DNA of 62,289 nt, filler included, from Globobulimina sp. (GCA_003354225.1; 17 parts of 17 records of this genome joined end to end with filler, not necessarily neighbours in it), one strand, 5' to 3'; numbered from the whole stretch's first letter, positions 1 through 62,289 are shown. The notes: a model not told the origin generated them from the sequence alone. Program-made: numbers and translations.

Positions 1-3000
1 CGAGGGCGAGCGCGAGGGGTTTGATGCCGACGCATTCGACGACTTTAATGATAACTATAACCGATATGATGGTTTCGCACAAAATTATTATAACCTTCCC
101 AATGGACCTTCACCGAGTGACCTTGTGCCCGATGATCCCTCCGATTTTCCAGGGCCTGTTCCCAATGAACGATATTACGACAGATACGATGATGATGGCC
201 GAATCCTTCCAGGTCCCAACGAGGACTACGATAACTATGACAGATACGGTGATGAAATCAGTGGTGGTGGCGGTGCCTATTATGACGATGGATTCGGTGG
301 TGGTCTGCCTGGCCGTCCTGTATTAAGTTTAGTGTTTATTTCGGTTTGTATGTCGTTTAATTTTGCTTTGTTGACTCACAAAATATTTATATTTTGTATC
401 TACTTGTAACTAAAACAAAAGTCGAAGTCACTGCCTGTGATGGATGGCATTATGGCTCAACGTCTAACTCTTTGCAACTGCAATTGAATGGACAATATGA
501 CTCCTCGCGCATATTTTACGTGAATAAATTCAGTTCCTTGCCTACCTTTGGTATGTCTTATGTGTACAGCGCGTATATGAATTATTATGATGTGTACGGC
601 AATTTATTTTCGATTCTGGTGTCTATGGATGATGTCTACGGTTATTGCATCAAAGGAATATCCATTTTATTGCTGCCCTATTGGGACAATTCAGATTCAG
701 ATGGCATTTTTGATGGATCTGATTTTTATGGCTCACAGGGCACATTGGAGGAGTTATTCCCACATTTGAGGAGGAACCCAAATGCAACCATCAATTCCAC
801 GACAACCGCACCACCAACAGATGGATATGATGGGTATTATGGTGGCGTAAGCTATGAAGCAAGATATGATTTTTATTATGATCAGTTTGGTTTGGGTGTG
901 ATTTTCAGCAAACAATGTCGATATGCATACAGGTCCTTAACTACCCATCGCGTCATGGCGCCTTGTTTTGATAATATTGAGTTTTATATCGGTGCTCCGC
1001 GTGGCTTGTTCAAGTTGGTGGTGCATACGTGCCAACATCCAGACTCTGGTATCAGTGCCTTGGAGATGTCCGGCGGTAATGTGTATAATGCGATTATGGG
1101 CAAACCGGAGAAGGAGAATGTATACGTTGCCACGGATTTTGATTTTATGGGACATGTACAAGTTGGATTAGTGGATTTGGACCAATTGGGACATATTATC
1201 GCAGGCAATGTCATGATTGATAAGTATAGCAATGGGCACGGAAATAGTAATAACAATAATAATGGAAATATGAACAATAATAACTATGGAAATAGTAATA
1301 ATGGGCATGGTAACAGATTATTATTAAATGGGAATAGTTATAATGGTGGAGGTGGTTCGTATGGTTATGATTATGCGTTTTATTCGCGCCATGTGGAAGG
1401 CAAAATTATTGGGATCAAATTGGAAGCGGTTGGATATGAATCGAATAATAATTATTATTTTAATCAGAGAGATCAGGAATATTTTCATTTGAAGATTAAC
1501 GGAGTTGATGCATATATTCATAGTGTTTCTATATTGGGAGAGGGACAATATTTGGTAGCGTTTATAATGGAGAAAGAGCGGGTTTATGTGACCAAAACTA
1601 CGGAGTTTATTATTTTTGGAGATTTCGTGAATCATTTATATTTGAATATTTATGTCATTTTTGACGGCTTTAATGAAAAATATAGGTTGCCGTTTGTGGT
1701 GGAAGAGTGGGAGGACACATCTGATGCTGTTGAGCCTGAGCCTGAGCCGTATGAAGAAACGCCAGAGGAATATGATACTACGACTACTACAACAACGACG
1801 ACCACGACCACTACGAGTACCACTACGACCACTGCGGCGCCTGAAGAATATCCGGATTATAAGCCAGATGAACCAGATGAACCAGATGATAAGGAATATG
1901 ATGCAACCACAACCACATATTATCCAGACGTTGATCCTTATCCACAAGTTACAGACAAGAAAAAAGCTAAAAAGGGTAAAAAATCGTGGGATACTTATGA
2001 CAAATCGTATGATAATGGCAATGAGAACAATGACCGGTATGATTCTCGAGATGACAAATCTTATGATGGACATGGTGGTAATTACGATAGCAAGTCGTAT
2101 GGTGACAGAAATGATCCGAAATCTTCTTATGACGACAAATATGATGGTAATTATGATGCAAAATATCCAAAATCTTATGACAAATCTGCTGACAGATATG
2201 ATGCCAGAAATTATCAAAGATATGGAAGGGGAAATGATCAAAAGTATAACGGAAGAAATGGCGCAAATTCAAGAAATAACAACGGGAGAGGTGGCGGTGG
2301 CGCATATAACGGAAGAAAATTGCTACAACGTAATAATAATAATAACAACGGAAACAGCAATAATAATAATAATAACAGAAACGGCAACACCAACAATAAC
2401 AATAATAACAACAGAAATAGTAATAACAATAATGGCGGTAATAATAATAATGGCGGTGGAGGTAATAACAATAACGACAGAAATAGTAATAATAATAATG
2501 GTAACAGTGGCGGTGGCGGTGGAGGTGGAGGTAATAGTGGCGGTGGCAACAGTGGCGGTAATATGAATAATATGGGAGGACCAGAGTATGATTCAAAGAC
2601 AAATTATCGTGCAAGTAGCAAAGATGAACATTACGAACAATATTTCAAACAAGACCAAGACTCGCAATATAACAAAGATTTAAACAACGAAGGATCATAC
2701 ACCCATTCTGATGATAGCAAATATACTTTCAATCCCGGCGATAAATATGAAGCCCCGATGCCCAATGATTTAGACCATGAATATACAGAAAAGGAGGAAC
2801 ATGAACACGTCACAAAAGAGCCATACATCAAAGAGCAACATGGTATAAACTGGTTTGATGCAAACGATAAATGTGAGGAGAAACATGGGACCTGGTTAAC
2901 TTCCATACATTCCAAAGACGAAAATTTTTTGATTTCAGGGTTTGTTGGCTCAGACTATAGCGCCTGGATTGGATTGGCAGATTTTGACATTAATTCCATG

Positions 3001-3574
3001 CATGGCAACCGTAACAGCGGTGCGCGGAATCACAACGGCTGTTATTATTTCTATGGCGGTGGCGGCGGCGGAGGAGGCGGTGGCGGTAATAATGGCAACC
3101 AATTTAACTGCGATTGGAAGTGGATTGATGGCTCATTTATAGATTATACAGATTGGTATTCCAATTCGCCTAATCATTGGAGCGGGGAAGATTGCGCTTA
3201 CATCGACGGACAATATCGGCGCGGATGGGAGAATGTGGACTGCGAGAAATTAAAACGAAAATACGTGTGTTTAGCTGGCAAATGGTATCCAAATCAGAAG
3301 CGAAAATTTGAAATTAATAACAAACAAAAAGTGGACAATGCACATGAGAAAGTAGCGGTTATTTCCATCGGCAATAACAACAAAGATGTGCCCATCTGTA
3401 TAGATGCCGTATCGTTGGATTTTTTAGTTGCGTTGGACATTACAACCAATTGGATTGGTGGCGAGAACGTGATGTACCCCTTTTTCAATGAATTGTTGTA
3501 CGGCGTGTTCCGAGCGCCGGTGTGTAGGACGGAAGTGAGCCATATCGATATTGATTATTCCACCTCTAAATCGG
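1..3574 (+). CDS. Large extracellular-type protein, partial at both ends: Asp/Tyr-rich repeats, Thr run, Asn/Gly tracts, C-type lectin domain (~2840-3275)
   Basis: CTLD pattern NWFDANDKC..LTSIHSKDEN..AWIGL..WKWIDGS..YTDW..PN..EDC..W..VDC..YVC; probable short intron near 320-420. Confidence 0.8.
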
Positions 3575-3674
3575 NNNNNNNNNNNNNNNNNNNNNNNNNN
3601 NNNNNNNNNNNNNNNNNNTTAATTAATTAANNNNNNNNNNNNNNNNNNNNNNNNNNNNNNNNNNNNNNNNNNNN
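3575..3674. other. Artificial contig linker N44-TTAATTAATTAA-N44 (first of 16; the others start at 7249, 10922, 14594, 18266, 21938, 25609, 29279, 32949, 36619, 40288, 43956, 47624, 51291, 54958, 58624)
   Basis: Identical 100-bp spacer with stops in all six frames; contig lengths fall monotonically. Confidence 0.99.
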
Positions 3675-4801
3675 ATTTCACGTTATTCAACAACATTGGT
3701 GAGAAATTATGCGTGATTATTATATCGGTAATGTTAAAAACATTGTAAATGATATAAGAAATATGCAGATAACAAAACTCCATTTTAATTTAAAGATAAT
3801 CTCAGATGATTTAGAAAGAACATATTCGACAGCTTCAATATTTATGACATATTTTTTAAAATATAACGATGTTTTATCTCAATATAGCAAAATGATATGG
3901 ATTATGGATGGAAGTATTGATTATTTATATTCCTATGCACATGATATTGCATCGGATCCTTACATTCCACAACAAAATGCTGCTTGTAAAGATTTAAAAA
4001 AATATATTTGGAATAAAGCACAAGAAACAAAGGTTTATCAAGTTGTAAACTGAATTTATGGAACATATCTTTTTTTGATTTGTTGACTATTTACTAGTAC
4101 ATATATATGCAAAGTTTGCTTTTTTGTATACTGTATTTACAATTAGACATTCTGCAAAATATACATTAGAAAGTGATTTAGATCGTATATCGGATACATT
4201 ATTATATCATAAAATAAGCAAATTTGGATTTAATGCCAATATTAATAATGTTACATTATAATTGGATAAAATAAAATATTTTTTATCAGCAAATACAAAG
4301 AAACGCCAACGCCAACGCTCAAACAATAATATTACAAATGGTGAACCTTCAAATTCAAAAAAGCAAAGATTAAATAATTCCGCAGCATTGAATAGAAATC
4401 ATAATAGTAATTATAATGAAGCGAATGGCAATGATTCAAACGATGAAGGTATTGGTGAAGAAAAAATGAATCATTCTTTTAAAATTGTGATTGATGGTTT
4501 CTCTGTTAAATCAATGTTGCGTTTTATGAATGATTGCCGTAAAGATTGGCACACTTCAGAACCAACACAAAATGATAAAGAATATTACAATGTAAAATTG
4601 GTTACTGTAAATTGTAAAGGTTGGCCAAGAATATTTGGCGTAGCAATACGTGATATTCAACCAAATGAAGAGTTATTATCCTTTTATGGAAATTGTATTG
4701 GTGTTGAAAAAGAAATAATAAAATTGAATCATCGGAATAATGAATTAAAAGAAATATTGGCGTCTGTCGGAATGGAAAATGATGTTCCTAGCTTTGACTG
4801 A
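3675..4801 (+). CDS. SET-domain protein, multi-exon, 5' partial
   Basis: LRFMND..NVKLV..IFGVAIRDIQPNEELLSFYG matches the SET C-terminal motifs; linkage to upstream ORF 3709-4053 is inferred. Confidence 0.7.
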
Positions 4802-4897
4802 ATCAAATCAAATCATATTCAGCACATTGACATTGTATAATAGTTTAATTTTTACTTAAGATATTTTTTATTTCCAGAACAATATAGTGTCAACATC

Positions 4898-6222
4898 ATG
4901 ATGCGAGCGGAACGAGTACTTTGTTGCATTATCATTGTTGGCGTACTATACAACATTTTTAATGTTCTATTGTGGTATGCAAAACGTAGGTCAATACATA
5001 TGAGATCAACCACTGTAATTAAACAAGGCCAGATGCACAACTAATACTTGATGACATTCTGCCGCCATCTATACCATCATTAATGATTATAGGTCCATCT
5101 AAAACTGGTACTACATCTTTGATTGTAGAATTAACCAAAAAGTTTCCAAACAATTTCTTCATTTTGGATGCAAGTGGTAAACCAACAGAAATTAGTCGCA
5201 TATTCAGAGGCATTGCAAAATCCATCATCAACAATGATAAAAAATCTGCAGAATTGCTTGGATTATTAAATAGCTCCGGATCCGATATGTTTGCATCCAA
5301 TTTATCATTGTCCTCATTGTTTGGATATCATATAAAGAATAATGATGGCTCGCAGTACATTCGTTATTATCAACAGCGATTCGCAGAAACAATTCAACAT
5401 TTTCTCAAATTATGCAATTCGTCATATGATCAATTACCATATATATTTACTTTAGAAAAATGTCCGAGAAACTTTTACTATCCGCACGCTTCTTATATTT
5501 TAGCAAAATTCTTTTGAATGCCACATAAAATATCCTTTGAAAGCTTGGGATTAAGGAAAATGTTCAAGACAAAAGGAAGCAAAGTACTGTGTATAATAAG
5601 AAACCCTATTTTTAGACTAAATAGCTGGTATAATATGCACCATTCCTATATTAATATTGTTAAAGATTTGACACAAGCCATGAATGACAAAGATGTGCTA
5701 TTTATTCGTCATTTAATTGTTAATAATACGCAACAAGACATAGAAAATGGAATTAATGACAATTGCATAATCATTAGATATTTAACGTGGTTTTATACAT
5801 TCATGCAACAAACAGTACGGCATTCGCACCCAACACATCAAGTAATGTCTTGTTTGTATTATCCTCAGTTGTTGATATGGATTCGAATGTATTTGGAGTT
5901 CAATTTATTGAGCACACATTTTAAATTGATTTCCTTTGATTATTTGTCAAACCCTGAGACTCGAAACCGTGCTTTGAATGATATAGTTTTGTGGAATCAG
6001 TATGATATCGTTAATGGTGCTGATGATGTATTAAATTTTAAATACAATGACGATAAGACTTTTATTAAAATTCATTCATTTCAAAGAAAATTCCCCAACA
6101 TACTGATGGAGCCATTGCGAAATATATTTGAGCCAATTCAACCGAAATTAACTCACTTGTTTGACCGATTTGAATCGAATCATTTATTTTTAGGTCCAAA
6201 ATACCAATACCATTCGCCATGA
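4898..6222 (+). pseudogene. Membrane-anchored sulfotransferase, disrupted
   Basis: IIGPSKTGTTSL (5'-PSB loop) and IIRNPIFRLNSWY (3'-PB) are in one frame but split by TGA at 5515-5517; the signal-anchor ORF from ATG 4898 is in another frame. Confidence 0.7.
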
Positions 6223-6525
6223 ACCAGTTTAATTTTATTTAATATAATGACTGCCAACTTCCATAAACCTCGTACATGAATCGTGATTTTTATTGTATAC
6301 CGGGTCTATTTTGTGAGAAAGAATTTCGTTGCAAAATGTGGCTCTCTATGCCTGGGATAAGGAACAACCTATTTTGCGTTTTTAAGTTATTATTTATGAT
6401 AACAATACAACATTGATTACCATTATCTTCCCTTTACCACGCGATCTAAAAACAAATAACAAATGTGAATCAATAAAACACGCCAAACACACACCAATTG
6501 CACAAATAAATTATATATAAGAACA

Positions 6526-7248
6526 TCAACTTTTAACAGTGAATATCCCTGTTTTTTTAAGTACATTATAATTCCGAGACCAATTTTTATCACAATTAAT
6601 GTGATGGGTACGTTTCCAATGTATTTTTTGACACTTTCTATTGCAATACATTGCTTTCATGCATCCACAACATGATCTTAATCGTATTCCTTTTTTCATT
6701 CCACAATTACTACATTTCATTTTATTCAATTTCCCCCTAAAAAATCCCTTTTCTTTATCATAATCTTCAAATATTTGTGTCTTATTATCAACATAAAGCA
6801 ATTTATAAACATACGCACGTTTTAAACATTTTAATCCTATTCCATATTCACCACAAAATTTACATATTTTACTCAAATATCGCAATGATAAACATATAAC
6901 AAAAAATGACGGAGCTGCATTAATTGCAAAGACAAAGTTCCCTTTTGCATCCACATATTGTTTCATTTTTAATCGGAGTTTGCCATAAAGAAAATGTAAA
7001 TGTTCTGCACTGGCCGGGGCCATATACATTGACCTATAATTTCGAGATACAATTTGGAGTCCAGATGCTTCAATATTATTCCTCCAACGCATCAAATCGT
7101 TGCTCAATTTCCATCCATGGATTTCAACAATTGCATCACCAAACAAACTCCATACTTCAACTATTTTTTTTTGTAATTCTTTCTCAGATTTAAGTGACAA
7201 AATATTTGCAATGCATTCTTTGCCAAAAATCATTAAAAATCCCAATGT
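6526..7248 (-). CDS. MYND zinc-finger protein, 5' partial
   Basis: CSNC..CCGC..YCNRKCQKIHWKRTHHINC. Confidence 0.9.
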   Translation of the reverse strand, partial: TLGFLMIFGKECIANILSLKSEKELQKKIVEVWSLFGDAIVEIHGWKLSNDLMRWRNNIEASGLQIVSRNYRSMYMAPASAEHLHFLYGKLRLKMKQYVDAKGNFVFAINAAPSFFVICLSLRYLSKICKFCGEYGIGLKCLKRAYVYKLLYVDNKTQIFEDYDKEKGFFRGKLNKMKCSNCGMKKGIRLRSCCGCMKAMYCNRKCQKIHWKRTHHINCDKNWSRNYNVLKKTGIFTVKS

Positions 7249-7522
7249 NNNNNNNNNNNNNNNNNNNNNNNNNNNNNNNNNNNNNNNNNNNNTTAATTAA
7301 TTAANNNNNNNNNNNNNNNNNNNNNNNNNNNNNNNNNNNNNNNNNNNNTTATCAAACACACACAAACAAACATTCGATGTTTTTAAGTATTTTGTTTTAA
7401 AAAAAAAGAATTTATTGATATACGCAGTTGCAATTTTTTAACAATGATCCCAGCAAAGTGTAATTGGTGGAACAAATGAGGATGAATATGGATTGATATA
7501 TGTTGCAACTGTGGATATTGAG

Positions 7523-8954
7523 TTATTGACAAATATTTGTGATAGCATATTTTATATTTAATGCATCATCAAAAATTTCACATAGATTAACCAAACTATT
7601 AACGTATTTTAATGAATAATCAGTAAATCTTTCACAATTATCTTCATAATATGAATAAACATCTTTTAAACATTGATAATTTGAGGGACGAATATGTCCA
7701 TATTTTATAGCATCAATATTTGTTACTTTATTATTATCATTTAATACATATTCAATTAATTCATCAAATAATAAATCGATTCTTAATCTGTAATCAATTT
7801 CTTCTTTAACTAATAAAGCAGCAGAAATCTTTAAATCCATATCCTTTGCCGCTAAATATCTGTGTTGTAATATTGCTAATTTAACATCTCTTGAATTCAT
7901 TGCCAATGAGGATGGCACCCAATCTTTATTATAATTGAATTTATTATTTTTTAAATTCCGAATTGAATTTTTTAATAATTTTAATATATTTTTATTTTGT
8001 ACTCTATCATGATAAGCTTCAAAATCTTCAATTGGCTCATCATCAAAAGCAAAATCTCCGTACTATAAATGTAGAAATATACAAAAAATATATTTCAGAA
8101 AGTGTATATATAACAAAATCAAAACAAATATAATAATTTATAACTTTTTGAGGTTGTGATTCATTCACAATGTTGGCAACATCGACAAATTGTTGAATTA
8201 ATGTTTCGTGTTCAACATTACCCCAATTATTCTTAGTATCTTGCATCCAACGAATAGAATATTCATCAGCCATATATGTACCCAATGTGGCATTATAATA
8301 ATATGCATAACTGGATTGATACGGTGTTGCTGCCGTTGTTGCAAATATGGATGTATTATTTGATAATAAACCATCAAACATTGAACCAGATTCACATGAT
8401 TCTAAATAAAATACTAATTTATTATACATACCATTTTTATACATATAATTGAATGCATCATTTAAATCTGTGGCATATAATGGGTCACCGACAGGCATTG
8501 CCACTATTCCTGTTGCACCATGATCGGAATAATAAATAAATACATTATCATTTGCGGTTGATTCTAATACTGGACCGGTTAAAGTATCGTTTCTTTTTAT
8601 ACCTTGAATGACATTTAAAAAAGTTTCTGCCGTCACCTGCTGGCCGGAATATGACACAACAATATCACCATAAACATCGTCACCACCCGGCTCATTAAAT
8701 AATTGTCCTGGAAATGGATTAGATGTTGAATTAACAACATCATCATACATCATTACAATTACTTTATTAGGTGGAAATCCAGCCATTTTCGTTAATATTT
8801 GATATGAATGTGCAATATCTGATTGATGTCGATAATTATAAAAGCCATTAGATCCCGCTACTAATACTGCCCAATTTGATGCGTTTCCAGTGTTGTTATT
8901 TGATGACACTACAAATAATATAGCAAATAAAACTATTGACACTGCATTCTTCAT
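7523..8954 (-). CDS. LGMN: Legumain / asparaginyl endopeptidase (peptidase C13), two exons, intron 8063-8144
   Basis: Signal peptide, WAVLVAGSNGFYNYRHQSD, catalytic DHG and ESCESGSMF; GT..AG splice gives PQK-YGD in frame with the C-terminal prodomain. Confidence 0.95.
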
Positions 8955-9145
8955 TGATACTGGGATAGATTAGATCCTTTAGATTATACGTTGGGTGAAA
9001 CAAACAGGCGGGTGATTAGAAGTTAGAAGTAGTAGTAAAGGTTAGTTTGGTGTTTGATGAAAACAAAAAAAAACAAAAACTGTACAGAACACTGAATATT
9101 ATAATTTTACGTTGAATATTATAATAAAATTGCAATTCATAGTAT

Positions 9146-9496
9146 CTAACTATGCTTTATCCATTCAAACACTTGACAGCATTCAGTATATTTATTTTTG
9201 ATATCCCTCAGATTTGACGAATGATAAATTTCCTTCCATTCATTATCAACATTTTTATTATTTTTATCATTGAAATGATCTGAATTTAAAATAATCCGAT
9301 ATTTGTCATTATGATTTGACCAAAAACCATATGTTCTCACAAAACCAACCACCATATTACGTGATTTATGTGTTTGTAGTTTTAATGTTCCATAAAGTTT
9401 ATCGTTATATGCTTCAATCTCAATCCAATATACATCCCCAGAGCCACACCCATCGCCATCCATTAATAATTGATAAACAGCTGACAAATGACTCAA
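9146..9496 (-). CDS. Hypothetical protein, possibly part of the adjacent hydrolase gene
   Basis: 116-aa ORF immediately downstream on the same strand. Confidence 0.35.
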   Translation of the reverse strand: MSHLSAVYQLLMDGDGCGSGDVYWIEIEAYNDKLYGTLKLQTHKSRNMVVGFVRTYGFWSNHNDKYRIILNSDHFNDKNNKNVDNEWKEIYHSSNLRDIKNKYTECCQVFEWIKHS

Positions 9497-9519
9497 ATCT
9501 TTGTTCTGTGATCAAATAT

Positions 9520-10377
9520 TCAAATAAGTAAACTTCGACCACACACATTCAAATAAGTGAAATTCGAACATACATTGTTATCAACTTTCATTTCGATGCC
9601 TTTGTCTTTTGGTTTTAGCTTTAATTGATTTAAAATATGCGGAGCGAGTTCTGTGTCATCATCAAAAATATCATCAATATATCCGTGCGAATTGGTTAAT
9701 GTCAGCCATTGGATGGATTTAACAAAATTATGCTTACATTTACATTGTCCGGCACGAATTGATATATTTGCTATATTTGAAGCGAACAAAGCAACATCTA
9801 AATCATTATAATAATGTATCCAACTCTGTACATAATGTTTTGCTTTATTTATTGTGTTATGATATTGTTCAATTTCAACATCAGCCGCTAAACAAATAAC
9901 ATTACATCCTTTAAATAAATTTAATTTATTGTTTCTGTCACAATTTAATATTGCTTCACTTAATAAATAATTACCCATTGAATGTGCAATAATATCAATT
10001 TTTGAAAATTGTCCATCATTTCTTAGGTTTTCAATATATTGAACAAAATGTTTTGCACAATTCTTTGCAGTCTCTTGGTCTCCTTTATATTTAGTTAATT
10101 GATTGAATGATTTCCAATTAAATCCAGTGGTAATCACCTTCTTTGTGCCTAATTTTGCATCAATTGCTAATCCTCGTTTGTTCGCATCATTTTCATTGTT
10201 TTTATAACCATGAATAAATACAATTAAATGATCATCATTTTCAATTTTTCCATATTTCTTGCAGAGCATTGTTTCTTCTTTGATGTGAGTTGTTTCATAG
10301 GAAATAGAACCGATTCCAGATGCTGACGTTATATCAGAGGTTGGGAAATGAAAATGTATATTATTCAGACTACTCAA
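9520..10377 (-). CDS. Alpha/beta hydrolase, DUF900-like; start uncertain
   Basis: IVFIHGY..N, IIAHSMGN nucleophile elbow, LAAD, D.AL..S, SHGY. Confidence 0.8.
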   Translation of the reverse strand: MSSLNNIHFHFPTSDITSASGIGSISYETTHIKEETMLCKKYGKIENDDHLIVFIHGYKNNENDANKRGLAIDAKLGTKKVITTGFNWKSFNQLTKYKGDQETAKNCAKHFVQYIENLRNDGQFSKIDIIAHSMGNYLLSEAILNCDRNNKLNLFKGCNVICLAADVEIEQYHNTINKAKHYVQSWIHYYNDLDVALFASNIANISIRAGQCKCKHNFVKSIQWLTLTNSHGYIDDIFDDDTELAPHILNQLKLKPKDKGIEMKVDNNVCSNFTYLNVCGRSLLI

Positions 10378-10610
10378 GCCATGGCAATCTAAATTATTAT
10401 AAGGTTTTGGACTTTATTTTTTTGAAGTGATGTAGTCATTCATCATCAGTAATTTCAGTATATATATATATTTTCTTTTTAAGATGTACCGTTTCTGAGT
10501 GAAATCTATCCTCGCACAAATTGTTTGTATATATCACAGTTCTTACTGAGAAGAAGAAGAAAATATACACAGTCTATATATATAAATTGTTTTTATGTAT
10601 CATCACAATA

Positions 10611-10921
10611 TTATTTTTCAAATGCATCGGTTTGCTCCTTTGACAATTTCGTATCTTGATTCAGTTCCCAATTCGATATCCCTTGATCATAAATGGATAA
10701 CCTATCAAATCCAACCATACTTAATGCAAAATAACCAATCGATGAAGATCTTCCTTGGTCGGAATATAATATTATTGGACCTTTCGAATTATTTTCCACA
10801 TCAAACCCTTCACTACGACAAATATCACGTATCTCTTTCACCGATTTAAAGCTACCATTCCTCATAAATTTTGTAGATGGGATGTTAATGGCTCGTGGCA
10901 TTGCATTCATTTTAAAATGTT
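10611..10921 (-). CDS. Rhodanese/sulfurtransferase C-terminal domain, 5' partial
   Basis: PRAINIP..IILYSDQGRSS..FAL..IYDQGISNW. Confidence 0.75.
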
Positions 10922-12271
10922 NNNNNNNNNNNNNNNNNNNNNNNNNNNNNNNNNNNNNNNNNNNNTTAATTAATTAANNNNNNNNNNNNNNNNNNNNNNN
11001 NNNNNNNNNNNNNNNNNNNNNCTTGAAGTGTTTCTTTCTTGTTTTGCGCGCAATGCCTAAGCTGAATAATTTGGCGCACTGCGTAGTGGATAATTTGTGG
11101 ATCAATTTGCGATAAATAACCTGTGCATAGTCGCAGTCCCGTCAATAATAAGATATTTTGCGCAAACACTTGTTGCCAGAATTAATTCATTTAATATAAA
11201 TCACAAACGAATAATTCGTAAATATTAATAAATCAAATGAGCCATAAAATATTAATTCGCCGATGCTTCCACGATTTCTGATCGATAAATACTATATTTT
11301 AACATTCACAACACACAAAACAAAGCAAAACATAATAATCAAAACGTATCTGGTGTAATTTTTTGTTTTCGCTGCTTTTCTCCATGTGACATGATTTAAT
11401 ATGCAGCTTGCTAAAGTTTTTAAACATCTGACAGGCAGCTTCACAAATAAAAGGGAAAAGGGAATTATAACTTGAATTATTTGATGATTAGGAAATTGCA
11501 ATTCTAATTTGTTGAAGCTAGCTAGCAGCAGCAGGACAGGAGCCAGCAGCTTGCTACTTTTGTTTTTTTATTTAAATATATAAGATTTGTCAGCGGAAGA
11601 GAGGAAGAGAGAAATAGATGGATAGAATAAAAATCAATAAATAATATCCAAAATTCCAAATCAATCCATAAAATAACGTTGTCGAGACAGCCGCAGCCGA
11701 ATTAGGAACCGGTCAGGCACTGCGTTATAAAGAGACGAATAGGCATGACCCCAATTTCGACTCTAGTTACTGTCAGTATGCCGACAACGTGTATTTTGGT
11801 CAACGACGGTTGATATTTGAACCAAAACACCTATCCGTAATATTTGCACCAAAAACCATTTTATAATGAAATGAAATTAACCATGCTGCATTTCAATGAT
11901 TTCAAAGTAGAGGAAAAAAAGTGTTAATTTGAAGTTTTTGTCTGTGAAAATGTTCAAAAAAATACAGTCCTGTTATTTGTGATGGACATTTGGGTAAATT
12001 ACGAAACATAGCCGCGCCGCCAATCAAAATCAAACTGTTTTTTGTATGGGATTCGAAATAAAAAAATAAAAAAATATGCGAGTCAGAATGGGCAATTTTG
12101 TTGCTATGTGCGTTTATAAAAAGCAGAAAAACAAAAGCCATCAACCACCATAACACTCCAACCACCCCAACCACCCCAACAACCCCAACCACCCCCTGCC
12201 ACCCCGCCACTCCTATAAAAGAAAGGTTTAACTAATAAAGGTGTTGCTACAAAAAACCTAACAAAAAACCT

Positions 12272-13755
12272 TCAATCATCATCCTCCCACACACTTTGTC
12301 CTACAAAATAAAATGAGATACAACAACAACATACCAACGACCAGCCACAACCAGCCAGCCACAATAAACAATGAGAAAAAAGGACAGCGTCACCGTATAG
12401 GCAGTGACTATTTGATTTTTGGCGGCTTCCACGTGTTGCACCATGAGAGAAATGAGAGTCTCGCCCAACAAAATGAGCACGAACGCGCCCATTCGCTCTG
12501 CGATATGCGGCACATTGATGGGGATATTTATGCCCAGCTCGCGGACACACTGCAAATAGGCACATAGATGAAACCAGGAATAGACGAACAAAACGGCATA
12601 GATCAGGGTCCAAATCCATTGCTGATTGGCGGCGATGCTCACAAACAGCACAATCGACATCGCAGCGGCCATACTGACTGCATTCTGAATCACCATATAC
12701 ACGGAATGCGCCTTTGCCCGCGGAATAAAGTACGACTTCATGAGCATGACACAGAAGACGAGTTTGGTCAACATATAGGAAATGAGGAACAATTTCTGCG
12801 AGCTCTGTTTACCGGAATTCCCGATGCTTAGTCCCATCATCAGCACCAACGACATATAGAAGAAGACCAGCAAAGTGTCGCCAGTCTGCGTCATCCGAAA
12901 TCGCGAGTGGTACAAAACCTGTTCCAGCCAGCACAGAATGAGCAGTCCGAATTGCGGGAAAACCGTCAGAATGAAGATATATTGGCCGTGCTGATAAGCG
13001 TCGGCCGCTTCGGAGGAAATGTGGACGATGGCGGCCACGAACATGAGGTCAAAGAACAACTCGACCCAATGCGGCTTCAGCTCCTCCCAATTGCGGTGCT
13101 CGTCGTCGTCCGACTCGATGGTGTTCCAATCCTGTCGCACGGAGCCACGCAGCACTCCGCAATGTTTGTCCACGGCGATGCTGTACAATTTGTGGTGCAA
13201 TAAGGCCGAGGAAGGGATGAACATATCGCCGGTGGAGGCGCACAGTGTGCGCGTTGAGTGGGTGCACCATTTCAGAGGTTTGGCAGGTTTGGAGTTGCAA
13301 CTGTCGGAGTTGTGAGAGTGAGACAGTTGTAATTGTGTTATGTTGCCAGATGCGGGAATTAATAGATATTTTAATTTGTGTAATGTCTTGTTGATGGAAT
13401 GGGAATTTAGAGGTTGCTGCTGATGGCGGTTTGATTTCGAATTCTGGTTTTTTTGAGAGACGTGATCGAGAATGAGGCTCTCGACGTGTTCGTAGATTTG
13501 TTTTGAGGAAATGTCGGGTGTTAATGATAGATTTGGCGTCACAAAAACTGGCCGTTGCAATGCTTTTTTTGTGTGCTCGAGATCCAGAATCGGAGATATA
13601 TTGTTTTGTTCATGATCAACGAGCGCCAGAAATTGGTTCATGTCATCGTCATCGTCGCCGTCGGCTGAATCCTGAGAGTCAGAGTGGTCAAAGCCGGAAA
13701 CCGGTTGGAAGTCTTCCGTTAGTTCGACGCAAAAATGTTTGTTTGGGCTTGACAT
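12272..13755 (-). CDS. LtrA (low-temperature requirement A) family membrane protein with long N-terminal extension; 3' end uncertain
   Basis: WVELFFDLMFVAAI and HIAERMGAFVLILLGE motifs, several TM helices. Confidence 0.85.
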
Positions 13756-14212
13756 TTAAATGAAAAGACGGATTCATGGATTAATTGTTTTGATGTTTTT
13801 CTCTCTTCGCCAGTACTTTAAGAAATCTTAATTTTCGGATTTTGAAACCCACCAAAGATCGACTACAAAAACTTGAAAATATAATGCAAAAATCACATAG
13901 AAAACAAACAATCAGAATATGTCATATCAAATATATTTGCTAAAATTAGCCCGATTATCCAAATTGACATCATTTCATTTTGCTCATTATATCGCGAATG
14001 AGAGTGTGATCGTTGACTATTTGAGGCATGTTTCAGATTTACATAATTGTCGGCTAACAATGGTTGTTGTGCGGGATGCGACTCATTTCATTCATATCAT
14101 GTGTAATCCGCGTGGCCATGAAATCATCGACAAATTCAATCTGTGGTTCCGGCGTATTGTCTGTGATGGACGCCATTAAGTCGATACTCTTCAACATACT
14201 GTCAATGCCATC

Positions 14213-14593
14213 TCATTCTCGCGCCGACGTACTCAGATTACAGTTATGCACTGCGATCGTACTGTAATCAATTTTGTCGCTGTTGTCTGAGTAGTCAATG
14301 TTGTTAAAGAAGATATTGTTATTGTTATATTCCACGGATTCGCATAGATTGTCGATGCACGGCGAGATGTTGCAGGTATTGCACGGCGAAGTGATTATAT
14401 TTTGAGTATTATTTTGGTTTTGCAGTTGAGTTTGGCTCTGATACGATTCCATGAGGCATTGCTTATTGATTTCAATGTCATTAAACGTATAAAATAAGGC
14501 TTCATTTTTGAATGCATGCTCGTTGTTGACATGTGCGATGAAGCCATTTTCCACCCATTTGGCGCCTAACTGTATACATTGATGGCTATCGCT
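14213..14593 (-). CDS. DEP-domain protein fragment, 5' partial
   Basis: CIQLGAKWVENGFIAHVNNEHAFKNEALFYTF resembles a DEP domain C-terminal half. Confidence 0.75.
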   Translation of the reverse strand, partial: SDSHQCIQLGAKWVENGFIAHVNNEHAFKNEALFYTFNDIEINKQCLMESYQSQTQLQNQNNTQNIITSPCNTCNISPCIDNLCESVEYNNNNIFFNNIDYSDNSDKIDYSTIAVHNCNLSTSARE

Positions 14594-14838
14594 NNNNNNN
14601 NNNNNNNNNNNNNNNNNNNNNNNNNNNNNNNNNNNNNTTAATTAATTAANNNNNNNNNNNNNNNNNNNNNNNNNNNNNNNNNNNNNNNNNNNNTAATCCT
14701 TCCTCACCAATATTTGCTTCGCTGCTTGCTACAGACGCCGCCATACTTAAAAATTTAAATTATGGCACAAGCTTTTGATGATCTGAGTTTGCATAGTTTT
14801 TTAATTATATAAAAAATCTACTTAGTGCACTACACGTC

Positions 14839-16185
14839 ATGGCAGATTCACACGTAAAAGATTTAGTTGACACTGTCCAAAACGTAAACGATTTTATATC
14901 CAAAACAACAGAAGAACTAAATCGTGTAAACGCACAAATTGAACAAATTGAACAAAAACATGATACTGCAAATGATACATTCGCAACAAATGCAGAGTTA
15001 ATAAACAACAAAGATATGCTTGATTTTACTAAACAAATCGAAGCCAATTTTGATATGACACAAATTCGAGGCTTATTCTATAACAATAATAATAATGATA
15101 ATGCACAACAAATAAGTGATGACAATGATGATTTCAAACAGCAAGATTTGGAAAATAAGATCGAAAATGACCAGGACTCAGATATCGACATTGATGAAAT
15201 GCAGAAAAATATGCAATCATTTTTTACCGCAAACAATGAGAATGTCAATAACGAGAATGAAGATTTTGATGTTGAATTTGAAAATGATTTATCAGATTTT
15301 GCTGGAATGAAAAAATTATTCATGCAAAATATTAATAACACCGACTCAAAAACAGATGGAAACGAATTGGATGGAATTGAAGCTTTGCAACGATTGGAAT
15401 TTGCGGAAAAAAGTAAAATAAAATTTATGGAGCTACCCACAAGAAAATGTACATTAAATTATCAGATAATAAATGAAATAACAGATAATAATAAATATTA
15501 TCCATTGTTATTCATTCATGGATTAAGTGATTCGTTGTCAACATATTCGTTGTTATTACCAAAGTTAATGAGTTATGAGAATGCGATGATTGCAGTGAGT
15601 TTGAAAGGTTTTGGTGACTCGAAAATTGACTGTGATGTTAAAACAGCAACATTTTCAATCAAGGATTATTTGAATGATTTGATTGAATTATTGAATGAAT
15701 TAAATATTTCCAAAGCAATTTGGATTGGTCATTCTTTTGGCACTTTTATTGTTGAAACAGCAGCTGTTGAACAGCCTGAATTTGTGCATAAAATTGTATT
15801 ACTTTCACCAAGTTATAAATGTGACATTGGACCATATGAAAAATGGAAATTTGTTATGGATGCAGAAAAGAGTAAGAATGATAAACAATGTGTTGAAACG
15901 ATGAAGATTGAAGCGGGAAAATGCGATGTTGGTGTTTTAAAAAAAACGTTTGAATCAATGGTATCGTTTGATAGCTTAAATTATTTGAAATATATTAAAT
16001 GTCCATGTTATATATTTATTGGTGAAGATGATAAAATATTTGATGCAGAATATGCTTATACCATTCATAAACGTATTAAATCATCATTTATTATGCAATT
16101 TGCAAACTGTAATCATTATTTAATTTGGAATAAAGCAATTCTATCAAGATTGGCTATGATTATATGGGATTTTTGTAGACAATAA
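14839..16185 (+). CDS. Alpha/beta hydrolase with acidic coiled-coil N-terminus
   Basis: LFIHGL, SLKGFGDS, IGHSFG, GEDD, NCNH. Confidence 0.9.
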   Translation: MADSHVKDLVDTVQNVNDFISKTTEELNRVNAQIEQIEQKHDTANDTFATNAELINNKDMLDFTKQIEANFDMTQIRGLFYNNNNNDNAQQISDDNDDFKQQDLENKIENDQDSDIDIDEMQKNMQSFFTANNENVNNENEDFDVEFENDLSDFAGMKKLFMQNINNTDSKTDGNELDGIEALQRLEFAEKSKIKFMELPTRKCTLNYQIINEITDNNKYYPLLFIHGLSDSLSTYSLLLPKLMSYENAMIAVSLKGFGDSKIDCDVKTATFSIKDYLNDLIELLNELNISKAIWIGHSFGTFIVETAAVEQPEFVHKIVLLSPSYKCDIGPYEKWKFVMDAEKSKNDKQCVETMKIEAGKCDVGVLKKTFESMVSFDSLNYLKYIKCPCYIFIGEDDKIFDAEYAYTIHKRIKSSFIMQFANCNHYLIWNKAILSRLAMIIWDFCRQ

Positions 16186-16328
16186 CTGTATAATAAAACT
16201 AATACAAACACGTTTTCAGTATCTAAAAACCGATTAGTTTCCCTTTGTTCAACAAAAACATTCACAAAAACCGTATATAATAGAAATATAATTAGTGCAT
16301 ATAAGATACAACTATAAAAAAAGGATAA

Positions 16329-18265
16329 TTATTTGATTGAGTCTGAATTATTTTTTAACATTTCCTTTGGTGTTCCAAATCTCCGAACAATAATATTTGC
16401 AGTGGCACACACAGCCATACATCCAGACATAGCATACATTGTAGAATCATATAAAAACGGGGTTGGATCGATAATATCCATACTTTCAGGGATTAATTGC
16501 ATTAATTTATTGATGGTAACCACTTTATTTTGAATTAAATTGTCCAAATCATTAATGGAAGCACCAAATTCATTTAAAAATGCTTCTGGCTGAACATGCT
16601 GTGATAAGTCATGGACAGATTGTTTATATTTATAATCTCGACATTGTGTAACAATCATTGGTCCAATAAATCCAGACAAAGCGACCGCAGTCATCATTCT
16701 GCCATGTATTGCGCCCACGTTTGCTGCGCCAAATAATTTTGCTTCGTACGAAGGCATTACGCTAAAACCGCCACCAAAATAAGAAAATAAAAATAATGTT
16801 GAACAATAAAATAACGCTATATAAAAATATAAATAACACGGCAGTCACAACTATTGAGCTGATATATTGCGGTCAGCGATCAACTCCAAAAGTTGAAATC
16901 CGACCACTACAAATTGGTCAATAGTTGTGTCGATCTGTAGTGAGCAATGGGGTATGAAGACGTTGTAGTTATATCCAAAAAGTAACGAAAGCTATCAAAT
17001 CTGTATTAAATACGCAAAAATAATCGGAAAAATATGAAAACACTTTCGCAAAATAAGTTCATGGGAAAAATTATTTAATTCTCAAGCATTGATTTACACA
17101 AAAAGATAACCATATTATTTGCATATAGGTAACATACCTAATGGTGCCACAGATGGCGATGCCACAACAGTCGATACATAATATGGTATCGCAGCATATA
17201 ACACAACTCCGGTTAACCCAAACACTGAATAGGTTTGAAATTGGCCAATTTTATCCGACACAAATCCCCATCCAAGTCTGCCTGCTAAATTTGAGGCTGA
17301 TATTGCCATTACATACGTCGACGCAAACGACGAGGTTACCAGCAACGGCAAATTACCACCAAACACCTCGCTCATCATCGTTTTCGCTGTAGATATACAG
17401 CCCATTCCTGTTGACGACAAACCACTGTATATTCACAAAAACAACGTACACATAAAAACAAACAAAATGGAGCAACACAACACATATTAATATTTCATAC
17501 AGGAATGCCACCCATAAGCACCAAAATTGCGGTGTACGGAAAGCCTGTTCAACCGTCATCGAATACGGCTGTTTTGTAACAATTTTACTCTGCTCAGAGC
17601 TGCTAATCTCATCATCCTTATCCTTTTTCAATGGGTTAAACTGCGGATGAGGCAATTTTGTAAACATCGATGAGGTCAATATCGTGGCTAAATATGCTCC
17701 GCCAATGGTAAGCATCGTAAGAGCAGCTCCCGTCGATCCAGTACCAACCAAATAAGTGCCGCCATCAGCCAACGTCGACATAACTTTGGACGAAAATCCC
17801 GCAGATAACAAATCGCTGCAATCCAACTTTGCAATGTTCACCAAACCCTCACCAATCACCGTCGGACTGTCCACCTGCGACAAATCCAGGAAACTCTGAC
17901 CATTGTCATCGACAGTAATTGCATTGGTCGCCGTCGACAATACATTCTCGTTAAAATGCTGAGGTGCTACGAAATTGCGAGTCAACATGTGATCCATTAT
18001 AGGCGTGGCGAGTATGGCGCCGCCGCCCAATCCCATCAATGCCAGACCTGAGGCCAAGCCTCTTTTGTCCGGGAAAAACTGGATCAAGGTCGATATGGAC
18101 GAGATGTAGCATATTCCCTTATTGTTTTTTGATTTGCTGCTGATTTTATAATAAACGAAATAAAATAATACATACATGGCCAAGACCGCCGATAATGCCA
18201 TATCCTGCATATAGCAGTGGCAGATAATGCATAGTCACGCCAAGTCCACCTAACATCATACCGCC
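16329..18265 (-). CDS. MFS transporter, oxalate/formate antiporter-like, multi-exon, 5' partial
   Basis: FPDKRGLASGLALMGLGGGA, AFRTPQFW, NLAGRLGWGFVSDKIG, GGGFSVMPSY..LFG..NVGAIHG; introns near 16818-17138 and 17428-17500. Confidence 0.85.
16842..16932 (+). repeat. ~90-bp inverted-repeat element, copy 1 (intronic)
   Basis: CACAACTATTGA (16846-16857) and TCAATAGTTGTG (16918-16929) flank the core AGCGATCAACTCCAAAAGTTGAAATCCGACCAC. Confidence 0.8.
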
Positions 18266-18365
18266 NNNNNNNNNNNNNNNNNNNNNNNNNNNNNNNNNNN
18301 NNNNNNNNNTTAATTAATTAANNNNNNNNNNNNNNNNNNNNNNNNNNNNNNNNNNNNNNNNNNNN

Positions 18366-18656
18366 GATGTAAATTTTGTTTATAACATATTTGTTGATGC
18401 AATAGGTTGTAATTGTTGTAGTTCTATGGAATTGGATGTAAAATGCAGAATGTTGCCAAAAAGATATTTGGTTAACAAGTTTGGATTTGCTTCAAGAATA
18501 TCCTATGTTACAGGTAAATTTTATTGTGGAAGGAAAGTTGGCAAAAGACAAACACTTCATGATGGACACTGTGGACCTGATGATGGTCCTAATTGTGTTC
18601 CTTGTACAGTATTGGATGCAAATGCAAATAAAATGTATAGCAAATTATGGAAATGA
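18366..18656 (+). CDS. C-terminal fragment with Cys-rich motif FYCGR..DGHCGPDDGPNCVPC
   Basis: Probable zinc-binding cysteine pattern. Confidence 0.6.
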   Translation, partial: DVNFVYNIFVDAIGCNCCSSMELDVKCRMLPKRYLVNKFGFASRISYVTGKFYCGRKVGKRQTLHDGHCGPDDGPNCVPCTVLDANANKMYSKLWK

Positions 18657-18715
18657 CAATTGTGTGTTTTTTGAGTTGAGTGTTTTAACTAAAAACGTCT
18701 TACTTATATACTAGT

Positions 18716-20589
18716 ATGGCAGCATTAGATACCTCTGAAGGTGCAGGCGAAGATGTGAAAAGTAATGATGATGATTTTATGAGATCGATTGGTGTCGCAT
18801 TAAAACAACAAAATTTGCTTTATATCGCAGATATTGCAATGAAAGTCGAGCAAGAAAGCTTATCAGATTTAGTGCAATATTCACGCAATGATTTGACCGA
18901 ATTATTAGCGGAGATTACAAATGACGACAGTAACGAGTATAAAATTAAAGTGTCGCATAGAAATAAATTTGCAAAAATTATCATGCAAAAAAAGAAAGAA
19001 AAACAGCCAGTTGCAACAGCTGCATCGCCCTCCACCTCACAAGGCAAGCTTTTGCCAATATTTCTCGGTAAAGAGGAAGAGGCAGCAATTGAAGCAATAC
19101 AATCTGGGCAACAATTTATGGAAAAAACTGTAATTAAAATGAAGACATTATTTAATAATTTGGATGAAAACAATGCAAATATTAAACAGAATTTGGATGC
19201 AATTTGTATTTCATTAAAGCAACAAATTGATGCAAAACAGAAAGAATTGGTATCATTAATTGATAGTATTTATCAGTATCATTTATCCGCATTAAATAAA
19301 CGAAATGAAGGCACCCAACAATCGGCCAAAGTGGTTGCTAAAGTTATGTGTAATGCGCCTTTTTGCGTAATATCAATATCAATATCCTTGCACTCAATAT
19401 ATATATACATAGTTTTACAATGATTATGAAAGTTATTTCACAGACACGTCTAAAATGACCAAAGCAGACCGAAAAGATAAATTAATTGCGGTTCAAAAAG
19501 GTATAGTTGCCGAATGTGATAAAATTAAAACATTAAAGGATGTGAGTTATAATATGGACGTTGAATTAAATAAAGAATGTGCCAATCACTTCTTTGATCG
19601 ATTTATTGTATGTTGTATTTGTATATTTATATATTTTGATTGTTAAATTTAATGTTTTATAGGCTTTAAAGAATTCAAATGTCTGTTTGCCAGCGATGCA
19701 AACTCCAAAATGTGATGGGGTTGTAATTAAATGGCAAGCGCCGCAATTAAAGGATGATGTTATTGCTTTATTTAAAACATTTATGGACGATGATGATAAT
19801 AAGGAAGAGCAACCACTGCCAATCAGTTATAATATTTTATATTGTAATATCAATGAAGAAAAGAAAGAAGAGGACGAATGGAATGTAATTAGTATTTTAG
19901 GAAAGGAGAATGAATATGAATATGATATGGCGGAGTATACGCCCTGCAAAGCAGCAATTGAATATAAAATAAATAACATTCTTAAATCTGCGGTGTCTGC
20001 ACCTGTGACTGTAGCATATACTGCAAGATGGTCCTCGCAATATAAAGGTGATAGGATTACTTTATCGGAGGGGAATACAAAAGCATTGATGGCGGAAAGT
20101 GATGAACAAACAGTTCGAGCTCAATATCCAATTAAAAAGGGAATGATTGTTAAATTAAACTATACCTTTTATACTGCTGAGTATGGACTTTGTTATGAAA
20201 TTGTGGGTGTAGCTTCATCGGAATTTGTTGATTATACACAAGCCGGTATACCTTACAAAGGAGGTGAAATTGGTAAATATTGTTATGGAGCAGATTGTTG
20301 TTATGGTAGTGGTAATGCGAATAAACATTATTTTGGTGGGTATAAAGATGTGGGATGGAGTTTGGGTGAATTCGGACGGGAATCAAAGAAAGAAGTAAGA
20401 ATAGAAATGGTTGTAGATTATAAAAATTATGATTCGTGCTGTTTATCCTTTTATATTGATGGAGCATTTAAAGGACCAAAAGATGCCAGATATTCAATGA
20501 AATTACCGCAACTCAAGAAAGACTATGTTTGGTTTCCTGTTACATGTTTTTATAATCCTAATAAATGGTGTAAAATTTCGTGTGTGTAA
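18716..20589 (+). CDS. Multi-exon coiled-coil plus beta-rich (FN3/SPRY-like) protein
   Basis: Three consecutive ORFs joined by GT..AG introns (~19343-19421, ~19608-19662); aromatic beta-rich C-terminus ending WFPVTCFY. Confidence 0.55.
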
Positions 20590-21283
20590 ATGTTGTTTGT
20601 TTGTTTGTTTGACGCTAAAAAAATACGTATGTTCCGTTTGTATAAAGTTTAAAAATATCTCGTCATTTAATAATGCAATTGGGAGTATTTTGGGACAGCT
20701 GTCAAGAATCAAGATATGATTTTAGCCGTTTCTGAGCAATCGCTATACAAATTTATATGGATTCATAGTGTATAATTTTAAAATTGTACAAAGTTTGAAA
20801 AATTAAAATTCTTTTGGTGTAATACGTCAAAATACAAAAGAAAAGCATTCAAAACCAAATGTCAGCAATAAAAAATATGAAAAGAAAAGTGATAAAAAAT
20901 TACAAATGAAAAAACAAAAAGTTCTTAAAAATTACAAAATAATGAAAAAATACAAAAATGGTAAATTAAAATTCAAAATAAAACCGAAATCAATGAACAT
21001 TATTCGCATAAAAAGGTAAATGTCGAGAACATATTTCACATCAAAAACAAATCCAAATCTAGAAAAAACACATTGCAATTCATCCACCTTCTATTTATGC
21101 TTCAAAATGTGATCTCTCTTTATTTCAATTAAAACAACCATGCATTTGATCCATATCACACAAAAACAAAATACACACACAATTCCAACAAAAAATTTAA
21201 ACCAAAATATGTATAAACACTGTGCATTGTTTAAATATATAAAAATACAGTTATTGTACAACTAATATAATTATTATTTTATA

Positions 21284-21937
21284 TTATTTATGCAACAATT
21301 CAGTAATTTTTGTCAGCGAAGTTTGTTGGATCTTGATAACACCATTGCCATTTTCAAAAAATGTGTCAGAATTCGTTGGTGTTAATTTTGTCGCATTTTC
21401 AACTCTCTCATTATTGTATCCATCCATTATTTCTCTCCAAGATGTAATATCCGCAAAAACAGGCGTTTTAATTTTCTCTTTTTCGCATTTTCTCGGAGAT
21501 TTACTTTGTTCATTATCAGCAATGGGATACACAGAATTTCTTATTTTTGCACTTTTATGTTTTCGTTTGTGTTTATGTTTCGGTTTTTCGGTTCTCATTC
21601 GATGCGTCGATGTGATGGATACATTTGTTTGATGTGACAAAGTCCGAATTAATTCTTCAGAGTCATGGGGTAAATTTGACAACGCCGCAAATGATAAATC
21701 ACTCAAATCACAGTTTGAAAAATCAAATTTAGGTTTTATGCAATGAGTTTTTGAAACAGTACTTGTGCGATGTCGCGATGTTGTACATGACGAATTTATT
21801 TTATTTTTCCGTTTCCAATATGACTCAGATTTTGATTGGTTGTCATTAAATTTTGCGTTTTCATTTGGAATGACATCATTTTCCAAAGCACTGTTACTGA
21901 CAAAGTCCATCGTTAAGGATGGTGTCGATTCATTTGA
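21284..21937 (-). CDS. Hypothetical low-complexity protein, 5' partial
   Basis: ORF open to the contig edge, followed by an AT-rich 3' region. Confidence 0.55.
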   Translation of the reverse strand, partial: SNESTPSLTMDFVSNSALENDVIPNENAKFNDNQSKSESYWKRKNKINSSCTTSRHRTSTVSKTHCIKPKFDFSNCDLSDLSFAALSNLPHDSEELIRTLSHQTNVSITSTHRMRTEKPKHKHKRKHKSAKIRNSVYPIADNEQSKSPRKCEKEKIKTPVFADITSWREIMDGYNNERVENATKLTPTNSDTFFENGNGVIKIQQTSLTKITELLHK

Positions 21938-22162
21938 NNNNNNNNNNNNNNNNNNNNNNNNNNNNNNNNNNNNNNNNNNNNTTAATTAATTAANNNNNNN
22001 NNNNNNNNNNNNNNNNNNNNNNNNNNNNNNNNNNNNNGGGGGGGGGTTATCTTTTGGAATATATCGTTCACACTTCTAAACACTTCTTTTGTGATTGGCA
22101 AGGTTTTTGTGTTAGCTAGAGTGGTTTAGAAGTGTGAACCTAAAAAGTCATTTGTTAAAGAA

Positions 22163-23482
22163 TTAAACATAATAACAATCGAGATATTCCACATCGTCAC
22201 CATAATGTTTTACAAACAAATCAGTGATATTGCACGCTTTTGGAACCTCAAAAGGTAGACATATATAATCAATCCAATATATTTCACAGATGGTTTTAAT
22301 ATCATCATCAGACAAATCATTTTTTATCACCACATTCTCTTTCGACACTTTTCCGTAATGCCCACTCTCTCTGTTTCTTGCCCATTGCACATATTTGTGA
22401 TACAAAGTGTTATCTTCGTGATAAGCATCACTAAATTCGTCCAATATCATTTTAAAAGATTCCTCAAAATCCACACTCAAATTCCCGATATAACTGTATG
22501 CAAACCATTCAAATGTACGATTTAATAAATGTATCATTTGAGGGTGAATGTGCGGGTCACCCGTCCAGATATTGCGTACACTTTGTTTTTTCTTTGCATT
22601 TACATCTTGTAACTTATTCAAATGATTACATTTCCAATTTAACATATGATCCATCAGCAACCTGTATCGATGAATTCCTTTCACTGTGTCTTCATTGATT
22701 GTTTTTGATAATATGCCATTTAACATCTTTGTATCTTTGACCGCCAACTCATAATATCCCGACAGCGATCTTTCAATTGGATCTCGAATGTATGTAAAGA
22801 AAAAATTATGATTCAAATAATTATAAAAATATTCCTCATGGTCCCAATAATAATCATTATCTCTCAGTATAAAGCTATCATTTTTATTGAGTTTATATTT
22901 GATTCCAATGCCATTCATCAATCCATCTTTTTGCATTCCATCCATTGCATTCCAGATAGTGGTTCCTCCGCATTTATACAAATGATTGTAACTGATCTGG
23001 TCATTGCTCCATAACTCTGTAAATTCCTGGTTCTCTTCGAATATGTTTAATTTGCAACGATTCACGTATGATACGAGATTATTTGGCAATTTGTTGATAC
23101 TCAGTCGCTTCCATTCGGTCTTTCTATTTTTTAAATCATGTCGATTGCAGATCTTTGTTGGTGGCTTTCTTCTTTGTTTGATCAAATTCTGCAAATCGTT
23201 TTTGGTGAAACTTTGGGTGTTATGGTATTTAACTGAACAGTATTCTAGTTTTGAATCATCAGTCACCACCAATGGAGTCGCAATCATGTGATAGCCAATC
23301 ATGGCATCACCAGCAATGAATGTTAGTTTGGGTCGCACGTTATCTGGTAATGTACCATCGACATAGTATATGTATATTGTCCAAAAATACATTAATAATA
23401 ATAAGAGTATTACAAGAATAATCAGAAGTGAATATTTCCGTCGCGTGACATGCATCCAAGGAACACAAAATTGTTTAGCCAT
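22163..23482 (-). CDS. Golgi type II sulfotransferase (Sulfotransfer_2-like)
   Basis: N-terminal TM anchor, YNHLYKCGGTTI, FTYIRDPIERSLSGYYE, DPHIHPQ, IYWIDY. Confidence 0.9.
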   Translation of the reverse strand: MAKQFCVPWMHVTRRKYSLLIILVILLLLLMYFWTIYIYYVDGTLPDNVRPKLTFIAGDAMIGYHMIATPLVVTDDSKLEYCSVKYHNTQSFTKNDLQNLIKQRRKPPTKICNRHDLKNRKTEWKRLSINKLPNNLVSYVNRCKLNIFEENQEFTELWSNDQISYNHLYKCGGTTIWNAMDGMQKDGLMNGIGIKYKLNKNDSFILRDNDYYWDHEEYFYNYLNHNFFFTYIRDPIERSLSGYYELAVKDTKMLNGILSKTINEDTVKGIHRYRLLMDHMLNWKCNHLNKLQDVNAKKKQSVRNIWTGDPHIHPQMIHLLNRTFEWFAYSYIGNLSVDFEESFKMILDEFSDAYHEDNTLYHKYVQWARNRESGHYGKVSKENVVIKNDLSDDDIKTICEIYWIDYICLPFEVPKACNITDLFVKHYGDDVEYLDCYYV

Positions 23483-23659
23483 TTTTTTTTCTTCAAAACT
23501 AATAAGAAATCAATTCCTCATGGCATCAGCATCTACTACGGATGTTGTATATGACGAGATCAATGTGCATTTGTGGTACATAATTCTGACAGCCAGCCCT
23601 TTAAATGATACTTAAAACATTAAAAACGGAAAACAAGAAATCTTAAAATTATGTGTCCG

Positions 23660-24910
23660 TCAATTGCAAATATCCACATTGAGTGTTGAAATAAGTAGAG
23701 AGGGGTCCAAAGACACACAACAACCACCATCATTTTCCAAATCTAAACTAATTTCCTGATCATGAACATCATGGATTGGAACGATCATTGATGGATCGAT
23801 ACCAACATTCAACATATATTCATTTTGATCATTTTCAACAACTTTCTCTTCGACATTGTCCCGGTTATTTATAGCCAGTATGGATATGGAGTGTTGCAAA
23901 GCCATTTTATCAAATTCCTTTTTAGCAATATATGATATATATATTACACCACATATTGCAGCAATACTGCCAACCACAGTCACTGTTAATAATATTGGAT
24001 CTGACGCAAATCCAACCGATGACAGTTTAGCAATGGATGCAATACTTCCACCAATAAAGCAATACACGACAGCATCTGGTATCATAGCAATGCATGCAAA
24101 TGAATAATGTGACAACTTGACAGATGTCAGACCCATAAAGTAATTAAACACATTATATGGTGTAATGGGTGATAATCGCAATAAAAAAGTAACTTTAAAC
24201 CCATTCATGCCAACAACATTATCAATCAATGCGAATTTTGTTGATTTTTGTGTATAATATTCAACCAAGTTTCGTAATAAATATCGGCTATTAACAAATG
24301 CGAATATAGAACCTATGCTTGCTCCAAACCATACCACAGCAGAGGCCAATATCACTCCTTCCAGCTGTCCAAACATTTTAACGTAGACAAAGCCTGCACC
24401 CAATGTCAGTATGGAACCTGGGATTAAACAAACACTGCAAATGATGTATAAGCCGATATAGGCAAAAGACCCTTTGACAGGATATTGGTCCATCCAATTT
24501 AAAAATTGTTGCGAGTATTTTAATGTAGTATGGTTAAATATCGCTGCTATGATCAATGTTGTTAGCAAAATCATAATAATTAGTATTTTAATCCAATTGG
24601 ATGCGTTGCAGTACCACTTTTGAAATTGGTTGGTCGGTGAAGAGGATGAATATGCATCATTTGACGAAGAGGATGAAAGGGATATCGATGGAGAGTTGGA
24701 TATGCTGCGATACTTGACATTATTGACTGTTTTGATTTTGACTTCAGGTTTGATTGAATCATCAGTTGGTTTCGACGGGTCTGTGGATTGTGAGTATGCA
24801 TTATGTGCATGCTTTGATTTGGGATATGTAAAATAGTTTTTGTGGGATATGGTATTGTCTTTGAGCCTTGATTCAGGAGTCACACTTGTTGGAGTTTGTT
24901 TTGTTGACAT
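23660..24910 (-). CDS. TVP38/TMEM64 (DedA/VTT family) membrane protein
   Basis: IPGSILTLGAGFVY, GASIGSIFAF..RY, FLLRLSPITPYNVFNY. Confidence 0.92.
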   Translation of the reverse strand: MSTKQTPTSVTPESRLKDNTISHKNYFTYPKSKHAHNAYSQSTDPSKPTDDSIKPEVKIKTVNNVKYRSISNSPSISLSSSSSNDAYSSSSPTNQFQKWYCNASNWIKILIIMILLTTLIIAAIFNHTTLKYSQQFLNWMDQYPVKGSFAYIGLYIICSVCLIPGSILTLGAGFVYVKMFGQLEGVILASAVVWFGASIGSIFAFVNSRYLLRNLVEYYTQKSTKFALIDNVVGMNGFKVTFLLRLSPITPYNVFNYFMGLTSVKLSHYSFACIAMIPDAVVYCFIGGSIASIAKLSSVGFASDPILLTVTVVGSIAAICGVIYISYIAKKEFDKMALQHSISILAINNRDNVEEKVVENDQNEYMLNVGIDPSMIVPIHDVHDQEISLDLENDGGCCVSLDPSLLISTLNVDICN

Positions 24911-25106
24911 TGATAGTTTTGGAATTATTAAACAAACTTCTTCAAAAACTTTCTTGACCACTTCTTGAACGTTAATTCAATTAAAACTGTTCAATGGAAA
25001 AAGTATAAAAGTATATAAATATGGCACTCAAAATCAATCCAAACAAATTCAAAAAAAAACAACCATCACCATGTAAATGTAATGGTCTATAAAAATATTG
25101 ATGCTA

Positions 25107-25608
25107 TCACGATGTTGCTAGAAAGGGGCTATTAATACATGATACAAAATGGGTGTTACACCTTAAACATCCGGGGCATTTTTGCCACATTGTTGCATAG
25201 CTTTGCAAACATAATGAACATTTCCATTCTTTTTCGTCAATGCACTCTGAATTCACTTTTGTTTCCAGCAATGTTTCTTTTGGATCATCCATTAAACTAA
25301 ATGCTGTATGATTAAATTGAACACTTTTCCATTCATTTATTAATTCTATCCATTCCCGCTGTGCAGTGACAGTGTATGTGTTGTTATTTTGTGGATTGGC
25401 TTATATTAATAAAATCAGTCCAAATTCCGACTGATATTAATTTTAATTATAAAACATACTCGTTTTTCAGATGTAGATGCGCGTAAAATCCATATTCTTC
25501 TATCAGTGATCAAATGAAATGTATAATCTTTATCTTTATGATGTCGTATTTTTATAACATCATTCAATAGAATTGTACCCATCCATTTTTTGCATTGTTC
25601 ATCTTTAT
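25107..25608 (-). CDS. C-terminal fragment with possible PH-like domain and a WKC..C..CxxC zinc finger
   Basis: GTILLNDVIK..YTVTAQREWIELI and WKCSLC..CPGC; probable intron. Confidence 0.45.
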
Positions 25609-25867
25609 NNNNNNNNNNNNNNNNNNNNNNNNNNNNNNNNNNNNNNNNNNNNTTAATTAATTAANNNNNNNNNNNNNNNNNNNNNNNNNNNNNNNNNNNN
25701 NNNNNNNNATTTCAAACTGAAAAGCAAAAAGTTAAATGTTACCTTTAACATTTTATTATTAACCTATTTTCCTTCCAAGTTTTCAAAGTATAAAATAAGT
25801 TAAATATATTTCCTTTAATTTAGCAGTTTTTAAACTCCTAAAAAAACAGCTTATAACAAACGCAGTA

Positions 25868-27397
25868 ATGTCAGACGTGCAGCGGCGGAGGAAGACAGAC
25901 AGTAATTATTCTATTTCCGATGGTGACGCATTTAGCAGAAAAGCAGTAAAACCACAAAAGGTTGGACTTATCCGTGATATTATTGAAACGGAGAATGATT
26001 GTATGTTTTTATATGTTTCTATTGACTGTAAATATATATATAACATTAATAACAAAAGTGGCTGGCTTTAGTATTGCGTGGATGATTGGCTTTTTTATTA
26101 TTATCACATTGCGGATAGCTCAACACGAAGATGTTAGAGATGCGCATTGGTACTGGATATTTCTGATACCAATCTTAGTTTGTTGCTTAACGTGGATCTT
26201 TTCATATGTTATAACCAAATACAGAAAGGCTCAGAGTTTAATTGTATTTGTCTACTATTTGTTGTATACATTAATGTCAATATTTGTTGTACACTATACA
26301 CTCTATATTATAATATTAATATTTACAGGCAAAGAATCCTTGAAAATTCCCGCATTTATACTGCCATTTGTTTGTAAAATAGTTATTGCGGGACTTTTAT
26401 TTGGAAGATTATTCTATGCATCCGGCGGTATTGTGGATAGACATAAAGACGAAGATAAGTATGACGGATGGTGTGATTGCTCAATGTTTGTTATTTATCT
26501 TAGCTTAAATGTGAGCGTAATCACAACAGAAATCATCATTACTACAGTCATGGTATACACATATATTTGTACATGTTGATAACATATAATTATATTCTGC
26601 AAATTGATACAAATTTAGCTAAACTCGTCGCAAAATTTACAACCACAAATTCCCAAAAAAGTGGATGTATTTTTATTTATAACGCGTCCAACATTATGGG
26701 TTTATAATCGATTGATTGTGATGTTTTTATCATTTTATTGCATTTTTTATGTGTTTGGCGTTGGACCATTTTGCACCTCGCAATGCAGAGTAAATGATGT
26801 GTCGCGCGTGTCAAGTATTGGCGTCTCTATATTAATATTGCCATTTCGTAATATACTTTATCTGTTTCAATGGGAATCATTTGATTTAAATCAACATTCT
26901 CATTCAAAAGACGTTGTGTATGCTGTTATTCAGCAAGTTTTAATATTTACAACAATTCTCGGTATACGTATATTATACATAAAATTTAATAATATTTATA
27001 AATTGGATATGCTACAGACTTATTGATGGGTATTTGGAGTATTTCGCAAAGTCACAAACGCGAAGTGGATAACATCAGAGACAAAGTCACAAATTTGATC
27101 AGTGAGTTTCGAGGCAGTTCAAAAACATCAAAGAATGAAGAAAAGGTAACCGCAAAAAATAGAAATGAAGTGCAAGATATTGAGGATGATGATGATATGT
27201 ATCAAGAATTACAAACATTGAGTAATATCAAGGTTGGAGATGGTGCCAATGAGAAAAAAGAAGAGGAGTCGCCATCCAATAATAGAGATAAAAATGTTGA
27301 TGATATAAATCCTACGTATTCAAAATTGCGAAGTTCATCAAAAAACGCGAATGATACAAATTCAAAAACCAATCCGAAACCTTTATCTTGTCATTGA
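25868..27397 (+). CDS. Multi-pass membrane protein, multi-exon, function unknown
   Basis: Consecutive hydrophobic ORFs separated by intron-like AT-rich gaps; hydrophilic C-tail. Confidence 0.6.
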
Positions 27398-27692
27398 TTC
27401 TCAAAATACTCACACATATATTGAATAATTTTTTGTTGTTGTTGTATTAATGCGAGTGATGTTGTACAATTGTGTCCATTTATGTTTATTTCTCATAATT
27501 TTTAATTTTGAAATTGTTGAAATTGTTGAATCAGTGCTATTAAAATAATATAACACTCGCACTTATTCAACACGTACAGATTACTACAATCCATATCCAA
27601 GTACCTGCGTAAAAAACTGTTTTCAAAACAAAAACCTGTGGCCACCATGGATAGCCACATCTAATTATAAAGCAGAAATTCACAAGATTTAT

Positions 27693-28355
27693 ATGGAATT
27701 AATCTACGTAGTTTGTATTATTATCATTTGTTTGTCTGATGGGTCGGCGGAATTGAAAAAGCCAAAATTTAAAAACGCGTTTGATATCATAATGAATACA
27801 AAACAAAAGAATGCTTTAACATCAGCATCAGCATCAAAACTAGTATCGGCTAGGAATGGCTCACACTGTGGCGATTGGAAACATTTTTGTATATCTGTAT
27901 CGGGCTTACATTCATCAGGAAATCCTGAAATAAATGATAATTATTGTATTGATGAGTGTGATGTACATAAATATATCAAATTTCAATCACAGACAACGTG
28001 TTCATTTTATATCAAATGGATACCAAACCATTATATAATATATTCCTATAAACATGTTCGTTTTGGTACAATTTCCAATCATTTATTCGGTTCGGCGCGA
28101 GACTGCGATCGAGGTTTAAATGGATACCAACATTTATCGACTTGCTCGTTTTGGACTGTATTTGATAAAAATGATAATTTAGTCAGTGAGCATAATGTAT
28201 CTGTTCATCCATTGGATAATCAAAAAACGAATGAATGCACCACACCAACCGGAATATCAAAAGTCAAACTGGATCGTGGTGAAATTGGAGCCATTGTTAT
28301 TGTTATTTTGGCTGTCTTTGTGGTTACGTTTGGCGGTGCTATGAGATATCATTAA
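27693..28355 (+). CDS. Type I membrane protein with Cys-rich ectodomain
   Basis: Signal peptide, multiple Cys, C-terminal TM helix. Confidence 0.65.
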   Translation: MELIYVVCIIIICLSDGSAELKKPKFKNAFDIIMNTKQKNALTSASASKLVSARNGSHCGDWKHFCISVSGLHSSGNPEINDNYCIDECDVHKYIKFQSQTTCSFYIKWIPNHYIIYSYKHVRFGTISNHLFGSARDCDRGLNGYQHLSTCSFWTVFDKNDNLVSEHNVSVHPLDNQKTNECTTPTGISKVKLDRGEIGAIVIVILAVFVVTFGGAMRYH

Positions 28356-29378
28356 TGCATTAATATTAATATTATATAATTAATTAATTTAAATGTCATC
28401 GGAAGGAATGCATTTTGTAAAAGTATCATAATCATACGGAACAACTTAATAATTCAATTTCTGAACCTCGCAACATCTGACAAACGCATTCCTTTCATTA
28501 TTATCGTTTAAGCCTTTCTTTTTGTATTTATTCTATTTATATGATTTTATGTTTATTATATTTTAACGTACATTTAGTTAATTTTATCGTTTTTGGAAAC
28601 ATTTTACCGTATAAGGTCCGTATTTTATCGTTGACGAAGCAAAATAATTAAATACTAAAATTAAATATAGACATCACATAAACATTACGTTCAACATTAC
28701 ATAAACATATGATATCATATGAGGATCAATCGACTGTGAGGCCTCTGTCAATTCTGTTTTGCCGGATATGTTCCAATTCCTTTTGTCGATGGTCAATTGC
28801 TTCAAGTTCTGTTACCATTTTTCTCTTTTGTTTTGTTATTTTATTAGTTTTATTCGCATTTTCTGGTGATTTTGATATGTACTACATCCTATTTTGTGCG
28901 GCGTTTGCAGCATTAGCTCTTGCTTCTTGTGTTGTTTTTTGATGTTGATTGTGATTTACAAATGTTTGTTTTTGCTTAATTTGCTGTGTATTTTGCTTTT
29001 CTGTTGTTACGCTTTAATTGAATGTTTATCCAATTCAATGAATTAATTCATACATAATACCGTGTTCATTTGGCAAAGAGCAGATACATTTCCCCATGAT
29101 TTTTTGGCAAAGAGCAGATAACTAGTCACTTTAGGTTGCCATTGACTTTTGCTTGAAACAAGGGCGACTACAGGAGACGGATTTGCCCAGAACTGGCTGC
29201 AAGTCGTCGAATTATTTTGGTCCAATTCCTTGTTTTTGGTTATTTTCCAAATGTGCTCATTATTTCAATACAAATATANNNNNNNNNNNNNNNNNNNNNN
29301 NNNNNNNNNNNNNNNNNNNNNNTTAATTAATTAANNNNNNNNNNNNNNNNNNNNNNNNNNNNNNNNNNNNNNNNNNNN

Positions 29379-29945
29379 TGATATAGAGGTGGTGGGTGAT
29401 ATTGTGGATGATACAGAGGATGTTACTTTTTTCGATGTGTCGGAGATTCTGTTTATTTATTCATATAATTAATGTTCTAATATGTAGAAAGTAGAAACGA
29501 TATCTAACTGTTTTGCTGTGGATTGAACATTGGAAGCTATTTTTTTCGATTGTTTGAGTGTTGAATCAATAGACTTTTTCACATTGAAATTTGGCATATT
29601 TTTCGATATATTATGGACTTGATTTTGGTATTTTGCATGATATCGTTTCATGGTTGGATTTGACTGTGAAAATTCATGAAATTTCTGCTGGAATTCGGTG
29701 CTTAATTGTTTAGATTTTTGGGTTGTTTTGGATAATTGAGATTTAATTTGGGACTTATATTTGGGCATATTTTGGTAGTGAGTATGTAATGATTTTTGTA
29801 TCTGTTTGGATGTGGAATTTAATGTTTTTTTCATTTGTTCCGATGCTGAATTCAATTGATTTTGGATTTGTTTGTTGTTGCTGTTTTTTGTGAATTCATT
29901 TACACCTTTTCTCAGTTTATTGAACCATTGAGGAGTATTCTTCAT
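29379..29945 (-). CDS. Hypothetical Q/K/N-rich protein, 3' partial
   Basis: ORF from ATG ~29945 with helical low-complexity sequence. Confidence 0.5.
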
Positions 29946-30037
29946 TGTTGAATTGAGGAAGTTACAAATATATAATGTGTTCAAGTCACCTAATAAATTA
30001 AGAAAAAAAAACTTTATTACAATTCACAGTTGACAAC

Positions 30038-30994
30038 ATGGCAGCTTTAACAAAGAAAAAGCAAAAACTAAGTAATAATTACAGAGGGTGGAGATCCAAT
30101 GGAAAGTATCACAGCACAATAAATGATGAGCAGGATACAGCAAAACCAATGTCAGCACGACATAGAAATAATAAAAATCAGTATTCTGATGAAGAAAAAC
30201 TTGCACGTCAAACCACTGCGATTTTTAGTAAATTAACACCTGACCAAAAAAATTGTTTATTACCTAAAATTATTGCGATTTATAAGAAAATCGACACTCA
30301 GCAGAAATTAGAAACATTTTTATCAGTAATATTTGAAAGTGCAACTGCTAGCAATGTGTTTCAATCAGTATACATCGACATATTTACTCAATTATTGCCA
30401 TCAGAAAACAATGACATAGCAAACATTTCCAATAATGAGTTCAAAAAATGCGTATTAAAATTGTGTATTGGTAAATTTCAGCAAGGTTTGGATAAATCAA
30501 ATGGTAATAATAGTTCTTATGGATTGTGGGATGTTGAATGGTCGCAAGTGTATAAAAAAAAGGCATTGCTTTCAATCACACAGTTCATTGGAAAGTTGAC
30601 TGCGAAACGCTTTGTAGATTTGGCAATGTCGCTGAAATTTATTAATGTGTTATATGAAGATGAAAAGAATGAGAATAACATTGAGGCCATTTGTGGAATA
30701 TTTGGTGAAATCAATCAATGTATCAGCCAGGGCCAGGATGGTCGCGTTGCATTGAAAAATGCAGACATGCATACAATTGATGTTCCGATGAGGACACATT
30801 TATTAGTTTATGGATACATTCGCCGCTATGATGATGATAATAATATGGCGAGATGTATAGTTAATGTTTGTATTGGATATTATGACATTGATTGTTATTT
30901 ATTTGGATATTATCAAAAATTACAAAGAATTGGGGATGATATGAATTATGGAATGAGGATTAGAATGTTAATACAAAATCTTAGACATTGTTAG
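30038..30994 (+). CDS. MIF4G-domain protein (eIF4G-like)
   Basis: IFSKLTP, IFESA, FIGKL, IEAIC, MRIRMLIQNL match the MIF4G helical pattern. Confidence 0.8.
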   Translation: MAALTKKKQKLSNNYRGWRSNGKYHSTINDEQDTAKPMSARHRNNKNQYSDEEKLARQTTAIFSKLTPDQKNCLLPKIIAIYKKIDTQQKLETFLSVIFESATASNVFQSVYIDIFTQLLPSENNDIANISNNEFKKCVLKLCIGKFQQGLDKSNGNNSSYGLWDVEWSQVYKKKALLSITQFIGKLTAKRFVDLAMSLKFINVLYEDEKNENNIEAICGIFGEINQCISQGQDGRVALKNADMHTIDVPMRTHLLVYGYIRRYDDDNNMARCIVNVCIGYYDIDCYLFGYYQKLQRIGDDMNYGMRIRMLIQNLRHC

Positions 30995-31391
30995 TTGTGC
31001 TCAATGATTTTATAATACTACCACTATAATACAAAAGCACCAACCTATAATAAAGATATTCTTGTTATTTGGATTGTGTTTCTTGTTTAATTTCTGATTA
31101 TGATCTTTTGCTTCGCATATTGTCGCAATTTCGGATTATAACAAAGTTCGATTATTACACACAAAAAAAATAGTCAATCACACAAACAAAACAAATCTCA
31201 ATTCTGTATTAATTCTGCCACAGTTTTGAGTGTTGCAGCTGACCAAACTGTACAATCTATGTACGATATATCGCATTTCGGCGAATCAAAAAATTAACTC
31301 AAATAAAAAAAGTTTAAATCTCCGCCACCTCATTGAATAGCATCGTTATATTATTTCAAATCGGAATTCAAATAAATTCAAAAATTAAAGA

Positions 31392-31883
31392 ATGTTAAAA
31401 ACAGAGCAAACAAAAGAGAATGATAAATGTTTATGTTTGCCAATTAAATGTGGAGTTTATTTATCCATTGTTTACGATTTATTATTTGTCGCTGGATTTA
31501 CGTTCTTGAGTTATGGATTAACTGAGCAGCCATTAATCATTCAAACAAAATTGCAGTCGGTGATAAGTGGTATCGCGGTTATTTGTGGTGTTATTACCTG
31601 TTATCGAAAAACAAAAACCATTGTTTCGAAAACATTATTTTTGGTTTCATCAATTGCCGCGACGTTATCATTAATTATTTTCTATATTTATATTTTGTAT
31701 AGACAATATTGTCTAAAAAGAAATGCAGAACTTGGATTATGGATTTTTTTGGGATTGTATTTTTGTGCAATAATGTTGCGTATATTTTTAAACATTAACA
31801 TCTGTAAATTTACAAAATCATTAAGATGTGGTAGAGTTTCTGTTGAGGGCGGTCAGTCAAGGAGTACTTATCAAAGTAACTAG
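31392..31883 (+). CDS. Small four-TM membrane protein
   Basis: CLCLPIKCGV followed by four hydrophobic segments. Confidence 0.65.
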   Translation: MLKTEQTKENDKCLCLPIKCGVYLSIVYDLLFVAGFTFLSYGLTEQPLIIQTKLQSVISGIAVICGVITCYRKTKTIVSKTLFLVSSIAATLSLIIFYIYILYRQYCLKRNAELGLWIFLGLYFCAIMLRIFLNINICKFTKSLRCGRVSVEGGQSRSTYQSN

Positions 31884-32294
31884 AAAGTAAAAAGAGTAAG
31901 TAAAGTAAAAAAAGTTAAAAACGGTGGAGTAGTAATAAATTACCACAAAGATGATAGTTGTTTGTTTAATATGTGTTGTTTTCTTTTTCAATCATATTTG
32001 ATAGTTATTTCACCTATTTGTAGCTGTGTTTAATTGCACTTTTCTGAGTGTTGCAACTGTGAGTTCACTGAGTTGGAATTCAGTGCTTATTTAATTGTTC
32101 AGATTTTTGTGCTGTTTATGAGTATGTAAACACGAAATGAACTTAAACAAACATTTGATTTTTTAGCAGATATTAATTAGATATTTGTACATTTAAAACA
32201 TAGTATTGGTGATGTTGATGATTTTATTAGAATTACTGACGAACCAATTCAAAATCCGAAAAATTATAGATCAAGGACTATTTGTTGAAACCAG

Positions 32295-32948
32295 TCAATC
32301 CTCGCTGCCAGCTGGGCCCTCTTTGTTTGCTCTGATTAAATCGATCCATATTTGCTTAAAATCCATTCCTTTATTTTGATACAGATCCACTAAATTCCTC
32401 TTACAAATCACCCATCGTTCTTCTTGCAATGCGCCTCCATTTTTACACTCATCATTCATTAATTGGTGAATGCAAAAACGCAACAAACAGTTTGTCGATA
32501 ATCCAATTAAACATTTATTAAAATGAATCCTCAGAAAATTATCAAAGCCAATATCTGAAATAGAATCTTCTTTATACAGTCTTCTTATTCTTTTTTTATT
32601 TTTGTCTTTTATTGCTTCCATTTTATTGAAATCTATTTGTGTCATTTCAATTTCCTTTCGTTCCAACTTTAAACAACCATATAACCGAAACCTTTGATTA
32701 TCACTCGCTTTTTCATCAAGATCACCTCCGACAACTTTGGCCATTTTACGTAACGAACACTTATCGATTTCCAATGCTTTGTTGGTGTTCACATTGATTA
32801 TATTAAATAAGCCATTTTTATCCAATTCAATCAGTTTAAATGTTTGATTTCTATTTTCATCTTTGCCGAATTGCACTAATATTCCATCCTCAACACACAA
32901 ATATTTGCCGCTGTTCATACATTGAATATAATAATATGCATTTACTGC
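32295..32948 (-). CDS. Ricin-B lectin (beta-trefoil) domain protein, 5' partial
   Basis: NSGKYLCV..NQTFKL..IINVNTNKALEI..NQRFRL repeats. Confidence 0.75.
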   Translation of the reverse strand, partial: AVNAYYYIQCMNSGKYLCVEDGILVQFGKDENRNQTFKLIELDKNGLFNIINVNTNKALEIDKCSLRKMAKVVGGDLDEKASDNQRFRLYGCLKLERKEIEMTQIDFNKMEAIKDKNKKRIRRLYKEDSISDIGFDNFLRIHFNKCLIGLSTNCLLRFCIHQLMNDECKNGGALQEERWVICKRNLVDLYQNKGMDFKQIWIDLIRANKEGPAGSED

Positions 32949-33048
32949 NNNNNNNNNNNNNNNNNNNNNNNNNNNNNNNNNNNNNNNNNNNNTTAATTAA
33001 TTAANNNNNNNNNNNNNNNNNNNNNNNNNNNNNNNNNNNNNNNNNNNN

Positions 33049-33136
33049 AACTATTTAGCTAATTTTCATTGTGGTGGTCGGACTTCAACTTTTAGAGTTG
33101 ATCGCTCACCACAATAAACTCAACAGTTATGTCTGC
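33049..33136 (-). repeat. ~90-bp inverted-repeat element, copy 2
   Basis: Reverse complement contains AGCGATCAACTCTAAAAGTTGAAGTCCGACCACCACAATGAAAATTAGCT. Confidence 0.8.
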
Positions 33137-33301
33137 AGGTCAGCAGGTGTATAGGCCTAGTTCAATAAAAAAAAATGCGGAGTAGGCAAAGAAACAAAAA
33201 GTGATAAAAAGACTTGTTTTAGAAAACTATTTAAAGTTACAAGTTATATTCAGTCTATGTCGTATGTATGTTTATGGGAAGACATATAATCAAATATTAA
33301 T

Positions 33302-34390
33302 TCATTGCTTTAAATTTTCTTTATGTTTATAAATCATAGTGCCGCATTTCCCCATTAATGCCTGGTCAATCAATGCCAAATCGCAGATAACCGCATTATT
33401 CCCCGTTTGTTGAACAAATTCCATCACCGATTCAATTTTTGGCCGCATTGAGCCACCAAAGGTATTCCACATTCCATTTGAATACAATTCATTTAACTCA
33501 TCCACTTGAATGCAATCTATTTTCTCCCTCTTTTCTTTGTCATTGTAATTCAGCCAAATCCCATCGCCGTCAGTCGCAATAACCAACATATTTGCATTTA
33601 ATTCTGTGGCCAAAAGAACACTCGTTTTATCTTTGTCGATCACCGCATCCTTTCCATAATATTTATATTCCTTCTCCTCATCGTCAATGACAACCGGAAT
33701 GCCGCCGCCTCCCGTTCCAATCACAATGTATCTCTCAGCCAACAATGTTTTGATTGCCTCTATTTCCATAATCTTCAATGGTTTGGGTGATCCGACGGTT
33801 ATTCTCCATCCCCGGCCGGAATCTTCTTTCATAAAATATCCACTCTCTTTCTCCAACTCTTTCGCCTCATTTTCAGTGTAAAATTTGCCGATCGGTTTGC
33901 TGGGATTATTGAATGCTTTGTCATTCATCGAAATGCCGACTTGATTCACCATTGTCACCGCACCGAATATCCTCTCTTTCAACACCTCACTCTTATCATT
34001 GTTGATGTTGTTGGTGAAGGACTGCTGTAACGCATAGCCAATATATCCCTGACTCATCGCGCCACAAAACGTCAATGGTAAGGCTGGTATTCCATGTTCA
34101 ATACATAACTGATTCTGCAAATATAAGGAGCCAACCTGTGGGCCATTACCATGCGTCACACACAAATTATAATCACCAAACTCCTCTGTTTTCAAGATAT
34201 TCAAAATATGGTTGCTTGCATTATTCACATTTTCAAACATTTCATCACTTGTTCCTAAATCGGTCGGTTTCTTTAAAGCATTGCCTCCCAAAGCTATTAC
34301 CATTGTTTTCTTGTTCTTGCTCACTGGACTTGGAGCACTCGACAATCTGCACTTAGAATGCTGCAATAAACGTCTCAAAACAAAAGACAT
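33302..34390 (-). CDS. arcC: Carbamate kinase with N-terminal extension
   Basis: VIALGGNAL, THGNGPQVG, GAMSQGYIGY, PSKPIG, EDSGRGWR, GGGGIPV, AVIDKD, GSMRPK. Confidence 0.96.
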   Translation of the reverse strand: MSFVLRRLLQHSKCRLSSAPSPVSKNKKTMVIALGGNALKKPTDLGTSDEMFENVNNASNHILNILKTEEFGDYNLCVTHGNGPQVGSLYLQNQLCIEHGIPALPLTFCGAMSQGYIGYALQQSFTNNINNDKSEVLKERIFGAVTMVNQVGISMNDKAFNNPSKPIGKFYTENEAKELEKESGYFMKEDSGRGWRITVGSPKPLKIMEIEAIKTLLAERYIVIGTGGGGIPVVIDDEEKEYKYYGKDAVIDKDKTSVLLATELNANMLVIATDGDGIWLNYNDKEKREKIDCIQVDELNELYSNGMWNTFGGSMRPKIESVMEFVQQTGNNAVICDLALIDQALMGKCGTMIYKHKENLKQ

Positions 34391-34447
34391 CGTTCTTGGA
34401 ATTATTTATATTAATAGAGTACAGCTTGTCAAAAAACTTTTTGATAA

Positions 34448-34861
34448 ATGACAGAAACATTCAAGTTGTTAAGAGCAGATTCAAAAGACAAATATGAAAA
34501 GTCGAGTCGAGCAGAGCAGATTCTCTACTTCTGTGACTCCCGCTTGCTCCAGCTCGACGGCATCTCTGCGGCATCTCTGTCAAGAAATGGCTGGATTAAA
34601 TTAGCACCATTTCCACGCACTCAGTGGAACGCTGATCAGATAATAAAAATCAACGAAACAGAGTTTGCCACAGTTTGCGGTATTAACGAGAGCGTTTACA
34701 AATATAGCATAGATACAAATAAATGGGATGCATGGCTCAAATATCAGTGTCCGTCGCAAATATCAACAACTGCATTTGATCAAAGTGATCGTATTTTATA
34801 CATTTCCACCAACAAATGTCTGCACAAAATAAATACAGAAAGCAAAACATTAATATCATAA
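34448..34861 (+). pseudogene. Truncated 5' part of a Kelch/beta-propeller gene
   Basis: VYKYSIDTNKW; its last ~90 bp is a diverged inverted copy of 36525-36618. Confidence 0.65.
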
Positions 34862-35678
34862 TAAATAACAGGGACGCTGGCACCAATAATGTGTATCTCC
34901 AGGCAATATCTGGCGATATATTCATATTAATAAAGCCATTGCAAATCAATGGTGTTATAATCATCGTAACTCCCCCTCCTTTTTTTTATATGTACAGTGT
35001 ATACGTTTACAAAAACAGAAGCACGGATGTACATAAAATGGACATACCAAAGTTACCCCATCCTGCACTCAATGCGTTGGCAATTCCGACACATTTCGCA
35101 GAAAAAAATGCTGTGACATGGAATTGTGTGATGACAAAAGAAGCGCCGAGGATTCCGGTGGAAAATGAAAATAGTAAATAAGTTGTGTTGTTATGCGAGA
35201 TGAGAGCTTGGAGAGTTAATGCAATGCATGAAAGAATTAGTAATAAGACATATGAGCGACGTGCGCCTATCTTATCACATAAATCGCCAAAAACGATTCT
35301 GAATAATATTGTGGATAATGACTGTATACCTTTTGCTGCGGATTTGTTTTTTAATGATAGATTTAAAGACTTATCCATCCAAAAGGATAAACTGCTGACA
35401 CTAAACCATCCGAAAAAACAGATGAAAAAAGTGATCCATGTTATATGAAATACTCTGGTCCACATTGATGAAAATCTGAATAAATATGGGATCAATTTCA
35501 TAGCTTTGCCTTCATTGTTGGATTGAACTTGTCTTTTTTTCATTTGTGCGAAATATTTTGGTGGTTTAATTAATGAATTGCTTAGATTTGCGTTTTGTTT
35601 TCGCAATTTCTTTTTAACTTTCTCCAATGAAATGATTGAAACGGCTTTATTGTTAACGTTGATAGAAAGGTTTGCCAT
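34857..35678 (-). CDS. NRT2: NRT2/NarK-family nitrate/nitrite transporter, N-terminal half only, intron 34979-35047
   Basis: FHITWITFFICFFGWF, RIVFGDLCDKIGAR, GILGASFV, ANALSAGWGNFG-GGVT nitrate signature across a GT..AG splice, then AWRY..VP. Confidence 0.92.
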
Positions 35679-35713
35679 TATGAAGTGAGAGTTAGTGTGA
35701 AAAAACAGTGCAA

Positions 35714-35780
35714 AGCAATCAACTCCAAAAGTTGAACTCTGAACACCACAATGAAAATTATAGCTCAATAGTTGTGACTG
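35714..35780 (+). repeat. Inverted-repeat element, copy 3 (partial), just upstream of the NRT2 ATG
   Basis: AGCAATCAACTCCAAAAGTTGAA..CACCACAATGAAAATTATAGCTCAATAGTTGTGACTG. Confidence 0.75.
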
Positions 35781-35869
35781 AAGTGTATGAGGTCGATGGA
35801 TTGAAGAGCTTGGGTTAATTTGTGTGGATTTGTATGTAATAACTATGTATAACCAATAAAAACCTATTT

Positions 35870-36618
35870 TCAACTAAAAAAAAATTGTAATAAAAGTTTA
35901 CTTGGTACAAAAAATTCATTTGGAAGATAGCTAAGGCTCGAAAAACGAACAGACTTCCAAATATATCGTACGTAACCAAATGTTAACATTTCCATTTTTT
36001 CCCGATCAGACATCCGAACTGCAGCACACCTTCCAGCTTTTGGGCACAACACATCACTCTTAGCAATCTCCATAGTCCTCGTATTAAGTATATAAATTCC
36101 ATCCATATCTTCATCATCTTCATCATCTTCATCTCGATATATCCCACCTAATATTACCACATAATTTTCATCTTCAGTTAAAAAACAGGCAAAACAAGAC
36201 ATCTCTGCAGGTAATCTCTGTGGTAATTTTCTCCATTTCTGCAGTTTTATGTCATATGAATATATAGCATCCGTATCTGCATAATGCTCATCATTGCCAC
36301 CAAATGACAACATAATATTTGTTGATTCTATATAAATTAACCCATACCGTGACAGACAACCCCGTGCATCTCTAAATGTATGTATTTCATCAAAGTCTTT
36401 GTTGTCCTCATTCCAAACTAAATGACGTCCACTCGAGCTCCTCAAACCTCCAATGACATTAAATTTATGATCGATGATAAGACTCCGAGCATACCTTCCA
36501 ACATCAATAGATACGGTGTGTGACGATATTAATGTTTTGCTTTCTGTATTTATTTTGTGCAGACATTTGTTGGTGAAAATGTATAAAATATGTTCACTTT
36601 GATCAAAGGCTGCTGTTA
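35870..36618 (-). CDS. Kelch-repeat protein, 5' partial
   Basis: VIGG, SFGG..IYSYDIKLQKW, VILGG repeats. Confidence 0.85.
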
Positions 36619-36718
36619 NNNNNNNNNNNNNNNNNNNNNNNNNNNNNNNNNNNNNNNNNNNNTTAATTAATTAANNNNNNNNNNNNNNNNNNNNNNNNNN
36701 NNNNNNNNNNNNNNNNNN

Positions 36719-37323
36719 AAGCAATGCCAAACGGCCACATTTTTCTAAACATAATCAATCCACATTTGGTTGATGAAGCGTATAATGAGCAATATGTCAA
36801 ATATTCGCATCGGATTCCAAGCAATAATAACTTTGAAATTGAAGAAAAATATACAGATACATTACAAACAAAGCATATAAAAGAAGCAAAATGCTTTATA
36901 ATTGCATATGATGTGAGATTTGAGAATGGATTAAAGAGTGTACGGAGTCATTTGGATAAAATATTTGAGATCAAAGGTTATAACAAATTATTGAACAAAT
37001 TGGAGATGGATCAAATGTGTTTTTTCCCTGTGATTTTAATGGGAATAAATGGAGATTTATCGGAGATAAATGATATAAATGATCATGAGATAAAAGATAA
37101 AGGCATCGCAAGATCTCAAGTCTCTCAGTTAGCGTTGAAATATTGTACTGATTTTTTGAGAATGAACTTGTTTAAAAGTGACGATTGGATGTATTCAATT
37201 TGGGTCAAAGAGAATGCAATGTCGATGGTGGACAATTATTTGCATTATTATCATTATATGACTTTAAGTGACAAACAAATTGAGAGCCTTAGATCGAATG
37301 ATTCAAATTGCAGAATATTATAA
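36719..37323 (+). CDS. Divergent Ras-like small GTPase, 5' partial, with CaaX (CRIL)
   Basis: CFIIAYDV, PVILMGINGDL (degenerate NKxD), C-terminal CRIL. Confidence 0.6.
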
Positions 37324-37469
37324 AAACTAAGATTACAAAAACATGTGTTTTTGATCCACAATTTCCACATCGATTATCGCCCTTCAATCTACTGAATGTC
37401 ATCTTACTTTCTTCTTTTTTAAAATGAGATGATTTGTTTCCACGTTTTCTCTAATTTTCTAATCAGGCA

Positions 37470-39413
37470 ATGCAGCAGCTACAACTCAACAATATACCAT
37501 TAGTCGTTGAATGTTTTGTGTTTGGATATATCAAACATTGTGAACGTTTGTTAGAAAGCACTGAATTATTTGATTTTATTCCATCTGATATTAAATGGTT
37601 ATCATTGCTGTTTTTCTATAGCAGACACGAATGTATATCATGGATCTGTCCAATGTGCTCATTAAAGAATATCCCAACCACTGCCCAATGTGTTGGCTGC
37701 AGCACTCATTCTATGATGTTTCCACAACAAATCAATAAATCAAACAATAATTATGGTTACATTGGAAATCTAGCGACGATCTCGATGCATATTCACAGTA
37801 CCGGTGTTACTGACAAATCTTTCCTACACATTGCATCTGACATAGCATGTTTTAACAACACATCCTCTGTATTTTCATTATTACGATGTGTGACAAAGAG
37901 ATTATGGAAAGAAAAACCAAAATATAGAACATTGGATATGAGCAATGGCGGCAATATGCAAATTATAGAAAGATTGATTAAATGCAAAGGCGTGCACGTT
38001 TTGGATTTTTTGATGTTATTAGGATTCGACTCTGATGAAACTGGAACGACATTAATATTGAAAGAAGAACCATCGTTACAAACAATTAAAAATGCGATTG
38101 CCGCATTGAATTTATATCAAGCTCGATTCGAAATTGTTAGCAACGAAAATAACGAATCAACGATGCAACAAATTATTTTATATGCCACCAATGACCATTT
38201 TCGTGATGAATGTTGTCTGGAAACATTAATATTGACTCATAAACAATTTAGTGATTCACTGACTTTATTAAAGAGTTTGCGGCGCCGGTTTTGGGTCCCC
38301 GTACCAGCGGATATTGAGAGTGATGAACAGAAAGTAGCCGAGTTTCGTATTACTGTGCAAAAAAGAATCCATTTAAGAGTTATGAGAGCGGTCAGAAATT
38401 GGATGAAGAAGTATTGGAATGAGGATTTTGTGGATAATACTGAATTACAAAAGGAATTATCAATTTGGTTAAGTGAAATACAGCAACGCAGTTCGTCTGA
38501 ATATCCATGGTTTGCTCCTTTGCACCAATTTGTTAACAGAGAATTTGAAAGATTTACACTTGGCAGGAATGTCTGTCACAAATTACCCACTTTTTCTCAC
38601 GTTGAAATAGCAAAAAAATCGGTGGATAAAATATCTGCCAACGATTTAGCAGAGCAATTAACTTTGATCGATGATCGGATATTTAGTGGAATAAAAGAAA
38701 GGGAGTATTTGGGTCAATCGTGGAGGAAGAAAGGGAATGGAGCAAATATATTGGCGATGACGGAGCAATTTAATAATTTGAGAGTTTTTATAAAAATAAT
38801 GATTTTAAAGGAAACGTCGCCGAGAAAAAGGAGTAAAACAATAAAACGAATCATTAAAATAAGTGAAAGATTGCATGAATTAAAAAATTATCATTCTTTA
38901 TCTGCTGTATTATGCGCATTATATTCATCGTCAATACGTCGATTAACATTTGCGTGGAAACGTGTTGATGGAAAACAATTAAATATATTGGAGCAACTCA
39001 AAAATATTTATGACAGAGACTTTAATTCAAAAAACTTTCGTAAAATCTTTCGCAATGCAAAGCCTCGCTCAATCCCATATTTTGGTTTATTTTTACAAGA
39101 TTTAATGTTTATTGATGATGCTGATGATTTTAAACAAATTGATTGTGCTGTAAACAAAGAAAAGACTGTGGATTTCAATAAATACATACGAATTGAAGAT
39201 AGAATGAATATTATTCGTTTTGGTGGACGATATGTTAATATTAAACAATTGGATGTTGTGCAGAGAATTTTATTGCGCGAATTTGAACAATTAAGGGGAA
39301 TAACAGAAGATCAAATATGTAGCATGGCCGAGTTGGTACAAAAACAGGATACTGCCTGCCGTAACACTGCGTTTTTGAAAAAGTGTGTAACCAAAGTTTT
39401 CAAAAAAATGTGA
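37470..39413 (+). CDS. RasGEF (REM + CDC25) with N-terminal RanBP2-type zinc finger and PUB-like domain
   Basis: WICPMCSLKN..CVGC; KYRTLD..FLMLLGF; LILTHKQF; LAEQLTLID, LKNYHSL, SIPYFGLFLQDLMFIDD, VDFNK. Confidence 0.92.
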   Translation: MQQLQLNNIPLVVECFVFGYIKHCERLLESTELFDFIPSDIKWLSLLFFYSRHECISWICPMCSLKNIPTTAQCVGCSTHSMMFPQQINKSNNNYGYIGNLATISMHIHSTGVTDKSFLHIASDIACFNNTSSVFSLLRCVTKRLWKEKPKYRTLDMSNGGNMQIIERLIKCKGVHVLDFLMLLGFDSDETGTTLILKEEPSLQTIKNAIAALNLYQARFEIVSNENNESTMQQIILYATNDHFRDECCLETLILTHKQFSDSLTLLKSLRRRFWVPVPADIESDEQKVAEFRITVQKRIHLRVMRAVRNWMKKYWNEDFVDNTELQKELSIWLSEIQQRSSSEYPWFAPLHQFVNREFERFTLGRNVCHKLPTFSHVEIAKKSVDKISANDLAEQLTLIDDRIFSGIKEREYLGQSWRKKGNGANILAMTEQFNNLRVFIKIMILKETSPRKRSKTIKRIIKISERLHELKNYHSLSAVLCALYSSSIRRLTFAWKRVDGKQLNILEQLKNIYDRDFNSKNFRKIFRNAKPRSIPYFGLFLQDLMFIDDADDFKQIDCAVNKEKTVDFNKYIRIEDRMNIIRFGGRYVNIKQLDVVQRILLREFEQLRGITEDQICSMAELVQKQDTACRNTAFLKKCVTKVFKKM

Positions 39414-40388
39414 TAAAATAAACTTTGTTACTACTAGCTCTAACATCAAAAAGTCGCAAAAAGATGAAAACAATGGTTACAATATTGATTACAATATGTA
39501 TTTCCAATGGAAAATCATTTGGATCTAATTCAAATTGTCCAACACTCGAAGCACACAGATGCTGATATCCCACTGATTTTGTTGCTGATTCTTTATCAAA
39601 TGATTCATTTGTATATTGCCAAAACTCTGGGACCGGCTGTAAAAATAAAACAGATCGAATTTGTAGCGTTACTAGTATTGGAGGGATACAGTGATCGAAA
39701 TTCCAGTCAGTCAGATATTGTTTATTCCGTTACTAAAATTTAATATATACTGATTGGTAGCATGGTTACTGTCATGGGGTGCTCTCGTCTCATTTTCTGA
39801 CATTTCACTCAGTCAGATATTGTTTATTTGCTCACCGTAGAAAATGGTGGATGTACATATGAAATAAATTTTTTGAATGAAGAAGAAGTGGCAACAGCGC
39901 TTTCTAATGCAGTTGGTGGGGTGGATGTGTCTTTGTTTTTTCATTATTCTCTGAATTTTAAATTGAGTTTATTTGTGAATTGAATTGAGATTTACATGCC
40001 GTGCAAGGATAATATACACAATTTCAAAGAAAAGAGGTTCAAACAAGTTTATTACTAAAATCTCTATCTACATTACTTTCCCCTCACCATACCACGGACT
40101 CAGAAGCTGGGAATAAATCATTGTTAATACCAGATACAAATCTATCATCGACTATGCAAATTAAAAATATTTTCATTTATTTATTTATCGTTTTATTTTT
40201 AATATTAGTCGCGAATACAACGGTGTATTTATATTGGTATTGTGATTCAAATAAAACAAAAGTATATAAAAATGTTTCTGTTGATCANNNNNNNNNNNNN
40301 NNNNNNNNNNNNNNNNNNNNNNNNNNNNNNNTTAATTAATTAANNNNNNNNNNNNNNNNNNNNNNNNNNNNNNNNNNNNNNNNNNNNA

Positions 40389-41693
40389 CGGTTTGACGAA
40401 ACTCACTATCTAGCAAAGAAACGCCCAAAGACTGCAAAATTTATAGTTGAAACAAATGTATTGGATAAATGTATGGGCACTAAGATTCAATACATTTCCC
40501 ATTTAAGAAATTGGGTGTTTTATTGTGTCACATTGAAGGAACGCCCCTTTGGATTGCCAACCAATCCATCATTAGCGCTTTTTTGGATTGCTGACCGTAT
40601 CCAACAAGCCGGCAATACCAACTGTATACGTCAAGCACAATCAATGCTCCTTTGGTTACATGAATCGGCGGATATAAATCCGGTCTTTAATTATAACAAT
40701 GAATACAATCGATTCAAGTCCGCAGCCTTGAAACGGTTTGAGAAACCCTCCGATTCCCGTCTCCCTCTAAAGATGGACCATTTAGTCCGTTATACCCTGC
40801 ATACTAACTGTGTTATTGATCACTATGATACCATTCCATTGGATACCTTACTCAAAGTCCTGATTATTCAAATCTATTTTTTTACAATGTCCAGGCCATC
40901 TGAGCTGTTACTTTCTCCATATTCCCAAACAAAGAAAGGCCTGAAATTCAAACACATCAAATTTGAGAAGCCCAATCCAAACAAACCATGTACCCATTAT
41001 GTTAGAATTCAAGTGGTGTCCCATAAATCCATGAAATCACTACAAGATTCCAAATTGCTATATGTAGGCAATTCATATTGCTCCGATACACTCCTATTTA
41101 ATAAATCCTGTCCTTGCAAACTCCTCAATCCTTTGCGTTTACTGAAGCAATATTTAAAACGAAGGAAAGCATTAATATCTTCCTTAAGTCATAATGACAG
41201 CATTCTCAAACATAAACTCCGATTGTCTGCCAATAATAATGTATTTGTATGGTCAAACGGCAAAGCTGTTAACACTACCTCCTTATCCAAGATAATTAAA
41301 GAGGTGCTTGCGGCCAATTCATCTTATATTGTAGAACATAAACGCTATTCTTCTTACAGTGCTAGAATCGGTGGTACTACGCGTGCCTCCCAAGTCGGGA
41401 TTGCACACGGTCTTATTCTTAAATATGTCGGATGGAGTGATTCGAAATTGCCCGACATCAGTATGCGCTATGTCCGACCTGATGCGATCTGTTTAAGTCA
41501 TATGGTACATGATATTATTCATGGACCCTCTCATAATGATTTGAATACAAAAAACCGATTATTCTTACAAACCAGTGTAGTGTTTGACCCGTGGGCCAAA
41601 ATTGAAGACAGGAAATTCTGTTTTCAAAAAATTCAAAACCGCAAACGACGCTACCAAACTACCAACAACAAACTACCCACAACCAATCAATGA
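40389..41693 (+). mobile_element. Tyrosine recombinase ORF of a probable DIRS/Ngaro/Crypton-type element, open to the contig 5' edge
   Basis: RLPL..FFTMSRPSELL (Arg I), SHKS (Lys), YSSYSARIGGTT (HxxR box with His replaced by Tyr), VGW, MRYVR (catalytic Tyr); intronless. Confidence 0.85.
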
Positions 41694-42246
41694 TTTGCCT
41701 CCACAAACTTTTTTAACATTCGAGGCACCATTAAAAGTCTGACACGTTACACGCGGGCAAATGGGGATTGATGAAATAGATTTCTTTATTTTAAATTCTA
41801 TTTCCTCTGTTTTATTATATTATTATTTCTTAATAATATATTTACTCTTTTCCCGTTTGTTTTAAATTGCTGTAATAGACCCATTTACAAATTAAATTAA
41901 ATTAATATTATATTCCATACATCTTACATCTTTTGTTTAGTAAAATTATAACACAAATATAAAGCTTTGGTAATTGCAAATAGAGAGATTTTGAGTGGTG
42001 AAGAGATATTTGCTTCGTATGGTGACATCTATTGGAAAGCCAGAAAGCGAAATGGATAATGGGTTTTTTCTTGCTATTTTCAATTATATAAATATATTTG
42101 TTTTCAGACAGACTGTATGTGATTGAGCAGGCAGAACCTGCGCTATCTGCTTTGCCTAATTTCACACAGACTCGGGCTATCCCAAAATGTAAAGATGTTT
42201 GAGTAGTCAGCAAAGTAAGTTTCTGTTCAAAACTAAATCCTCAACA

Positions 42247-43542
42247 ATGTCTTCCCCATCGTACGTACTTGTTGAGTATACCAACCAAACAAGAAAAAGT
42301 TACATATATATTATGTATATAGTAATCACACCAAATACATCAATCCATACTTCCCAGTTCAAGGCGAATGGAGCAGGAAATCCTACAAAGCCTTAATGAA
42401 AGAAATTCGTTCAAAATTCGCAATCGATTTCGACCAAGCCCTTGAAATCAAAGTCTATGACAAAAACAACGACAAATACTTCTTCATCGATAAGAATGAA
42501 ATGAATTTCATTCCTCGCGGTGGACTTATCCGTGTCGTAAAATCCAAGACCACATCGCGGCAAAGCCCACGCAAACCGCCTCCCAAATCGCCTTCTAAAG
42601 CCAGCACCAAACCGCCGGGAGTCCCTCCGCACTCCAAACAAGACGACCAACGCCGCAATCAATGGAGAATCAACAGTCGCGTCGAGGTCTACAGCGAAGA
42701 GCCGCGCAAATGGCAAAAGGGGCAAATCGAAGATATCTTCAACGACGCCGAGGGCGAATGGTTAGTGATAAGATACGCTGGCTTTCGCACCAAAGAGATC
42801 CAACGATTCAGTAATTACATCCGACCCATTGCGCCCACTCCGACTGCAAAAGCGGCGGCCAAATCTGCGCCCAAATCGCCACCAAAAGCCAGCAAGAAAA
42901 GCCCCACCAAACCCAAGGCCAAAAAGGCAGAAAAGATCACCACACAAAGCAAGTATCGCAAGAAGGAGAGCTCGGAAGTGAAGGAGAAGGAGAATGAGAT
43001 CCATATCAGTGGCAATGCGCAGCATCTCAAGCAATATATTGACCGCGCCTGCGTCTTATTGCGTGGCTATGACAGTATGCAGCGGGCCGTGGACGAGGAC
43101 GAGAAAGGCGGGCCGACGTACAATGTGATCGAATTGGTGGGCCGTGGCCGCGCCATGGGAGCGGTGGTGAGCACCGCGGAGATTGTTAAGCGGATTGTGG
43201 CGAAGTTGCATCAGGTGACGATATTGGAGAGTGCGGAAGTGAGTGAATGTTAAGTGCATTTTCGGGAAATTTCTGTGTGAGTTCTGTTGGATTTGCGTGT
43301 TGTGTGTACCGTGTACGTCAGGTTGGACGCCGTTGGAACAGGGTTTGGTTGAGGTGGAGACGCGGAGATCGGTGGCGCAGTTAAGGGTGATTTTGGCGGT
43401 GGACGATGGCGACATTGATAGGGAGCAATGCGGATATCAGGAGCCCATTGCGAGGGGCGATTTCGCTGCGAATTTGTCGTATCGGTATGAGGGGAAAGGG
43501 AGAGGTGGCGGCGGTGGAAAAGGGAAAAGAGGACGGGGTTGA
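42247..43542 (+). CDS. Alba (Rpp25-like) protein with N-terminal Tudor/Agenet-like domain and RG tail; introns ~42299-42357 and 43249-43321
   Basis: ENEIHIS..GRGRAMGAVVSTAEIVKRIVAKLHQVT..WTPLEQGL..GYQEP..GRGGGGGKGKRGRG. Confidence 0.88.
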
Positions 43543-44055
43543 AGCGGATTGTGTAATTATGTAATGATGTAATACGACTTTTGTTTTTTTTTCATATTAT
43601 ATTGAATGCTTTAATATAAATAATTTGCATTTCATCAAATTTATACTATTTGTATTACTACGATTTGTGTTTAATTGTATAGGGCGATTTAAGTGTAATA
43701 CGTATGGTTTGGTAACATTTTGCATTGCATCAAATGTGCTGTTTGTATTACCATGCAACTATTTGTATTACGGTATATTTCAGCATAGAAATGCAAGACT
43801 CTCTACAGATTTTAGAGTTAACGTTTTTTTTATCCTTTTATTTTAGAGCTTTTTTAAACAATCACGAAATCATGGCAAATGATACCGATTTATTGACAAC
43901 TATTACATAAACCTGAAATGCAATCAAATTCAACACAGCATATAATTGAAAAGCGNNNNNNNNNNNNNNNNNNNNNNNNNNNNNNNNNNNNNNNNNNNNT
44001 TAATTAATTAANNNNNNNNNNNNNNNNNNNNNNNNNNNNNNNNNNNNNNNNNNNN

Positions 44056-44510
44056 GTGAACAAAGCAGCATACATAGCACTAGCATCAATAGTATTGATT
44101 CAATAAATTCATTGACTTATTCCCAGTCTCAGCATCAGCAACATGCACAGCAGCAAATGGCAACCAATTGCAATAAAACAGATAACAGTGATGATGCAAC
44201 ACTTTATATAACAAATACAACAAAGAGAATATGCAGACTCACTGTATTCATAATATTACTCTTAATATCATTCATGTGTCGCGATCATATCACTTTTTTG
44301 GAATCCATTGTAGGCATTTGTTTTACCAGTATGCTATGCCTGATTGTACCATGTTGTTTATATTTGAAATCCTTTTGGAACACATTATCGTGTTGGAATA
44401 AATTTGCCCACATTTTATTGACTATTTTTGTTATTATTGCTACAATTTCATTGTTAATTGGATCTATTATTGATGCGATCACAGGAAAGGATGCTGCCAA
44501 TAAAGCATAA
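44056..44510 (+). CDS. Amino-acid transporter (Aa_trans) C-terminal fragment
   Basis: LESIVGICFTSMLCLIVPCCLYLK plus flanking TM helices. Confidence 0.7.
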
Positions 44511-44741
44511 TTTTTGCATTTTAAAACTAGACATTGCTACTTTTTCATGATAATTATCTGAATTAAATTTATCATGAAGAAAATAGTATTTTCAAATGAT
44601 TTGCTATTTAACTGTATTTTTCTGATTGGATGCAATTAATTCTTTGCTGTTTGCATGGTTGCTGCGTGTTTTTATATTTTTAGTAAATAAAGTTATTTAA
44701 CTTTCAGCTTGTAAAGATAGCAACGAGTTTTTACCAGAAAT

Positions 44742-46478
44742 ATGAGTGGGGATCCTTTCGCCTTACTGTTAGATGAAGAGAGTGATGATCAACGTGAAGA
44801 AGAAAAAGATATCCCGTGCTTGCATATACAAAATGATGAAATACATGTAACAATTAATGATTCTCTTTTTGAAGATGATGAATGCACAGAAAAAATACGT
44901 ATATTATTAAAGTATTTGCAAAAAGATAAAGATTTGAATGCAAATAAATATAAAACGTTTGATTTCACCATTGATTTAACAGAAAAAGAATTAGAAATTC
45001 AAGAAAATAATCCATTATATGGTTTAAAATATGTATTGGAATTAAGTAAAAAATACATTACATCGCTATCAATGTATATTACTGCCTATAGAGATAAGAG
45101 ACAGTTACCATTTAACAATATGCCACCTGCATTAGATAATGATGTCATATTAAGTATATTTGAAACAATACGAGAATCTGTCTGTAACTATAGATTACAT
45201 TATATAAATTTACAATGGATTCCAGTTAATTCATGCAATTATAGTCAATTTACAAATGGCATTGTTGACATTTTGAACATCAAACCAAATGAAATAAGAC
45301 AGAAACCAATATTAATACCGATGGATATATTATTTTCATCAGAATGGCTTGGATTTTTATCATCAAATCATAATGAAAAAGGGCAAGTATTAATTGATGC
45401 AATTGCCGATTGTAAGATATGTAAAGATTTAACTTTACACTTTGATAAAAGTGCTGATTGGTTAACATTTGATAAAAATAGTTTAAAATCGATGGCATCA
45501 ATATTTAATTCAATTGGTAATAACGCATATATTGAATCGTTGAGTATTTTTGGTATTCCGTTTGGTGTTGTTGTTGTTGTAGATGCATTAGCAAAATGTT
45601 TAGAAAATAAAACATTGCCTCGAGGAAAAGAAGATTTTTCATTAAGTTTATCATTTGATGCACAAGCACATAGTCTGAATATGCGTGCATATGAGAAGGA
45701 TGATTTACATTTATTATTAGATGCATTATATGAAAATGATAATATATGCTTAAATGAATTATGTTTATATAGAAATGGAGCGAATTGGGACATAAATAGT
45801 ATAAATTTAATTTGTGATTTGATGGAAAGTGATCAACATAGAATAACAAACTTAGTGTTGGAAGGCGACTTTGTATCAAAATATTCATTTGGAATGTATA
45901 AAGTGGTTGGTTTTGATAAGTTAGTCAATTGTTTGATAAATAAGCAGCAAATGAAAGATCAAGAAGTAAAAAGAATAAATATTGGCACAATATTAGATGA
46001 CGGAGATAGTGATATTTATAATGAATATGTGATTGAATTAATTGAAGAATGCAATATTTGGTTAACTTCAATCACTATAAAATATGAAAAATTTACATCA
46101 AATTTTACTGAAATTAGTGAGGCATTTTTTAATCGCTTACAAATTGTTTATAAGACATTACAAATTATTCGAAAAGAATTATTTGCAATTTTTGACATGG
46201 TGGATGTAGTGAATTTAATTGTTGATTTGTGTAAAATTGAATGCTTTGAAATCTTTATCGTAGATTATGGTGACGCCGACATTAAAAAAACGGATTTGAT
46301 CACAGAGAGATCGGAATTTCGCAATTGTTTATATGACTTTTTTGCTAAAATACAATTTGAAGTTACTAAAAATAGGAAAGAATTTCATAGATTTACACAA
46401 GAAATCAGTACAAATACAGTTGGAATTTGGATTTATCCGTTTAAATCACCTGAACATTGTGTGTCTGTGATATTGTAA
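44742..46478 (+). CDS. Hypothetical RNI/LRR-like protein
   Basis: 578-aa ORF with recurring ITSLSM, IESLSI, LNELCL, ITNLVL segments. Confidence 0.6.
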   Translation: MSGDPFALLLDEESDDQREEEKDIPCLHIQNDEIHVTINDSLFEDDECTEKIRILLKYLQKDKDLNANKYKTFDFTIDLTEKELEIQENNPLYGLKYVLELSKKYITSLSMYITAYRDKRQLPFNNMPPALDNDVILSIFETIRESVCNYRLHYINLQWIPVNSCNYSQFTNGIVDILNIKPNEIRQKPILIPMDILFSSEWLGFLSSNHNEKGQVLIDAIADCKICKDLTLHFDKSADWLTFDKNSLKSMASIFNSIGNNAYIESLSIFGIPFGVVVVVDALAKCLENKTLPRGKEDFSLSLSFDAQAHSLNMRAYEKDDLHLLLDALYENDNICLNELCLYRNGANWDINSINLICDLMESDQHRITNLVLEGDFVSKYSFGMYKVVGFDKLVNCLINKQQMKDQEVKRINIGTILDDGDSDIYNEYVIELIEECNIWLTSITIKYEKFTSNFTEISEAFFNRLQIVYKTLQIIRKELFAIFDMVDVVNLIVDLCKIECFEIFIVDYGDADIKKTDLITERSEFRNCLYDFFAKIQFEVTKNRKEFHRFTQEISTNTVGIWIYPFKSPEHCVSVIL

Positions 46479-46566
46479 ACTTTTCAATTGAATCATAATT
46501 CATAATTCATAATTCATAATCGTAAACCAAATATATATGATATAATTAGCTTCCGCAACAAAATTA

Positions 46567-47623
46567 ATGGCTTACAGAAGCACTTCGTTGTCTGTATTAA
46601 GACAATGGTATTGGGTGCCTGATAAAACATTGCTATACATTCCATCACAACTCATTGAATATGATGCTAAAAATGCAAAATTTAAAACCATCCAAGATGA
46701 AGTAATTAGTATTGAATCATCACAATTAAGCGGCTTGAATCCTGCAAATGATCATATCCATCAACTATGTAATGATTTGGAGGAATTAGAAGAATTGAAT
46801 GAATATATCATTTTGCATCATTTAAGAAAAAGATATAAGCAACAAATAATTTATACAAACATCGGAGATGTCTTAATTTCTCTCAATCCATATGAGAACG
46901 TTGATATTTTTACACAAAATCATATGATTAATTATCACAAATCATCATCAATTGACGCAAAGAAAACTGTCCAAACAGCACATATTTATCAATTGACACA
47001 AAATTGTTATGATAACTTACTAAAAAGCAAATCAAATCAAAGTATTATCATAACGGGAGAGTCTGCCGCAGGGAAAACATTCAACCAACACCAAGTAATG
47101 AGTTATTTGAGTACAATAAATAATATTAATGGAGAAAATATATCAAACATCAATATTAATGCAATGTTAATTGAAAATAATGGATTAAATATCTTAAAAG
47201 TAATAAATATTTTGCAATGTTTTGGCAATGCGACAACATTAAGAAATTCAAATGCATCAAGATTTGGTGAATGGATAAATGTTGAATTTAATAACAAAAC
47301 TGGACAAATTATTGGTTGCGGATTTAAACATTATTTGTTTGAAACATCGCGATTTAGTGCATTTCCAAAGGGTGAAAAATCATTGCATGTTTTGGAGAGT
47401 ATTCGTGGTGAAATACATGATATACAATGCAGATTTTTACATCCATTGAGTGCACATGGAAATAGATTGCGATCCTTTGATTTTTCAAAACTAGAAATAC
47501 AATTTCAAGAATTAGGATTTTCACAAAATAATATTCAAAATATTCGACATATATTATTAGCAATATTATACACTGGAAGTTTCACATTTGAATCTGATCA
47601 TGATCACCAAACAAAAGATCTAA
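46567..47623 (+). CDS. Myosin motor domain, divergent, 3' partial
   Basis: LRKRY..IYTNIGDVLISLNPY, NQSIIITGESAAGKT, FGNATTLRNSNASRFG, YLFETSR. Confidence 0.95.
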
Positions 47624-47767
47624 NNNNNNNNNNNNNNNNNNNNNNNNNNNNNNNNNNNNNNNNNNNNTTAATTAATTAANNNNNNNNNNNNNNNNNNNNN
47701 NNNNNNNNNNNNNNNNNNNNNNNTCACTGGGGGAAAAAAGAAAAAAAAAGATGGAGAAATCAATATG

Positions 47768-49942
47768 CTATTTTGTAAGTGAATCGCTATTTGTTCCAGA
47801 GTCTGTTTCAACAATTAAGTCCAGATTCAGTTCTGTGCCATCTACATTTATAATAGGTACAGTTGTTGCAAATTGAAGGCCGTCAACGCCATCAACTCCA
47901 TCATTCTCGACATTTGTTGGTGTTTCCACTTTATTATAAGACTTGTTTTGTTTTTTGCTTTTGTTTATATTAATGATACAACATTTATATTTTCGAAATA
48001 ATAACATCACCACAACAAATAATGAAACAAATGCGATGACCCCAATAAAGAAAAATGCGCCAATTTCCTTTTCGCGCTTCGACGCATATATATGTACTGT
48101 TGAGTTGATGTCTGTGTCATTGCTCACTGACATTGATGGCCATGGTTCCGGTGACATGGTTGTTTCATCGTAACTTGTCCGCAAATCTAAGGTTTATTTG
48201 ATGTTTAATTTCGAGTGCTAAATGGTATAAAATATATACCTGTTGTACTTGCTGTACTTGTATGCGTATAATTGAGCAGCTGTATGGCAGCTGCATGAGT
48301 TGGGAAATTGAACATAATTCTTGGAGTCATTGTGGGAGTGGGATTGACTTATAATTATAATTAGTATGTATGTATGAAACAATTACTAAAACAAACCTGT
48401 TGGTTCATAGTATTGCAGTGTAGGGCCTGGTGTTTGTATGGATGGTATACGTGTTGGTGAAGGTGTTGGTGCAGTGGAAGGTCTGTGGGATGGTGAAGAA
48501 CTGGGAAATTTATAGTTAAATCGTAAAGTATTTGTTGGATTCACTGTTTATGTCATAGTTATATATATATATTATATATATCCAAATTATATAAATATAT
48601 ATATATATATACATGTAGTAGTTGCGGGAATAAATGGCGATACACTTGGAAAGTTTGTAGGTAAATATGAAGGATTCACACTTGGATTATACGATGGCTT
48701 TATGCTTGGATTCAATGTAGGATTTAGACTAAAAAAACCTGTAGAATTTGTTTTTTTGTTTTTCAAGTAAAAAATCATAATATATCTATCAATGAAACAC
48801 ACGATCTGTTGGCTGGTTGCTTCCTGCTACAAATGGTATGTTCGTAGCAATATTTGATGGCAGATTTGTAGGATTTTTTGAAGGTGGTATACCAGTATAT
48901 GTAGATGCCAAATTTGTAGGATTATCTTAGCACAAAACACATAAAAACATGCTGCAAAACTGTACAAATTATTGGATTTTGTTTTAAAAAAATGTACAAA
49001 GTACAAACTGGATGGAGATAGAGTGGGATTCAATGCTGTCGTCACTAGTACTGTTGGAATGGCAGTTGGTCTCAATGTATATTCTGATAATTTGCTACTT
49101 ATCCATGAATAATAAACACCAGTATTTGTAAATATTGTAGGCAATGTTGTAAGACATAAAACGCCCCACGACACTATACCTACTTGTACATTACTATTAA
49201 TTTTAACCATTGGCCCGCCTGAATCTCCGTGACATGGCGTCGTCGCATCACCCAAACCGCAAATATTATTGCCATTGGCATACGTATACTGACAATCTCT
49301 TGTCCTGGTTTCCCACAGACACAATTCTGCATTGCAGGAGGAACGATCTACGAATGCCAAGTTACTGTATTCCAATGTGTTGGAGTACGCAGCACCTAAA
49401 GCTGTCCGACCATAACCTATAATTTGTAATATATCACCATTGTTGCAACAATCCCTTGGAGGGCTTGACTCGAGATTTGGTATTGCCACAGTGGATAAAT
49501 ATAAATCAGTACGAGAGGTGAGGTCCGCATGGATGAATAGTACCGCAATGTCATTATCTAATAAGACCTCATCGAATTGTTCGTGGACTGCAGAGAACAT
49601 AACACGCCATGCAGTGACGCCTAGTGTTGGTGTCTGTGTTTGCGTGGAAGAGGCATTTAATTCCACTATTAATGGTACAGTCGAGTTGAATACACAATGT
49701 GCTGCAGTTAATATTGCGGCAGGGTATGATTTCCGTAACAATGAGCCACCACACCAGGCGTCACTCATATACAGGTTTCCATTGGAATCGGTTTCTACGG
49801 ATCTTATCGCTGCAATGTACGGGTATTTAGATTGTTGTGTTTTGATACCACGCACAATACGCGGTTCCAAAGCTATTGGTCGACGACTTTGGCTTTGTCG
49901 GAATAATAATGCAAGGCAAGTTACAATGAGACACAGTGTCAT
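47768..49942 (-). CDS. S1 serine protease with Ser/Thr/Pro stalk and C-terminal TM, multi-exon
   Basis: Signal peptide, RIVRG, TAAHC, DNDIAV, GDSGGP, GIVSWG; downstream PT-rich exons and TM (exon linkage inferred). Confidence 0.88.
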
Positions 49943-50348
49943 GTTCCATGTATGTTAAAAGGGGCCGGTACCGTTTTTAATGCAATAAAAAAAAGTGGTA
50001 TCTAATCTATTTGCTTAAATAAAATTCGATCATAAACATACACTCTCAAACATAAAGTCAACAAAAATGACAAACAAAAAAGAAAATTTTTATGTGTAAA
50101 ATAATACGTAGAAGTAATAATATTAAAATTTAGTCAATCATAAACATAAACATACACTCAGACAGTCAACAAAAAAGAAAACAAACAAAAAAATTTGTAA
50201 AAGAAATGCTTGTGTAAAATAATAAAGAAATATTAAAAGAAAAACAATGCAATAATATAATAGAAATATATAAAAAATAAAACAACTTTTATAATACACA
50301 AAGCAATTCACAAAAACGCTAAAAAAGTAATGTTACTTTGTAAAAATA

Positions 50349-51290
50349 TTATTTTGTAAATATGTTATCTGTAATTGAAGAGTCGCTATCTGCACCAGAT
50401 TCTGCTTCGACAATCACATCGATATTTAAGTGTTCTGCGCCATCTACATTTATTGGTATAGTTGTCGCAAATTCAAGACCATCAATGCCATCATGTTCCA
50501 CATTTGAGGTTGTTTTGACTTTGTTGTATGATATCTTATGCTGCTTTTTGTTTTTGCTTCCATTGATTATACAACATTTATATTTAAGAAATAATAACAT
50601 AATGACAACAAATAACGAAGCAATTGCTATGCAACCAATAATTAAGAATGTCCTCGTTTCGTCATTTACAACAACTAACTTTTTAACAGTGCCGGTGTTA
50701 TCATATGTATCCAATGGAACAGATGTTGAGTTGATGTGTGTATCTGTATCATCGCTCGCTGATATTGATGGAACTGGAACAGGTGAAGCAGCTGTTTGAT
50801 CATTGCTTGCCTGCAAATCTGAAATACTATGATATATATTACCTGCTGTTGTACTTGTACTCGCATGTAAATATGTGGTGGGTGATAAGGTTGATTCAGT
50901 CGTTGTTGGATTCACTGAATTGTTGTAGGTGCTGTATTGACGCAGATATAAACAACAAAACAAAACCTGTTGATGCAGCAGAACCGGCTGGATTCACTGT
51001 TGACGTTTATGTTTATAATTATTACCATTATTTCACGCATTTCAGCAATATTAAATTATATATATACCTGTGCTAGTTGTGTGATACAGCGATGATACAC
51101 TTGGAACGTTTGTAGTTAAATATGATGGATTTATGCGTGGATCCGGATTCGATGTAGGATTCACAGTCTCAAAATCTATTGGCTCATTGGTTGCTGTTGT
51201 AAATGACGTACATGTTTGTGTGAAGGTGATATATACAGAAACAACAACGAATTTTTACATGAAACCGAAATCAGTAACACAAATGAAATG
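50349..51290 (-). CDS. Tandem paralog of the upstream gene's 3' part (stalk, TM, cytoplasmic tail), 5' partial
   Basis: SLFVVIMLLFLKYKCCIIN..SYNKV..DGLEFATTIPINVDG matches 47768-48184. Confidence 0.8.
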
Positions 51291-51390
51291 NNNNNNNNNN
51301 NNNNNNNNNNNNNNNNNNNNNNNNNNNNNNNNNNTTAATTAATTAANNNNNNNNNNNNNNNNNNNNNNNNNNNNNNNNNNNNNNNNNNNN

Positions 51391-53991
51391 TTACAAAATA
51401 CACAATTATCCTCGCAACAATTAATGCAATTATATCAACAGCAGCAGCAGCAGCAGCAACAAAGGGTAATATACCATGTTCAACACGAGAATTATTATCA
51501 AATAAATGTAGGCACTCCAACGGTGAGTAACAGTCCAAATAATAACAATAATAACAGGAGAAAAACCGCACAAAGTTTACCAAATAAACAAATGCGCGAC
51601 GCAACGAAACAATATGTGCAGCAACAACAACAACAACGAGCGGATAAATCCATATCTGAATTAAAAGATGATTGTAGCAATGACAAGAGTACCACAAATG
51701 TATCAAATAGTAACTCAAAGGAGGATATCCCTGCTTTATCGGACCATTACCCGTCTGGACAAACTTCAAATACAGAAACTTCAGATATATCGGATAATAA
51801 TAATCAGCAAAATAACAATAAAGCAGCCGTTCAGTTACGTATTGCTGTGGATCAGATTGCCGCCGGTTTACCGCCTCCAAATATACCATCCATATATAAT
51901 CAACAAATGTATCCTCGTGCTCATATGCAACAAATGGGTTCGCAGACTCCGCCTCGTCCGCAACTATCGCAATTATCACAAGTCTCACAGAACAATCATG
52001 TGCGATCACAGTCTCTTGCTACCTTTTCAAATACAGCCGCTGCAATACCAAAACAAAGAGAATTTAACCAATTATCGCCCATTAATACAAGTCAGGCCAT
52101 TCGGACATTGCAACGACAACATGCAATACCACACAATAGGAATAAACCAAACGCATATCCAGATATTGAACAGCAGCAATGTTCGCCAGTGGTAATCACA
52201 CCGGTTACAGTGACTGCCGCTGATCAAAATAATATGAATGCAGCCATGATGGGACATTCATTTTTGAACAGGGGCTTACAGACAGTGCCTGAGTTGAGAG
52301 AAGAACCTCATTATTCACCATATTCCTCTCGGCAACAAAACTCATTAAATTCACCGATATACAGTATCAATGGCTCCACTGTTGGTATGACCCAATATAT
52401 GCATTCCGAGTCACCAACAACTTCATTAAGTACCAGCACATTAATTACGCCCAAAATTACTCCCTCGGGGCATACCATTAGTTCAAATCCGCCATTTTTC
52501 AGTCCCACAGATCATTCCCTATCATACATTGATGGATATCACTCGCCAGCCTCTCCATTAATGATGCAAACCGTATATGAGGAGCAACAGCAACAATATT
52601 CCGCATGGACACCACAAACACCACAGACTCCTCAGACTCCGCGAACCCCACTCACTCCGCAAACACCAATAACACCAATTTATAATATAAACAACAATGG
52701 TGTGAATAATATGAATAATATAAATAATAATTACCAGATTAAACAGATTCATGTCGGTTTAGCGCCGCAACATCAACGTGCTCCGACACCCATTAATGTG
52801 CAAAAACTCATGTTACATTCAAATAATAATAGTTTAAATATCGCCCAAAATAATTTAATTCGCAGTCAATTATTAGATACACAAGCATTGATGGATAGCA
52901 ATGCAAGTAATTGGAGTAATTTAAGTGTGACACACTCTCACTCGCACTCATCACGCCCATCTGATGAGATCTATACATTAGGTTTTATTAATACCGATGG
53001 CGAATACGTGCCATCTTTAGTCGAATTTCTGTCAAATGATTTATCAAAAAAAGATGGAATAATTTGTTTAGATTTGAATGCAGTTCGTTCTCGATCCTCG
53101 TCCATGGCATCCACACCACAGACTGCACAGAGATATTCCCATTCTCTTAAACCAAGCGATGATATGCAAGGCATGATATTTAATGCAAATCAGATCTATC
53201 ATCCGATCCAATTAAGCAATGATACATTGACACCCTTTACGCCATCACCATTTACAGCGCCCAATGCAAATATGAATGACTCATTTTCTGCGCATGCAAA
53301 TAAATTGGATAAGACCTCCACCAAATCGAGCAGTAAGTCGAATAGTAACAAGTCGAGCAGTAATAATAAATCCCGATCCGGTACGCCAATACATCTGAAA
53401 CATGGTTCAATACATCTTGCCGCGCCCCATAATGATTTAGATGCGTTGGTAATATTTGAGCCAGTAAAGACATTTGAAATATTAGATTTATATCGATCTG
53501 GAACCAAAGATGATGCATTTATCACTATCCGCGTGCAATTTGAGAAAACGTTACAAAATGCGTTTTTAGGCTGTGTGAAATATTTAAAACATAGAATAAA
53601 ACACACCGTCTCGCAGATGAAATATGTATTTTTTGTGACCTTTGCAATGCCAAATCCGACCAATGATGTTAGCTCAATATGGTACGAGTTGTGTCAAGCG
53701 CGAATGGAGCATATTACAAATACTGTCAATCAATGTCGCGCCTTATGTGAACAAAGTAAAATGGAATTTTTTAGTTGTATTACCCCAATCGATCCCACCT
53801 CATTTTCAGATAAAACTCCCTCTTCCAATGAAGGCGATATTTATTCCAATAATGATGATTTTTTAGCAAATTATCACTTTCCAAATTATCAATCTTATCA
53901 ATCGTATTTACCCTTTAAAAATAGAATTGAATTATCACAATGTATTAGAAAAACACTTAAATCACAAATTAGTTTCGAAAATGATAAATAA
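51391..53991 (+). CDS. Large Q/N/S/P-rich low-complexity protein with globular C-terminal domain
   Basis: 855-aa ORF; TPQ repeats at ~52610-52675. Confidence 0.8.
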   Translation, partial: LQNTQLSSQQLMQLYQQQQQQQQQRVIYHVQHENYYQINVGTPTVSNSPNNNNNNRRKTAQSLPNKQMRDATKQYVQQQQQQRADKSISELKDDCSNDKSTTNVSNSNSKEDIPALSDHYPSGQTSNTETSDISDNNNQQNNNKAAVQLRIAVDQIAAGLPPPNIPSIYNQQMYPRAHMQQMGSQTPPRPQLSQLSQVSQNNHVRSQSLATFSNTAAAIPKQREFNQLSPINTSQAIRTLQRQHAIPHNRNKPNAYPDIEQQQCSPVVITPVTVTAADQNNMNAAMMGHSFLNRGLQTVPELREEPHYSPYSSRQQNSLNSPIYSINGSTVGMTQYMHSESPTTSLSTSTLITPKITPSGHTISSNPPFFSPTDHSLSYIDGYHSPASPLMMQTVYEEQQQQYSAWTPQTPQTPQTPRTPLTPQTPITPIYNINNNGVNNMNNINNNYQIKQIHVGLAPQHQRAPTPINVQKLMLHSNNNSLNIAQNNLIRSQLLDTQALMDSNASNWSNLSVTHSHSHSSRPSDEIYTLGFINTDGEYVPSLVEFLSNDLSKKDGIICLDLNAVRSRSSSMASTPQTAQRYSHSLKPSDDMQGMIFNANQIYHPIQLSNDTLTPFTPSPFTAPNANMNDSFSAHANKLDKTSTKSSSKSNSNKSSSNNKSRSGTPIHLKHGSIHLAAPHNDLDALVIFEPVKTFEILDLYRSGTKDDAFITIRVQFEKTLQNAFLGCVKYLKHRIKHTVSQMKYVFFVTFAMPNPTNDVSSIWYELCQARMEHITNTVNQCRALCEQSKMEFFSCITPIDPTSFSDKTPSSNEGDIYSNNDDFLANYHFPNYQSYQSYLPFKNRIELSQCIRKTLKSQISFENDK

Positions 53992-54578
53992 TTCCAAATA
54001 ACCACATCGTAGAATATATTCCAACATGTCTTTTTCCTCTATATTACTAAATACATATCATATCATATTATATTATGTGCATTAACACATTCGAGATCGC
54101 GATAAAATGTAGAATTAAGTTATTCAATTTTTTTTTTGATTGATTGTCGTTTGTTATATATTTTTATTTTTTTTCTGTTTGAATATATATTCTGTCTCGT
54201 TAGTTTTTTGTTTGTCAATGTTATGAAAAATTGATTCCTTATGTTTTTCATTCTGCGCATCATTATCAATCGATACTGGTGTTGGTGATGATGATGATGG
54301 TAAAAACAATATAAATCCAATTGTATAAATTAGAGCGAATAGCAGTAATAAAAAGTATTGATTTCGAAAGTTACAAAAGGAAGTGATTACTGGTTGACTG
54401 ATCATAAAACACATATTCATACTTAACAGATAATATGCAAAGATACATACTTGTTTCTTTGTCTTCTAGAGAACATTTCAACAACTGAGCGTTGATGATA
54501 AACTACTTCATGATGTTGGCTGCCATTGTTTGTGGTTAGATAATTAAAATTAAGCTTGAAAAACCTGGCAAGATCAGA

Positions 54579-54957
54579 ATGACCAACTCAACTAAAGCTC
54601 TACAAACATATGAACAACTGATTAATATGGGATTCAATGAAGACGTTAGCATGATTGTAGCCTGTAAATATGACGGAAACCTACATGACTGCATCAACCA
54701 TATTCAACAAACAGCCGACAAAAAAGACAACACGGTAATATACGTACACTATGTTTTTTATTTCATTTATTATTATAATGTATATGCTGAAAAGGATCAA
54801 GTTGGAGGTAATTGTAAATGGAGTTGGCAATCAAATAAAGGAAACTATATACCATATGACAGCACAGATTGTAATGGAATAGAAAAATGGCCTTCCTTTT
54901 TAGTGATCAAACATTTCATTATCACAATCAAAGGAGAAAAAATGAATCACTCAAAAC
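54579..54957 (+). CDS. UBA-like plus WWE-like domain fragment, 3' partial
   Basis: QLINMGF..A..CINHI; KWSWQSNKGNYIPYD..IE. Confidence 0.6.
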
Positions 54958-55078
54958 NNNNNNNNNNNNNNNNNNNNNNNNNNNNNNNNNNNNNNNNNNN
55001 NTTAATTAATTAANNNNNNNNNNNNNNNNNNNNNNNNNNNNNNNNNNNNNNNNNNNNTATTGTACGCAATAAAAGTCA

Positions 55079-55290
55079 CTCCTATTACAAGATTGTATAC
55101 AATTTTCCTCCTATTACAAAATTGTATACAATTTTCCTCCTATTACAAGATTGTATACAATTTTCCTCCTATTACAAAATTGTATACAATTTATTTTAAG
55201 CAATAAAGGGCCCTCCTATTACAAAATTGTATACAATTTATTGTAGTCAATAAAGGGCTCTCCTATTACGAAATTGTATACAATTTATTG
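55079..55290. repeat. Tandem array of six palindrome-containing units
   Basis: CTCCTATTAC(A/G)A(A/G)ATTGTATACAATTT starting at 55079, 55108, 55137, 55166, 55213, 55260. Confidence 0.95.
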
Positions 55291-55514
55291 TGTTCAATTT
55301 TACAAGCAGCCTAAACCGCCCACGCACAAACGGCCTAGAAACACACCCAGAGAGGCCTAAAGAGTTTAAATCAAAGAAACTATCCTTTTATTAATTGAAA
55401 AATATTACGACAGTAAATTGAAGAACCTATCTTTTACACAAAGTAACTATGTTACAAGACATCAATATTTAAAAAAATATCTAATTTGGAAGTCGTGGAA
55501 ATGACATAGATCAG

Positions 55515-56129
55515 TTAATATAATGCTGCTGCATATAGAGCCTTAATTTTGTTATTAACTTCCACACACTTCTTGCATAACATAAACTGTAGACTAAGCT
55601 TATCATTAAGTTTAAAAGGTTTCAATGTTTTAGAAAGTCGAAAGCAACTGCCACACATGTAAATTTGATAAGATAGTTGAGGTTGCCCGATATTAATCAG
55701 TTGAATATTGTTTGTTTCATTGACAGTTGTAGATTTAGTCATTGGTGTTATTTGAACCTTTGACATTGTTTGTGTTCCTACATCTGATGTAGTTTCTGAC
55801 ATTTCTTCAATCTTTTCCACCTTTTCACATTCTTTGTTTGATGTCTGAACAAATGCAGCTTTTGGTGGTTCTGTTCTGTTGTCTCTTACAACTGTTGTTT
55901 TATTATTATCGATTCTCTTTTTGACCTGTTGTTCTAATTTTTTTCTTATGTCCTTCGGACGAAGCCCCAATCTGGCATAAAATTTCGTTTTGTGTCCTTT
56001 TGATTTCAAATGGTTTTCCATGTGAGCCGATGTTTTGAACATCTGTGAACATATTTTGCAACTATGCATTTTGTGAATTTTTTTAATTTCTTTCTCTTCA
56101 CTCGACATCTTTCGTTTTCTACTAACCAT
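55515..56129 (-). CDS. Zinc-finger protein (C2H2/matrin-like plus C-terminal C4)
   Basis: CKICSQMFKTSAHMENHLKSKGH; CGSC..LCKKC; basic N-terminus; intronless. Confidence 0.8.
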   Translation of the reverse strand: MVSRKRKMSSEEKEIKKIHKMHSCKICSQMFKTSAHMENHLKSKGHKTKFYARLGLRPKDIRKKLEQQVKKRIDNNKTTVVRDNRTEPPKAAFVQTSNKECEKVEKIEEMSETTSDVGTQTMSKVQITPMTKSTTVNETNNIQLINIGQPQLSYQIYMCGSCFRLSKTLKPFKLNDKLSLQFMLCKKCVEVNNKIKALYAAALY

Positions 56130-56569
56130 TTTAGGTTACACAAAGAAAGTAAATATAAAACTCAATTTATATTACAAAAATAGTGTGTAAATTAATGTTT
56201 TCAATCTCCTACTATGAAATTGAAGACAATTTATTTTACACAATAAAAGGTCTTCTTACTACGAAATTGCATATTACACCTTTTGACACCCTTTCTTTCA
56301 GAAACTAAAAGAATTTCCTTTACAACATAATGCATAATAACTAGCACTAAGTTGCACAGCACTATGTTTTTGTTTTATTCAAAATAATGTTTTTATAAAC
56401 TTCTAGCGAGATAGTTTCCTTTGTCTTCCATTTTCCAGTACGCAATGCTTAATATGCAAATTAGCGGAAGCGTGGGAGGCCCCCTGATACAATAATTTGC
56501 ATATTACACGTGGCATACCACATAGTCATGTATACCTATACTGTATCCAAAGAATCGTATTATTCAAAT

Positions 56570-57340
56570 GACTGAATCATATGATTCAATTGATTCATTC
56601 TAATGAATCATTTGAATCATTGTAATGAATCATATGATTCAAATGATTCAAATGATTCATGGAGCATATTCCATATATGTTTGGGTGCCATCCACCTTTT
56701 ATCCAACATTGTAACTGCCGCGATTTAGTCATTTGGTTAGATTGTAGCGGTTCCACAGTTGACCAACTGTTTTCATATATATCCTCACATAAAAGTCTGT
56801 GATTTGACAATTTCTAGAAAAATCGTTTAACCTATCGTTTTCCTAAGTATTTCGAAAAATGCCTAGCAACTGATTGGCAACAAGGCTTGTCTTCTGATTG
56901 GTTGAGTTATCAAAAGGGGGCGGGGCATATGTTGTAAGAAGACGAATCGCACCATTCCGCTGTCGACAAAGTGATTTCGTATACTTTTCGAAAACATGAA
57001 AGTCTCTGATTGGATGGATATAGTTTTCCTATGTATTTTCGAAAAAGGCTAGCATCTGTTTAGCTACAAGGCCTGACTTCTGATTGGCAGAGTTATAAAA
57101 GGTGTGAGGCATAAGTAGTATGAAGACCAAAGGACTTCCAATGAATCATATGAATCATATGAATCATTGTATTGAATCAATTGAATCATATGATTCATTC
57201 CAACGAATCATTTGAATCATTCCAATGAATCATTTGAATCATTGTAATGAATCATATGATTCAAATGATTCAAATGATTCATGGAGCATATTATGGACTG
57301 TACATATATTTGGGTGCCATCCATCTTTTATCCAAACTTT
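56570..57340 (+). repeat. Direct partial duplications of a module with TGAATCA/TGATTCA microrepeats and CTGATTGG boxes
   Basis: 56592-56705 recurs at ~57215-57335; 56830-56930 recurs at ~57020-57120. Confidence 0.9.
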
Positions 57341-57350
57341 TTATGAATCA

Positions 57351-57382
57351 GGTATAAATATGAGGAGCATAGTTGTGACAGT
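57351..57382 (+). promoter_or_regulatory. TATA box plus CAGT initiator-like motif
   Basis: TATAAATA at 57353, CAGT at 57379, ATG at 57424; AATAAA at ~58097 after the stop. Confidence 0.55.
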
Positions 57383-57423
57383 ATAGTGTAAGTAATAGCG
57401 GTTTTTATATATTTCAACACAAA

Positions 57424-58059
57424 ATGGCTAACTCAAAAATGTGCAGATATTGCAATAGGACGTTTTCTTCCAGTTCAAATCGACATCGCCATGAAGTATA
57501 CTTTCACCGTCAGGACAATGATAATGTTTATAACAATTCCCCAGATGAAGAGGTAATGGAGAGTGAAGGTCAAATAGAAGATTATTCCAACAGCGACATT
57601 TCTAGTAATGATGACGATGACAAAAATGATTCCGATTCCGAGAGCGAACAAGATATAGATGATGATGGTGACAAAGAACATTGGGCTAGCCTAATTAGAG
57701 AAACGTGTCAAGATGTAAAAGATCAAATCAGGACCGCCGACCTGATTTTTCGCGAACCGTTCTTCAGCACATTTTTGGAAACACTCCTTTCAAACCTGAA
57801 TGATCGACTCAAATTTGCAGATTATATGAAATATAAAGATAAAGTTTATTCCAAGATAGCCCAAACTGCTGACAAGTATACGGAAGACCAACTTTTAGAT
57901 GGCGATGAAGCTTTTGAAAAAGCCTGGAATGATAGAAAGTTTCTATTAAAAAATATCCTTCGGAATTACTATAAAGTAATCGAAGATGAGTTTGCAAATG
58001 ACAATGAGGATAATGAAGAGGATGACAATGAGTCTGTACCCTCTCAAGAATTTCAGTGA
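57424..58059 (+). CDS. C2H2 zinc-finger protein with acidic tracts and a helical C-terminal domain
   Basis: CRYCNRTFSSSSNRHRHEVYFH; intronless. Confidence 0.85.
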   Translation: MANSKMCRYCNRTFSSSSNRHRHEVYFHRQDNDNVYNNSPDEEVMESEGQIEDYSNSDISSNDDDDKNDSDSESEQDIDDDGDKEHWASLIRETCQDVKDQIRTADLIFREPFFSTFLETLLSNLNDRLKFADYMKYKDKVYSKIAQTADKYTEDQLLDGDEAFEKAWNDRKFLLKNILRNYYKVIEDEFANDNEDNEEDDNESVPSQEFQ

Positions 58060-58219
58060 TTTAGTTGTTGGTTACCTACTGTTCTGCATTACATACAATA
58101 AAAAATGCTTCAAAATTGTCTTTTACATCACTCCCAAATCTCTTTGTATCCGTGCCTTTTTTCGATTGTGACGAATAATGTTTCACATAAAGCATAAATT
58201 GCACAAACGAACCAATAGT

Positions 58220-58623
58220 TTGAATCATATGATTCATTTGATTCATTGGAAGTCCTTTAGTTTCATAGTACTTAATACCCCGCATCTTTTATAACTCAGC
58301 CAATCAGAAGTCAGGCCTTGTAGCCAATCAGATGCTAGCCTTTTTTCGAAAATGCATAGGAAAACGATAGGTTCAACGATTTTTCTAGAAATTGTCCAAT
58401 CAGAGCCTTTTATGTGAGGATATATATATATGAAAACAGCTGGTCAATTGTGGAAGCACTCCAATCTAACCAATTGACTAATTGGCGGCAGTTACAATGT
58501 TGGATAAAAGATGGATGGCACCTAAATATATGTACGGACCATAATACGCTCCATGAATCATTTGAATCATTTGAATCATATGATTCATTACAATGATTCA
58601 AATGATTCATTGGAATGAATCGT
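58220..58623 (-). repeat. Inverted copy of the 56592-57180 module
   Basis: Reverse complement shares GGTGCCATCCA, TTTTATCCAACATTGTAACTGCCG, TTTCTAGAAAAATCGTT, CTTCTGATTGG. Confidence 0.93.
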
Positions 58624-58723
58624 NNNNNNNNNNNNNNNNNNNNNNNNNNNNNNNNNNNNNNNNNNNNTTAATTAATTAANNNNNNNNNNNNNNNNNNNNN
58701 NNNNNNNNNNNNNNNNNNNNNNN

Positions 58724-60466
58724 AAACATGTGATTGTTAAGAATGGCATATTGGGCTTATCGTCGCATCATAACATCCATGGACATTATAATCATGATAT
58801 ATTGATTGAAAATATCCACTGTCGTGATTTTGAAACACATGGGATTCAATTGAATGGATTTGATGGCATTGTTCTAAAAAACATAGAGATTGGTCCATCA
58901 TCGACAAAAGCATACTTACGCGGCTCTTTTGGGCACGCTTTGAATCTGTTACCTCGCTTACAACAAATCGCAGATGCAATGAGTGAGGAAAAGGAGACTC
59001 AGAATAAGAAAATAAGATTTTATGGACGGGACAAATCCGTCTCTATCCAGGATATTTACGACGAGCTGAAGGCACAGTTATGGTCGATATTTTTGTACGT
59101 AATGACTGGTGAGAATAGGCCGAATGAGCAGGTCTTGTCGACATTTTATAACCCGTCGGGTCTGCCAGCTGGCGCAGGAATGTATGGTATTTTTTTGAAT
59201 ACAGTGGGTGCCTCAGTGCTGACCTACAACTTACAAACCTCGACCTATTCCAACAATGCGTTGTTAGATAACATCTGGATCCATGATTTGCAGCATTCCA
59301 TGATAGAATTCATCCGCATGGGTGTACCAAACAGCGGCTCTATTTATTTAAATGCGTTGCATGGCTGCTTAGATGCGAGGGATCTGTTAAATAATATTGA
59401 TGGCATTGGCGAGGACGGCTACAGAGCCACTTACAAAGGCAATATATTGACAGATGCGAGCATTGCGATGGAGTATTTTAGCAACAATTGGGATATATTG
59501 CAGTCGTCGTTGATATGGCACGAGAAATTGTTTCCGTGGGTGTTTGGGGAAAGTGATGGTTTTGTGGATTTGGGTGAGTTTAATATTGGGTGCAATGGGG
59601 ATGCGCAGGTCCACGCTGCCAAAGGCTTGACGGGTATCCGTGTGGATGGTGTGAATAATGTGCAATTGGAAGGAATCAGAATCAGTCAGTTATCAGAGGT
59701 CACCCCGCCGGGCACGGAGTTGTGTGGTCGGTATACGTCATTTAATAGAGATTGTGTGGGGAAATGTGGTGGTCATATTCGGCAAAAAGAACCGATGCAA
59801 GTTGGATTTAGTGGGCATAATTTGCAGGGAATCTGTTTAAATGCTGCGAGAAATGTGAGGGTCGGTAAAATAAATATTGAGCATTTGAAGTCGTTGTATG
59901 GTTTAACGTATGGGATATCAATATGGCCATCGGTTGATATCATATTTACGAAAAATATCCAAATTAAACATTTATTGGCCGGTGTTGATTATAAAAAAAA
60001 GCGTGATGGTAATTATCCAAATAGGTTGCCTGAAGTATGTGGGATAAGAGTTGTAGAGGAATATTATTCGGATACTGCAGATAAAATATATAAATCAACT
60101 GTAAAATTTAAAAATAGTGATATATTAATTGCAAATGTTGATGGCTATAAAACCTGTTATGTTGACTCAAACGATGATGATTATTATGATAATGGAAGAC
60201 CAAAAGATGACGATTTACGATATTCAATGATTGGGACATTTGTAGGATATACATCGGGATTTGATGGTATTGGCAAATTTGGAATATTGTATCGTCAAAG
60301 GAACAAACAAATAAATAAAAAATCTCCATTCGTTGCAATTTTTTGTGTTATCATTCTAATTGCAATGTTATTTGGAAAGTATTTTCGTTTTAATATTCGT
60401 AAATTTTTATGTGGTTTTATTTTTAGTCCTCATAAGACGACAGAATTAACACCATTATTGTTGTGA
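58724..60466 (+). CDS. Parallel beta-helix (pectin-lyase-like) membrane protein, 5' partial
   Basis: ILIENIHCRDFETHGIQLNG, GIFLN, GIRVDGVNNVQLEGIRI repeats; C-terminal TM and ELTPLLL dileucine-like motif. Confidence 0.7.
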   Translation, partial: KHVIVKNGILGLSSHHNIHGHYNHDILIENIHCRDFETHGIQLNGFDGIVLKNIEIGPSSTKAYLRGSFGHALNLLPRLQQIADAMSEEKETQNKKIRFYGRDKSVSIQDIYDELKAQLWSIFLYVMTGENRPNEQVLSTFYNPSGLPAGAGMYGIFLNTVGASVLTYNLQTSTYSNNALLDNIWIHDLQHSMIEFIRMGVPNSGSIYLNALHGCLDARDLLNNIDGIGEDGYRATYKGNILTDASIAMEYFSNNWDILQSSLIWHEKLFPWVFGESDGFVDLGEFNIGCNGDAQVHAAKGLTGIRVDGVNNVQLEGIRISQLSEVTPPGTELCGRYTSFNRDCVGKCGGHIRQKEPMQVGFSGHNLQGICLNAARNVRVGKINIEHLKSLYGLTYGISIWPSVDIIFTKNIQIKHLLAGVDYKKKRDGNYPNRLPEVCGIRVVEEYYSDTADKIYKSTVKFKNSDILIANVDGYKTCYVDSNDDDYYDNGRPKDDDLRYSMIGTFVGYTSGFDGIGKFGILYRQRNKQINKKSPFVAIFCVIILIAMLFGKYFRFNIRKFLCGFIFSPHKTTELTPLLL

Positions 60467-60769
60467 CTGTTCGTGTATTGTGTTTTCTTTTATTTTGTCC
60501 TTTCAAGGATACTCGAATCGCTTTAAGTCGAAGCAATAGTTTTTGTATCACACTTCTGTGAGGTATAAAATATCGCAGTTGTTTGCATGTAAACAAATTT
60601 TGTAAATGTATAATACGGGCATTAATAATGGCGATAGTAATGGTGATGATGTCTTAAAGAAAGCAGCTTATGAACAAGATTTGGGTTCAAATCCCAATCA
60701 TTTAGCAGTTCAAATGTCAGCAGTTCAAATGTCACTTTTTTTTCATCTTCATTTAAATTTTACAAATTA

Positions 60770-62089
60770 CTATTCGTGTTTCATTACATCCAGGATACAT
60801 TTCAAGGATTTCTTCATCTTTATCAAAATAATTTGAATTAAATAATAATGGTTTCTTAATAGAATATGGAGGATTGGTATCATGAACATATAAACATTTA
60901 TTATATGCATTAGATCCCCATAAATAATATTTGTTATCTGCTGTTTTAACAATATTATGATTTGAACCACATTTACTATCAATAATTGTTTCCTTTTTTA
61001 ATGTTTCATTTGGTTGTGGTAAATATACAGTTTCTTTTGAACCATTGCCACATTGATACTCATCATTCTTTCCAAAACAATATATCTTATTTATTTATTA
61101 AAATGTATTTGCAAAAGCAAATAAACACAACACAAAAAGATCAAAACTTTCTTATTTAATGATAATAATATATTATGTGCTTCACCACAACATATTTTAC
61201 CAATTTTAATATTGTTTTGAATAAAATATTGTATTCTTGTTGGCAAATATCTATTATTACCATCTCCATGGCCTAAACTACCATAATAACCATATCCCCA
61301 TGACCAGACACCATAATTACTATCAATTGCTAAGGTATGCCAACATCCACAACATATATCCTTAAATTTTATTTTTATTTGAATTTCTTGAATATTTTGT
61401 GATGGTTCAATATCTTTACCTAATCCTAAACCACCATCACCTTCATCATCACCAGCAACATATATTTTACCATTTGTACTTAAAAATGTTGTATAATACC
61501 TTGCTGTGGCTACTTTTTGAATCGATAATGATGTATTAATTAGTGTCCATTTATTATTATTTTCTTCATTGGTTTTTATACCAAATTGATTATAAGAATT
61601 CCGTCCGACAGCATATAATTTATTCTCATTTGAAATACAAAATGAATGAGATGATCGATTTGGTGCTGCAAATATATTTTTTATTTTCATATCTTTTATT
61701 TGATTCCACGTTTGATTCCATAGATTAATATTATTATAATGTCCAACACCTAATACACCTCTTTCATTATAACCGCAACATTCATATGTTCCATCATCAA
61801 ATAAAATGTATGCTGACACACCACCATAAACACCACCACCACAAGTAAAAATATTTTTTATTTCTTTTTCTAATGTTTTTATTTTTGTTATTTTTCTAAT
61901 ATGTTCATTTCCTCCATTCCCTTGTTGTCCATATCCGTTGCTACCAATAGAATATAATAGCAACAAAATATAATAATGGAATGCATGAATGATACTAATA
62001 ATATCTGTATGGATGTATGGAGTGCTACAGTTTCTAACGTATCCACCTACTAATAATTGGGACCGTCTTTTCCTGACAGCATTGTTCAT
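60770..62089 (-). CDS. RCC1-repeat protein, multi-exon; 3' end uncertain
   Basis: GSNGYGQQG, GYNERGVLG, GRNSYNQFG, CCGCWHTL, WSWGYGYYGSLGHG, CCGEAHN. Confidence 0.9.
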
Positions 62090-62289
62090 TTTCTGTGAAC
62101 GTTTTCGGTTTGTTTTTTACACAAATTTATTAAACTACTTATAAGTTCGCATAAATGTCACGTGGCTCAATATTTATTGGTAGTGTGATATTGGGCATTA
62201 TTGAGTGTATGATTGAATGTAGACGAATGCAGGGGAATATATTTAAGTATCATGAGTTTTATGAGGAGTTCGAGAAGCAATATAAGAAT

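Follow-up and report, generated by a model that had tools for sequence, protein, structure and literature searches.

A divergent gene pair in one contig of the window

The window (the whole stretch of DNA that was analysed, 62,289 nucleotides) is made up of 17 contigs of ≈3.57 kb each, with N/TTAATTAATTAA spacers between them, and the features described here coincide with exactly one of these contigs (55058-58623). Only two open reading frames of at least 100 amino acids were found in this contig, and its Pfam matches are zinc fingers only. As the original prediction had claimed, the two are divergent, intronless zinc-finger genes, with one C2H2 finger each. The genes and the signals next to them are as follows.

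55387-55392, minus strand: AATAAA near ORF1, read from the sequence
55515-56129, minus strand: ORF1, 204 amino acids, uninterrupted and divergent from ORF2
56165-56171, minus strand: TATAAAT near ORF1, read from the sequence
57353-57359, plus strand: TATAAAT, candidate core promoter of ORF2, read from the sequence
57379-57382, plus strand: CAGT, candidate initiator of ORF2, read from the sequence
57424-58059, plus strand: ORF2, 211 amino acids, uninterrupted and intronless
58097-58102, plus strand: AATAAA, 38 nt past the ORF2 stop codon

Counted from the start of the TATA box, the A of the CAGT is 27 nt on, and the ORF2 ATG follows 44 nt after that A. This would place the transcription start at ≈57380 and the poly(A) site past 58102. 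The proposed promoter of TATA box and CAGT, with AATAAA, was confirmed around ORF2. The contig would bear a head-to-head pair of small RNA-polymerase-II genes. A scan for bacterial promoters and terminators gave matches at chance level only.

The single N-terminal finger of ORF1 (residues 22-47) is a JAZ/U1-type C2H2 finger that belongs to PF12171 (zf-C2H2_jaz; 24.4 bits, cut-off 22.6), and it is followed by a basic low-complexity middle and, near the C-terminus, by a CxxC...CxxC module (residues ≈149-199). ORF1 resembles the JAZ/U1/matrin-type fingers (PF12171, PF12874) in its H-x6-H spacing, compared to H-x4-H in classical fingers, but the remainder of the protein, including the CxxC...CxxC module, is without a family. 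We read ORF1 as a finger protein of the JAZ/U1 type that has four cysteines in a C-terminal module. Homologues numbered none by word-index search and none in IMG/VR, and the sole relative found was the divergent neighbour of an ORF2 relative at another locus (L009), with which it shares 33% identity over 51 amino acids in the C-terminal module. In the atlas, ORF1 matched only generic small zinc-finger clusters (0.90-0.91), with few features in common.

ORF2 consists of a C2H2 finger (C7, C10, H23, H28), an acidic linker (residues ≈30-80) and a helical domain (residues 80-195) that contains a EAFEKAWNDRKFLL motif. The match of ORF2 itself to PF00096 is weak (14.3 bits against a cut-off of 25.2, E 0.05). 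PF00096 was matched by 21 of 60 ORF2-family members, and the family profile matched PDB entries of classical C2H2 fingers, with a best value of 3.8e-14. The finger of ORF2 is of this classical type, with C7, C10, F14, H23 and H28 invariant or nearly so in the family. The helical domain was predicted with high confidence (pLDDT ≈97, residues 80-190), has no Pfam family, and no PDB sequence was matched outside the finger. Foldseek gave no match of the ORF2 model to the PDB at E ≤ 0.001, the viral structures of BFVD gave no match (best E 0.37), and the best result of a wide search with VIA (Z 7.2 over a 57-residue helical hairpin) is inside the noise stated for helical models. The peptide motif EAFEKAW was not found in a literature search.

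Repeat arrays and duplicated promoter-like modules

Most of the remaining contig consists of arrays and of duplicated segments, listed here from left to right.

55079-55298, no strand: tandem array at the left end of the contig, 3' of ORF1, in which units of 29 bp are followed by units of 47 bp
56206-56273, no strand: the 47-bp unit once more, in a diverged form (79%), upstream of ORF1
56552-56670, no strand: TGAWTCA palindrome array, copy 1, with 9 sites at 56573-56659
56675-56923, plus strand: promoter-like module, copy 1, with GGGTGCCATCC box, spacer, two CCAATCAG boxes and a degenerate TATA
56870-56877 and 56894-56901, minus strand: the CCAATCAG boxes in module copy 1, from a sequence scan
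57006-57013 and 57080-57087: CCAATCAG boxes near the duplicate of the next line, from a sequence scan
57019-57109, plus strand: second, partial copy of the CCAAT part in direct orientation (78%), with TATAAAAG at its end
57136-57335, plus strand: TGAWTCA array, copy 2, and GGGTGCCATCC box; the array (57136-57283) is an imperfect palindrome with 13 sites at 57142-57281
58205-58256, no strand: short TGAWTCA array, 3 sites
58275-58531, minus strand: promoter-like module again, inverted (88-90% to 56675-56914) and containing three CCAATCAG boxes
58543-58621, minus strand: inverted TGAWTCA array at the right end of the contig (96% and 97% inverted copies)

The window contains 59 TGAWTCA sites, which are one base off the AP-1/bZIP core. 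This contig holds 32 of them, and the remaining 27 equal the mean of shuffled sequence (27.2). Both the palindromic array that had been noticed and its absence from the other 16 contigs were confirmed. Sites in the arrays are spaced by 9 or 13 nt, and a 14th site (57344-57350) lies just beyond the part that contains copy 2. The GGGTGCCATCC box after copy 2 is directly upstream of the ORF2 TATA box. As DNA, the array at 57130-57295 folds into a hairpin (-41.9 kcal/mol, z = -7.07). No Rfam family matched the window at its gathering score; at the E-value threshold, only sub-threshold hairpin look-alikes appeared, and these are located on the arrays. Two IMG/VR matches to a 20-mer of the array core were rejected as chance matches inside unrelated coding sequence.

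The duplicated and inverted CCAAT-rich modules of the original prediction were recovered as direct (78%) and inverted (88-97%) copies. The direct pair is 56833-56923 and 57019-57109 (78%), and the inverted pairs are 57214-57335 and 58500-58621 (96%) and 56592-56914 and 58287-58621 (88-97% in pieces). Seven of the 12 CCAATCAG boxes in the window fall in this contig, where the whole-window expectation is 1.9. The tandem array at the left end has periods of 29 bp (3.9 copies at 96%) and 47 bp (2.9 copies at 91%), and each unit includes the 12-bp palindrome ATTGTATACAAT, which occurs 6 times in this contig and not at all in the other 16. The 47-bp unit is found at 55079-55298 and again at 56206-56273; therefore, this repeat lies on either side of ORF1. 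The long, near-identical palindromic arrays would account for the stop of the assembly at the two contig ends; it breaks at the right-end array, and the Logan contigs of read run X1 likewise end at every array.

The non-coding part of the contig may be promoter and enhancer material that was locally duplicated and inverted. This regulatory material would comprise the TGAWTCA site arrays, several NF-Y-type CCAATCAG boxes, and the TATA box with its CAGT initiator. We infer an enhancer function for the TGAWTCA arrays.

The ORF2 family and its loci

A search with the ORF2 profile returned 617 clusters (at 50% identity) with E ≤ 1e-3, of which 180 were at ≤ 1e-10 and 27 at ≤ 1e-30, mostly of ≈200 amino acids. 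Among the 19 matches listed by the word-index search, none had a name or a UniRef source, and in the atlas ORF2 matched zinc-finger clusters of a generic kind and clusters without a name, and recognition did not reach the mark. The analysis has surfaced a large protein family that is without a Pfam family, has no source name among the matches listed, and contains a confidently predicted helical domain without a PDB match. ORF2 is a member of this large, unnamed family, in which a single C2H2 finger of the classical type is followed by an acidic linker and then by a helical domain that is new. ORF2 is like single-finger C2H2 factors with an acidic region (Zif268-type, PF00096) in its C-x2-C-x12-H-x4-H pattern, its conserved Phe and the acidic linker after the finger, but differs from Zif268-type factors in having only one finger, which is fused to a helical domain of ≈115 residues with no convincing fold match. 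The diversity of the 617 clusters is consistent with a multigene family of cellular origin. In run X1, contigs match the stretch of the conserved motif only and then diverge, which fits paralogues within this run.

ORF2 is a putative sequence-specific transcription regulator and would bind DNA. By the textbook recognition code, the invariant helix residues S16, N19 and R22 of the finger may read a GA-N triplet, which would fit each half of TGAWTCA. In a further and rather unlikely reading, the ORF2 family would regulate itself via its own arrays, with TGAATCATATGATTCA as a candidate target.

Family loci were scanned with profiles A1 and A3, profile A2 being too diverse. Introns were found at two of the 14 family loci (one in L010, two in L011); these introns of 61, 72 and 54 nt have canonical GT..AG ends, share a phase-1 position immediately behind the finger exon, and their removal by splicing restores the frame. 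Putative acceptor-like sites lie just 5' of the ATG in L005, L007 and L008. Of the other ORFs of at least 90 amino acids on the 14 loci, 10 were listed, and the 5 scanned gave one Pfam family, Bcl-2. This gene is the divergent neighbour of the ORF2 relative in L008 and encodes a genuine Bcl-2 family protein (PF00452, 1.8e-21), whose BH1 (NWGRIVA) and BH2 (GGW) regions align well to Bcl-xL. Multidomain Bcl-2 proteins, which are not known outside animals and some animal (DNA) viruses, are a marker of animals. The ORF2 relative in L008 is only 33% identical to ORF2, and its source organism may differ from that of the contig. With introns in L010 and L011 and the Bcl-2 neighbour in L008, the family has the attributes of a spliced cellular nuclear gene family, of which the contig copy is intronless. 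The intron-bearing members and the Bcl-2 neighbour point to cellular nuclear genes.

Among the closest relatives, synteny, core promoter and arrays are conserved at some of these loci. An ORF1-like gene remains divergent from an ORF2-like gene in L009, and the contig, L001 and L009 have a common core promoter at the nucleotide level, in which GAATCA[G/T]GTATAAATATGAG is invariant. TGAWTCA arrays adjoin the gene in L001, L003 and L004, a different palindromic tandem array lies ahead of the TATA box in L015, and a 283-bp palindrome of the same kind of sites is found downstream of the gene in L001. L001 and L009 also contain ATTGCGCAAT palindromes, and L001 contains TGAGTCA and TGACGTCA sites; we take these three to be matches to the C/EBP, AP-1 and CRE consensus sites, respectively. 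This conserved pairing of ORF2-family genes with near-AP-1 palindrome arrays provides a testable hypothesis on a lineage-specific regulatory circuit.

Relatives of ORF2 were found at eight loci in PJEL01, which, according to its depositors, consists of contigs that were left out of both the foraminifer draft genome and the bacterial bins (PMC6783311). Three further loci (L015-L017) are on stray eukaryotic contigs in the bacterial bin PIVX01, whose contig names carry the same assembly label as those of PJEL01. This bin is used as a species representative, and such misplaced contigs bear on claims of gene transfer and gene content.

Source and nature of the contig

We propose, with moderate confidence, that the contig is ordinary nuclear DNA whose enhancer and promoter modules are built from repeats, and that it probably comes from a marine animal. 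The DNA of this source eukaryote, most likely a small marine animal, would have been assembled together with that of the window's main organism, and we flag the contig as probably foreign to the latter. The original prediction had raised an animal rather than the main protist as a possibility, and this part of it stands as an inferred animal origin that has indirect support from the Bcl-2 neighbour of a relative, the bZIP/NF-Y/TATA/Inr grammar and codon usage. Codon usage of ORF1 and ORF2 is mildly set apart (r 0.63 to the pool, compared to 0.68-0.89 for most genes); of the 17 other genes tested, 15 had a higher correlation to the pool. The deviation in codon usage is far larger for two other contigs; therefore, the window itself is a mixture. 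By contrast, the k-mer comparison with the other contigs that accompanied the prediction did not single this contig out, as its tetranucleotide composition is no outlier (r 0.90 for the whole and 0.88 for the non-repeat part, compared to a mean r of 0.91 for 1762-bp samples of the other contigs).

The claim that the contig is a fragment of a Polinton/Maverick element or a large dsDNA virus was left without support, with no hallmark gene and no match in IMG/VR or among viral structures. Neither pPolB nor a retroviral-type integrase was found on the contig or the 14 related loci, all of them contigs of at most 3.6 kb (relatives at most 3.2 kb), and the same holds for double-jelly-roll capsid, penton, FtsK-type ATPase and Ulp1-like protease. 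The absence of polymerase, integrase and capsid genes, which had been noted for the contig itself, is borne out on the contig and on the related loci. When both ORFs were searched and the neighbourhoods of their relatives were inspected for pPolB, integrase, ATPase and capsid, none was present, and Bcl-2 was the one Pfam family among the 5 neighbouring ORFs scanned. IMG/VR, which may under-sample invertebrate viruses, contained no relative and no array copy in searches with A1, A3, ORF1 and the array. The EAFEKAWNDRKFLL domain had been likened to uncharacterised ORFs of invertebrate Maverick-like elements; the motif is real and conserved in the ORF2 family, but a Maverick context was found at none of the 14 family loci. 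Inverted repeats are present but internal, and one arm stops at the contig end. Likeness to Polinton/Maverick elements extends to a compact, intron-free contig with inverted repeats and nothing more, whereas pPolB, integrase, capsid, ATPase and protease are missing from the contig and the related loci, and the contig is about one-fifth of the length of a Polinton.

The same anatomy could belong to the window's main protist, the ORF2 family being an expansion specific to the protist lineage and not foreign, which we consider unlikely. Such an origin is consistent with a tetranucleotide composition that is not set apart, with paralogue-like contigs within run X1, and with the absence of any annotated animal proteome among the matches listed; moreover, the record with the eight relatives, PJEL01, is foraminifer-associated by the description of its depositors (PMC6783311), and the three on stray eukaryotic contigs of PIVX01 have the same assembly label. 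However, the depositors also leave the PJEL01 contigs unassigned to the protist draft genome, a Bcl-2 gene adjoins a relative, the promoter grammar is animal-like (TATA, CAGT, several CCAATCAG boxes, bZIP palindromes), and the codon usage of the gene pair falls below that of 15 of 17 other genes in correlation with the pool. Quite unlikely, in our judgment, is a non-autonomous foldback/TIR-type cassette that contains ORF2 or the ORF1-ORF2 pair, with the inverted arms as its ends and the arrays as binding sites of a transposase or of ORF2. Inverted modules of ≈370 bp bracket ORF2 (arms of 96% and ≈90%), direct copies of the 47-bp unit bracket ORF1, and L001 has its 283-bp palindrome of like sites downstream of the gene; as in foldback-type elements, inverted arms of short repeated units flank a short central segment. 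Yet no transposase is present on the contig or the 14 related loci, and the arrays next to genes paralogous to ORF2 differ or are missing altogether, which is not the pattern of copies of one element. One contig of run X1 connects 55343 with 56281 and skips the 937-nt ORF1 segment, but this joint rests on a 41-nt side and a likeness threshold of 85%. Further X1 contigs contain the 29-bp unit, with a summed depth of 254 on the array compared to 8-13 on the ORFs, which is not a copy number. The partial duplicate that follows the left arm looks like local segmental duplication. The right arm runs out to the end of the contig and leaves no element end or target duplication to be read.

Least probable of the readings weighed is the fragment of a large dsDNA virus or Polinton/Maverick, in which the arrays would be an hr-like enhancer or origin and the finger proteins early regulators. 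The hr regions of baculoviruses and nudiviruses are palindrome arrays with bZIP-type sites that act as enhancers and origins. The contig recalls them in its intergenic arrays of imperfect palindromes between TATA+CAGT genes, with sites one base off the AP-1 core, but it has no viral gene, no viral relative of either protein was found in IMG/VR, and the length and sequence of its units are unrelated. Compact, intronless, divergent genes with TATA box, CAGT and AATAAA signal would also suit a virus, as would Bcl-2 homologues, which are present in some animal DNA viruses too, and the location of relatives on contigs that are mis-binned or unbinned. Against these points, hallmark genes were found nowhere on the contig or related loci, nothing related to the two proteins or to the array appeared in IMG/VR, the best BFVD match was at E 0.37, the family has 617 clusters with spliceosomal introns in two members, and the Bcl-2 protein of L008 aligns well with cellular Bcl-xL. 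Also very unlikely is an origin from a so far undescribed DNA element, episomal or integrated, in a marine invertebrate or protist. The contig would be a piece of this element, where an ORF2-type protein would bind the TGAWTCA arrays as enhancer and replication origin, in the manner of baculovirus IE-1 and hr, and ORF1-ORF2 would form a conserved regulatory core. Ordinary nuclear DNA, probably of a marine animal, is the reading that we retain.

The contigs are short enough (3.6 kb; relatives at most 3.2 kb) to leave room for a larger mobile or viral element in the surrounding DNA. Virus and Polinton biology is unaffected unless the contig extends into such genes.

Depth along the contig in read run X1 was about 5-13. 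Runs X3 and X4 (same sample) contained next to no words of the contig, with matches confined to 39 nt of array and 40 nt of coding sequence, which does not prove its absence. Pieces of the ORF1 region were found in a marine metagenome run of another study, one of 160 nt with no differences and one of 191 nt with 5 differences and 4 gaps.

Gene pair and repeat arrays of the contig

The window of 62,289 bases is made up of 17 contigs of ~3.57 kb each with N/TTAATTAATTAA spacers between them, and the finding coincides with exactly one contig, at 55058-58623 (33% G+C). The remaining contigs encode eukaryotic proteins (RasGEF, RCC1, myosin head, legumain, trypsin, amino-acid kinase, and Alba) in long open exons, and many of their long ORFs have no Pfam family. 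The two divergent, uninterrupted zinc-finger ORFs of the original prediction were confirmed, and the palindromic array, the duplicated and inverted modules, and the TATA, CAGT, and AATAAA elements were borne out by repeat analysis, site counts, and sequence reading.

Features of the contig at 55058-58623
55079-55298: 29/47-bp tandem array whose units contain a 12-bp palindrome, separate from the TGAWTCA arrays
55515-56129, minus strand: ORF1, 204 aa, uninterrupted, divergent from ORF2
56206-56273: diverged copy of the 47-bp unit of this tandem repeat
56552-56670, 57136-57283, 58205-58256, 58543-58621: TGAWTCA arrays, spacing 9 and 13 nt
56552-56923: array-plus-module segment, full copy
57019-57335: array-plus-module segment, rearranged partial copy leading directly into the ORF2 TATA box
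57353-57359, 57379-57382, 58097-58102: TATAAAT, CAGT, and AATAAA of the ORF2 promoter/poly(A) frame, at canonical distances as read from sequence
57424-58059, plus strand: ORF2, 211 aa, uninterrupted, divergent from ORF1
58205-58621: array-plus-module segment, full inverted copy

TGAWTCA occurs at 59 sites in the window, 32 of which lie inside this contig, and the 27 sites outside match the shuffle mean (27.2). Such arrays were sought in the other 16 contigs and none was found. CCAATCAG is present at 12 sites in the window compared to 1.9 expected, including 7 in the contig, and as DNA the array at 57130-57295 has a strong tendency to form a hairpin (z -7.07). The array-plus-module segment is present three times, with identities of 96% (I1), 90% (I2), 97% (I5), 89% (I7), and 78% (D6) among repeat pairs of the copies. 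Because of the diverged copy at 56206-56273, ORF1 is bracketed on both sides by the 29/47-bp repeat. Between the ORFs, a ATGCAAAT octamer (56455-56462), its reverse ATTTGCAT (56496-56503), and a GGGGGCGGGGC box (56914-56924) may occur by chance.

The ORF2 family and its loci

The ORF1 finger is of the JAZ/U1-type C2H2 class (PF12171) and passes the Pfam cut-off (24.4 versus 22.6 bits). The ORF2 finger alone falls below the Pfam threshold, and a profile of the ORF2 family matched classical fingers in the PDB (up to 3.8e-14). A word-index search with ORF2 returned five relatives with 35-43% identity. In the alignment, finger residues C7, C10, F14, S16, N19, R22, H23, E24, and H28 are invariant, the acidic linker is variable, and the conserved C-terminal part contains invariant W87, FLE117-119, and EA-EKAW--RK-LL. 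This invariance implies that the C-terminal motif pointed out in the original prediction is real. When a family profile was run against 1.84 billion representatives, 617 clusters matched at E<=1e-3, of which 180 reached <=1e-10 and 27 reached <=1e-30; the length was ~150-320 aa in nearly all cases. None of the 19 distinct proteins among the matches listed with sources is named, and their sources are metagenome collections; Pfam on 60 members found zinc-finger families only, save scattered single matches. AlphaFold placed a helical domain at ORF2 residues 80-195 (pLDDT ~97). Foldseek with this model gave no match in PDB or BFVD at E<=0.001, and the best result of a wide structural scan (Z 7.2, a 57-residue hairpin) is at noise level for helical models. 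The contig carries a member of a large zinc-finger family that is without name or annotation. The top profile-search match, P0006, is an acidic protein of great length (3179 aa) with many fingers, whose 38 matched stretches all cover the finger-plus-acidic part.

A metagenome scan with the family returned 14 loci, of which 11 (L001-L011) are true members and three (L012-L014) resemble it only in the finger. Eight loci lie in record PJEL01, described in PMC6783311 as foraminifer-associated metagenome contigs outside both the foraminifer draft genome and the bacterial bins. A scan of prokaryote genomes found three short contigs (L015-L017: PIVX01000203.1, PIVX01000591.1, and PIVX01000336.1) in one bin titled a gammaproteobacterial MAG. 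Each carries an ORF2-family gene, a TATA box, and AATAAA; with these features and 36-40% G+C, they are plainly eukaryotic and likely mis-binned. The bin serves as species representative.

The core promoter GAATCA[G/T]GTATAAATATGAG is identical base for base in the window contig, L001, and L009. Tandem CCAAT plus ATTGCGCAAT palindrome units lie upstream of the gene in L001 and L009, and TGAWTCA arrays adjoin it in L001, L003, and L004. Downstream in L001 is a 283-bp imperfect palindrome (1361-1643; 79%) centered on a TGAGTCA/TGAATCA array, followed further on by TGACGTCA sites beside GC-rich repeats. In L015, ~95-bp palindromic tandem units (330-700) directly upstream of the TATA box show no sequence relation to the TGAWTCA arrays. 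A layout of palindromic array, TATA box, short leader, and small ORF thus recurs among family members, with arrays that differ in sequence. Canonical GT..AG introns occur in L010 (one) and L011 (two), with lengths of 61, 72, and 54 nt. All share a phase-1 position directly behind the finger exon, and the reading frame is restored once they are spliced out. The finger exon of L011 (1-345) is duplicated in tandem, each copy followed by its own intron (72 and 54 nt). Candidate acceptor-like sites lie just 5' of the ATG in L005, L007, and L008.

In L009, the closest relative with enough flank, the divergent neighbor matches the C-terminal CxxC...CxxC module of ORF1 (33% over 51 aa; pairwise E 6e-10), so the pairing of ORF1 and ORF2 is conserved there; in related species, simple synteny may account for this. 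In L008, on a 2-kb PJEL01 contig, the divergent neighbor (2-454, minus strand) is a Bcl-2 family gene (PF00452, 1.8e-21), whose BH1 NWGRIVA and BH2 GGW align with Bcl-xL. Multidomain Bcl-2 proteins are not known outside animals and some animal viruses, and this gene points to animal DNA in PJEL01.

Origin and predicted role

The original prediction of a Polinton/Maverick-like transposon or large dsDNA virus fragment found no support, and we consider it very unlikely. No hallmark gene is present on the contig or in the inspected neighborhoods of the related loci, where the L008 neighbor is Bcl-2. Neither the two family alignments nor ORF1, the array, or the core promoter had a relative in IMG/VR, no viral structure resembled ORF2, and a family this large, with introns in two members, is consistent with a cellular one. 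All contigs are short, and a surrounding element could lie beyond them. A foldback/TIR-type cassette, which we regard as unlikely, would account for the inverted arms around ORF2 and for the direct repeats around ORF1. Two exact 20-mer matches in IMG/VR were rejected, as they lie inside unrelated coding DNA with no further similarity.

Most likely, the contig is an ordinary nuclear locus, probably of a co-sampled marine animal. The suggested animal source is favored by the relatives and the promoter grammar and is probable on these grounds; composition is indecisive, since the proposed k-mer comparison did not set the contig apart in tetranucleotides. Codon usage of ORF1 plus ORF2 has a correlation of r 0.63 with the pool of other genes, lower than that of 15 of the 17 other genes (0.68-0.89). 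Far more deviant genes lie on two other contigs:

11022-14593: contig 4, LtrA-like ORF at 12304-13755, GC3 ~0.6, r -0.09
40388-43955: contig 12, Alba ORF at 42276-43250, GC3 ~0.6, r 0.02

These strong deviations suggest a mixed window, with DNA from at least two organisms.

ORF2 is a predicted nuclear regulator that would combine one DNA-reading finger, an acidic region, and the helical domain; acidic regions are typical of activators. Under the textbook recognition code, the invariant helix residues of the finger (S at -1, N at +3, and R at +6) would read a GA-N triplet. This triplet is present in each half of TGAWTCA, a weak and putative match. The arrays, CCAAT boxes, and TATA/CAGT core are putative enhancer/promoter elements that appear to have been duplicated and inverted locally. 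Overall, the observation is sound.

Sequencing runs

Run X1 contains 0.91 of the sampled words of the contig, and X2, a marine metagenome from another study, a small share. X1 contigs end at every array, which accounts for where the contig itself ends. X2 matches ORF1 over a 160-nt piece with 0 differences; a second X2 piece (191 nt) shows 5 differences and 4 gaps. Some X1 contigs resemble ORF2 only along its conserved motif stretch and diverge beyond it, a pattern expected of paralogues. A single X1 contig, at depth 18.4, links 55343 to 56281 without the intervening 937 nt containing ORF1, but its shorter side spans only 41 nt; it may derive from a different locus or from an allele that lacks ORF1.
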